In this document: one piece after another, positions 1 to 64,000 of the stretch | Layout of the letters: every line of letters begins with the position of its first letter | How positions within the stretch are numbered: the stretch's first letter is position 1 | Assembly (NCBI GenBank): GCA_043228905.1 | Contig: JBHGNT010000002.1 | Location: 13,578,001 to 13,642,000 of the forward strand | Length of the DNA: 64,000 nucleotides | Direction: 5' to 3' | Source of the DNA: Azolla caroliniana | Taxonomy: Eukaryota > Plantae > Polypodiophyta | The notes under the pieces: model-generated | What the model saw: only the letters and a program-made list of their open reading frames with translations | What the model was told of the DNA's origin: nothing | Databases searched by the model: none | Made by a program: the position numbers and the translations under genes

Positions 1-251
1 ATGGCATGGTGTGACATTAGACGAGGGCTCAAGTGCGATCAACTGAGATCCAAACCTGCTTGGCTCAGTCAACGTATCCTATGGAACCCATGTATCAAGG
101 ACGAATCTAATCAACTACTGGGATCACGAAGGGGTTGTCCTAGCAATACATTGCAAAAGGTCCAGGAAAAAGTATAGAATGTTGGAGACGGTGTCGTGAA
201 GAATGTGCTTCACGATATAAAAATGAGCTTAAATGTTGTATTTAATAATAT

Positions 252-315
252 TTGAGAGACTTGAACCCACATCCTTATATACGATGTACAATGTACATAC
301 CACTAGGCTAGGCTA
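252..315 (-). ncRNA. tRNA-like Pol III cassette 1 inside the LTR (copy at about 6929-6992)
   Basis: Minus strand reads A-box TAGCCTAGTGG, stem TTGTA/TATAA with a 7-nt loop, B-box GGTTCAAGTC. No acceptor stem. Confidence 0.6.
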
Positions 316-387
316 TTTATTTGTAAAAGTGCGTAATAAATGTGCTTCATGATATAAGAATGAAGCTATATATTGTATTAAGTAAAA

Positions 388-451
388 TTGAGGGACTTGA
401 ACCCTCAACCTTGTATATCAAGCACAAACCATACACCACTAAGCTAGGTTA
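388..451 (-). ncRNA. tRNA-like Pol III cassette 2 inside the LTR (copy at about 7065-7128)
   Basis: Minus strand reads A-box TAGCTTAGTGG, stem TTGTG/TACAA with a 7-nt loop, perfect T-arm GAGGG-TTCAAGT-CCCTC, then TTTT. Confidence 0.65.
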
Positions 452-504
452 TTTGTTTTAGGGTTATATCCATCATTATACTTATCCCAATACATGGGAG
501 CTCA

Positions 505-628
505 AATGAGCATGATGGCTATCATGCATCACATGCAATGCATGTGCGCCAAATGGCGATCATGCATCAGATGTAACTCATGCATTACATGCATGACATT
601 ACCATATGCATGGAAATACTTATAAAAA
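505..628 (+). promoter_or_regulatory. RY (CATGCA) motif cluster followed by a TATA box in the LTR
   Basis: At least five CATGCA plus overlapping TGCATG within about 110 bp, then TATAAAA at about 621-627. Confidence 0.5.
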
Positions 629-697
629 GAGAGGAAAGGAAAACAAAAGGGAATCAAGGAATCAAGAGAGAGTAAAAAAATAATATAATCAATTGAA

Positions 698-760
698 GAA
701 GACTAGCTCATTGGGTGGAGAACCTCTCGTTTCGAAGTTGAGGTCGAGGGTTCAAATCAA
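698..760 (+). ncRNA. tRNA-like Pol III cassette 3 inside the LTR (copy at about 7375-7437)
   Basis: A-box TAGCTCATTGG (704-714), loop-like TTTCGAA, AGGTC, B-box GGTTCAAATC (749-758), at tRNA-like spacing. Confidence 0.6.
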
Positions 761-959
761 GGGTCGGTATTGAAAAGATTCATCTTGCGATCAAGGATTG
801 TAAAGTTGGTAAAATATTATATTTTTAATATACATCATGTTTATATCATATACTCTTGTTCTTTGAATCATACTTTGTCTCAATCTTCTTTCTAGAATCA
901 TACTTTGTCTCAATCTTCTTTCTTGAATCATACATTGTCTCTTTCTTTTATCTATGCTC

Positions 960-1006
<47 letters not shown>

Positions 1007-1147
1007 ATTACTTGTAACTCTTCATCTTACTATCCTTAACCATTCTATCATCACCATACAAGCCTTATTAAACTTAAGTTTCTTCAACTCCCCTTAACCT
1101 TAGTCCCCGCGACTTCGCCGCACGAACCACAACTACCCCGACACATT

Positions 1148-1164
1148 TGGTGAACCCGACGTGA
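1148..1164 (+). other. Primer binding site complementary to tRNA-Trp 3' end
   Basis: TGGTGAACCCGACGTGA is the reverse complement of TCACGTCGGGTTCACCA, the plant cytosolic tRNA-Trp 3' end as I recall it. Confidence 0.85.
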
Positions 1165-1182
1165 AGGCGGCGACGAGGAGAA

Positions 1183-3297
1183 ATGGAGGAGCAAATGAGG
1201 CTTATGTGTACGATGATGGAACGAGTGATGCGGGAACAAGGGATGATGGCAAGCATCGACAAAGCCGTCGACAATATTCTCGCACGAGTAGGAATCTTCG
1301 AAGGTATAAATTTAACAAGATTTCTGAAGATTTATAATGAAGAAATGCTTAAACGCGGTGTCGACGAAGCAACAAAAATTAATAGCTTTAGTCGAGTCGT
1401 TGCGATTGGGCTACAAGAGAGGATCCAAGAGCTCCAAAGGGAGAATCAGACATGGACAACGTTCCAAAATGCATTACTCAATGCATACAACCTCAACGAT
1501 ATGTCAAGGATGACAAGGCGAGCTTTCATGGATTGGGTAGAGTCTAATAAACATTTAAGTGTTTTGGAAGTATTAAAAGAGTTTTCTGAAAGATTTGAGC
1601 AACTAAATGTTAGAGATAGAAATATAATAGTGCCAGATAAAGTAATATTGTTTCTACAAGCTACTAATATTAAAGACAGGAAGGACTTGGGAATGCTTTT
1701 AGAAGATCAGAATAGTCCAAGTGGACTTACCGAAGATTGGGAGGAGGTGAAAAGGGCGTGCGCCCATTTCTGCAAAAGAAAGTTATGGTTTATGGAGTTG
1801 CCCGACAAAAATGATGAAGAAACGGGGAACGAGTCGGGAGAAAAGAAAGTAGAAGAATCACTCTTACACGAATTAGTGAAAGGCATGAAAGACTTGTCGA
1901 TCAAAGTGACGAAGCTAGAATCGGGACAAAGCTCGACTTCATCAAGGCAGGGAGGTGGAATGGTCCGAAGGTGTATGTGGTGTGATAGTATCGACCACCA
2001 GAAGAAAGATTGTCAAGAGCATAGGGATGCTCTTAATCATAATAAAATCTACTATCAAGATGGCAAGATTCACTCAACTGAGACTCGACAACCACTTCAA
2101 CTCAACTTCGGGCGAGGAGGAATGAAAAGGCTAATGGAAGATGCCGAGAGAGAAACGACTCAAGCGATACAATCCGTGGCAACCTTAGGATTGCGCGTAG
2201 AAGACTCATATGGTGGATCTGGCTTTTGGCAATATGTGATGGATTATGCAAGAAAAGGGAAGGTTCGAGTGGATGAATTAAAAAGAGTGGGAGATGAAAT
2301 ACGAAACTTCACTGGATGGAATGATCCAGTAGACGCGCTATCAGCATTCGCCCAAGTGAATGCACAAGATGTGCTAGTGGAAGAGAAGCGGAAGAGAGCC
2401 GAGGAAGCTGATCCGACAAAGAGACATGAGACATGAGAACAAAAGAGAAGGGAGATGGAAAAGGGTGCTATTGAGCCGAAGGAAGCTGATAAAGTAAAAG
2501 GAAAGACAGGCCCATCTTTCAAGCTTGCCTCAGACATAGAAACAACGACGGATATAAAAAAGGTACTAGAAACAAGAATATTAAATAGTAAGGTAGAATT
2601 TACTTTAAGAGAAGTGTTGGGTATAGCAAAGAAAGAATTTCATGAAGTTATCATAGATATTATTAGAAGGAAGAGACGGGTGACGGAGGAAATTACGGGA
2701 GGGTGTGCAGCAACACTCCAAGATTTGTATGGTGGCACCATCAATGCTGCAAGTGTAAAAAACCAGAATGATGTTGGCGTCCATGAAGGGGATAGGAGTC
2801 ACTATACAAGGGACCATTGGGCTCGAGCAACAACGGAGGCACCTGCAAAAATTGGGGAGCAGCAAATTCCATGTATTGCTTTGATCGATCATGGATCAAA
2901 GATTAACATGATGTCATCGGAATTTTATGCTCGAGGACGATGGCCGATCGACAAGAATCATGGGTGGAAAATAAGAGCTGCCACAGAAACTACGAAGGAT
3001 CTATTCGGAGCATGTCCTAGTGTGAAGGTAACAATTGGTGATGTCTCGGTGAATCAAAATTTCTTTGTGCAGGATCGATCAACCTACCCCGTCATCCTTG
3101 GCCAGCCCTACATCACCGCAGTGAGGATGGAAACAAAGGTTATTGATGATGGTTCGGCTTTCGCGAGAATCAAGAGTCAAGATGGAAGAAAGACTGTCCA
3201 ATTCTTAACCGTGAGGCCCAACCATGAAAGAAACAAAGAATGCTTGAGGGAACATCCAATTCAAGAGATGGATGAAGAGTTTTCCCAGGATTTTTAG
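1183..3297 (+). pseudogene. gag-pro: Gag plus aspartic protease, one frame interrupted by TGA at 2434-2436
   Basis: ORFs 1183-2436 and 2455-3297 share a frame. Zinc knuckle CMWCDSIDHQKKDC. Protease motifs ALIDHGS and VILGQPY. Confidence 0.85.
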
Positions 3298-3350
3298 ATA
3301 GGGCTTTTACAGGTAGGGGCTGTGATAGCCCGAGCATAAAAGAAAACCCC
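3288..3350 (+). other. Putative -1 programmed ribosomal frameshift signal
   Basis: G GAT TTT directly before the TAG, a 6-nt spacer, and stem 3301-3312/3320-3331. The -1 frame is open from here into pol. Confidence 0.7.
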
Positions 3351-6300
3351 ATAAATAATAATGTAAATAAAGATATTCCTTGTACAATCTCATCTAATGG
3401 TGCTACTTTTATACTAAAAGTAAATAATAATAAAATACAAAATGCTTTCGAGTACTTTAAGTGTTCTGGATTAATAGATGATGATGAAGAAATTCAGGAT
3501 ATGTTTGAAGAATTAAGTTTTGAAGATACAATAACTCATTTGGAAGCAATGGAAGAAGACAACGAAATCCAAGTTCCTGTCCATTCAATCAAGATGTATG
3601 AGGTCATTGAAGAAGTTGCTCGAAAGGATCATGAAGCACATGTACTAACAAAATACAAGACAGTGGAGAAGAAGGTTCGTCCTATTGCTGCTCCACTTCC
3701 AGGGGATAGTGAAAAGGCAATCAAAGAAGCAGCCATAGAGCCAATGATCAGAGACCCACGAAAGGTAGGACATGTGTTTACTCCGGAAACAATACAAGGG
3801 ATGAAAATAGGAGGGGGTGACTTCCTATTACCCGCTGAAGAAAAGCAGTTCAGGGAGATGTTAAAAAGGCATGGAAAGGTATTCACATTTCAACCGGAAG
3901 AAATAGGGTGTGTGGATCCAGAAATTGTGGAGCCCATGGTTATATTCACTATCCCTCATATTCCATGGAACTTTAAGCCAATATCCATGCCTAGGGCTAG
4001 AATCCCTCAACTATTAGAACTTTTGAAAGAAAAGATAAGGATGGGTATCTTGGAACCATCGAACGCTCCTTACTCGAGTCGATGGTTCACTGTGTTAAAG
4101 AAAGATGGGCGACTCCGATTTATCCAAGATATGCAACCCGTGAATAAGGTAACAATCCGAAACTTGGGAGTAGGGCCAATTGTGGATGAGTTTGCTGAGA
4201 TGTTTGCAGGAAGAGCTATATATTCAATGGGAGACCTTTATTCCGGATATGATCAATTTCAACTTGCTATCAAAAGTCGAGATATAACTTCTATCAAGAC
4301 ACCTATAGGGTTAGTACGGATGTGCACCTTGCCGCAAGGAGCGACCAACTCAGTGGCGCATATGATGAATGGAATGAACAAGGTACTTCGTGATTTTATT
4401 CCTCATATTACAATGCCTTTTCTAGATGATGTTCCAATTAAGGGATGCAAGGAGGAAGAGAAGAACGAGGAATTGGACGAAAGTGGTTGCCGTCAATTCG
4501 TTGCTGATCATATCAAGGATTGTGAGAAGGTGCTATCAAGGATGGAAGAAGTGCATTTGACCTTATCAGGGGCGAAGTCAATATTTGGGGCAAAAGAGAT
4601 ATTAATAGTTGGTCATATGTGTGGCCCGTATGGGAGAAAGCCATCCCCAACCAAGGTCAATGCAATTCAAAATATGCAAGAGGAATGTACATCCATCTCA
4701 GAAGTACGAAGGTTTCTGGGGGTATGTGTTTTTTACTGTAAATGGATTCCGCATTATGCCCATTTATCTGAACCTTTATATAGACTCCCAAGAAAAGGAG
4801 AGACATTTGAATGGAGTGAAGAGCATTCAGAGGCAATGAAGAAATTGAAGTACTACTTGGCACAAGCTCCACCATTAAAGCAACCAGACTACACCCGGCC
4901 CATATATCTCACAGTAGACTCTAGTCCCATTGGAATTGGATGGGTGATAAGCCAACAAGATAGGGAAGAAAGGTATCCAGTCCGATTCGGGGCAAAGGTT
5001 CTTAGTGGTCGACAAAGAAAATATGCACAGGTGAAAAGAGAGCTATGGGGGATAGTAACAGCTGTAAAGACAGACAGAGATTACTTAATTGGTGCTGAAG
5101 TAATAATAGAAACAGATTGTTTGCCTATTCTGGGTATCATAGCTAATTGTGATATTCCAGATCAAGCCATGTTAAGATGGTGTATCTATATTAGATCAAT
5201 CAACCCTGAAGCTCGACATATCTCTGGGAATAGAAATGCAGTAGCAGATATGTTATCAAGAGCAAGGTATGAGGAAGAGGAGATTCCAGACTCGGACGAT
5301 GAGGACAAAGAACAAACAGTCCTTACCACAGATTGTTTGCCTATTCTGGGTATCATAGCTAATTGTGATATTCCAGATCAAGCCATGTTAAGATGGTGTA
5401 TCTATATTAGATCAATCAACCCTGAAGCTCGACATATCTCTGGGAATAGAAATGCAGTAGCAGATATGTTATCAAGAGCAAGGTATGAGGAAGAGGAGAT
5501 TCCAGACTCGGACGATGAGGACAAAGAACAAACAGTCCTTACCACAAGCATTACTCGGGAAGGAAGAATGCAGTTTCTAGAAGAGGAGTATGAAGATGAA
5601 TTCAAGGAAATAGGGAAATACCTACAAACCCCTAACAAGTACAAAGGTCGATCTGGAAAAGAGTTCGCACAGTTTCGCAAGAAAGCCCATAAGTTCTTCC
5701 TGTATGAAGGATATCTATGGCGACATCCGAAAACCAAGACTGGAAACCTGCAAAGAGTAATAGGTTCTGAAGGGCAAAGAAAGGAGATAATCAAAGAGCT
5801 GCATGACAAAGAATGGGCTAGTCATCGAGGAGTGTGGGCCACTTTCAGTAAGATTAAAGAACGATTTTGGTGGCCTCGATACTATGAGCAAATAAAAAAG
5901 TATGTGGAAACTTGTCCCACTTGTCAATATTATTCAAATGTAAAATTTTGTGATGAATTACACCCAACATACTCACCGGGGGTGCATTACAAGTGGATGA
6001 TAGATTTGGTAACAATGCCACTTGGAGTAGGACAAAAGAGATACTTGGTTCTTGCTAGAGAAGATCTAACAAATCAAGTGGAAGGTCGTTCATTGAGAAA
6101 AAAAGGGACATTAGGAGTATGTCAATTCATCTTGGAGGACATTGTTTGTAGATATGGATGTATCGGGAAGATAGTGGCAGATAGGGGAGAACTAAATTCT
6201 GCGGAAGCTCAAGATTTTTTCGACAAAATAGGAATTCGGCTTTCTTTGACAACGACGTACAATCCAGAAGCTAATGGAAAGGTAGAAAGGGGACATGGGC

Positions 6301-6876
6301 CAATAGTCAAAGCTTTGGCAAAGGCATGTAGAATTAATCACAGGACAGAAGCCAATAATGCCAATTGAAGAAAAGATAACTACATGGGCTGTGTTGCCTT
6401 GGGAATCAGAAATGAGTAGGGAAGATTTACTTGCGGTTCGAATACGACAACTTCAATCAAGGATAGAAGACATAGAAAAAGCAGCTACTAGATTGAAAGA
6501 GGCAAGAATCAAGAATAAGGACAGATTTGACAAGATGAAAAGAATACGACCAAGAAAGGTGCAAGAGGGAGATTGGGTATTAGTATATGATAATAGCCTA
6601 GATAATCAATACAGTACTATTCGGAAGTTTGCAAAAAGATGGTTTGGACCTTATGAAGTTAGGAAAATAATAGATAAAGCGACATATTTCCTCAATGAAT
6701 TAGATGGGACAGAAATTCGTATCCCAATTGCAGGAAAAAGGATTAAAATATTTAAAAGGAGGGAGTCATTAGAGCCTGAATTTTATGAAGAAGTAGAAGA
6801 ACTAAAAGAATCGGAAGATGTGTTGGATGAACTCTGCACAACCAATGTGCAAGTTCAGAGGGGGTGGGTGTCGTGA
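3291..6876 (+). pseudogene. pol: Pol (RT-RNase H-integrase) with an internal duplication and an integrase frameshift/deletion
   Basis: RT motifs GYDQF, LPQG, FLDD. RNase H TVDSS and ADMLSR. Integrase HHCC region, DRGE, NGKVER. The GPY motif lies in the shifted frame 6358-6876. Confidence 0.9.
5112..5543 (+). repeat. Exact in-frame 216-bp tandem duplication in RNase H
   Basis: 5112-5327 equals 5328-5543, with ACA microhomology at the junction. The 72-aa repeat is visible in the ORF. Confidence 0.95.
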
Positions 6877-7637
6877 AGAATGTGCTTCACGATATAAAAA
6901 TGAGCTTAAATGTTGTATTTAATAATATTTGAGAGACTTGAACCCACATCCTTATATACGATGTACAATGTACATACCACTAGGCTAGGCTATTTATTTG
7001 TAAAAGTGTGTAATAAATGTGCTTCATGATATAAGAATGAAGCTATATATTGTATTAAGTAAAATTGAGGGACTTGAACCCTCAACCTTGTATATCAAGC
7101 ACAAACCATACACCACTAAGCTAGGTTATTTGTTTTAGGGTTATATCCATCATTATACTTATCCCAATACATGGGAGCTCAAATGAGCATGATGGCTATC
7201 ATGCATCACATGCAATGCATGTGCGCCAAATGGCGATCATGCATCAGATGTAACTCATGCATTACATGCATGACATTACCATATGCATGGAAATACTTAT
7301 AAAAAGAGAGGAAAGGAAAACAAAAGGGAATCAAGGAATCAAGAGAGAGTAAAAAAATAATACAATCAATTGAAGAAGACTAGCTCATTGGGTGGAGAAC
7401 CTCTCGTTTCGAAGTTGAGGTCGAGGGTTCAAATCAAGGGTCGGTATTGAAAAGATTCATCTTGCGATCAAGGATTGTAAAGTTGGTAAAATATTATATT
7501 TTTAATATACATCATGTTTATATCATATACTCTTGTTCTTTGAATCATACTTTGTCTCAATCTTCTTTCTAGAATCATACTTTGTCTCAATCTTCTTTCT
7601 TGAATCATACATTGTCTCTTTCTTTTATCTATGCTCG

Positions 7638-7684
<47 letters not shown>

Positions 7685-7820
7685 TTACTTGTAACTCTTC
7701 ATCTTACTATCCTTAACCATTCTATCATCACCATACAAGCCTTATTAAACTTAAGTTTCTTCAACTCCCCTTAACCTTAGTCCCCGCGACTTCGCCGCAT
7801 GAACCACAACTACCCCGACA
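6869..7820 (+). repeat. 3' LTR of element 1, preceded by PPT AGAGGGGGTGGG (6857-6868)
   Basis: Direct repeat of 192-1143. Confidence 0.95.
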
Positions 7821-9099
7821 ACGGTTTATGTCACTACCACTACAAGATCAAGCCAACATATTCCATGGAATCAGGGGTGGATGGACTATGAGATCGGAAA
7901 ACATTAACGCTCGACTGATTAGGGAAGCTGCTACTCAAAGGACAACAATAGAGAAATGGATAAGCTACGAGGAGGAGGGATCTTTGATCCCGAGAAGTAG
8001 GGGAACACCAGACAGGATTGAAGGCTCTGAATTGCGAGACACTGAGACACCAACACAGAATAACACAATTCGAGTACTCGCGTATACTGGTCATAAATGG
8101 ATTGTAGATCCTGATCCAATCAAAGTACAATCCGATTGGCACATATGTACTCATGAAACACATGGCTACGTAATGTCAGTTGGGACCCTTTGCAATGGAC
8201 ATGGCGTGATCCTTACACGGGGCAAGGAAGCAAACCCATCCCTTTCTTCCAATTCACAACTAGATTGGGTCGCCACATTCTAGCTGCTCAAACCGCCTAA
8301 GAGCCGGCTGCTACAAAGGTTTGGCACACATTTTAAGTTCCTCACACAATTATCACCAAGTTTTGGCAGAAAATCTGGAAACAACAACACGCGAAGCGAA
8401 TTACCAGGTTCTAATGGCTATTAATACATAAGTCACTACCGGTGGGAGCATGGCAATGTGGGAACCTTAGCTCTCCTAATTGTGTAGAGTGGCCAAATGC
8501 AGTAGAATCAATACGACACGCTCTGTGGGACTGCCCAACGTCCCATCGAATATGGCGGGGGGTTGGCCGCTTGTTGCAATTATGCCAGGTGCAAGGCTCA
8601 ATCAAGTGGGGATATATATGTTGGCTATCATGGCAGATACGACCATCAAGAGGAGGGGATGACTTTGGTGATAAAAGCACAAGAGGTTTTTTTCTCCACC
8701 AGCGGCAATGTCCACTCAACTCCTCTTAATGACAAATCTCAAGTTGTGTTGGAATTGGTCAGCCCAATAACTCTTTGGATTCTATGGAAACAACGGTGTA
8801 GACGGGTCTTCTCCAACCAAACCGTGCATCCAACAAGGTTACTACAAGAGATATGGAGTGAAATTGTAGCCACTCTAAAGAGCCAATATGATGGCCTCAA
8901 GGGTGGCCCCGATGGAGTCGAAAGACAACGAATAGCCTTCATCCAACAATGGTCATCCTCTCCCTTTCTTGAGTCAGTGGACATCCACATAAGATGGAAC
9001 TATCGCGTCCCTACAAGGATTTGTACATAATAGTCTCATTTGTAAAATTTTATAACTAATGGAAGGAGTTTTTTTTTGGAAAAAAAAATAAAAAAAATT

Positions 9100-10400
9100 T
9101 CCCTCTTTCTTAATGGCATTTAACTTGAGGAATTCTACCTAACAAATGCACCTAAGTAATGTATGATCTCTTGTATCATTCCTATAAAGAAATAGTCCAT
9201 GACTAGTGACAATGCTTGCCACTTGTTAGTATTATAGCATTTTAATTATGACAATGTAAACATCAACTATTAAGGACTTCATCCATTGTGAACATGTTCC
9301 ATAATGAAATTCAATATCCCATTGGTGTTCCAATTGATCTCGTCTTGATATTTATTGTAGGAGATTTCCTCTTGACTCAAAATTACAAGGATCTCTAGGG
9401 CACATAGGAATATCTATATCAAATTTGTCATGAGGTTTCATTCCAAACCAAACCAAATTCCTCTAATGTTGCTCGTTCTATAAGACTATCTTTTAAACAA
9501 GTAAGAGTCTTTCAAAACAAGTGATCTACATTTTTAGACATATGCATAGCATGTAATGTATGCCATATCGTGCAATCCTGTAATGTTCTAATGTAAACCT
9601 ATATATTGACAGATTGGGCTCTATCCCTGATTTGTTTGATACGTGTTTATGTCGATCATCATCATTCCCACTTATGCCGATGACTAGTCTAGTAATCCCC
9701 TTCCTCTCTTGATTTTACCAAAATGATGTGTTTGGGTGATGTAATGGGAGATCTGATGGTAGGATATTTTTAGATATGAGAGAGAAATTATAGTTTAGAT
9801 ATTGATCTAAACCAATCATTTGTCAACTTGAACATGGGTGCATGGTTTAAAGTTTACAACCTTTTATCCTTCAACCCCATAGTTAGGGTTTTCTTTAATA
9901 GTGAATGGTAAAATCCCACAAACATGTAGAGCTTGTTTATTTGTTTGTTTGGATGCACATATTGAACATCGATATCACTCCACAAAAATTTTAGAACACC
10001 AATTGGAGGTGCTAAATACATGTTTCAATCCTTAGCTTGCATTTTTTCTAATGATTAATAAAGATAACGTCAAGTGTTCATTTCCTATTCCTAGATGTGG
10101 TGTAGGGTACAATTTGTTATGTAATGATTAGTCAACTAAAACATTTTGATGGTTGCATAAAAAGTGGATTCACAACATCTAGATGGGATCTGTTAAGGCA
10201 CGAAGAGAAAAAATTTGTTGAACATGTTGATAGTGGTGGTAATGTTGTCTATTAAGAAAACAAGCTCAATCACACACCATGGGTGGGCATGTGGGGACAT
10301 TAAAGCCTATTAGGAACTTCGGATTTGGGCTGCCTTTCTATTTAATCATGTGGATACCCTAGACATCTTTCTCATTCTCCCATTCATTGTTAGATTGTTC
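9100..10400 (-). pseudogene. Possible highly degenerate LINE RT/endonuclease relic
   Basis: Only short minus-strand peptide echoes (DEINWN, QWMKSL) resembling LINE RT. No ORF. Confidence 0.3.
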
Positions 10401-10578
10401 CTATTTCTATGTGTACATTCATAGAAGCTTTATCTGTCTATTTATTTATCTCATAAGTCATAACACATATTTATGTATTTTATCTATCCATGATTGTGTT
10501 GCCTTTGGCACACAATCTGAACTTTGTCTTAATTAGTAAATATCCTTGCTCGTTGCAAAATGGATCTAATTAAGGAAA

Positions 10579-10581
<3 letters not shown>

Positions 10582-10654
<73 letters not shown>

Positions 10655-10666
10655 TAGATAGATAGA
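10582..10666. repeat. Compound microsatellite (TA)n(GA)n(GATA)n
   Basis: Directly visible. Confidence 0.95.
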
Positions 10667-11538
10667 TTATATTATCGTCTTCGGAGGTCAAATATGACCT
10701 ATGAGACCAAAAATATTACATTTCACGTAATACATGTGAAAGTGAGTAGTGACTCTTGATGTTCAAGAACTTTACCAATGAATGTTGCAATTGAGAGTGC
10801 ACATTGTGGTTGTGAGAAGAATTCATGCAAAGATTGGGCTTGATCGAAGAGATGTGGAAAGCATGGTCGAATATGATCAAAGGCAGAGCATTGTATCAAA
10901 GTGTGATACTTAGACTCGCGAACTTGTTTAGGGCAAAGTGTGCATAGTCGACCACTCTCATCACTTGTACCCCAACGCCCTGTTTCACATCGCAATGCAT
11001 GTGAGCTAAGTTGCATGGAAGCAATGGTTCGAATGGCAGATTACAGTATGGGCTCTAACATGTATGGCTGTGTACGATTTCCCCGTTCCACAAAGAATAT
11101 GGTTTTGTAGTTAGGTGCAACATGTGTAGTATAATGTGTGAAGCGTGAGCCTTCACACTTGTCCCATGTCATGATACATTGGCGTTGCAAAAATGCCTCA
11201 TTTACAGAAGAATCTAATGATGCATCATGAAGCAAGTGTCTCGCATCCCATCTACCAAACCATTTTTCTATATCTTGCATCCAACCAGAACACAAAATTT
11301 TGCTTTTATGCATCTTTTGGATCTTTTTGCTTGCTTCCCATGCAATTCTAGGAAGTCGATGTGAGGGACTTTTTTGAACCTTAAGCATGTATTCAACAAC
11401 CCTTTCCATGGCCATGATCTCAATGGGAAGCGATCCTGTCTCAAGGAGGAGGAGGGTATAGGGCGTTTGTTTCTTAACTTGTAGAAACTTGGTAAGAAAA
11501 TGCTTTTGGACATTTTCAAACTCTTTCCACATAGATCT
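10667..11538 (-). mobile_element. 5'-truncated non-LTR retrotransposon, RTEX/RTE-like ORF2 C-terminus
   Basis: Peptides ENVQKHFL...LLLETG...RLPRIAW and SSHALRCETGRW...RLCTLC...HTLIQC. 3' hairpin at 10685-10700. (GA)n on both sides. Confidence 0.65.
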
Positions 11539-11662
11539 AGAGAGAGAGAGAGAGAGAGAGAGAGACATTAAAAATTTGTAAATATGCAGAATGAAGTGGT
11601 TTGAAGAATATTTGAAGCATTGTAAATTGTAATTATTGATCAAGTATAAATATCTTAAAAGT

Positions 11663-14600
11663 TGTTGAGCGTCAAGCTCAACTCGAGCCGGATCGGCTGA
11701 ATAAGCCTGAGCCGGCAAGCGAGATGGATCGGTAAGTCGTGAGCAACCGAGCCGACAAGCAAACAGAGCCGGTGAGCTGGGGAGCCGGTTAGCCGGATCC
11801 AATCGGTAACCGAAAGCCTAGTATTAGTTTAGACTACTAGGCAATTATAGTCTCGTAGTAAGTGTCAGAAGCTCATGTGAGCATTGAAGTACGCGGTACT
11901 TCTGTCAATCCCACGAGGACTTGTATAAATAGTGTTACTGAGCACAGTTGTATGTATAAAGTAATTATATCGTTTTTGAATATAGCTTTTACGTTCTACT
12001 CTCTTTGTCTCTCTTGTGTACTGTGTATTCCCTACTTTCTCTGTTTTCTAACGCTTCCTCAAGTAATCGTTTACATGGTATCAGAGCGTGAGGGTTGAGA
12101 ACCTCCTCGGCAGCCGACAAACGCTTGAAAGCAAACCCTAACAGGTCGTAAAACAGCAGACAAAGAAGTGATGGATAGAGGGATGGCTAGCTCGCTCCTT
12201 GTGGAGAAACTCGACAGATCCAACTAGCGCACCCACTGACAATCGGATGGTGTACACGGAGGCGGATCAGTCCCGTGGGCATGGTGGACAAGGCGGGTCG
12301 GCACGCAATGGAGGTGGCAGGCAAGAGCAAGAACGAAGGCACATAGAACGTGCCGATAGCAGTTTCGAGACTCCCACAGGCAGGGGGAGTCATGGCGACA
12401 CCGGAAGACGACAAGAGAAGTCAGCAACAGAATGCTGGTACTGTGGCAAAAAGGGCCACAAAGAAAGCTAGTGCTGGAGAAAAATCCGGATCTGGCAAGG
12501 CTGGCAAGGATGGCCGACAAAGCTCGCACTACGTGAAGGGATCGGGAGGATCCAAGAACGGTAATGGGCCAGCCTTGGTGATGAAGCACGAGGCGAACTC
12601 GATGAAGAAGACCACTTCCAAATCGGAGGAAGTGTGGTATGTTGACTCTGGTGCGTCGAACCACATGACGAGCCACAAAGAGTGGTTCTCCTTTTTGGAA
12701 AAACTGGATCAACCGGGAGTAGTTGAAACCGGAGACGACACTCCTCACCCAATTGTGCACGTCGGAGAAGTCCCTTTGAGCCACGTCAGACAGAAGGGGA
12801 AGCTGATGAACGTATTACACGTTTCGACAATCACGAAGAACCTGGTGTCGGTCAGATAGATCGTCGACCAGGGGATGCAGGTGCGGTTTATGCACCTTGG
12901 GTGCTTCATCGAGGAAGAGGGCCAAATTATTGCGCAAGGGCGCAGAGACAGGAGGATGTATATCCTCGACACCAATGACATCGGCACCGCTCTGTTTGCA
13001 AAAGGACAGAAGGTCGAATTGGACATCGACCTGTGGCACAAGCGGATAGGCCACGTCAATTACCGGAGACTTCAAGTCCTACAAACGAAACAAGTTGTTT
13101 TCGGTTTGTCGAAGTTTAGCGGCCGGAAGGCCCAAGTATGTGAAGCCTGCCAACTCAGGAAGCAAGATCGGCTTCCATTCCCTACCGAACGTAACCGAAG
13201 CCGTAACAAGATCGACCTAATCCATTCGGATGTGTGGGGACCGGCACAGAATGTTAGTCTTGGCGGGAGTCGATATTTTGTCTCCTTCATCGACGACTAT
13301 ACGCGGCACACATGGATCTACCTCATCGAGCGGAAGAGTGAAGTCTTCGAGTGTTTCCAGAGTCTCCAAAACATGGTGGAACGGGAATCAGAGAGGAAGA
13401 TCAAATGCCTGTGGTTGGATGGCAGGAAAGAATACTTTTCCGGCCAATTCAACAGTTATCTGCAACAAACAGGAATTCAGCGAGAGTTCAGCTGCAGATA
13501 CACACCGCAACAGAACGGTGTTGCCAAGAGGAAGAACTAGTCGCTTATCGATGCGGCAAGGGCAATGCTGGAGGAGAAGAGCATGCCCAACTTCTACTGG
13601 GTGGAGGCAGTTTGAACGGATGTCTACATCCAGAACCGGATCGGTGACAAGGTGTCAGCTCACGAGCTGTATTTCGGGCGGAAGCCGAATTTAAGACACC
13701 TTAAGATCTTCGGTAGCATTGCGTATGTGCATATACCGGATGAGAAGCAGAGGAAGCTGGATGCAAAATCGGAAAAATGCATCCTAGTCGGCTATGCTCA
13801 AGAGCAAAAGGGTTATAAGTGTTATAACCCCCCGACAAAGCAGGTCTAAGTTAGTCGAGATGTCGAGTTTGATGAATCGGCATCGTGGTACTCCTTACCG
13901 ACTCCGACTTCCGAATCTGACCCGATGCCGGTGGATGTGGCTAGTGAGCTTGAACCGGCCCAGGTAGAGGATGATGAAGCGTGGACTCAAGATGAGAGTT
14001 CAGAATCGTTCCGGTTGAGTGGGCCAAACGAGAGACTGAGTCAATTTGACCAGTCCGATGAGGAACCGGCGAGTAGTGGAGACTCTGCCGTGCACTCCCC
14101 GTGCAAGGAACCGAGGAGAAGGGGAAGAGAAGGGGAAGAAGAAGATCCCGGAATTCGAAACCGGCAAAAATGAGTCGGATCGGTGTACGTCCGATTTCGG
14201 CAAGCAGAATGGCGGATCTTCGGCAACGAAGACCAATTCGGCCAAGAAGGGCCTCAAATCGGGTAACGGTGAGTTACATCGGTCCACCCACCAGAAGGAT
14301 CCCATAAAGCGGTATGGGTACAATGAGTACATGGCGCATCACTATGCGTACATGACTAAGGTGGCGGAAGTACGTGAGCCGGAGAGCTACGTAGAAGCGG
14401 CCAAGGACGCAAATTGGCGTGCCGCTATGGACGAAGAAATGCGGGCACTCGATGCCAACGAGACATGGGACCTGGTTGACCCTCCTCGTCATTGTAAACC
14501 GATCGGATGCAAGTGGGTGGACAAAGTAAAGTACAACGCCGACAGTTTAGTTAACCGGTACAAGGTCCGGTTAGTGGCGAAGGGATATGCGCAGACCCAC

Positions 14601-16828
14601 GGAATCGACTACGATGAGACCTTTGCTCCTGTAGCGAAGATGACGACGGTTCGAATGGTGCTAGCGGTTGCTGCGGCAAGGGGGTGGCATCTTCATCAGA
14701 TGGATGTGAAGAATTCATTTCTTCAAGGTGATCTTGAAGAAGAAGTCGTTATGACTCAGCCTCTAGGTTTTCAATTGGAGATGAACAAGTCGGCGGTATG
14801 CCGACTGAAGAAGTCGTTGTACGGCCTGAAGCAAGCCCCTCGAGCTTGGAATGCGAAGATCACGCACCGGTTGCGTAAGATGGGGTTTGTGGCCTCCAAA
14901 CCAGACTCTTCGTTGTTCATCCGGCAAGGCTCAACCGGTCCGGTATGTATACTGCTGTATGTTGATGATCTAGTCATCACTGGACCGGGTGTTCCGGAAA
15001 TCAACCGTGTCAAGTCCCGGTTGTCGAACGCATTTGAGATGAAGGATCTGGGGGACCTTCATTATTTTCTTGGGATCGAGGTGATCCGAAACCCGGACAA
15101 CATATTGCTCTCACAATGACATTATGTCTTGAATATGTTGTACAAGTTCGGCATGACAGAATGCCGACCTGTATCCACACCCTTGGACCGGAACTAGAAG
15201 CTTCCTCCCAACTCAGGACCGGCCTGCAACGAGCAACGGTTCCGAAAAATTGTCGGAAGCCTTATTTACTTGACTATCACGCGACCCGACATCAGCTATC
15301 CGGTCGGAATGATAAGTCAGTTCATGCAGAAGCCGACCGTGGAGCACCTTCAGTGCGCGCAATGGATATTGCGGAATGTCAGCGACACGAAGGACCGGGG
15401 ACTGTTATACCGGCGAGGTATAACCGAAGAGCTCGTCCGTTACACGGATGCCGACTAGGCCAGCGATGCATTAGATCGCCGATCAACCTCTGGTTACATG
15501 TTTTCCCTTGGTAGCGTAGCTGTTGTATGGATCAGCAAAAAGCAGCCAACAGTTGCTCTGTCGAGCACTGAGGTTGAGTATCGGGGCGCTACCATTGCCA
15601 CCTGTGAAGCCATTTGGCTTCGGCGACTGCTGCGAGACTTGCGGATCGAGGTACCGACCCTGATCCCGATTTATTGTGATAACATCAGTAGCATGCAGCT
15701 CGCCAAGAACCCCGTATTCCATGCTCTTACAAAGCACATAGAAGTGCACTATCACTTCGTGCGTGAGCGTGTCTTGAGCGGTGAGGTTGAACTTCGGTAT
15801 GTTCACACGGATCAGTAAGTTGCTGACATCTTCACCAAACCACTCGGATCGGACAAGATACAACACTTCACCGAAATGCTTGATGTTCAACATCTCGACG
15901 TGCCACACTTGAGGGGGAGAACGGGCAAAGACACCGGAACGGGCAAAGGCAAAGAGACCGCTGATTGTGCCAGTCAGGGAAGAAGAGAAGGCGGCAGAGT
16001 GAAGAAGGACAGAGCCGAACAAAGTAAGAAGGCCAAGACCCGGACGTGGTCTGATGTGGTGAAGGGCCTTAAACCGAAAGACGAGTCGGAGGATACCGAG
16101 TCGGACAAGAGCTTGAACGAATCGGGGACAACCGATTCGGACCAACAGACGGATCCAGATGAACCGAATGAACTGGAGGCCATCGCGGAGGAACCGACGG
16201 ATCAGCAAGCGCCAGAGTCATAACAGCGAAGGAGCTGAGAGGGGCCTATTGAGAAGGTTGAGGCGCGCAGAACAAGAGGAGTCGCGGCAAACAGAATTGG
16301 ACCGGACGAGGAGTGCGAGCAAGGCGGAGCAATGCCAGGAGAAGTCGGTTGGAAGAACCGACTGCCACAGAGACTAACACTAGGATCCAACCTCAAGTTC
16401 AGCTTGAGGGGGAGTGTTGAGCGTCAAGCTCAATTGGAGCCGGATCTGCTGAATAAGCCTGAGCCGGCAAGCGACATGGATTGGTAAGCCGTGAGCAACC
16501 GAGCTGGCAAGCAACAGAGCCGGTGAGCTGGGGAGCCGATTAGCCGGATCCAATCGGTAACTGAAAGCCTAGTATTAGTTTAGACTACTAGGCAATTATA
16601 GTCTCGTAGTAAGTGTCAGAAGCTCGTGTGAGCATTGAAGTACGCGGTACTTTTGTCAGTCCCACGAGGACTTGTATAAATAGTGCTACTGAGCACAGTT
16701 GTATGTACAGAGTAATTATATCGTTTTTGAATATAGCTTTTACGTTCTGCTCTCTTTGTCTCTCCCGTGTACTCCGTGTATTCCCTACTTTCTCTATTTT
16801 CTAACGCTTCCGCAAGTAATCGTTTACA
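11663..16828 (+). mobile_element. Ty1/copia LTR retrotransposon, family A, full-length but decayed (element 2)
   Basis: LTRs 11663-12075 and 16415-16828, TSD AAAGT, Met PBS TGGTATCAGAGC (12076-12087), PPT GAGGGGGAG. Motifs [32 protein letters not shown]. Confidence 0.95.
12183..16223 (+). pseudogene. gag-pol: Copia gag-pol with a gag deletion, many stops and frameshifts, and a charged C-terminal extension
   Basis: Fragmented ORFs in PR-INT-RT-RH order. Gag jumps from EKLDRSN to TDNRM, whereas the homologue at 48830-49390 has about 500 bp in between. Confidence 0.85.
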
Positions 16829-17161
16829 AAAGTTTACTGAGAAAGCCAATGCACAAGTATATCGAACATAGTATTTAAGCTTACTCAACTTCCCGGGGGT
16901 GGGAACACACTTTAGGATACTCAAGTGTGTGAACACCCCACCTCCTTGTATAGTAATTAGTGTGTCATAGAAGTTAATGTTCTATGTGTCCAACCTCTTT
17001 CCCAAGAGGCGATACTAGTAAGAGAACTTAGAGAGAAGGTGAGTACATAAGCACCTTCTCCTTCTCTTTGTATATTGTTGGCTATTCTTGTTTTCCTTGT
17101 TAATACAACTTTTTGGTTTTCTGTAACTGCTGAGCTCTCTCTCTCTCTTCACACTCACTCA

Positions 17162-17194
<33 letters not shown>

Positions 17195-19010
17195 TTCTTC
17201 CGTTGCATAGAATCCATCTACTTCTTTACATGGTATCAGAGGGCATGGTAGCTTGATCTAAGCCCATCGCTCCTGCGTGTGTTGTGCCTGATTCTGTGTT
17301 TGGAAAGAACCAGTTGATCGCTATAGCAGCAATCTGCACAGTTCGCATCAAGAAGAAGAAGAAGAAGAAGAAGCTCGACATGAACACATATATGGGAAGC
17401 TCTCTTCCTACCGAAAAGCTCGACAGAAACAACTTTGCCTCTTGGGCGTACAAGATGCATCAATACCTTGTCATCCAAGGCTATTGGAGTTATGTCGAAG
17501 GGGCAAACGAGAATCAACCCAACCCAACACATGTCGACTACCCAGCTTGGGAGCAAGCGGTGAGTCGTGTGTTGTATTGCCTTGCATCATGCGTCCATGA
17601 TCACATGCTCGGCTACATCCGGGAGGCCAAAACGTTGAAGGAGGCATGGGGGAACCTCAAGAAGATTTTCATGGCCAACATGATTGCAAGAAAGCTTCAA
17701 CTCCATCAAGAGTTGAACAGTATACAACAGAGGGACATGTCAATCGGTATACACTTTGAAGATCAAGGAGCTCTTCGATGCCCTTGGGTCGATCAATGTT
17801 AGCATTGATGACGATGAAATGGTGCAGGTTTGCCTCGGAGGCTTAGCATCTCGATTCGGAGCCATTCGGTCGATAGTCCTCACGAGGGAGAATCCTCCCT
17901 CTAATCTCTAGCTGATGCTACTGGTCGAGGAGAATCATGTTCAAACAAAAAGCAATGTGCAAGAAGGACAAATGCTCTATTCGAACTTCGATGGAGGAAG
18001 ATGACAAGGTAGGGGATGAAGAAGCTGATTTGGCCAACGCCGACACAACCAAGGGCAACATCGAGAACATAACTTCTATTACTGACAAGACGTGTCGAAC
18101 GTGCGAGGCGGAGCATCCAGAAGAAGGGGGAGCAATTAGGCCGGACCCAGCCGACAAAACAATCCTGCTCAGTGTAAATTTGGCCACTATGAGGCAGAGT
18201 GTCAGAAAAAGAAGAGTGAGTCAGCCTCCACAAGCCGACAACTCACAAACTACGCCTCCAACTCCAATTACAACAATCATGGCAGAATGTGTGTGATGAG
18301 GCATAGAGCAAACTCGATGATAACCTCCAACCCGACCAACACCTCCAAACCAGAAGATGTATGTTTTGTCGATTCGGGTTCATTCAACCACATGACATCT
18401 CACGAGGATTGGTTCAAGCAACTAGGAAAGCTCGAACGACCGGACTAACACAATTGGGGATGACACAATTCACCCCATTCAGCATGTGGGCAATGTCCCA
18501 TTTGGGGAAGAAGGAAACCAAACCTACATCAAGAACATTTTGCATGTTCCTACAATAACAAAGAACTTGGTCTCAGTTGGCCAAATAATCGAACAAGGCA
18601 TGCAAGTGCGCTTCAACAATGGAGGATGCTTCATTGGAAAAGAAGGCTAACTCATCGCATGCGGTTGGAGATGTTCATCCTCAACTCTCATGAGATGAAC
18701 TCGACAATGTATGCCAAGGGCCCAAGTGCCAAAGAGACAACACTGACATAGAGCTGTGGCACAAGCGAATTGGCCACATTAACCTCCAAAAGCTTAGAGG
18801 AATGCAGTCGAAAGGAGTCATCTTCGGACATCTGACTTTTACTGAAAAGGAGAGAGTAGGCCTGTGCGAAGCTTGTTAATTTGGCAAACAACACCATCAA
18901 CTGTTCCCAAAGGAGACGAATGTGAGCAAAGGGATCCTGGATGTAATACATTCACATGTATGGGGACCAGCCCAAATGGCAACATTTGGTGGCTGCCCAT
19001 ACTACGTAAT

Positions 19011-19399
19011 TGTTGAGAATCAAGCTCAACCTAGTCTAGTGTGTGAACACACCCTTGAGAGTGTATGAAAACTCAAAGGTCAAAAGTCACACCACTACTC
19101 TCTACACATTAACTATGTGTCATAGAATCATATTCTATGACACATAACTAATGAGTTTCCACACTCCCCATGACCGATGAGCTTCAGTAGTTAATGAAGA
19201 GAGAGGGTGACTATATAAAGCGCCCTCCTCCTACTTTGCAATGTGTCGGTTAATCTCCTTTGTAATATACATCTTCTTGAGTATTCTATTTTCTATCTAT
19301 CTTGTGTCTCTCTCCTCTCCTCTCCTCTTCTCAAACACACACACAGAATACACATCTCTAACCTATTCCGTTGCACAGAATCACCATCGATTCTTTACA
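19011..19399 (+). mobile_element. Solo LTR, copia family A
   Basis: TGTTGAGAATCAAGCTCAAC...TTCTTTACA. TSD GTAAT/GTAAC. Similar to the LTR at 62747-63078. Confidence 0.88.
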
Positions 19400-19455
19400 G
19401 TAACGTTTATCGACGACTTCACCAGACATACTTGGATCTACGCCATGTGGTAGAA

Positions 19456-22400
19456 TGTTAAGTACACATAACGTTGGTGAGGGTTGGTCACTAATATTTA
19501 CATTAGTGAAGGGTATGTTCACTAATGTTAAAAAAGGGGCTAATGTGATTGGATAGAAGGAATGACAGGTGCATGCACTATCATGATTTGGGAAACCAAT
19601 GAATGGAGACCCTTTTAGAAAGGCACATCTATTCAAGGGGCCTAGGAAAAGGTATAAATATGAGGATTAGCTACCTCATAAGGACACGTGGGAAGGTTGT
19701 TGTCTTAGACACCGGTGGTGCGGGCTTGGCTTTCATCTCGACGATCGTGTTTATCTCTTCCAAGGTATTAGTCATCCTAATATCCGGCGGTATTGGACGT
19801 CGGTGGTAGGTTGGCTATGTCTAGATCATAGCTCGAGAGTGTTCGGGTGGAACAGTTTCTTCTATCCAATCTATTTTCCTTCTTTTACTTTACTTTGGTC
19901 TATTCATTAGTAATAGACTCTTAACAGTGGTATTAGAGCATTTACTAACATGTTTTTTGTTGTTTTGATGTTTTTTGCATGTGAGCGATGGGGATCTATA
20001 ACAAGGCTCGTCATGCTCTTCACAGGATCAAAACAACATTCTTAACCCGGTATTCTTCTTTCTCGATCTCTCTCTCCTTTTCTTTGATGTGTTCTTCAAG
20101 TTGGTCGAATCAAATTTGTATTACGTTTTATTTTCTTTCTTTCTACTTTCTACCATGCTACGATTTTAATTATTATTGGGCATTGGGCTGCGCCTGTTTG
20201 CACTAATCGCACACACTCAACTCATGGCCCTTTTCAATAATGCGATGTATCTCCCACTCTCCCCTCTCTTGAGCCATCTCTTACAATAATAATTATTCTT
20301 GTGCATTGGATTGAACGTGCTTGCCTAATCGCACACGCTCACCTCATGGCCCTTTTGCATATGATGTTGGGTATGCCACTCTTCCCTTTATTGAGCCATC
20401 ACTTGGCCAATTCTATCGGATGTTGTGGCCTTGACGAGGTGTATGTCGCCTACCTATGCCACTCTACTCTATATTGAGCCATCACTTGACCGATTCTATG
20501 GGATGTGGTGGTCTTGAGGAGGTGCATGTCAACTATGCTAGGGTTTCTTACCTTATGGCATGCTTAATGTTCATACACCTAATTGATTATTATTCTACCT
20601 ATTTTTTAATTACACAAGTTATCTTCTCCCTTTCTTTAGATTTTCTTATGATTTTCATCTACCCACCCACACTTCACTATTTTTTTAACCTTAATTTTTA
20701 TGTTCATCTACATTATTTATGTGTGTTTCCCTATTGGGTAACGATTTTGTGTAGTCCATTTTTTTCGTATTAAGTGGGCATCATGCCGTTTTTTAAATAT
20801 TTTTCCAAAGTGTCCTCTAGGTTTAACTCATGTAATTGAGCCTTAGAATTCGATTAAAAACACATGAGTACTACATCTTTGCGCACAACACCACCACCAT
20901 TTGTATCAACTTGTGGCTTATGTCACAATTGTGCACATTACAATCTCCATATTGGGATGGATATGTGCATACCTCGCACCATCCATTTATTGGTGGCATT
21001 TTTTTTTAGTAGACAACACATGGTTTTTTAACCTTATTTTCGTCACTTCTTGACTCTTATAGATAGTGACTTCTTTTTTTTTTCATAACATTTGCTTGCT
21101 ACTCGCAAGACTAGAATATTACTTGCGAGTGCACTTGTTTTTTCATGTAATACACTTTCTTGACCATATCAATACATGTTTGGTTGGCATTCTAATATAA
21201 GGCTAACTAGGAAACTACATTGATGTTAGAACCATGGTTGAGCCTCGGGGAGCCGCCATGATTATTCAAGATAGAGATCCGAGAAAGACATCTTAGCTAT
21301 GTTTTCCCCCATGGTTTTTAAAACACCATAGTGTTACCATAGTTATCGGATCTCGAATCACATCTCATATATCTAGAGGGGTAAAGACGTGAGATGCTTT
21401 CTTGGTAAAGTTCTTACAATCAAAATTTCAAGCATTCATTTTGCTTGTGTATTTTCTGAACCTCCTTATTTATATTGCATACCCACAACTTGCATCATTG
21501 AACAAGTTTTGAACGTTGTTGGAGCTATCTCTTCGACCGAGACCTCTCAACTCCAATCTGCATCTCACACACAAGCTGAGATCACTATTGAGCAATTTCT
21601 CACTACTACCTTGAATCAATTGGCCGAAATGAGGCAAGCCAATATGGCATTGGAAAAGAAATTCCAAGAATTTATTATTGAGTCCAAGAAAGAAGGTGAA
21701 CCTTCTTTCGTAGTAATGTCATTCAAGGGAGATAAGAAAGAAAGAACCGAGGAGGCCATTAGCACTTGGCTTGGTTGTTGGGAGTCTCACTTTGAGCTCC
21801 ACCCCAAGCCCAATGCTGTAAAAATTGGTTATGTCAGTCATGAGTTAGGTGGCCGAGCTACTACTTGGTGGCACAACCTAAGGACTGCAAAGAACTTACC
21901 CACAACTTGGGAAGGTTTCGTTGATGTTTTTAAGAAACAGTTTTTGCCGCCAGCTTCTCAAACTGAACAAGCGCCAGCTTCTCAAACTGAACCTCTTCGA
22001 TGCATATTGTAAGAAGCGGGGCCACACAAAGGATACCTGTCGTCGTCTTGAGAGGAAGTCAATGAACACCCCTCCTCAAGACAAATCTACGAGTCACACA
22101 TGTGAGTCTTTTGATGTTGTTGAAGTTCATACCAACCACTTAAGTTCATGTGAATGCACTTTTCCTTCACATTTACTTGGACCTAATGATTTACTCCGAG
22201 CAATCGGGTATATCAATGGAACACAAGCACATTTCTTGTTTGATTCCGGTAGTTCTCACAATTTTCTTAATGATCACTTTGTGCAGCAAATGGAACTCCA
22301 CATAAATGCAAGTGATCATATCTATCAAGTTCACATGGCAAATGGAAGCGTTCAATACATCAGTGGTGTTGTTTATCAACTGCCAATTCAAATATATACC

Positions 22401-25400
22401 TATTTGGAGAAGCTATACTTTCATGTTATGAAACTACAATCTGTAGATGTCATTTTAGGATACCCTTGGTTTTTTAATAAAAACCCTTCTTTGTCCATTG
22501 ATTGGGTTAATCACTCAATCACATTTGAACTTAATAATTGTAAACATTTTATTCAATGTTCCAAACTTCCTTCTCGTTCACTTTTGTCTTCTATATCTTT
22601 AAGTGAGTATTCTAGTTCATTAATTTATTCGTGTGTAATTGATCTTGCGCTTGAATTTTATTATTTTAATATTGACGCCACACAATTACCACATTATGAC
22701 CAATGATTACTCGAATCTATTTTAGACGATTTTCAAGACGTGTTTCCTAATGAATTGCCGCTTACTTTACCACCAAAACGTAATGTGAACCATCAAATTG
22801 AACTCATCTGAACTCATCCCCGATGCTGCTCATGTTAGCATTCCACCTTACCAACTTAGTCGATTAGAAGAGGATGAGATCGCTAAAGAACTTAAGGAAT
22901 ACTTGAGTATGGGCCACATTAGGTATAGTAAATCACCTTGGGGTGCGCTAGTTCTATTAGTTAAGAAGAAGGAAGGTTCATGGCGAATGTGTATCAATTA
23001 TTGTCATTTGAATAAAATGACAATTAAAAATGCATATCCGTTACCTCGTGCCGATGATTTGATTGATTGTTTGCATAGGCCCCGATATTTTACGAAAATT
23101 GACTTACGAACAGGGTATCATCAGATTCACATTCCTGAGGATGATATTCCTAAAACCGCTTTTCGTACGCGCTATGGCCATTATGAGTTTTTAATCATGC
23201 CTTTCGGGTTGACTAATGCTCCAGCCACATTCCAACAAGCGATGAATGATGTTTTCGAAGATCAACTCGGCGATTTTGTTGTCGTCTTCTTGGATGATAT
23301 TTTGATATATAGCCATACCTTGCAAGATCATGTTCGATTTGTTTTGCAAAAGTTGCGTGAATACTCTTTCTATGCAAAACATTCAAAATGTGATTTTTTC
23401 CAAAAATCTATTGTGTACCTAGGTCATTTAATTACGGAAAATGGCATTGAAATTGAACCTTCTCATATTGAAAAGATTAAACTTTGGCCCATTCCTCGTA
23501 ATATTCATGAACTAGGATCATTCTTAGGACTTGTTGGATTTTTACGAAAATCAATTTGTAACTATTCCAAATTGACTACACCATTAACTGACCTTTTAAA
23601 AGGTCATTCACGTAAGTCTGTCAAACCGATTGCATGGAATGAACAACTTGACAAATCATTTGAGACACTCAAAGAGCAAGTGTGTCAGGCTCCCACTCTT
23701 CTATTACCGGACCCTTCTAAGCCTTTCTCACTCGAAACTGATGCTAGTGATTATGCTATTGGTGTTGTTGTTTATCAAGGCAGTCACCCTATTGCTTTTG
23801 AAAGTAAGAAGCTTGATGCTGCTCAATCTTTGTATTCGGTTCAAGAGAAAGAGTTGTTTGTGGTAATAAATGCACTTAAAACATGGAGGCACTATCTCTA
23901 TGGAAATAAATTTGTGGTTACAATAGACCATCAATCATTGAAGTATTTTTGTGACCAGCCAGATCTTGTTGGTGGTAAAGTCCGTTGGGATGAACTTATG
24001 CAAGATTTTGATTTTTCCTTACGGTATCACAAGGGTTCTATGAACACCGTTGCAGATGCTCTTAGTTGCATTAAAGAAGTTAACATGCTTAGCTTCACGG
24101 AAATAAAATCTGATCTTTTAGATCACCTTCAAGGGAAATACCTTGATGACAGTTATTTCTCAAAATACTAGACGAAAGTCGAATATGGTTTAGGTGACCT
24201 GTCACATTACAAACGGTTTGTTCTACCGTAGTGGAAAGGTCTGTGTTCCAGATTTACCAAACGTAAAACAAAAAATTCTTCATGAATGTCATGATGCGGG
24301 TCATCCTGGAATACAACGCACACTCATTCTCATCTTGAGTTCTTTTTTCTGGCCTAAGATGCGCTCTAACATGCATAAATATGTAACTCAATGCTTACAA
24401 TATCAGATTAATAAGTCAAAACGACTTAAAGTTGTTGGTCTTTTACATCCCTTAGATATTCCCAACAACAAATGGGAAAGTATCTCAATGGATTTTATTG
24501 TTAGTTTACCTCGTACACAGAGGGGTCATGATGCCATTTGGGTTTTCGTTGACAGACTAACAAAATTGGCTAGATTTATTTCTACCAAAACCATGGTAAT
24601 TGCTCAACAATTGGCTTATCAATTTGTTGATGAGTTATTTCGTTTTTATGGATTACTGATGGATATTGTTAGTGATCGAGATTCCAAGTTTACTAGTGGC
24701 TTTTGGACTCAAGTCTTTAAGAAACTAGAAACTACATTGAGCATGAGTTCCCCATATCATCCTCAGTCTGATGGACAAACTGAACGAGTTAATCAAATTA
24801 TTGAGGACATGCTTCGAGCTTATGTAGCAAAAACCCCTTCTAAGTGGGAGCAATACCTTCCTATCTTAGAATTTGCCTATAATAGCTCTAAACATACATC
24901 CATTGGATATAGTCCTTTTATGTTGATGTATGGTTTTCCGCCACGTGCACCAGTCGATGTCACGATTCATCGTGATACATTAGACAGTACACGCAATTTT
25001 TTGCAAGACATGAACCAAATGTTGCATATTGCCAAAGAAAATGTCAAGACAACTCAACATCGTGCTCGATTTTATGATAATCAGGAGAGACGTCCTCATG
25101 CATTTACTATTGGTCAAAGAGGTTTTTTTGCATGTCCCTACTGACTCTATGTCATTGTCTATGGGCAAGTGCGCTAAGTTAGCCCCACGATATTGTGGCC
25201 CATTTGAAATCCTTAAGCGATTTGCATCATCGGCTTATCACCTTGCCTTACCCCGTAACGTTGGTATTCATCCCGATTTTCACGTCAGTTGTCTAAAACC
25301 ATTTTTAGGCTTTGGTGATAACACCATCAAAATCCAAGATCTTGTAACATTAGAGGATTTTATTTACAAACCTCATGTTCCGGAACAAATTCTTGATTCT

Positions 25401-26032
25401 CGTACTAAACGTTTACGTTCTAAAGAGATTCGGCTATTCAAAATCAAATGGATGGATAAACCTATTGATGATGCCACATGGGAACGCAAGCATACTCTTA
25501 AGGCACAATTTCCTCCCTTTATATTGCAAGAGTGCAATCTTTTAAAGTAGGGGAGTATGTTATGTACACATAACGTTGGTGAGGGTTGGTCACTAATATT
25601 TACATTAGTGAAGGGTATGTTCACTAATGTTAAAAAAGGGGCTAATGTGATTGGATAGAAGGAATGATAGGTGCATGCACTATCATGATTTGGGAAACCA
25701 ATAAATGGAGACCCTTTTAGAAAGGCACATCTATTCAAGGGGCCTAAGAAAAGGTATAAATATGAGGCTTAGTTACCCTCATAAGGACATTACGTCGAAA
25801 GGCTGTTGTCTTAGACACCGGTGGTGCGGGCTAGGCTTTCATCTCGACGATCGTGTTTATCTTTTCAAAGGTATTAGTCATCCTAATATCCGGCGGTATG
25901 GGACATCGGTGGTAGGTTGGCTATGTCTAGATCATAGCTTAGGGGTGCTCGGGTGGAACAGGTTCTTCTATCCAATCTATTTTCCTTCTTTTACTTTACT
26001 TTGGTCTATTCATTAGTAATAGACTCTTAACA
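19456..26032 (+). mobile_element. Ty3/gypsy chromovirus, full-length and decayed (element 4)
   Basis: LTRs 19456-19926 and 25558-26032, TSD TAGAA/CAGAA, Met-type PBS TGGTATTAGAGC, PPT AAAGTAGGGGAG. Confidence 0.93.
21389..25550 (+). pseudogene. gag-pol: Chromovirus gag-pol (Gag, PR, RT, RH, INT, chromodomain), fragmented
   Basis: LFDSGSSHNF, MPFGLTNAP, FLDDIL, ETDASD, SMDFI, SDRD, DGQTER, CGPF, and chromodomain PEQILDSR...IKW...DATWE. Confidence 0.9.
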
Positions 26033-29000
26033 CAGAAGAGTGAAGTGTTTGAACACTTCCAAAAGTTCAAAAATGAAGTCGAAAAGGCACCCGGTCGGCA
26101 TGTCCGATGCCTTTGATCGAACGGCGACAAGGAGTATTTTTCCGATGCCTTTACAATATACCTTCGACAAGAAGGAATTCGGCAGGAGTTTACCTACCAA
26201 CGCACACCTCAGTAGAATAGAGTAGCTGAATGCAAGAACCGGCACATACTCGAGGTGGATAGGGCTGAATGATGAACGAGAAACATCTACCAAAATCATA
26301 TTGGGGTAAAGCGGCGAATATGGCCGTCTATCTGATGAATTGTTGCACAACATCAGGAGTGCACGATATTACCCTCTGTGAAAAGTTCTATGGGAAGAAA
26401 CCGGATCTATCCCAGGTCAGGATATTTGGTTCAATAGTCTATGTACATATTCCTGAGGAGAAGTGGCAGAAGCTCTATCCCAAGTCAGAGAAATGTATAC
26501 TCGTAGGGTACTCACTCGAGCAAAAAGGGTATAAGTGTTTCAACCCGTCCACCAAGAAGGCACGAGTGAGTAAGGATGTCGTCTTTGATGAGTCGGCATC
26601 TTGGTATACAATCGAATCAGTCCCATCCGACACAGTCAAAATGGAGTTCAACACAAAGGCAAGGGAGGATGATCGATCGAGGCCCACATCAGAGGAAAGT
26701 CAAATCACAACTAGGTTGAATGGACCACAAGATCCTCCAAGAGACCAAATCACATTGTGGCTAAGTCCGAAACGGGAAAAAAGAAAGGCCAAAATGCCTG
26801 AGTACGAAGACTCAAATGGAAATGAATCAACTCACTCACATGAGAGTGAGTATGGCGGACTTGATGTGCCCATCATGAGGACACCAGGAGCACCACGTCA
26901 TTCCACCCGATTTGGCCACAACGACTACGTGGCATATCATTATGCATTCATGATGAAGGTGGTCACTGGTGACAGTCTGAAGCCACAAAGGACCGTAGAT
27001 GGGTCAAAGCGATGAATGAGGAGATGTAAGCACTCTCCACGAACGAGACATGGGATCCTGTCCCTTATTCACACCACCAAAAGGCAATTGGATGCCTATG
27101 GATCTTCAAAGTGAAGCACAATGGCAATGATATTGTCAATCGGTACAAGGCCCGGCTTGTGGCAAAGGGCTACGCGCAGACACACGGTGTCGATTACGAA
27201 GAGAACTTTTCCCCGATGGCAAAGATGACTACAATTTGAACTGTGATCGCGCTTACAATAGCAAAAGGGTGGCACCTCCACCAAATGGACGTAAAGAACG
27301 CATTCCTCCAAGGCGAGCTAGAAGAGGTGTACATGACACAACCACCTAGATTCGGGTCAACGACGCATTGACTGTTGTCAGCTGACTCGAAAAGCCTCTC
27401 TACGGTCTCATGGAGGCGCCGAGGGCATGGCATTTGAAGATCACACAACATCTTTGTCAAATTGGCTTCAACATGTCAAAGTCCGATAACTCTCTGTTCA
27501 TTCGGAGCGACTCCAGAGGAAAGGTATTTATATCTATTTATGTGGATAACTTGGTCATAGGAGGAGAGCATTTAGCAAATATAGAGCACATGAAGAAGCT
27601 CCTCTCGAGGCGATTCGAAATGAAAGACATGAAGGAGCCTCATTACTTTCTAGGAATAGAAGTAATTCGGATTCCCGACGGCATCATGCTTTCACAGAGG
27701 CACTATATCCTCAATCTTCTTTACAAGTTTGGAAGCCGATCGAAATCTAAAGCTAGATGTTAACTTAGGCACTAGAGAGTGTGGGCCGACGCTCTATAGT
27801 CAACTAGTTGTCATCTACCTCACGATTACCCGACCCGACCTGAGTTACCCAGTCGGCCTCCTTATCCAGTTCATGCAAACTCCACGAGACATCCGTCTCG
27901 ATTGTGCTAAGTGAGTGCCAAGGTATGTGAGTGGAACCATGGATTTCAGCATCCTCTAAAAATCAGCCACATTGACACAACTCGAAGAGTACACCGATGC
28001 CAATTGGGTCGGCCACAAAGCCGATAGACGATCAAACTCAGGGTTTGCATGGCCAGTGTGTGTAGGCCTCGGGTTACACCAACCATATATAAATTGCATG
28101 TGCATGAAGAGTGTAGGGTCAATTGTTTTTCAGAAATATATAATGTCTTTGCATGTGTATATGGCATGTGGGATATAGTTTAGGCATTATGTGTAATAAA
28201 GCACAATATGAAGGAATTTTGTTAACAATCCTAACAACTTGATCATTGCTATGGTTTTATAACATTAATGTTTGCCTTTATTTACAAGAGAGTAGAAAAT
28301 GATAGCCTTGCACTTTAAAACTTAAAATTTGCAAAAAAGGGAGTTTTAATATTAGCAAGTCAAGGTGTGGTATGCTTTTTACAATGTCGACGGGTATAAT
28401 TAATATTCGAGATTTGATTTGTCCAATTATTATTATTGATACAATCTAATCATTTCAAGTATTATTACATCATGGGATCAAATCAAGGGCGAAATATTTT
28501 CTTTATCTAACAATATGGCTAAATTGCGCTTTATAGGAGATCTCTACAATGCATGTTATGATCATACCTTTTTAAAGATAAATTGTTCTTCTGTTGTAAA
28601 AACGTATTGTAGCTGTGGATATGTATCTTTAAAGTGGTGCAATATCAACTTGTTGCTATATTGCAAAATCACATACTGTTTAATTTTACATGCAATTCCA
28701 TGGAATTTGTTGGATGCTCACTATTCTTACATTTTATTGTTACGTTTTGAAATTTGAACTTTTAAATGTAAAATCTATCTCTCTCTCTCTCAAATCTATC
28801 TATCTATTTAAATTATATATATATATAGTTTATACATTTTAAAAGCCTTATAGACAATGTGACATGTAGTACTTATAAGGAAATTCATTTAGTATCTCTG
28901 CATTTTCCTACCTCATTATGTAAAATATATGATGGCACAAGGTGTCCTTTTAGAATTTTTGGAGTTTGAGCAAGACTATGTAATGAGTGACAAAAAAGAA

Positions 29001-29085
29001 CACTAAATGGCCAATATTAAATAGATCTAGCATTCCTAGATGGACGATACATTAGAGCATGTAAGAATCATTACAACCATATAAT

Positions 29086-29660
29086 CATAGTTCCTAATAT
29101 TCGCGTACGTCCAATTTACTGGACGTACGCGAACGTTTGCAAACGTACGCGTATGATACGCGATATTCGTTTGGCTTTTTTTTTTTTTTTGACTTTATTT
29201 TGGTTTTTTTAATTTTTGATATTCATAATATTTTGTGAATAGAAGTGACATCTGACACACATACACACACTCTCTCTCTCTCTCTCACACGAGAACTGAC
29301 AGATTTTCTCTCTCTACAAAATCTAGATATCTAATATACATATTACATACTCCCTCACACAGACAAAACCCATAGCTCCTCTCTCTCTCTCTCTCTAGAG
29401 TCTAGATATACACTCAATCACTGTCTCCTCACACATGCAAAACAGGGCTTCTCTCTCTAGACCACACACGCTCTCTCTCTCTCTCTCTCTCCCCCTCACA
29501 CACACACACACTATGTACACCATATACACCATATGTATATATAATATATCTATGTACCGCGTATGGATTTCAATCATACTTGGAGCCTTTTCACGTATGA
29601 GTATGATACGAATATTGGCGTTTGAGTATGACACGAATGGGACGTATGGCTAGAACTATG
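29086..29660. mobile_element. hAT-type MITE (non-autonomous DNA transposon)
   Basis: TIR CATAGTTC/GAACTATG, perfect 8-bp TSD CATATAAT (29078-29085, 29661-29668), subterminal CGTA(CG) repeats, non-coding. Confidence 0.85.
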
Positions 29661-30584
29661 CATATAATACGACATAATAGGGATACAATTTGCTTTTAGA
29701 AATATCATACAAGAATATTAAATAGGATTTTGTTAGTATATGTTTGGTTTTAAGGATGTTAAATTCAAATTATATGTGCTACGATTTTCTTGTGCTACGA
29801 AGAAGATGAAAGGTGTGAAGCAAATATATAGGTGCCGCTTCTCCTTATCACATGAACTAGATCCATAAACTCTAATGAACATAATCTCTACTAGATTTTT
29901 AAAGCATTGTTCAATATTGAACATAATCTTGAAAATGAGGAGATATTAATTATAGACCTATTATTAATTATATGATATTAGGAAGTCTACAATGGCAATA
30001 TAAAGGATAAACTCTATGTATTGATAAAGCATATATTGATTGAGTGGCGGTGCAATAAGTAGAAGTACATTATTAGAATAAGAAGGCCTATTTTGAAATT
30101 CAACTACTTCGGAAGTATGAAATATTTCAAGATAGATTTGCACAATCTAAGTGTCATCTAGAGAAATTTTACAGTATTCTAATATAAATGGGACACATTA
30201 AGAACTATGAGGGGCCTATAAACTAACATGCCTAACAAACATCGTGTAAAGCTCTAACGTGATAGCCAATGGTTTTGGATACTCGTGATAAGATTGTGCC
30301 AGACAATAAAATCTCATTGGATATGGCTCAACAATATAATCAGTATGCGTACGATGGTTGAGTAACATACAAGGTTTTAGAAATGACCACAACATCAGAA
30401 GATGACAATCACATTATTCTTCTATCATATGCATCCTATGGAAGTTGTTTAATTTGGTTAAGAGATGCATATCTATAAAACACATGATATTTTAGATTTT
30501 GGAGCTCTCTAGTAAAGTATATTTGTGTGTTTTAGGCCAATCATAGAGGAGTCATAGGGAATTTCCTTTTATATGATTTTGGTG

Positions 30585-30587
<3 letters not shown>

Positions 30588-30628
<41 letters not shown>
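30588..30628. repeat. (GA)n microsatellite
   Basis: Directly visible. Confidence 0.95.
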
Positions 30629-30631
<3 letters not shown>

Positions 30632-31625
30632 TTTCCATTGTATGGTATGTGCTAGGCAGTCACTCATCACCCAAAATGTTTTGTATAGTTAAAGAAAGAG
30701 AATATATTCAAGATAATGTGAAGGATACAAACAAATAAACAAGCTCAAAGTGAAAAGAAACTGATTTGTTTTAGTTTTAGAGAATACGTGAAGAAAATGC
30801 ACACCACACACTCCAACATGTTAATTTCCAAGAGTCTAATCACTGTACTAGTGGTGGTTGTTTTCTTTTGCTTTCCTCTTTTGTCCTATCATGTGTGTCC
30901 ACACGTCTCCGTGCTCTTGTTGGTAACTTTGGATGTTATATAGAGTTAAATATTCTAGGATTCGGATCTTAATTCCGCCAACTGATGGAAACATCGTGTG
31001 TTGGTCCATCGAGGGGAATATGCTTCCCTTGCTAAATTGCATGAAGATAGGGTGGTGTTTTGCGATTCTTTTCCCATCTCAATATTGTCTAAGATAATAA
31101 TGTGACTCACAAAAAAACACTTTTGATAAGGGAGTGAGAATTTGATCTAACTAATGTAAATCTCTATGAGAATCAAGGCCACATGGTCAATTTTGAATTT
31201 GATTGGGAATGTGACATCCACATCCTTTTAACAGTCACAAAACAAAGGTCATCTTGTTGAGTTCTTGTATTTTACATTATGTGTGTCCATATATAATACA
31301 TATTCATATTATAGAATCAAGATAAGAAAACTCATGCAATAAATATTATCATCTCCACAATGACATGTGGTAAAGGACATCTATCAGCAAAATCTCTCTA
31401 ATTTTCACCCACAAAACATTTAAAGCTTCAATATGCCATAAATTTTCACTACTTTTATAGCTCTTTCCATTCCTTTGGATTAACTCAAAAGTCAAGGCTT
31501 TGATCTCACATGTTGGTGATGGTAAGTTTTAGGTGTCATCACTAATAATGACCTTATGATGTTTGGATGCCTCTCTATTCAAATGTGTGTCAATTGTACG
31601 TACCAATTGTAAGAATCTATATCAA

Positions 31626-32095
31626 TGTTACGAAAAAAAGGAGAAAATAATTCAGATAAGGTGTTAGATCACCCGACCACTCCCTAATGAAGGTTGAGAG
31701 ATAGATCTGAAGCCTCGATTAGTGTCCCATACCACTGAGTTTGGACATGGACCATATTTTAGGTTTTAGAAGTAGGCACACATTCATAAATCTAGAAGTT
31801 TTCCACAAAGTTAGAGTCCCTATCTAAAATAATAAAGATGACCCCCTTCATGAAGGTAACTAGCATTATTATATAGGCTCAAACCCTAGGCCCTTGTTTG
31901 TCTCACACTAGAATGCTCAAGCCCTAGGTCCTTGTCTACATTACACTTGAGGCTGAAACCCAAGGCCCTTGCCAAGTGATTAAACACTCTATAATTATCT
32001 CAAACTAGGATTAAGAATAACTCAATCCTTACTCTTCACTCCTTCCTCACCTAACCCTAAGTTTCGAGAACTACGATTAGGCTATGCTTGTAACA
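31626..32095 (-). mobile_element. Solo LTR related to the chromovirus LTRs
   Basis: Termini TGTTAC/GTAACA flanked by TCAA on both sides. Shares CACCCGAnCAC and GTCCCATACC motifs with the reverse complement of the element 4 LTR and with 54090-54165. Confidence 0.7.
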
Positions 32096-32355
32096 TCAAC
32101 CACTTGCAATGACAAAGAGGGGCATGTGAATCTGGACGTGTTTGTGGCTAAATGTATATGTTTATTTGAGAATATGCAATTCTAATGTTGTGTGTAAGGT
32201 TAGATGCTAGCCTTTTGTTGGTGAAATTATACACACATATGTGCATTACACATGATAGTGGGATATAATATAGGTACATATATTCCTATGTAGATGTATT
32301 TTGTTTTCATGCACGTATAAGTGTTTTACGTACATCATTTTGTGCATGAGACCTT

Positions 32356-35300
32356 TGTTGGGGATATGTCCCTTCATTGGGAGGAACCGACTGTTTGGAA
32401 GTAACCGACAATCGAAGAGTCGACAATAGAGAGTCGATTGTTTATTATTATAGCATTAATAATATTTATGATATGTGGCAGTGGCTACAATTGTAAATGG
32501 GCTATACAATGTATCAATATATATACATCTAGGGCAAAATAGTGCAGTGTGTAGACAGTAGAGGTCGAGAGAGAAAGCAAGCGTGAGAGACAACAAGTGG
32601 TGCCATAGCTGTGTGTGCAACAACAGACGCCAAGAGCCTTGCACGGCTGATACACTCAGATGGAGTGTTGTAATCTTTCGATTGTACATCCACTGTATAG
32701 TGAAGTTCTGTTTACCCGTGGTTTTCTCCCGCTTTAGGGTTTCCACGTAAAACTCTGTGTACTCTGTCATTGTGTATCTTCAACATTGTTTGATCTTGTG
32801 ATTTCACGAATCGATCTCTAACAATCTGGTATCAGAGCTTGAGGTGCAAGCATGGAAGGAGGTGTGAGCGGTTTCCCAGATATGATAGTTCTAAACTCAT
32901 AGAACTATTCCGATTGGAAGATAAAGATGGAGGACCTACTCATAGTAAAAGACCTGTACGAGCCAGTCGACAGAGCAGATATACCTAGAGGGGTATTGGA
33001 GTTGGAATGGAAACTTCTCAACAGAAAGGCAGTGGCCACCATCCGACAGTGCGTCGACGTAAGTGTTCTTCAGCATGTGGTGAATGACACAAATGCCCAC
33101 GAGATGTGGTAGAAGCTGTCGGGTCTATATGAGAGGAAGAACGCACTCAATATAACCTCACTGATGAGAAAGATCGTATGGTTGAAATATAGAGACGGTG
33201 AGAGCATCGTCGAACATATCAGCACATTCATGGGGTATGTAAACCAACTTGTTGCAACCAAGTTCCCCCTAGATGATGCGATGTAGGCCATTTTGCTGAT
33301 GTGCTCACTGCCGGATAGCTAGGAGAACCTGGTGGTTACTCTTAGCACCTCTTGTAAAGAAGAGAACTTGTCTCTACAAACGGTGAAGACAAGCATCCTA
33401 AATGAGGAGGCAAGAAGGAAGGATAGGGGAGTCCTGGCTCAGTCAGAGTCGAATGTAACACAACATTTAGATAGAGGAAGGAACTGGCAAAGAAGTCCAC
33501 CAAGGAGAGAAAAGTCCCAAGCTAGATCGTAGTCCAGAGGTAAGCTAGTGTGCTTTTATTGTGGTAAACCTAGACACTTCCAGAAGGACTGCCGACACAC
33601 GAGAAAAGACAAGGGTATCGGGAACAATGTTGAACCTAAGAATATTCCTGATGAGAAGAACACTTCTGCCATTGCTACGAGCAATGAAGAACTGTTGTTC
33701 ATTTGCGAACAGACAACTACAAATCTTGCAAGTGAAGAATGCACTTGGGTGATTGATTCCGGGGCATCGTTCCACATAACTCCGTCGAGAGAGTATTTCT
33801 TGACTTACATAGCTGAAGATCACGATTATGTGAAGATGGGTGATAGTGGAGAGTGCAAGATATCCGGAGTTGGAAGTGTCTACTTGACGACGTCGACAGG
33901 GTGTCGACTGACTCTGAAGGATGTTCGACACGTCCCTGATATCAGATTGAATCTGATATCGATTGGAAGGTTAGATGACGAAGGCTATAGTGGCAGTTTT
34001 TGGAATGACAAGTGGAAGTTCTGCCGAGGGAATCTTATAGTGGCCTGAACACAGAAAGAAGGCACATTATATATGATGCATGCCCGACTATGCAAATCGG
34101 AAGTAAATGTGGCAGCCGACTCGGCAAGAGAGATATGGCATAAGAGGCTAGGCCACATAAGTGAGAAAGGAATGCACCTGCTAGCCGACCAAAAGCTTCT
34201 ACCAGAAGTCAAGGGAGTGCACCTGGAGAAGTGCGTCGAATGCTTAGTCGGAAAGCAGAATAGAGCAACTTTCCACACGACCATTGAGAAGAAGAGAAGT
34301 GCCATTGGAACTGGTACACATAGATGTGTGCTATGTAGATGCTCCATCACATCGAGGTGGACAGTACTTTGTGAAGTTAATTGAAGACTATAGTCGGAAG
34401 ACATGGGCCTTCGTACTGAAGTTGAAGGATCAAGTACTGTTGGTTTTCAAGGAGTTCTAGGCTAGAGCTGAACAAGAATCGAGTCAGAAGTTAAAGGTTG
34501 TCGGAACCGACAACGGTGGCGAATATAGAGGGCAATTTGAGGAGTAGTGCAAGTGCCGAGGTATTCGGATCGAATACACAGTGCCAAAGACCCCAGAGTT
34601 GAACGGACTTGCAAAGAGGATGAATCGAACAATCATGGAGAGGGTAAGGAGCATGCTTTCTCATGCGAAACTGCCGAAATCCTATTGGGCTAAGGTGATG
34701 TACACAATTGTTTATCTGATCAACAAGTCTCCCTCAGTACCATTAAAGGGTGATGTTCCACAGAGAGTGTGGACAGGGAAGGATGTCTCCTACCAACACT
34801 TGAGTGTGTTTGGATGTTTTTTGTATATGCATGTACCGAAGGATCAGAGGTCAAAGCTCGACAATAAGTCGAAAGCATGCATATTCATGGGATACTTGGA
34901 AGATGAGTTCGGCTATAGGCTATGGGACCTAGTTGACAAGAAGGTAGTGAGAAGTCAGGACGTAGTCTTTCTTGAGGATAAGACGATTAAAGGCTGGAAG
35001 CAGTAGAAGTCGGAACCGACTCCCCAGTCAACCCCGACTACCATCGACTTAAGGCCAAGTGAATCAGCATCGTCAGCTGTTCGGAGACGGCCAGTCGGCA
35101 CAACCGAATTCGAGTTGGTCGACTCGGAGAGACCGATTGGCCATGAGTCAGAGTCGGCAGAGCTGCCAAGGTCAATTGAAGAGTATGAGTTGGAGTCGTC
35201 CAACCTAGAGATGCTGATTGACGTGCAGGAAACCGAGCGGAGAGAAGAGTTGGCAGAGACATCCGAAAGAGAGCCAACAACAAGTGGAAGGAGATACCCA

Positions 35301-37453
35301 CTCAAAGAAAGGAAAGCACCGACAACATATGCTAGTTAATACATCCTCTTGACTGATGAAGGTGAACCGGAGTGCTATGAAGAAGCCATTGCGGACGAGC
35401 ACAGAGAGAAATGGTTGAGCGTGATGCAAGATGAGATGAAATCCTTGCATGAGAATTACACCTACGACCTTGTAGAGCTGCCGAAAGGTAAGAGAGCACT
35501 CAGGAATAAGTGGGTTTACAAGGTGAAGACTGGAGAAGCTGACAGTGAGCCCAAGTATAAAGCCCACATAGTGGTGAAGGGCTTGCAATAGAAAAAGGGC
35601 GTCAACTTCGACGAAATATTCACACCAGTTGTGAAGATGACATCCATTCAAACTGTTTTGAGCATAGCGGCCAGTATGAACCTGGAGATCGAATAGTTGG
35701 ATGTCAAAACCACATTCTTACACGGGGAGCTAGAAGAAGAAATATACATGCAGCAACCCGAAGGCTTTGAGGAGAAAGGGAAAGAGAACTTGGTGTGTCG
35801 ACTGAAGAAAAGCTTGTACGGTCTGAAACAAGCTCCATGCCAATGGTACAAGAAGTTCAAGTCCTTCATGATGGAACATTGGTTCTAGAAAACACAGGCT
35901 AATCACCGTGTGCTCGTCAAAAGGTACGAAGAAGGAAACTTCTTGATTCTCTTGTTATATGTTGATGACATGTTAATAGTCGGTCAAGATACAAGGAAGA
36001 TTGGAAGCTTCAAGAAAGCTCTAGGTAGGTCGTTTGCCATGAAAGACCTTGGACCGGCTAAATAGATCTTAGGAATGCACATAGTTCGAGACAGAACTCA
36101 AAAGGTGTTATGGTTGTCACAACAAAAGTATGTGACGAAGATCCTAGAGAGATTCAACATGTCGGACGCAGAGCCAGTCGGTTCGGTGTTGCTGACAAAC
36201 TGTAGGTTGAATGTGAAGCAGTGCCCGAAAGGGGGGAAGGAGAAGGCCGAGATGAGGAAGATACCATATGCATCGGCTGTCGGCTGTCTAATGTATGCTA
36301 TGGTCTGTACTAGACCAGACATAGCATTTGCTGTGGGAGCAGTAAGCCGATATATGAGTAATCCAGGAAGAGAACACTGGGTAGCGGTGAAGTGGATACT
36401 CAGGTACTTGAAAGACACCTCGAGGGAGTGCCTTAGGTATGGTGTTGGAAAACCTATGTTAGAAGGTTTTACCGATTTAGACATGTCGGGAGATGTAGAC
36501 TCGAGCCGATCTACGCCAGGGTACGTGATGACCTATGTAGGGGGAGCAGTGTCGTGGCAATCACGATTACAGAAGTCTGTAGCCCTGTCGACTACAGAGA
36601 CAGAGTATATGGCAGTGGTAGAGGCTGGCAAAGAGCTGATCTGGATGAGAAATTTTCTCAACGAGCTAGGGATGAAGCAGAGGGAGTTCTTGCTTCACTG
36701 TGACAGCTAGAGTGTCATACATCTAGCCAAGAATGCTCCTTACCACTCCTGAACTAAGCACATACAGAGGAGGTATCACTGGTTGTGGGAGAGAGTCGAA
36801 GAAGGAGAGATTTCCTTGGTGAAGATCCATACTGACGAAAATGGATCCGACATGCTCACGAAGAACCTACCTACGGATAGACTTAGAATCTATCGACAGA
36901 AGACAAGATTGACTGACTCCCTCCCACAAGAGTGAAGAGGGAGTTTGTTGGGGATATGTCCCTCCAGTGGGAGGAACCGACTGTTCGAAAGTAGCCAATA
37001 GTCGAAGAGTCGAAGGAACCGACTGTTCGGAAGTAGCCGACAGTCGAAGAGTCGACAACAAAGAGTCGATTGTTTATTATTATAGCAATAATAATAATTA
37101 TGATATGTGGCAGTGGCGACAATTGTAAATGGGCTATACGATGTATCGATATATATACATCTAGGGCAAAATAGTGTAGTGTGTAGACAATAGAGGTCGA
37201 GAGAGAAAGCAAGCGTGAGAGAGAGCAAGCAGCGCCATAGCTATGTGTGCAACAACAGACGCCAAGAGCCCTGCACGGCTGATACACTTGGATGAAGTGT
37301 TGTAATATTTCGATTGTACATCCATTGTATAGTGAAGTTCTGTTTACCCGTGGTTTTCTCCCGCTTTAGGGTTTCCACGTAAAACTCTATGTACTTGTGT
37401 TGTGTATCTTCAGCATCGTTTGATCTTGTGATTTTACGAATCGATCTCTAACA
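32356..37453 (+). mobile_element. Ty1/copia, Tnt1/Tork-like, full-length and decayed (element 5)
   Basis: LTRs 32356-32823 and 36946-37453, TSD ACCTT, Met PBS (32827-32838), PPT. Peptides closely match the intact ORF at 57332-61405. Confidence 0.95.
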
Positions 37454-39100
37454 ACCTTTACACCCGTAGCAAAGATGATGATTGTCCATGTGGCACTGGC
37501 GGTCATAGTGGCAAAGGGGTGGTATCTTCACCAGATGGATGTGAAAAATGTGTTCCTCCTGAAGGTGATCTTGAGGAACAAGTGTACATGGTACAACACC
37601 TCAGTTTTCAGTTGGAATTGAACAAGCCAACGGTGTGCTGACTGAAGAAATCATTATACGGTCTCAAGGAAGCTCCATGAGAATGGAACTTCAAAATCAC
37701 CCGCGTTTGCATAAGATGGGGTTTGAGACCTCACAATCTTCCTTGTTCACCCGAAAAGGTCTGATGAGCCCAATATGTATATTGTTGTATGTGGATGACT
37801 TCGCCATCAAGGGGTCGACGTGTCCAAAATTGACCGCGTCAAGACCCAATTCTCGGTCACATTTAAGATGAAGGATTTAGGAACCCTTCAATACTTCCTC
37901 GGGATTGAAGTGATCCACACACCCAACGACATATTGTTGACTCAACGACATTAAGTATTGAATATGTTGTACAAGCTCAGCATGACAGAGTGCCGACTCG
38001 TCTCAACTCGTCTTGACTGTAGTTAGAAGCTTTGTCCTGACTGGGGAATTGCATGCGACGAACATGATTCCAACAAATTGTTGGAAGCCTTATATTTTTG
38101 ATACTCACCCGACCCGACTCAACCTGAGCTATCAAGTTGTCTTGATTAGTCAATTCATGCAAAAGTCAACAACTGAATACATGTAGTGTGCGCATCGAAT
38201 ATTAAGATATGTTAGCAAAACTCTTGATTGTGGACTCTTGTATAGGTATGGTACTGCCGAACAACTCATCGATTATACAAATGCTGACTAGGATGGAGAC
38301 ACCACTGATCACTGATCATCATCGAGATTTATGTTCTCCCTAGGAGGATGATGATCTCCTTGAGCAAAAAGAAGCAGCCGACAATGATGTTAACGAGCAC
38401 AGAGGCAGAATATCAAGGAGCAACTGTTGCAACTTGTGCATATCGAGGTGCATTATCACTTCATGCGAGAGCGAGTCCTGAGTAGTGAAGTCCGACTACG
38501 TTTCGTTCCGATTGATTGGGAAGCGGCCCACATCTTCACAAAGGCACTTGGACTACTGCAATTTTCGGAGATGGTAGGTATTCTACATTTTGACTTGCCG
38601 TGCTTGAGAGGGAGAATAATAGTCAGGGAGCAAAGCCAGCCGAACGAGTTGAAAGGGCAGAGTCGGAAACAACCGGAGCTCAAGCGGGAAGACTGAAGGA
38701 TCGAGTAGGAGACAAGCCGAAGGGATGATTCGGCAATGGTGGACGGGTCAAGCCGGTTAGTAGGAAGAGCCAAATAAATGAGGAAGCTAAAGGTCAAAAA
38801 GGCCAAAATAGGTAAGGGCCGAAAGGGTTGGATCAGACAAGAGTTGAAAGGATCAGGATGATCCGAAGCGGACAAGAGGGACAAGCCAAAGTAGACAAAG
38901 GCCGTAAGAGCCGAAAGGCTGAAGAGGCCGAACTTGAGCTTGAGGGGGAGTGTTGAGATACCTCACATTGACAAGCTCAACTAGGTGTACATATGTAAGC
39001 CATTATATTATGAGGGCCCTTAGGGTTTGGTATATGATATGCTCATAGAGCACCGTTGTAAAAGAACTAACTATTATTTGATAATATAGTTCAAGTCTTT

Positions 39101-39149
<49 letters not shown>

Positions 39150-39269
39150 TCTATGTGTTAATCTCCATCTCCATTCCTATGTTTGGTTTTTTCATCTCTG
39201 TGTAAACTTCTATTGATGTGGTTCCATTCGACTAGGCCAACCGTTTTCATGACTTTTGCATTCTTTACA
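37454..39269 (+). mobile_element. Copia family A 3' fragment (RT-RH-extension-3' LTR), host of element 5 (element 6)
   Basis: The ETF.PVAKM motif is split by element 5. Also [32 protein letters not shown] 38951-39269. Confidence 0.85.
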
Positions 39270-41414
39270 AGATATAAGTAAACCTATAAGTAATAAAAAT
39301 AATTATTTTCCTCTACTTGAGGAAGGCTCATTCGAGCTTTCACTAGAATAAAGGAAAGCTCTCCTCAGAATTTATCCTCGAGTCAAAGAGTTGACTCCAA
39401 CCGAGCCCTCAAGTCAACCTTACCTTCTCTTATGTTGGTTGCATGTATGATTGCCAACGCCTCTGCCCGCAATACTTCGTCTGCTACTGCCACACCAATA
39501 TTGCCACTGACAACAACTGCACGACAATGGCCACCTCATTATCAACAAAATACAGACAGGTTTAATGGAACCTTAAGAATACACGGGAGAGATAGAGAGA
39601 GCAGAACAATGAAACTCAACTCAAAATAACAACACTCTGTACATACAATGTCCTACATAACACCTTTTATACAAGTCCTTAAAAGGACTGCAAGAAGTAC
39701 TGACATGTACTTCAATGCTCATACGAGCGATTGACATTGACTCCTAAAAATATGCCTACGTACTAGGCTAGATTCGTAGGCCTCTAACAGCCTACCGGTT
39801 ACAATCCGATCCGGCTCGCCGATTCGGCTCCTGGTTCCGGATACCATCTAGACACCGATCCGGTTCGTTGTTCTGGACTCCGATCCGGCTCTGGCTTATT
39901 TAACCGATCTAGATCTGGTTGAGCTTGTCCGCTCAACACTCCCCCTCAAGCTCAACTTGAGGTTGGATGGCAATGTGAGTGTCTGCGGTAGCCGATCCTT
40001 TGCTTTGGCTCCTCCTGACGTCCTCTCGCCTGGCTCATGCTCCTCATCCGGTCCATTCATGCTTTCTTCGACCCGTCTGGTTCCGCGCTCCTCGACCCTC
40101 CTAGTTGGCTTGTTTGCTCATAAGGCCCTTCTTAGCTCCTTCGTTGTTGCGACTTCGGCGTTTCTCCACCCATCAGTCCCTCCATATCACTGTCGACTTC
40201 CGCTGCCTCCTTGTCCATTTGGCCTTGAGTTGATCCGGCTCCTCCGAATCAAAATCTTCTTCAGAATCGGCTGCTTCTGACTCATTCCAACTCTTTTCCG
40301 AATTGGCAGTCTCAATCCGTCTTCGATTCCCAGACCTTTCACGACATCGCCCCAAGTCTCTGTCTTGGTCTTTATGACCTTCTTGGCACCTCCCCCTTGT
40401 TCGGTTGGCTCGGGCTCAAGCACTCAGTTCTGGTGGCTCCCCCTGCATCCTGTCTCGGCTTCTTCAACCGTCCCATGCAATCTGAATTCTTCAATCGGGC
40501 CGAAGTTGAGATCGGTTTCCGACTCGGCTTGCCGGTCATCTTTCTCATTCCTCCTTTCATTCCTTCTCCTCAAGTTCGGCATATCGCTGGAAAATTGCTG
40601 CAACTTGTCTACGCCTAGGGGTTTGGTGAAGATATCAGCCACTTCCCGATCCGTCGGAACATGCAGTGGTTCTACTTCACCAGAGAGAACACGCTCTTGG
40701 AAAAAATGATAGCGCATCTCAATGTGCTTGGTTCGGGCGTGATAGATGGTGTTCTTGGCGAACTGGATGGTGCTGAGGTTATCGCAATAGATCACTGTCA
40801 GATCGGACCTCTTGAGCCATATAGCTTCACATGTCGCAACAACCGCTCCTCGGTAGTGCTACTATCAGCTACTTCTTATTGCTCCAAGAGACTGCGACGC
40901 TTCCTAGTGAAAACTCATATCTAGATGTAGACTTGCGGTCGCCGACATTTCTGACCCAGTCAACATCCATGTAGCTGACAAGATGTCCAACTACACCCGT
41001 TCGATATAGCAACCCCCTATCCTTAGTGCCGCTGATGTATCATAGGATTCGGTGCAAGTACTGAACATGCTCCACCGTTGGGTGCGCCATGAATTCACTG
41101 ATCAATCCGACCGGATAGCTGAGGTTCGGTCGGGTGATGGTCAAATATATAAAACTTCCGACTATATGTCAGAACCTTTTTGGGTCGCATGTTGTTATGG
41201 AGTCGGGGCAATGCTTGACATTCCGGTCAAGAGGAATCGAGACGGATTTGCATTCTGTCATACCGAATTTTAAGAGCATACTCAAAACATAGTGGCGTTG
41301 ACTGATCAGTATGCCTTCCGGGGTGCAGATCACGTTGATCCCAAGGAAGTAATGAAGGTGTCCTAGATCCTTCATCTCAAACGATGCTGCAAGCTGGGAT
41401 TTGACGCGGCCCGT

Positions 41415-41543
41415 TGTCGCGTTGTTATGCGCGTGCATGGAGAAAGGCGGGACCACGGGGGTCTTGGACTAGGGAGTGACGGAGCATAGGAAATCGTGCT
41501 TCACTGTTTCTAGGGCATCCCAAAACACACCGGAAGCGACCGA

Positions 41544-41592
<49 letters not shown>

Positions 41593-44500
41593 ACTTAACA
41601 CCGACTCACGCACACACACGCACACACACACACACACACAAGCCGACCCGACTCACGCCCTTATGTACAGGAAACGCAGGAAAGGGGAAGCACCCGACAT
41701 CAATAGAGACGCGAATATACACAGACAGACGCAACGTATATATATATATATATATATAAAGAAGAATACATTCCCGGCGTCTGGCCGGACCAAGATAGCT
41801 TACAACAGTCGTCTGCTGTCAAGCCGCCGTCGGGGAACTCTTGGGCTCGTCACGCCGAGCGGGGTCTTGCACAGGGAGATGAGCTGCAGCAAACCCTAAG
41901 CGAACACGAAGGGGGGAGAAGAAGAAGAAACTAACTCTAAACCTAACGGTATACCCTCTAATGCAAAATGGGCAACCCTTTCACAAAGGGTGTTCCCTTC
42001 CTTTTATAGAACAAGGATAGGGATGCGTTACAATGTGGGATAAATCTCGACTTACATGGGATCGTTTGTCCCGCCTTGACTACTCTTCGGCGCCATAAAG
42101 GCGCCCTCGATATTCACATTCACAAAGGGTGTTCCCTTCATTTTATAGAACAAGGATAGGGATGCGTTACAATGTGGGATAAATCCCGACTTACATGGGA
42201 TCGTCTGTCCCGCCTTGACTACTCTTCGGCGCCATAAAGGCGCCCTCGATATTCACACTAAATGTACATGGGTGCGTACACACGCTGCACCCCGCCGATG
42301 TAGCCAATGTTTCCCGGTTTCCGCCTCTGGCCGAAATTCTTCACGACATCCGCCCCCACCTAACCGCACATCCACCGGTATGTGCCAAGTCCGGTTGAAG
42401 GGTGAGAGATTTCGGCCGGTGAGAAACCGGTCTTCCGTGATCCGCATCCCGGCTCGCTGCCGGTTTGACCCGTCGGCTTCGAGTCTTCCTTCGCGCTCGC
42501 CTCCTCGTAGGCTCGTTCGACCCGTCGATGGGTCCTCTGCCGCGATCTTCGTAGTACGCGTACTTTCACTGGCCCTTGCTCGGCCGTATGAACGCCTCGC
42601 TCCCATCGTATGCCCGATGTCCTCCGCTTGAGGCATGCCCGTAGTGGCCCGCTTGGCCTTCGTTGATCATTCGCGTCGTCCTGATTGCCGTCCCATGTCG
42701 TTTCACGTTGCCCTCGTCCTCTCGCTGCCACCTTCCTTCTCCATGGTCTTACATCGCCGTGTCGGCTCGAACCGCCATGGTCTCCGGAACGGTGTGGAGG
42801 ATCCCTTTCCGGCCTTCTCCGCGCTACCTCCGAACCGCGCAACCTATCTCCGCGCTCGCCTTTCCACTCCGGCACCTCCGTGTGCCACATACCCTCATCC
42901 GTTGTTTGGCACTGCCTGTGTTGCACTCCTTGTTGGCCCCCTTTCCGGCCAGATCATGCATCGCCGCTCACCCGCATACCGGTGTCCTTTGCATCCGAGG
43001 AACACCCTGTAGTAGCCCGCTTGGCCCTTCTCGTCTTCGTGTTGCCGCGATAGGTCCTGAGTCGTCCGCTTGCCGTCGCCCCCTCGCCCCCACCAGCTTG
43101 TCATCCTGACTTGCCGTGTTAGTCTTCGCTACTTTGACGGAGCTACCGAGATCTACGAAGCGAGTGTGGAGGATCCTCCTCCGGCCTCTCTTGCCATCCC
43201 CTGACTCCGACCCTGTGCAGTCCACTAGGCACTTGTCACCTTGTTCCCGGCACCTCCCTTGTGCCGTCTTCCGCTTCCTTCGTTCGGCCCCGCCCGCGCC
43301 GAACACCGTCCCGTAGTCACGCTTCGATCCGGCCCGCGATGGCCACTTGCGAGACTCTTGTTCTGTCCAAGGTGTGCATTTCCGGCCCGATACACCTCCC
43401 CGTGTTTGCCCCTACCGGCTCCTTCCGAAACCTCGTGTCGTCGGGTCCTGTTCCCTGCCGCCACCGTCCTTCTCCCTCGGTCTTACGTTGCCACATTGGC
43501 CAAACAGCCGGGGTCTCCGGATCGATGTGAGGGTCCCATAGGACCGTACTCCGTTTCTATGCTTGCCGTAATTCGGGTGCCTTTTGTTTGAGTCCCTCCT
43601 GGACTCTCCTCGTGTCTTCCGCTTAGTCGGGTCCCGTTTCCCGCCGCCACCATCCTTCTCTCTCGGTCTCATGTTGCCACGTTGGCCGAACTGCCGGAGT
43701 CTCCAGTTAAGTGTGGGGACTTCCTTACGCCCATTGCCTTCGTCACCTCGCCGCCACCATCAGTATCTTGGTCTTACGTCGACCGCGTTGTCGACTGCCG
43801 AAGTCTCTAGAACCGGTGTGAAGGATCCTCCGTAGACCGCCGCCCGTAGCCCCTTTGTCTTCGTCACCTCGCCGCCACCGTCAGTATCTTGGTCTTATGT
43901 CGACCGCGTTGCCGACTGCCGAAGTCTCTAGAACCGGTGTGAAGGATCCTCTGTAGACCACCAATTTATCTTCCCGACCCTGTCCCGGGTCTTCCTTTTC
44001 CACATGCCGAGAGGGCGTTTTGTTCCGCACCCTCTCCCGTGGTACCGACGTACCGTGTCCTCAGCCTCTTTGTAGGCCAGCTCTCTTCCTCCCTCCCGGA
44101 ATGGTCATCCGGGAGTCCGCTCCGCCCGGTTCTCGTCCGGGTCCGTTCGTCCTTCTCCGGATTGCCGAGTCCCGTTCTCCCGTCGCCACCGATCTCTCTT
44201 ATAGGACTCACGCCGGCCCTCGGGCCTGCAGCCGGATCGGTGTAAGGAATCCCATAGGACCGGCTTTCATTCTCTTTCCAAATCTCGACCTTCGCCCGGT
44301 CGGTCTTTCTCCCCATGTAAAAGAGGGCGGCTCGTCCCGCACCCCCTTCCGTATCGGCACTTTCACGCCGAATCCGGCCCCGATTGAACGATCCACGACC
44401 GGATCACGCTCCACCCGTATCAGAATGCCGATCTCCTCGTGCCGCATCCGTCCTCGGCCTCCTCACATGTCATTTCCCATCCATCTTCGCTGGCATTGTG

Positions 44501-45967
44501 CCAGGACTCCTCGGTACCGCCATCCATCTCCTCGGTCTTACATGGGCATACGGGCCCGAATGCCGAGTTCTTCGGAATCGGGTCCGTGGGCTTTCGTCCG
44601 TTCCTTCCCCGTATCGTCTCGCTGGTGATTCTTGGCCTTTCGCCGCCGCCTTCCTCCGCTTGGGACTCACGTGGGCACTCGGGCCCGACTGCCATCGTCC
44701 CGGGAGCAAGTGTAGGAAGACACAAGGAATCGCCCGTCCGTTTTATGCCCTTGTTCGTAGCCACCGACTCTTCGTGGTCAGCGGTCGTCTTCTTACCAAT
44801 CGCGCAAGCCCCGTCTGGGCTTGCTTCTCCAATGACCGGGATCTCGGGTTGACACGCCCGAAACCGCTGGTCCCAACATTCCGGTTCCGCGATCTGTATC
44901 TCGGCCTCGTCCTTGGCCGTTCTTTCTCCGCAAGTCGAGAGGGCGTTTCGTTCCACACCCTCTCCCGTGGTACCGTGGTACCAATCTTCCGCTGTCGCGT
45001 GGGGCAAGTCCGTCTTCTCAGTCTCGGCTTGCGGCCTCCGTCTTTCCTCCTCCTCGAGCATCGCCTCGAGAGTTGTGTACGCCTCTGCAATCCTGGCCCC
45101 AACGCTGACCCTTGCCGACTCTCTCTGCCGTTCGGCCTCTTCCCGCTGTGATGGCACGTCGTCGCGTACCTTCCTCTTAGCCTTCTCGGCTCGCTCGTTG
45201 TCTAGCCGTTGGCACACCCTTCCGACCTTCGACCAGTCCTCCGGAAACCCATTCGCTCCGTCATCGTCTTCGAGCTCAATCCCGATGGCTTCCCGTTCCG
45301 CTCGGTCGATCGACCTGACGAACAAAAGGACTTTGTCCGCGCCCACCAAACCTTGTTCCCGCTCCGGTAGCCGAGCAAGCCGTCGCTCAAACTCTCGGAA
45401 TGCCTTGGTCGCACCCCGGTGGGTCTTTGCCGATGCTACCCACTGGTCAAAGTCGTGCCGTCCCCGCCTCTTCCGCCGTCCTCCGTATGCCTTCAGGAGC
45501 GCCTCTTCAAAGGCCTCCCACGAACTATGAGCCTCACGGAGCTCCTTTATTTCCGCATGCATCCGGAAAACCATGACCCAACAGAAGAACTCCAGCCTCA
45601 ACGCCTCGTCTACGCCACGCTCCTCCATTTCCGCGTTGTAGGCTTCCAAGTAAGATGGGACTTTGTCCCCGTTGAAACGGCCGACTCTTTCGACCACTCG
45701 CTCAACCGGTTGTTGCGCTGCTTCTCGCCTCATCACCACTCGTGCCGACTCCAACACCACTTCGGCCACCATCTCCGCAAGGTCGTCGTCTTCCGACTCC
45801 ATCCTCCCTTGCCGCCTTTCACGTCGGGTTCACCAAAGATGTCGCGTTGTTACGCGCGTGGTGGAGAAAGGCGGGACCACGGGGGTCTTGGACTAGGGAG
45901 TGACGGAGCGTAGGAAGTCGTACTTCACTGTTTCTAGGGCATCCCAAAACACACTGGAAGCGACCGA

Positions 45968-46028
<61 letters not shown>

Positions 46029-46641
46029 TTAACACCGACTCACGCACACACACGCACACACACACACACACACAAGCCGACCCGACTCACACCCTTATGT
46101 ACAGGAAACACAGGAAAGGGGAAGCACCCGACATCAACAGAGACGCGAATATACACAGACAGACACAACGTATATATATATATATATATAAAGAAGAATA
46201 CATTCTCGGCGTCTGGCCGGACCAAGATAGCTTACAACAGTCGTCTGCTGTCAAGTTGCCGTCGGGGATCTCTCGGGCTCGTCGCGTCGAGCGGGGTCTT
46301 GCACAGGGAGATGAGCTGCAGCAAACCCTATGCGAACACGAAGGGGGGAGAAGAAGAAGAAACTAACTCTAAACCTAACGGTATACCCTCTAATGCAAAA
46401 TGGGCAACCCTTTCACAAAGGGTGGTCCCTTCCTTTTATAGAACAAGGATAGGGATGCGTTACAATGTGGGATAAATCTCGACTTACATGGGATCGTCTG
46501 TCCCGACTTGACTACTCTTCGGTGCCATAAAGGCGCCCTCGATATTGACACTAAATGTACATGGGTGCGTACACACGCTGCACCCCGCTGATGTAGCCAA
46601 TGTTTCCCGGTTTCCGGCTCTGGCCGAAATTCTTCACGACA
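41415..46641 (-). mobile_element. Non-autonomous gag-only gypsy element related to element 1 (element 8)
   Basis: LTRs 45840-46641 and 41415-42348, tRNA-Trp PBS (45819-45835), 4-bp TSD CCGT/TCGT. The LTR starts TGTCGTGAAGAAT as in element 1. No pol motifs. Confidence 0.9.
44420..45802 (-). CDS. gag: Gag-like protein (460 aa) with a charged, unrecognised C-terminal half
   Basis: RVGRFNG...YNAEM and DKVLLF...LED...EDW..V.R.C align by eye with element 1 Gag (RVGIFEG...YNEEM, DKVILF...LED...EDW..V.R.C). Confidence 0.8.
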   Translation of the reverse strand: MESEDDDLAEMVAEVVLESARVVMRREAAQQPVERVVERVGRFNGDKVPSYLEAYNAEMEERGVDEALRLEFFCWVMVFRMHAEIKELREAHSSWEAFEEALLKAYGGRRKRRGRHDFDQWVASAKTHRGATKAFREFERRLARLPEREQGLVGADKVLLFVRSIDRAEREAIGIELEDDDGANGFPEDWSKVGRVCQRLDNERAEKAKRKVRDDVPSQREEAERQRESARVSVGARIAEAYTTLEAMLEEEERRRPQAETEKTDLPHATAEDWYHGTTGEGVERNALSTCGERTAKDEAEIQIAEPECWDQRFRACQPEIPVIGEASPDGACAIGKKTTADHEESVATNKGIKRTGDSLCLPTLAPGTMAVGPECPRESQAEEGGGERPRITSETIRGRNGRKPTDPIPKNSAFGPVCPCKTEEMDGGTEESWHNASEDGWEMTCEEAEDGCGTRRSAF

Positions 46642-49600
46642 TCGTTTCGACCTTGCCTGATGAAAAGTGAAGAGTCTGATTTCGACGGAGCAAACCCTGC
46701 CTAATGTAGTTTTTGCGTGATCTTTGCGTTCTAGGCACGTGGGGCTTGCTTGAGTCTGTAGAGGGACTTCTTCAATTGGCACATTGCCGATGTATTTACT
46801 CCGAACTGAAATCTGGGGGGCTGAACCCCTTCGCCGCTGCCACCGCAAGCAGGACACATACGGTCTTCAACTTCGTGACTAGCATGAATGTCACATCGTA
46901 ATCGATGCCCTATTGCTGCATGTAGCCTTTGGCCACTAATCGGGCCTTGTACCTGTTGACGGAGCCGTCCATGTTGTATTTAACCTTGTATACCCATTGA
47001 TAACCGATTGGCTTCATTCCTTTTTTGTATGTCCACCAAGTCCCACGTCTCATTCTCCATGAGCGCGTGCATCTCTTCTTCCATGGCCTTCTGCCAATTC
47101 GGATCCTTAACCGCTTCAGCATAGCTCTCTGGCTCACGCTGGACTGCCACCTTTGCCTTGTATGCATAATGATGTGCCATATATTTGTTATACCCGTATC
47201 TCTTCACGGGGTTATTCTAGCGGGTGGATCGAAGCAATTCCTGATTCACCGATTTCTTGGCTTTCTTGGCTTTCTTGGTTGACTTAGACTTCTCTTCCGA
47301 AGGTCCATCTCTACTTTGTCCGGAGTCAGATTCGCTCTGATTTGACTGAGCTCTGTCGATGTCTTATTCCGACATCTTCTTCTCCCCCTTCTACTTGTGC
47401 GTGAACCATCTCCTCGGTTCCTCAGGCGGGGACAACACGACCGAGTCTTCACTACTCGTCGGCTCATCATCTAGTTGATCACTCCAGTTAAACTAGTCTG
47501 GATTCGGTCCACTAATTCGGAGAGAAGTCAGACTATCCTGTTGTTCGGATTCTGTTTCGCTTCCCTTTGTTCCGGATTCCACCGGATCATCAACAACAAT
47601 CGGCTCGAGTTCGGGTGGAGAGAAGTACCAGGATGCTGATTCATCAAAAACGACATCTCGGCTAACTCGGACGGTTTTCGATCGGAGGTTATAAAACTTA
47701 TAACGCTTCTATTCATCCGAGTGGCCGATAAGAATCCACTTTTCGGCTTTCACCTCTAACTTCCTCCGTTTTTCCTTCGGTACATGCACATATGCAATGT
47801 TACCGAACACCCGAACATGTGCCAAGTTCGGCTTTTGCTCGGAATACAGTTCGTGCGGCGACATCTCTATCCCTGAGGCAGATATCTGACTTTGGATATA
47901 GACGGTTGTCCGAATTGCTTCGGCCCAATAGAACTTGGGCATGCTTTTCTCCTCAAGCATCACCCTTGCCGCTTCTACCAACGTCCTATTCCGACATGCG
48001 GCCATGCCTTTCTGCTCCGGCGTGTATCTGTAGGAGAATTCCTATCAGATTCCCTTCATCTGCAGATAACTCGTGAACTGGCCGGAAAAGTACTCTTTTC
48101 TGCCATCCGATCTCAAACACTTGATCTTCCTTATGGTCTCACGTTCAACATGGTTTTTCAAATCCCCGAAGCATGAGAAGACTTTGCTTTTCTTCTGAAT
48201 TAGATAAATCCATGTGTGCCGGGTGAAATCGTCGATGAAGGAGACGAAATACCGACTCCCACCAATGCTCACGTTTTGTGCTAGTCCCCACACATCTGAA
48301 TGGATGAGATCAAGCCAATTCCATCTCCGATTCTTTTCATTGGGGAATGGAAGCCTATGTTGCTCCGATTCTTCATGGCTCGTCATGTGGTTTGATGCTC
48401 CGGAGTCAACGTACCACACTTCCCCCAATCCAGAAGTGGTCTTCATCATTGAGTTCGCCTTGTGCTTCATCACAAAGGCTGGCCCTTTTCTGGTCTTACT
48501 GGTTCTAGATCCTTCCGATCCTTTTGCATAGTGCGACCTTTGCCGGTTTCCTCGACCGGCTTTGCCGGATCCGGATTTGTTCGAATTGGCGCGCTTCTTC
48601 CAGCACTCGCTCTCTGTGTGGCCCTTTCGGCCACAATACCAACATTCCGTTGCGGCCTTGTCTTGCTGGTTTCCGGTGCCGCCTTGACTCCCCCTACTTG
48701 TGCAGGGTCTGGAACTGTTGTTGGCACCATCCCTGTGCCTCCAATTCTGCTCTTGTCGGCCGCTTCCATCGTGTGCTGATCCGCCTCGTCCACCACGACC
48801 ACGGGGCCGATCCATCTCCGTGTACAACATCCTATTGTCGGTGTGTGTGCTCGTTGACACATCGACGTGGTTCTCCGCTACTAGGAGCATCGACTGTAAG
48901 TCAAAAAACGAGGGTGTATTCTCCCTTGTACAGACCGCCGTCCGGATTGCTCTGAACTTTGACGCTAGGTCCCCGAGACAAACTTGCACCATCTCATCTT
49001 CCTCGACGGTTACGTTCATAGAGGCAAGTGAGTCGTAGATGTCTTTGATTCGGGCTGTATAGTCGGCCACCGACATGTCCTTCTGTCAGACATTGCTCAA
49101 CTCCTATAAGAATTGCAGCTTCCGGGTCGCGATGCCCAAGCTTCCTTCCACATCTTGGTGTCCTGGTATGGCTCAGCAGAAGATCGCCGACATTGGACGC
49201 AAAGCAATACATAACTCTACTTGCCGCTTGTTCCCAACTCGGGAAGTCCCTGTGTGCAACATCAAGTGTCATATATCGTTAGCTTCGTCGAAATAACTCC
49301 AGTAACCGTGCCCGAGCAGGTACTGGTGCATCTTGTATGAACAGGATGCATAGTTGGATCTGTCGAGCTTCTCCGTTGGAATCGCGCTAGCCATTCCTCG
49401 GTCCATATTTTTCTTCTGTCTGTTCTTTGTCGGGTGTTAGGGTTTGTCTTCAAAAAACACTTGGCCACTGCAGAGGTTCTCAACCCTCATGTTCTGATAC
49501 CATGTAAAAGTGAAAATGCGGAAGCTAAGACAGAACCGGCTCTGCCAGACAACAATAGAATACAGACATGTTTAATGGAACCTTAAGAATACACGAGAGA

Positions 49601-50379
49601 GACAAAAAGAGCAGAACAGTGAAACTCAATTCAAAATAACAACACTTTGTACATATAGTGTCCTACATAACACCTTTTATACAAGTCCTTAAAAGGACTG
49701 ACAGAAGTACTGACATGTACTTCAATGCTCATACGAGCGACTAACACTGACTCCTAAAATTATGCCTACGTACTAGGCTAGATTCGTAGATCTCTAACGG
49801 CTTACCAGTTAGAATCCGATCCAGCTCTCCGATCCGACTCCTGGTTCCGGATACCATCCGTACACCGATCCGGTTCTTCGTTTCGGACTCTGATCCGGCT
49901 CTGGCTTATTCAACCGATCCGGATCCAATTGAGCTTGTCCGCTCAACAATTGATTGACATCAATTGATGTCACTTTGCCATGTTAGCTACCCCAAACCTT
50001 TGTTCTTTTAACTATGGGAAAAAACCTACCCCCGACACAAAATTGGACCCCTCCTCACTTTCTTTTTCATTATTCAAATAAAAAAAACTCTACCCACAAC
50101 CTTAGGAGACATTATTTCCCAAATACCCTCCTACTCTTCAATTCTTTATGACTTATAAACATTACAGTTAATCTTTGCAGTACAAACATTTACACTTTTA
50201 CATTAGACATACAAATGCCCTTACACTTACACATTATATTAGTATACACATTTAAATAGTAATATATAAGTGCACACAAGCACAAGCACATTACATTCTC
50301 ATATACTATTACACATATTTAAACTTAAATAGAAATACATGCATATATAGCTACTTACATTCAATCTTATATCCAAGTA

Positions 50380-51209
50380 AATCCTTCATCTATTGTATAA
50401 GCCATAAATTTTCAAATATTGCAAAATAATATGCTTTCTATTAAACTTCAATTGATGATGAATAAGCAGATGATTGTTTCGTACTTGACAATCAGATGAG
50501 TCCACCACCATAAATGAAACAGTAACCAGATATTGATTTTCCATTATCAGTAAATTGAGCCCAATCAATATCTGAATAGCCATATATGTAGTCTCAATTT
50601 AAGTAAGTAATTCCATAGTCCATAGTAAAATATAAATACTTGAGGACTCACAATGCTTCTCTCCAATGTGTGACATGTGGTTCACTATTAAGTACATCCA
50701 TTGAATAAATATTTGGTCTAGTGTCTGTTATATACCAAAAACATCCATCGAATAAGAGATCTAAATTTGGATGCATCTTCAAAATTTGGAGTATCATCAA
50801 ATTTGCTAACTGTTGCATGAGGCGGAAGAGGACAAATGATGTGCTTTGGTTTCTCCATTCTATAATCTCTTAAGCACTGTTTTAAATTGAGATATGAATA
50901 TGCAAGCTTTAAATTGCCATATTTCCATGCCAATATAATAACAAAGAAGACACAAACCAATCATCTCAAATTGAGATGTAAGAATTTCTTTAAGAGAATT
51001 TATTTGAGTCATATGAACCTAAAATAAGTAGATCATCAACATACAAGATCATAAGTACTGATATAGTACCATTGTCTTGTAGTAGATAAAGATCTGGATC
51101 TGCTAAAGAACAAACGAAACCAAAATTAATTTGAGAAATCCATGAATTTTAAAATACCACGCTCTTGGTGGTTGCTTCAATCCATATAAAGCCTTCCTTT
51201 ATATGTATG

Positions 51210-51274
<65 letters not shown>

Positions 51275-53960
51275 GTAGATTTAACATCCATTTGATATAT
51301 TTAACATTTGTGGCTAGCACAAAATGCTAATATGCATCTAATTGTTTTGAATTTAGCAGTAAAAGAGAAGGTCTCTTTATAACTAATGGAAGGAGAGTTT
51401 TTTTGGAAAAAAAGAAAGGAAAGAAGAAGAAGAAGAAAAGGTCTCATTATAATCACTACCTTCTTGTAGTTCATATCCTTTGGCAACTAATCAAGCCTTA
51501 TACTTATCCAAACTTCAATCTCCATTATATTTTATTTTAAAGATCCACTTGACAACAATTACCTTCTTATCAATAGGTCTATCTACTAAAACCCAAGTTC
51601 CATTCTTTTCAATTGATAGAATTTGAGCTTCCATTGCCTTTTTCCAATTTGGATTTCCAAGAGCTTATTCCACTGATTTTGGTACTTTCTCCCAACCATT
51701 AATGATGGTACTCATTAATGTAAGATTACCTTCTGCAATTGATAATTTTGACTTACTTCTTGTGTACCTTTCTTGATTATCATTATCTTGAAACTTTGTA
51801 GATCTGAAGCACTTGAATTTTGTATAATCTAAAGTAAACTTTAGCCATCTTGGTGAAGGACGTTGTGATTGAGACTAAGTAGGTATAGGCTTTTGTTATA
51901 ATATCTTTTTCAAATAAAGGAGATCTAGAAATACTAGATGGAGATGGTGAAGTTGAGAGTTCCATTCTTCCATTGCCTTTTCCATAAAATCATTGCCTTT
52001 TCCAATTTGGATTTCCAAGAGCTTCAACCATTGACTTTGGTACTTTCTCACAATCATTACTGATAGTACTCATTAATGTAAGATTAACCTCTGCAATTGA
52101 TAACTTTGACTTACTTCTTGTGTACCTTTCTTTATTATCACTTTCTTGTAACGTTGTAGATCTCAATCACTTTAATTTTGTATCATCTAACATTGACTTC
52201 AGCCATCTTGGTGGAGGACGTTATGACTGAGATTAAGAAAGAATTGGATTTTGAGTAGTAGATGAACTATTAAAAGGAGTTATAGTATCTTTTTCCAAAA
52301 ATAGGAGATTTAGAAATAATAGATAGAGATGGTGAAGTAGAGTAAATTGGGAAGGAAAAGTAACATCGAGATCATCTTCATATTCACCCTTAAGGATTGC
52401 TTCATCAAAGATAACATCCCTACTTATTACGATTTCTTTCTTTGTTGGGTTCCACATTTTGTAAGCTTTATACTATTAAGAACTATATCGAACAAATATC
52501 ATCTTTTGGGATTTTGAATCCACTATCTTTCTTAGATGGTCTAGAATATACACATAAGCAACACAACCGAAGACTTTAAAATAAGAAACTGATGGCTTGT
52601 GACCAAAGAAAACTTCTCAAGGAATTTTATCTTGTAAAGCTTTAGTTGGAATACAGTTGAGTGTATGCATTGAAGTATTGACAGTTTCTCCCCAAAATTC
52701 TTTTGAAAGTTATGCATAGCAAATCAATGATGTTGCCATTTCTATAGATGTTCTGTTTCTTCTTTCTACAACTCCATTTTGTTGAGGAGAATACGGAATC
52801 GTAAATTGCCTTTTGATTCCCTTCTTGCAAAAAGCATTGAATCTATCATTTACAAACTCCTTTCCATTATCTGTTCTTATTAACTTCAAACTAAAAACTT
52901 TGAGTTTCTGCCATGGAACACCATTCTTGAAAACAATCAAACACTTTAGACATTGCTTTTAGCATAAAAACCTAAGTCATTCTAGAAAAACCATTGATCA
53001 CTAACATGAAATAGTTATGATGACCACGCAACTTAGGAGAAATTGGACCATGTAAATCCATATGAACCAAATTTAATATTCTAAGTGAGCTTCATGAGGC
53101 AAAGAAGCAATATGTTGTTTCCCTTCTTGGCAAGCCTCACACGATTTGCTTACTTTGAGCAATGTGGAAGTCCTTTTACCATATACTTCATTCTCGAGAG
53201 AGTTAGATATGGTACATGCCCTAACCTAGCATGCCACCAAAACAATTCTTGGTTGTCCACAGAATTCATAGAATTCAGATAGCTTGCAAATATCTAAAAA
53301 TCAGACGACTCCTTAGATTGCACATTGAAATTCTTCATATAATGCAAGTCTCCCTTTCGTTGTCCTTTTGGAATGATGTAACCTATATCTCTAGAAACAA
53401 ACGTACTGATTTAGTATCAAAGTAAATGCCATAACCTTTATCCATGATTTTCGCTACTTATAACAAGATTTTAGATAGTTTAGGCACATACATGATATTC
53501 CTAATTTTAATATCAAAATTTTGTAATGGAATATTAGCATCACCTTGAGACTATGATTTAATACTAGTTGCAACAATAGGAGTACATAACTCCTCTTTAT
53601 TTTGTAAAATATTGTTATCATTAGTCATGGTTAGTAGCTCCATTATCTACCATCCATTCAAATTTCATGAATTTTTGGATCAATGATTAGTTTTCTCAAC
53701 CATTCCAACTTTAGTCTTATTTTTCATAACTGATGACGCTTACCTTTGCCATCATTGATTTGGAAATCCCTCTTTTTCTTGAGGCAATTTGGCGCTATGT
53801 GACATTTCTTACCACAATTGTGACAAGTAATATCCTTATGTGGATTCTTCTATTTGGAATCATTTTGTTAAAAGGAGATTTTTGTTGCAATGGATGATTC
53901 TCCATCAAGGCATTTTTGTTTCTTTTTCCTTGAATCTTTTGAAGTAAACACTTTTCTAAA
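50380..53960 (-). pseudogene. Old AT-rich Ty1/copia relic (gag to RNase H) containing a (TA)n tract and an internal duplication
   Basis: IRTDNGKEF, PYSPQQNGVVERRNR, ISRDVIFDE, KETFS.TAKFKTIR. (TA)n at about 51203-51270. About 51625-51960 is repeated at about 51990-52330. Confidence 0.75.
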
Positions 53961-54003
53961 GTAGTGTTACAAAAGATTCGAGAGATGATGTAGACTTTTG
54001 AAG

Positions 54004-54390
54004 TGTTAAGGTGATAGAGTTTAATCTTAATGTAAGCATATGACAAGGAAATAATAGATAGATAGATATGAAAGGAAAGAGAAAGAAGGGTGCCGATCCA
54101 CCCGACCACTCCTGAAAGAGGGGATCAAGACGGACTCAAGCCTCGATCAACGTCCCATACCACCACCTTGGCATCAAGTCTTACCTGGTACTAGTGCGCT
54201 GCTCGCTACAAGAGTTTGATCACCATACGATAAGAGTCTTGACGTAGTCGAATGATGTGTTTAATGAGGGTAGCTAGGCCTCATATTTATAGCCAAACTT
54301 GAGGCCCCCAGACAAGTTCACAGTTGGCCCTTATGGGTTGTCTCAATTTCTAGGATTACAAGTAATCCTCCCTTCTTTACACTCTTGGTT
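54004..54390 (-). repeat. Partial chromovirus LTR, inverted relative to the one at 62337
   Basis: Its reverse complement matches about 62420-62560 (AAGAGTGTAAAGAAGGG...GTTTGGCTATAAATATGAGGCCTA). Confidence 0.7.
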
Positions 54391-54494
54391 TTGTTACGAA
54401 GGCGCTACGAATCTTCTTAGTGCACAACGGACACATGATGTGCAGGATCGTTTGTGTTCAAGGGAGAAAGGGAAGGGGGAAGTGAACTCACCTC

Positions 54495-54800
54495 TGTAAC
54501 AACCCAAAACTTTTTGTTTCATTACGTAGAGAAACCTCTCTCGTCTGTCTTCTTCTTCTCTTCTTACTTCACTCTCCTACTAACCCTTACTATTTTACCT
54601 AAGTATATAAGTGACTTACATATTTAGCTAATTAGTTATGAATAGTTAAATAGTTGTGGATAGCTAAATAGTTGTTTTACGTATATGTCCAATAGTAGCT
54701 AATTCCCTTATAGCTACTATAGAAGATCTCAGTTACCAATAAGCATCACATGCTTTTGTTGAGCTTGTTTCTTAAAACTCCCCCTCAAGCTCAACTTATC
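54495..54800 (-). mobile_element. Copia family A 3' LTR/PPT remnant
   Basis: CTCCCCCTCAAGCTCAAC at about 54778-54795 matches the PPT junction at 39939-39956. Left boundary uncertain. Confidence 0.5.
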
Positions 54801-57064
54801 CATTCTTGAGATCATCTTTAGTCGTCTTTCCTTCATGCTTTCCAAGTCTCATACCAATGCTTATAACTCCCATCACATCTCTAAATTGTGTATGTTTTTC
54901 TATGCTCATGTTAAAGGATTGTGCTGAAAAAGGTTCCTTCAAAACCTTTTTATGTTGAAACCGATGCAAGTGATTATGCTATAGGTGTTGTCTTATATCA
55001 AGATGGTAAACCAATAGCATTTGAGAGTAAGAAACTTGATTCTGCTCAGTGTCGGTTCAAGAAAAGGAATTATCTGCGGTTATTAATGCGCTCAAGACAT
55101 GGCACCATTATCTTTATGGAAATCGTTTTGTGGTAACTATGGACCACGAGTTCATGAAATATTTTTGTAACCAACAAGACCTGAAAGGTCGTAAGGCACG
55201 ATGGGCATATCTCATCCATGATTTTGATTTTTCCATACGATATCGTAAAGGTTCCAGGAACACAGTCGTTGATGCGCTAAGTCGCATTCGTGAAGTTAAC
55301 ATGCTTAACTTCACTAAAATAACATCAGATCTTTATGGTCACCTTCGAGGAAAGTATCCTGATGACAGTTATTTTGCGAAATACTAGGAAAGCGTTGAGT
55401 CTAGAACAGACACCACCACATCCTCAAAGGAATACTTCCACATTGCTAACACATGCTCTACCGTAATGGGAAGGTTTGTGTTCTAAATTTGCCTGAGGTC
55501 AAAAAGAGAATTCTTTTTGAATGTCACAATGCACTCTCAACAGGGCACTCTAGAATACATCGTACACTCGTTCTTAGCTCCAATCAATTATATTGCCCTA
55601 AGATGCGACTTGACATACATAATTATGTGACAAAATGTCACCAGTGTTAGGATAACAAAGCCGAGCGACTTAAAGTTGTTGTACTTTTACATCCCTTGGA
55701 CATTCCCAATAATAAATGGGAAAATATATCCATGGATTTTATTGTTAGCCTTCCTCGCACCCAAAAAAGGTCATGATGCCATCTGGGTTGTGGTTGATCA
55801 ACTAACTAAAATGATCATATTTATTGCTACTAAAACCATGGTAACAATGCTTGAACTGGCTTACCAATTCATTGACGAGTTATTTCGTTTTTATGGGTTA
55901 TCGATGGATGTCATGAGTGATCGAGATCCAAAGTTTACTAGCGACTTTTGGACGCAAGTCTTTAAGAAGTTAGAAACTACATTGAGCATGAGCTCCACGG
56001 ATCATCCTCAATCCGATGGACAAAAAGAACGAGTAAATCAAATTATTGAGGACATGCTCCATGAATATGTTGGTACAAAACCAACAAAATGGGAATGCTA
56101 TGTCACAATTTTGGAGTTTGCTTATAATAGCTCCAAACATACATCGACGGGATATAGTCCTTTTATGTTGATGTATGGTTTTCAGCCACAAGCCCCGATT
56201 GATGTTAATATACATCATGATGAATTGCGAAGTACGCAAAACTTTCTTCAGGATATGCAATATATGTTGCATATTGCATGAGATAATATAAAAACAGCTC
56301 AAGATAGAGCTTGTTTTTATGCCGATCATAATAGGCAACCTTGTGTATTCAACCCTGGACAAAAGGTATTTTTACATGTACCTCACAATTCTAAGACATT
56401 GTCTACGGGTAAGTGCGCTAAGTTAGTCCTACGGTTTTGTGGACCTTTTACAGTCCTCAAACGCATTGGTTCATTAGCCTATCGTCTCGCTCTTCCTTAT
56501 GACATTGAAATCCATCCAGTTTGTCATGTAAGTTGTCTAAAAGAACATCTAGGTTCTGGTGACAATACAGTTACAACTAAAACTCTAGTTACTTCTGAAG
56601 AATTATCTTCTAAACTGTTGCGAATCAACGCTCCGATTCGCCTTCACCGTTCCGGCCACAACCGAGAAATCGCGAATCAATGCAGTAGAAAATAGGAAAC
56701 ACAGAGAGAGACACGATAACACAGGGATTAACGTGGAAAAACCCTAAACGGGAAAAAACCACGGGAGTACAAGACTCCAAACCAACACTATACAGAGAAG
56801 TATACAATGGCGAGCTGCAAGGCGACGACCTTGAGCTCGCTGTCCTCGCCACAGGCGGCGGTAATACACAGAGGCAACGACCTCCTTGTTTCTCTCACTC
56901 TCTCTCTCTCGGCTGCTCTCACTTCGCTCCCTCTAAGTGAAAACAGAAAATGAGCAGCAACACTAAACTGTTTGCCCTAAGTCATATTTATACACATATG
57001 ACTTTCGGACTATTTACACATATAGCCTCAAGGGCTCTTGGCAAACATATTTATAAATATGTCC

Positions 57065-57250
57065 CCGCATCCGGATCTCTCTCCGGGTACATTCATCATC
57101 CGGCTCCGTAGCCGGGTCTTCGTCATCCGGATCCGTATCCGGGTACTTCATCATCCGGATCCGTATCCGGGTACTTCATCATCCGGATCCATATCCGGGT
57201 TCTTCATCATCCGGAGAGTGCGCTCACCGGACCTGTATCTTCATCCGGTT
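57065..57250. repeat. CCGG-rich tandem repeats of about 28 bp in the element 9 LTR (copy at about 61885-62075)
   Basis: Units of CATCCGGATCCGTATCCGGGTACTTCAT and variants. Confidence 0.85.
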
Positions 57251-57331
57251 CCGTAACCATAACCGGGCTTGCCGTCATTCATCTCCGGACATCCCATCCG
57301 GAGGGACCGAAAATCCCAACAAACTCCCCCT

Positions 57332-60300
57332 TCACTTCGGCATGGGATGTCTCTCCAGTCCGACCCTCTTCCGGCACGCTTCCAGCTTGTCGGGTGTGAG
57401 CACTTTGGTCAGCATGTCTGACCCGTTCTCGTCCGTGTGGATCTTCGTCAGCACGAACTCCTGGTCTTCTATCCTTTCCCGGATCCAGTGATATCTTCGC
57501 TGGATGTGCTTCGTCCGGGAGTGATAGGCCGCGTTCTTCGCAAGGTGGATGGCACTCTGACTGTCGCAGTAGAGTCGGTATTCCTCCTGCCGGACACCGA
57601 GCTCTCTAATGAAGTCCTTCATCCATATTATTTCCTTGCCGGCTTCAACAGCCGCCATGTACTCCGCCTCCGTGGTTGACAACGCAACCGTCTTCTGCAG
57701 CCTCGACTGCCACGAAACAGCTCCCCCTGCATACGTCATCACATACCCTGATGTGGACCGGCTGGTATCTGCATCAGCCGACATATCCGAATCGGTGAAG
57801 CCGTCGAGTTCGGGCTTACCGGAGCCGAATCGGAGGCACACGTTTGCCGTGCCCTTCAGGTATCGGAGTATCCACTTGGCCGCGTTCCAATGCTCTTTGC
57901 CGGGATTGCTCATGTACCGGCTCACCACTCCGACTGCATATCCTATGTCCGGTCGGGTACACACCATCGCGTACATCAAGCTCCCGACGGCAGAGGCATA
58001 TGGTACTTTCATCATGTCCTCCTTCTCAACCTTTGTCTTGGGACTTTGCTTGCTGGACAGCTTGCAGTTTGCCGGGAGAGTCGACCCGACTGGTCTTGCT
58101 TCCGACATGTTGAACCGGTGAAGCACCTTTGTCACGTACTTCTCCTGTGACAGCCACAACTGCTTCTTCTTCCGGTCCCGGATTATATGCATCCCCAGTA
58201 TTTGCCTCGCCGGACCCAGGTCCTTCATTGAGAAGGTTCGGTGAAGGGCCTTCTTCAGCATCCGTATCTTGACCTGGTCCCGTCCGACGATCAACATGTC
58301 GTCCACGTACAGGAGGAGTATTAGAGAGTCTCCTCCTTCGAACTTCTTCACAAACACGCAGTGATCGGACTGCGTCTTGTGGTACCCTTCGTCGGTCATG
58401 AAGGAGTCGAACTTCCGGTACCACTGCCGGGGAGCCTGCTTCAGACCGTAGAGGCTCTTCTTCAACCGGCATACCAGGTGCTCCTTCCCTTTCTTCTCGA
58501 ATCCTTCCGGTTGCTGCATGTAGATCTCTTCTTCGAGGTCACCGTGAAGGAATGCCGTCTTCACGTCCATCTGTTCTACCTCGAGGTCCATGCTTGCCGC
58601 TATGCTCAGCACCGTCCGGATGGAGGTCATCTTCACTACCGGGGCAAATATCTCGTCAAAGTCGACGCCCTTCTTCTGCTGGAACCCCTTCACCACGATC
58701 CTGGCTTTGTATCTCGGGGGGTTTCCGGCATCTCCCGGTTTCAGCTTGAACACCCACTTGTTTCGAAGTGCCCGCTTTCCTTTCGGCAACTCCACAAGTT
58801 CATATGTGTGGTTCTCATGCAGGGAATCCATCTCCTCCTGCATGGCACTTAACCACCTGCGGCTATGTGTGTCAAGCTCTGCTTCTTCAAAATTCTCTGG
58901 CTCCCCCTCGTCGGTTAGCAGCACGTGCTCTGGTTCCGGAAATCTCCGGGGGGCCCTTCTCTCTCTTAGAGGATATCTCCGTTCCGGAGCTTCGGTAACC
59001 GTTTCTTCCGATTCTTCTTCATCCGAATCCATTTCGGGATCGGGGTCGGTTCCGGTATCATTTTCATCTTCTTCGGCCGGTTCTATTTCTTCACCGTCTT
59101 CGGCCGGATCCTCGAGTGCTAACCGGTCCCTTGCCGGTCGGGACTTCTCCTCGTAGAGTTGATCCTCACCGGTCGACTTGGAGCTCTTCATCTTCTTCTC
59201 CGACTCCCAGTCGGCGAGTGTCTTGTCCTCCATGAAGATGATGTCTCGACTCCTGAATATCTTCTTGTCGACCGGGTCCCATACTCGGTAGCCGAACTCG
59301 TCGTCGCCGTAACCGAGGAATATGCATGGCCGGGTCTTTGGATCTAGCTTTCCTCTCCGGTCCTTTGCCACATGCACGTATGCGAGACACCCGAACACCT
59401 TCAGATGCCGGTAGGACACTTCCTTACCGGTCCACACTCTCTGCGGCGTGTCTCCGTCCAAAGGTACTGAGGGTGATCTGTTAATCACGTATGTCGCCGT
59501 CGACATTGCCTCAGCCCAAAACCCCTTGGGTAATTTCGCATGTGCCAGCATACTCCGGACCCTCTCCATTATGGTCCGGTTCATCCTCTCGGCCAGCCCG
59601 TTTAGTTCCGGCGTCTTCGGCACAGTAAACTCGAGCCGGATTCCCTTCGAGCGACAGTACTCCTGGAACTGCCCCCGGTATTCCCCTCCGTTATCCGCTC
59701 GTATCGCTTTCAGCTTCTTGCCGGATTCCCTTTCCACTCTCGCGTGGAGTTCTTTGAAGACGGACAATACTTGGTCCTTTGTCTTCAACGGTGCCGTCCA
59801 CAGCTTCCGGCTGTGGTCATCAATGAATGTCACGAAGTACTGGGCTCCGCCATGTGACTTCGTTTCTACTTGACACACGTCAGTGTGCACCAGCTCCAAT
59901 GGTGCGCTACGTCTCGTCGGTGGCCTTGAGTGGAAGGAGGTCCGGTTTTGCTTACCGGCCAGACAGTCGGTGCACTTCTCCAGGTGCACATGCTTCACTG
60001 GAATAAGGTTGTCTTCTGCAAGCCTCTTCATCCCCTTCTCACTCATGTGGCACAGTCTCTTGTGCCATAGCTCACCGGCAGTGTCAGCTGCCACGTTCAG
60101 CTCCTCCGGACATAGCCGGGAATTCATCAGGTACAGTGTGTTGACCTTCCGGGCCCGAGCTACTATCAAGCTCCCCTTGCTGAACTTCATGACACCGTTC
60201 TGGATGCTACCCGTGTAGCCTTCATCGTCTAGCCTCCCGGCCGAAATCAGGTTCAATCGAACCTCCGGAACGTGTCGGACATCCTTCAGCAGCATTTTGC

Positions 60301-61405
60301 ATCCGGTTGATGTCATCAGCCACACGTCTCCTATGCCGGCAATCCGGCATGTACCTTCATTTCCCATCCGGACACAACCATGCTCACCGGCTGTGTAGGA
60401 TGAGAAGTATTTCTTCTCCGGGGTCAGGTGGAACGACGCTCCGGAATCGACCACCCAGGTCATCTCTTCTCCGGCAAGGTTCAGCTCCCACTCTTCGGTA
60501 ATGAGCATGATCTCCTCTTCACTTGCCGCGAGTGCCGTCGTTCCTTTCCGGTCCTGCCCTCGCCGATCCGGACCTCTCCGGTCCGTGGCTCCCCGGTATG
60601 CACCGTTTCTCTCCGGTGACTTCTTCGAATCGGTGTCGTCGGCTCCGTTGTCCTTTCGGTAATGCCGACAATTCTTCCGGAAGTGCCCCGGCTTCCCACA
60701 GTGGAAGCATGCGGGCCTTCCTCTTGACTGCGACCGGGTCCCCGACTTCTCCCGTCTTTGCGGACTCCGGTTCCATTGTCTTCCCCGTTCCGATTCGGTA
60801 AGCAGCGCCTTCGAGTCGGAGGCCGGTTCTTTATCTCTCCGACGCGCTTCTTCGTTCAAAATACTTGTCTTTACCGTTTGTAAAGACAGGTTATCTTCGG
60901 TGCAGGAGGTGCTGAGAGTCACCACCAAGTTCTCCCAACTTTCCGGCAATGTACACATCAGAATGATGGCTTGCATTGCATCCTCCAGCGGGAACTTGAT
61001 CGCCGCAAGCTGGTTCACGAATCCCATGAACGTGCTTACGTGTTCCACCATACTCTCGCCGTCCCGGTACTTGAGGTTCACTATCTTCCTCATCAGGGAG
61101 GTCCGGTTCAACGCATTCTTCCTCTCGTAGAGGCCCGACAGCTTCTTCCACATCTCATATGCGTTGGTGTCGTTCGCCACATGTTGTAGGACGCTTACAT
61201 CGACATATTGTCGGATCGTCGCTACGGCTTTCCGGTTCAGGAGCTTCCACTCCGACTCAAGTACCCCTTTCGGTATTTCCGACCTGTCAATCGGTTCGTA
61301 CAGGTCCCGAACAATCAGAAGATCCTCCATCTTGATCTTCCAGTCGGCGTAGTTCTGCGCATTCAGCACCATCATCCCCGGCTGCCCGCTGCTGCCGCCT
61401 TCCAT
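57332..61405 (-). CDS. gag-pol: Complete copia Gag-Pol polyprotein (1357 aa from the first ATG after the PBS)
   Basis: CFHCGKPGHFRKNC, WVVDSGAS, HTDVC, RADNGGEY, NGLAER, QMDVK, YVDD, TDSD, TEAEY, YCDSQ, KHI all present without stops. Confidence 0.96.
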   Translation of the reverse strand: MEGGSSGQPGMMVLNAQNYADWKIKMEDLLIVRDLYEPIDRSEIPKGVLESEWKLLNRKAVATIRQYVDVSVLQHVANDTNAYEMWKKLSGLYERKNALNRTSLMRKIVNLKYRDGESMVEHVSTFMGFVNQLAAIKFPLEDAMQAIILMCTLPESWENLVVTLSTSCTEDNLSLQTVKTSILNEEARRRDKEPASDSKALLTESERGRQWNRSPQRREKSGTRSQSRGRPACFHCGKPGHFRKNCRHYRKDNGADDTDSKKSPERNGAYRGATDRRGPDRRGQDRKGTTALAASEEEIMLITEEWELNLAGEEMTWVVDSGASFHLTPEKKYFSSYTAGEHGCVRMGNEGTCRIAGIGDVWLMTSTGCKMLLKDVRHVPEVRLNLISAGRLDDEGYTGSIQNGVMKFSKGSLIVARARKVNTLYLMNSRLCPEELNVAADTAGELWHKRLCHMSEKGMKRLAEDNLIPVKHVHLEKCTDCLAGKQNRTSFHSRPPTRRSAPLELVHTDVCQVETKSHGGAQYFVTFIDDHSRKLWTAPLKTKDQVLSVFKELHARVERESGKKLKAIRADNGGEYRGQFQEYCRSKGIRLEFTVPKTPELNGLAERMNRTIMERVRSMLAHAKLPKGFWAEAMSTATYVINRSPSVPLDGDTPQRVWTGKEVSYRHLKVFGCLAYVHVAKDRRGKLDPKTRPCIFLGYGDDEFGYRVWDPVDKKIFRSRDIIFMEDKTLADWESEKKMKSSKSTGEDQLYEEKSRPARDRLALEDPAEDGEEIEPAEEDENDTGTDPDPEMDSDEEESEETVTEAPERRYPLRERRAPRRFPEPEHVLLTDEGEPENFEEAELDTHSRRWLSAMQEEMDSLHENHTYELVELPKGKRALRNKWVFKLKPGDAGNPPRYKARIVVKGFQQKKGVDFDEIFAPVVKMTSIRTVLSIAASMDLEVEQMDVKTAFLHGDLEEEIYMQQPEGFEKKGKEHLVCRLKKSLYGLKQAPRQWYRKFDSFMTDEGYHKTQSDHCVFVKKFEGGDSLILLLYVDDMLIVGRDQVKIRMLKKALHRTFSMKDLGPARQILGMHIIRDRKKKQLWLSQEKYVTKVLHRFNMSEARPVGSTLPANCKLSSKQSPKTKVEKEDMMKVPYASAVGSLMYAMVCTRPDIGYAVGVVSRYMSNPGKEHWNAAKWILRYLKGTANVCLRFGSGKPELDGFTDSDMSADADTSRSTSGYVMTYAGGAVSWQSRLQKTVALSTTEAEYMAAVEAGKEIIWMKDFIRELGVRQEEYRLYCDSQSAIHLAKNAAYHSRTKHIQRRYHWIRERIEDQEFVLTKIHTDENGSDMLTKVLTPDKLEACRKRVGLERHPMPK

Positions 61406-62746
61406 TTTCTGCACTGCCGTCGCTCTGATACCACTTTGTTGCGAATCAACGCTCCGATTCGCCTTCACCGTTCCGGCCACAACCGAGAAATCGCGAATCA
61501 ATGCAGTAGAAAATAGGAAACACAGAGAGAGACACGATAACACAGGGATTAACGTGGAAAAACCCTAAACGGGAAAAAACCACGGGAGTACAAGACTCCA
61601 AACCAACACTATACAGAGAAGTATACAATGGCGAGCTGCAAGGCGACGACCTTGAGCTCGCTGTCCTCGCCACAGGCGGCGGTAATACACAGAGGCAACG
61701 ACCTCCTTGTTTCTCTCACTCTCTCTCTCTCGGCTGCTCTCACTTCGCTCCCTCTAAGTGAAAACAGAAAATGAGCAGCAACACTAAACTGTTTGCCCTA
61801 AGTCATATTTATACACATATGACTTTCGGACTATTTACACATATAGCCTCAAGGGCTCTTGGCAAACATATTTATAAATATGTCCCCGCATCCGGATCTC
61901 TCTCCGGGTACATTCATCATCCGGCTCCGTAGCCGGGTCTTCGTCATCCGGATCCGTATCCGGGTACTTCATCATCCGGATCCGTATCCGGGTACTTCAT
62001 CATCCGGATCCGTATCCGGGTACTCTTCATCATCCGGAGAGTGCACTCACCGGACCTGTATCTTCATCCGGTTCCGTAACCGTAACCGGGCTTGCCGTCA
62101 TTCATCTCCGGACATCCCATCCGGAGGGACCGAAAATCCCAACATAAACCACATGTACCAGAAAGAATTCTTGATGTTAAAACAAAACATTCGCGTTCTA
62201 CAATAATTCGAGAATTTAAAATTAATTTGATGGATAAATCAATCAAAGAAGGCACATGGGAACACGAAAATACTCTTTAGAACTAACTTCCCTAACTTTC
62301 CATTGCAAGAGTGCAATGTTTTAAAGAGGGAGAGTATGTTACGGGCATGACAATATAATATTCTGTGGTGAGAATTTACTCGTAATATTCTATACACGTG
62401 GATAACGTGTGAGGGTTAAATAAGAGTGTAAAGAAGGGGAGGATTACTTTTAATCCTCGGGATTGAGACAACCAATTAGGCCACGAGTGAACTTGCCCAA
62501 GGGCCTTAGGTTTGGCTATAAATATGAGGCCTAAGTACCCACATTTGACACATTATCGAGTCGTACTTGGTGCTAGCACACTCGTTACAAGAGTTGACCC
62601 ACCACAAGAGTGTGCCACTTGCCACGTCAAACGCGCATTTTGTTGGATTGAGGCTAATCCTCGCCTATGATGTCACAGATGTTCGCTTCGTGTGCCATAA
62701 ACTGTGAAATCGTCGAGGAAGACCTGCATAAAGGCAAGTATGTATT

Positions 62747-64000
62747 TGTTAAGAATCAAGCTCAACGGTCAAGAGTCACCATTATGTCACCACTTTGTAT
62801 TCTAGCATTTAGTATGAGTCATAGAATCATATTCTATGGCACATAACTTATGAGCTTTCACATTCCCCATGCTCCATGAGCCTTGTAGTTAATGAAGAGA
62901 GAGGGTGACTACATAAAGCACCCTCCTCCCACCTTGTATAGCGTTGAGTCTTTCTCCTTTGTCAATATACTTTTACCTTGCGTATTCTCTGTGTTTCACT
63001 CTCTCTCTCTCTCTCTTACACACACACATAACTCACATCTCTTTCGCTACACAAGAATCCATCTCTTGATTCTTTACATGGTATCAGAGCGATTTGGTAG
63101 CTCGATCTAGCCGATTCGCCTCATCGTGATCGTGTATTGTGCTCTACGCCGACGACCAAGAACCGGCTCATCGCTATCGTAGCTTCGCTACATAGCTCGC
63201 ATTCGAAGAGAGAAGAAGAAGAAGAAGAATCGACATAATGAATACTCAAATGGGGAGCGCTCTCCCTACTGAGAAGTTGGATCGAAACAACTTCGCATCT
63301 TGGGAGTACAAGATGCACCAATACCTTGTCGGACAAGACTATTGGAGCTACATCAAAGGAGCGCAGGAAGACTGACCCGCCGAAGCGGCTCCCGGATACG
63401 CGACATGGGAGCAAGCCGCAAGCCGCGTGATGTATTGTTTGGTGACATGTGTTCACGACCACATGCTCGGTTACATTCAAGAAGCCAAGACGCCGAAGCA
63501 AGCGTGGGAAAATCTACGAAAGATTTTCGCCGCCAACACGACCGCGAGGAAGCTTCAACTCCGCCAAGAGTTGAACAACATTCAACAAAGGGACATGTCC
63601 ATCACGACATACACCTTGAAAATCAAGGAGCTTTGCGACTCGCTTGGCTCAATAAGCGTAAGTATAGATGATGATGAAATGGTGCAAATATGCCTCGGCG
63701 GCCTCGCACCACGGTTCGGCGCGATGCGAACCGTCGTTCTAGCACGGGAGAAATCTCCCTCCTTCTTCGAGCTCCAATCCATGCTATTGTTCGAAGAAAA
63801 CCACATGCGTACAAGGAGCAATGAGTCGGAAGTCCACATGCTCTACACGCACTCTAATGGAGGAAGAGGACGCGGACGAGCGAGAGGCCGATTTGGCCAA
63901 GGACAATGCGGACGAGGTTCCACCTACGACAACAACTCCCAATTTCGGCCGCAAAACGGAGGCCAACGAGGAACCTTCGCAAGAAGGGGGAGCTTCCACT
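62747..64000 (+). mobile_element. Copia family A 5' end (LTR, PBS, gag), running off the window
   Basis: LTR 62747-63078, PBS 63079-63090, gag ATG at 63238 with an in-frame TGA at about 63373. Homologous to element 3 gag. Confidence 0.9.

What the first reader, a model, noticed from the sequence alone, without database searches (positions are those of the whole stretch)
252..760. Gypsy LTR carries three tRNA-like Pol III cassettes, two antisense and one sense
Seen: each LTR of element 1 holds two minus-strand units inside a ~138-bp tandem duplication, plus one plus-strand unit downstream of the TATA box. All have A- and B-boxes at tRNA spacing. The two antisense units have diverged yet both keep a 5-bp anticodon-like stem with a 7-nt loop (TTGTA/TATAA and TTGTG/TACAA) and a T-arm. 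None has an acceptor stem. Known: Cassandra TRIMs carry 5S Pol III promoters in their LTRs, and tDNA/TFIIIC sites act as chromatin insulators in yeast and mammals. Inference: this family may use captured tRNA/SINE heads as internal Pol III promoters, antisense RNA sources or anti-silencing barriers around its Pol II promoter. I know of no description of this in a coding plant gypsy element.
Basis: partly seen in the sequence, partly recalled or inferred. Interest (0 to 1): 0.8.

Follow-up and report, generated by a model that had tools for sequence, protein, structure and literature searches.

The report
tRNA-gene relics bracket retrotransposon promoter
A plant jumping gene carries three worn tRNA-gene fragments in each end repeat, and a backwards-facing one sits the same short distance upstream of the element's predicted promoter in several distantly related families, where it likely serves as a docking site for the tRNA-gene transcription machinery that would help keep that promoter open; no activity has been shown.

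Summary
Both LTRs of a Phygy-like gypsy element (Trp PBS, 4-bp NCGN target duplication) carry two antisense and one sense tRNA-type A/B-box pairs; 9 of 20,000 shuffles give even one, the rest of the window none. They are not tRNA genes, have no SINE target duplication or tail, and cannot make the genomic RNA. New here: a related antisense unit sits 135-185 nt upstream of the TATA box in 5 of 15 Phygy-type LTR types examined, collinear with the window's promoter block at about 38% Gag identity. Boxes vary less than the spacer (3/22 vs 17/32 sites) but not significantly less than flanks; 9 of 15 types lack any unit, and some copies have eroded boxes. The claimed stem conservation failed its tests. 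Best reading (0.45): an inherited TFIIIC/TFIIIB docking module back-to-back with the Pol II promoter; main rival (0.33): an old passenger fragment. Nearest known: Helenus TRIMs (sense, non-coding) and foamy-virus U3 Pol III cassettes. This scan noted LTR-borne tRNA-like units before in fungal-like and animal genomes, not in this family.

The parts
192..1143 (+). 5' LTR (952 bp, TGTCG...CGACA)
   Evidence: 5 substitutions against the 3' LTR, two of them at a microsatellite boundary
188..191 (+). left target-site duplication ACGG (NCGN)
7821..7824 (+). right target-site duplication ACGG
202..458 (.). tandem duplication in U3, period 136, 78% alike; each unit carries one antisense cassette
257..310 (-). 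antisense tRNA-like unit 1: A-box 310-300, 32-nt spacer, B-box 267-257; first T5 run 33 nt after the B-box
393..446 (-). antisense tRNA-like unit 2: A-box 446-436, 32-nt spacer, B-box 403-393, perfect T-stem, T4 run 5 nt after the B-box; Rfam tRNA 21.2 bits
490..620 (+). CATG-rich promoter-proximal module with GCGCCAAA at 546-553 (E2F-like label is recalled); shared with the L054/L041 family
621..628 (+). predicted Pol II TATA box
   Evidence: collinear TATA in L054
704..759 (+). sense tRNA-like unit 3: A-box 704-714, 34-nt spacer, B-box 749-759; T-stem broken; first T5 at 822-826
1148..1165 (+). primer-binding site, tRNA-Trp type
   Evidence: resemblance to the RSV (Trp) PBS model; the Trp assignment is also recalled
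1183..3294 (+). gag-protease region (DUF4100), broken by an in-frame stop at 2434-2436; 93% identical to an open 704-aa relative, P0003
3276..6876 (+). pol: RT, RNase H, integrase; 216-bp internal duplication at 5112-5546 and a frame break near 6307-6368; no chromodomain hit
6857..6868 (+). polypurine tract
6869..7820 (+). 3' LTR with the same three units (6934-6987 minus, 7070-7123 minus, 7381-7436 plus)

Best explanation
The three units are tRNA-gene-derived A/B-box pairs inside the LTR of a Phygy-like gypsy retrotransposon, and the antisense unit is an old, inherited part of the element's promoter block that likely works as a DNA docking site for TFIIIC/TFIIIB rather than through its RNA. 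Shown: the boxes, their tRNA spacing, the back-to-back layout with the TATA box, the 135-185 nt distance in five LTR types, and lower variation in the boxes than in the spacer. Inferred: TFIIIC would bind the boxes and place TFIIIB on the TATA-facing side, about one nucleosome from the Pol II TATA box. That would keep a nucleosome-poor patch or barrier at the edge of the CATG-rich module, as tDNAs and ETC sites do in yeast. Any Pol III transcript would be short (about 70-130 nt to the first T run) and would be a by-product. The window's family has doubled the module, and some copies appear to carry other numbers of units. The sense unit after the TATA box would close the bracket on the other side, but its evidence is weaker.
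For: Chance is excluded. An antisense unit occupies the same place in WIN, L054 (plus partial L041), L003, L078 and L014, with its A-box 175, 181 (163), 185, 135 and 166 nt from the TATA box. L014 was found by a profile that did not contain it (E=5e-7). Unanchored BLAST aligns the window LTR with L054 over 316 nt at 63% (E=1e-23) through unit, CATG module and TATA, although their Gag is 38% identical. Between L003, L014 and L054 the cassette region is the only U3 segment shared apart from the LTR start. Window units versus L041/L003: boxes 16-18 of 22 identical, spacer 13-14 of 32, flanks 3-11 of 25 (partly circular, since L041 and L003 were found by their boxes). Among cassette copies in three DNA runs plus the unit 1/unit 2 pair, 3 of 22 box sites and 17 of 32 spacer sites vary (p=0.003); none of the three box changes touches the GTTCRA core or the A-box GG. 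The boxes are the most GC-rich part (50% vs 34% and 26%), so methyl-C decay should hit them hardest (inference). RNA structure is not kept, which points to a DNA-level role. T runs at 822 and further on rule out Pol III making the genomic RNA.
Against: Boxes versus the rest of the tandem repeat: 2/22 vs 13/67 differences, p=0.22, so part of the signal may be a fast spacer rather than slow boxes. Many variants at unit 1 are unit-2 letters, so the sites are not independent. L078 has lost box letters faster than spacer letters against L003 (14/22 vs 26/32 identical). L041 vs L003 shows no box preference (16/22 vs 24/32). L054 has a change in the B-box core. 9 of 15 LTR types have no unit, including the largest cluster (11 loci) and a second Phygy-type element in this window. 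Most comparison loci come from one series of assemblies. The passages I read on plant tDNAs gave no plant example of tDNA barrier activity.
Confidence: 0.45

Rival explanations
1. Passenger relic. A SINE head or tRNA pseudogene landed in U3 of an ancestral element (and another after the TATA box), was copied with the LTR and spread by U3 module exchange, and has no present function.
For: Absent from 9 of 15 LTR types. Eroded boxes in L078, L054 and the second L057 unit. Box versus flank test not significant. U3 regions are mosaics: L054 shares other modules with unit-less L052, L070 and L073. L003, L014, L041, L054 and L078 share a short tract after the B-box that could be a SINE body remnant. 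Kojima 2024 notes that 'not a few' Repbase LTRs hold tRNA-like pieces.
Against: Boxes persist while the spacer has fallen to about 42% identity between families. Position and orientation are fixed in five types. No target duplication or A-tail: the longest shared flank words are 5-7 nt, AT-rich or part of the tandem repeat.
Confidence: 0.33
2. Small-RNA cassette. Pol III would make 70-130 nt RNAs, the antisense ones complementary to U3 of the genomic RNA, which would tune silencing or replication, as foamy viruses make Pol III RNAs from U3.
For: A/B boxes are followed by T4/T5 runs. Unit 2 forms an 11-bp T-arm hairpin. Four stem differences within the family are wobble-compatible on the cassette strand. 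Precedent in simian foamy virus (PMC3993851 passages).
Against: No fold better than shuffles (z -1.08, +0.57, -1.16). No covariation across six units (173 and 111 of 500 shuffles as high). One stem-breaking change is common in one run (site 424). The spacer, which would be the RNA's body, is the most variable part.
Confidence: 0.1
3. Self-damping. The Pol III complex would repress the adjacent Pol II promoter (tRNA-gene-mediated silencing, recalled from yeast), limiting transposition except under stress.
For: Same geometry and box data as the best explanation.
Against: The family is very abundant in four organisms (1,186-2,366 contigs laid per run) and has doubled the unit; neither decides the sign of the effect.
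Confidence: 0.07
4. Landing pad. The units would attract Ty3-like insertions to the element's own LTRs.
For: Earlier notes of this scan describe such pile-ups in fungal-like genomes (unchecked).
Against: No insertion in either LTR here. The loose ends shown near the predicted Pol III starts do not begin like LTR ends (only the best-supported rows were shown). Insertion follows the NCGN motif in the related loci.
Confidence: 0.05

Closest known systems
Helenus TRIMs / TRIMp3 (Kojima 2024, PMC10886601; main text parts 1-4 of 6, searched passages and supplement passages read)
   Same: tRNA-derived sequence inside both LTRs; boxes A and B kept while tRNA structure is not; proposed origin by SINE insertion into an LTR; one plant case (Selaginella).
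   Different: Helenus elements are 311-1263 bp and non-coding. The LTR entries I saw in the supplement, including Helenus-1_SMo, show the unit in sense, proposed to transcribe the element. Here the element is 7.6 kb with gag-pol and a Pol II TATA box, the shared unit is antisense and upstream of the TATA box, and there are three units. The paper argues that autonomous partners must use Pol II and describes no such coding family.
Cassandra TRIMs (as described in PMC10886601)
   Same: Pol III internal promoter inside the LTRs of a plant LTR element.
   Different: 5S-derived (type 1), non-coding, and shown to start the element's own transcript.
Foamy-virus U3 Pol III miRNA cassettes (PMC3993851, passages read); BLV Pol III miRNA cluster (PMC12498455, search listing only)
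   Same: A coding LTR element with several A/B-box Pol III units, in U3 for foamy viruses.
   Different: Those units make structured hairpin RNAs; here no fold stands out, the units are tRNA-shaped, and two face backwards.
tDNA and ETC insulators/barriers (PMC3395662, abstract and section headings; PMC11346459, passages)
   Same: TFIIIC-bound boxes acting through chromatin rather than through RNA: the proposed mode of action.
   Different: Host loci in yeast and animals, not carried by a transposon; binding is untested here.
Phygy clade of non-chromovirus Ty3/gypsy (Neumann et al. 2019, PMC6317226; passages and supplement rows read)
   Same: 4-bp NCGN target duplication, tRNA-Trp PBS, no extra domain, length next to the published range.
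   Different: The passages read mention no tRNA-like units in LTRs; the clade was defined from Physcomitrella only.

Membership tests
Phygy (non-chromovirus Ty3/gypsy) | 4-bp target duplication of form NCGN | tested here: met
   ACGG on both sides; NCGN left flanks in related loci; definition
Phygy (non-chromovirus Ty3/gypsy) | PBS for tRNA-Trp (81% of members) | tested here: met
   PBS at 1148 matches the core of the RSV Trp-PBS model; isotype partly recalled
Phygy (non-chromovirus Ty3/gypsy) | gypsy domain order, no chromodomain or archaeal RNase H | tested here: met
   RT, RNase H, integrase, SH3-like; no chromodomain among Pfam hits
Phygy (non-chromovirus Ty3/gypsy) | length 7656-9968 bp | tested here: inconclusive
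   7629 bp including a 216-bp duplication: just under the published range
Phygy (non-chromovirus Ty3/gypsy) | placement in the Phygy clade on an RT-RH-INT tree with reference elements | not testable with these tools
   no reference Phygy proteins held; the Gag tree has no named references
tRNA gene | cloverleaf with acceptor stem; RF00005 score of 29 bits or more | tested here: not met
   ARAGORN 0 genes; best 21.2 bits; acceptor pairing 3-4 of 7
Type-2 Pol III promoter | A-box and B-box at tRNA spacing, followed by a T run | tested here: met
Type-2 Pol III promoter | TFIIIC binding and Pol III transcription | not testable with these tools
   no chromatin or raw RNA data available
Helenus (TRIMp3) | tRNA-derived sequence with boxes A and B in the LTR | tested here: met
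Helenus (TRIMp3) | short non-coding TRIM (screen limited to <1000 bp; reported 311-1263 bp) | tested here: not met
   7.6-kb element with gag-pol
Helenus (TRIMp3) | Pol III unit able to transcribe the element | tested here: not met
   two units face backwards; the sense unit meets T5 at 822, and three more T5+ runs lie inside the coding region
Recent SINE insertion | flanking target duplication and A-rich or simple-repeat tail | tested here: not met
   longest shared flank words 5-7 nt; no A-tail in the 70 nt after each B-box
Recent SINE insertion | free-standing copies elsewhere in the genome | tested here: inconclusive
   none in the 64-kb window; no genome held; 1-3% of contigs laid on the LTR and 2-8% of those laid on 236-470 run on into unlike sequence

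The most novel reading that the evidence does not exclude
A lineage of coding plant gypsy elements has kept captured tRNA-gene promoters, over deep divergence, as a portable anti-silencing device. A TFIIIC/TFIIIB site placed back-to-back one nucleosome upstream of the Pol II TATA box (and, in this family, a second one downstream) insulates the LTR promoter from heterochromatin. This would be the first transposon-borne tDNA insulator and direct evidence for tDNA barriers in plants.
Probability: 0.3. Interest if true: 0.8.

Novelty: new variant of a known kind. Interest (0 to 1): 0.5.

Why it matters
tRNA-derived boxes in LTRs are known from tiny non-coding elements, where they are thought to be the promoter. 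Here they cannot be, yet an antisense unit has stayed at a fixed distance from the Pol II TATA box across families whose Gag proteins are about 38% identical. If it binds TFIIIC, it would show a retrotransposon borrowing the host's tRNA-gene chromatin state to resist silencing. It would also give a high-copy, easily mutated test of whether tDNA barriers work in plants, with unit-bearing and unit-less families in one genome as controls. If it is a passenger, it mainly warns that such LTRs seed many tRNA-like false hits.

Tried and rejected
No whole genome is held for this window, so no genome-wide copy set or SINE search was possible; the contigs behind L084, L091, L103, L088 and L102 could not be extended. 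Protein scans of viral contigs and genome contigs found no relative; the viral PBS scan gave 1 locus with no LTR-like context. No RNA holder was listed, and the one possible RNA run laid (X21) gave 0 contigs; neither bears on expression. Low cover of 631-741 in runs X12 and X16 was not used as evidence. Selection on RNA stems: rejected. Origin by read-through of the Trp primer: rejected, because the units lie in U3, lack the acceptor end and share only 7 letters with the PBS. Role as a self-made primer: rejected; the longest match to the internal region is 8-10 nt. Isotype: not assigned; local alignment to the four tRNA-type sequences held in loci was not decisive, and a resemblance to tRNA-Pro or tRNA-Arg is recalled only. 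The Gag tree (35 rows, loci with under 100 aa dropped, among them L078) needs at least 2 changes of the 'unit' label, cannot tell one gain with losses from module exchange, and holds P0003 and P0005 labelled 'unit' by kinship only. The bacterial promoter scan is irrelevant to this eukaryote. Sense-unit conservation: 0 of 22 box vs 5 of 34 spacer sites among the 40 rows shown of 243 (p=0.07), too truncated to count.

Full report
1. The element. The finding lies in the 5' LTR of a 7,629-bp LTR retrotransposon at 192-7820. The LTRs (192-1143 and 6869-7820) are 952 bp, end in TG...CA and differ at 5 sites, so the copy is young. It is flanked by a 4-bp duplication ACGG, has a Trp-type PBS at 1148 and a purine tract at 6857-6868, and encodes gag (DUF4100), RT, RNase H and integrase with no chromodomain hit. 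This copy is broken (stop at 2434-2436, a 216-bp duplication, a frame break in integrase), but an open 704-aa Gag-protease relative is 93% identical, so the family is a coding one. Neumann et al. 2019 give Phygy as 4-bp NCGN duplication, Trp PBS in 81% and 7.7-10 kb (supplement row). The element fits, so I call it Phygy-like; tree placement against references could not be run. The host is likely a non-seed land plant. Phygy was defined in a moss, other notes of this scan read the genome as fern-like, and I did not determine it. The family is abundant in four organisms: 1,186-2,366 contigs per run were laid on the LTR at 80% likeness.

2. The observation. A scan with recalled A- and B-box consensus motifs finds pairs at 310->257 and 446->393 (minus) and 704->759 (plus), and again in the 3' LTR. 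Nine of 20,000 shuffles of the LTR give one such pair, none gives two, and the 56 kb beyond the element give none. The antisense pair arose from one 136-bp tandem duplication, so there are two independent units. They are not tRNA genes: ARAGORN finds none, Rfam gives 21.2 bits at best, acceptor pairing is 3-4 of 7, and the sense unit has lost its T-stem. I found no target duplication or A-tail. Each unit is followed by a T4 or T5 run 5-62 nt after its B-box, so any Pol III product would be short and could not be the genomic RNA.

3. Relatives. Twenty-five had an LTR start that could be fixed by a purine tract or an NCGN flank. With the window LTR they form 13 clusters. An internal LTR in L014 and a second Phygy-type element of this window (about 41422-46643, minus) make 15 LTR types. 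A profile of ten units searched over all 121 loci and the window, with a relaxed motif scan, finds an antisense unit in 5 types (window, L054 with partial L041, L003, L078, L014), sense units in 2 (window; L057 with partial L044, two copies), and nothing in 9 (one of these is a 124-nt deleted LTR). A weak sense hit in L079 (E=0.01) is left uncounted. L014 was not in the profile (E=5e-7). In all five types the antisense A-box lies 135-185 nt upstream of the TATA-like box, and each of these LTRs is CATG-rich (5-12 CATG words). Unanchored BLAST aligns window and L054 LTRs over 316 nt at 63% identity through unit, module and TATA, although Gag is 38% identical. Among L003, L014 and L054 the cassette region is the only U3 stretch shared apart from the LTR start. 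The unit is therefore an old, inherited or exchanged promoter module and not a recent insertion in this family. The Gag tree puts unit-bearing families on long, separate branches and needs at least two changes of the label.

4. Is it under selection? For: laying contigs of three DNA runs on 236-470 showed 32 variable sites (all 33 rows shown), 2 of 44 in boxes, 14 of 64 in spacers and 16 of 82 between units. Because many unit-1 variants are unit-2 letters, I collapsed both units and their differences into one frame: 3 of 22 box sites and 17 of 32 spacer sites vary (p=0.003). The three box changes spare the core letters, although the boxes are the most GC-rich part. Between families, boxes stay 73-82% identical while the spacer falls to 41-44% and the flanks to 12-44% (partly circular). 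Against: between the two window units, boxes differ at 2 of 22 sites and the rest of the repeat at 13 of 67 (p=0.22), while the spacer is faster than the rest (p=0.047). L078 has lost more box than spacer letters against L003, L041 and L003 show no box preference, and L054 has a changed B-box core. Most LTR types do without the unit.

5. Mechanism. Kept boxes, a kept distance and lost structure point to a DNA-level role. Established knowledge: type-2 promoters recruit TFIIIC, then TFIIIB and Pol III (PMC12308677 passage); tRNA genes lie in nucleosome-poor regions and ETC sites bind TFIIIC alone (PMC11346459 passages); yeast ETC sites act as chromatin boundaries (PMC3395662 abstract and headings). 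Inference: an antisense unit placed back-to-back with the Pol II promoter would put TFIIIB on the side facing the CATG module, about one nucleosome from the TATA box, and would help keep the promoter open. I give this 0.45. An old passenger fragment carried with the promoter block gets 0.33, a functional small RNA 0.10, damping of the Pol II promoter 0.07 and a landing pad 0.05. No binding, transcription or methylation was observed.

6. What is known. Kojima 2024 (parts 1-4 of 6, passages, supplement passages) describes Helenus, short non-coding LTR elements with tRNA-derived boxes. The paper remarks that many Repbase LTRs hold tRNA-like pieces but analyses only the short ones. The present element fails Helenus membership on size, coding capacity and orientation. 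Foamy viruses carry Pol III cassettes in U3 (PMC3993851 passages), but these make hairpin RNAs. Passages on P. patens retrotransposons (PMC7466625) contain no mention of tRNA or SINE, and a 2026 sugar-beet survey (PMC13570524 passages) cites only Cassandra and Helenus/Ajax for such motifs. Full-text searches listed no paper on tRNA-like boxes in coding plant gypsy LTRs; the library lacks most subscription papers, and Repbase entries were not searchable. Earlier notes of this scan report LTR-borne tRNA-like units in fungal-like and animal genomes, none for this sequence.

7. Verdict. A real feature and a new variant of a known kind. Interest 0.5; 0.8 if the barrier role (probability about 0.3) is shown.

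Noticed in passing
window 41422-46643 (minus): Second Phygy-type element (Trp PBS, NCGN-type flank) whose LTRs lack tRNA-like units; its 3' LTR has a 139-bp tandem duplication that doubles the TATA-like segment.
   Followed up: partly
window 490-620; L054, L041: CATG-rich module with GCGCCAAA (E2F-like, label recalled), 83% identical over 78 nt between families with 38% Gag identity; the deepest-covered part of U3.
   Followed up: partly
window 192-215; L057 LTR start: The LTR opens with a short hairpin (the first 10 bases are repeated inverted a few bases later), shared with L057; its 3' arm is repeated in the tandem unit.
   Followed up: no
window 150-191 and 7821-7850: The element sits in another repeat: 11 contigs of run X1 join the left flank directly to sequence like the right flank. 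The downstream frames gave no Pfam hit.
   Followed up: partly
window 199-460: Joints and loose ends suggest that the number of tandem cassette units differs among copies (skips and go-backs of about one unit; extra unit-like sequence before 339).
   Followed up: partly
L058:1150-1224; L036:2244-2315 and 2614-2685: A tRNA-Arg(CCG) gene lies about 200 nt from a Phygy LTR start, and two initiator-Met-like tRNA copies lie upstream of another; too few to claim targeting.
   Followed up: no
L010, L028, L033, L067, L076, L090, L108: A different set of Trp-PBS matches with another junction; L033 and L076 carry tRNA-Phe and two tRNA-Lys genes nearby.
   Followed up: no
L027: Phygy-type LTR of only about 124 nt (most of U3 and R missing) between a purine tract and a PBS.
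   Followed up: no
window 20159-20530: Tandem repeats of period 122 and 83 inside another LTR element; a loose box-like look on the minus strand was not picked up by the motif or profile scans.
   Followed up: partly
window 261-267, 397-403 and 1151-1157: The plus-strand B-box complement shares 7 letters with the PBS core, because the primer tRNA's 3' end resembles a T-loop motif; probably coincidence.
   Followed up: partly
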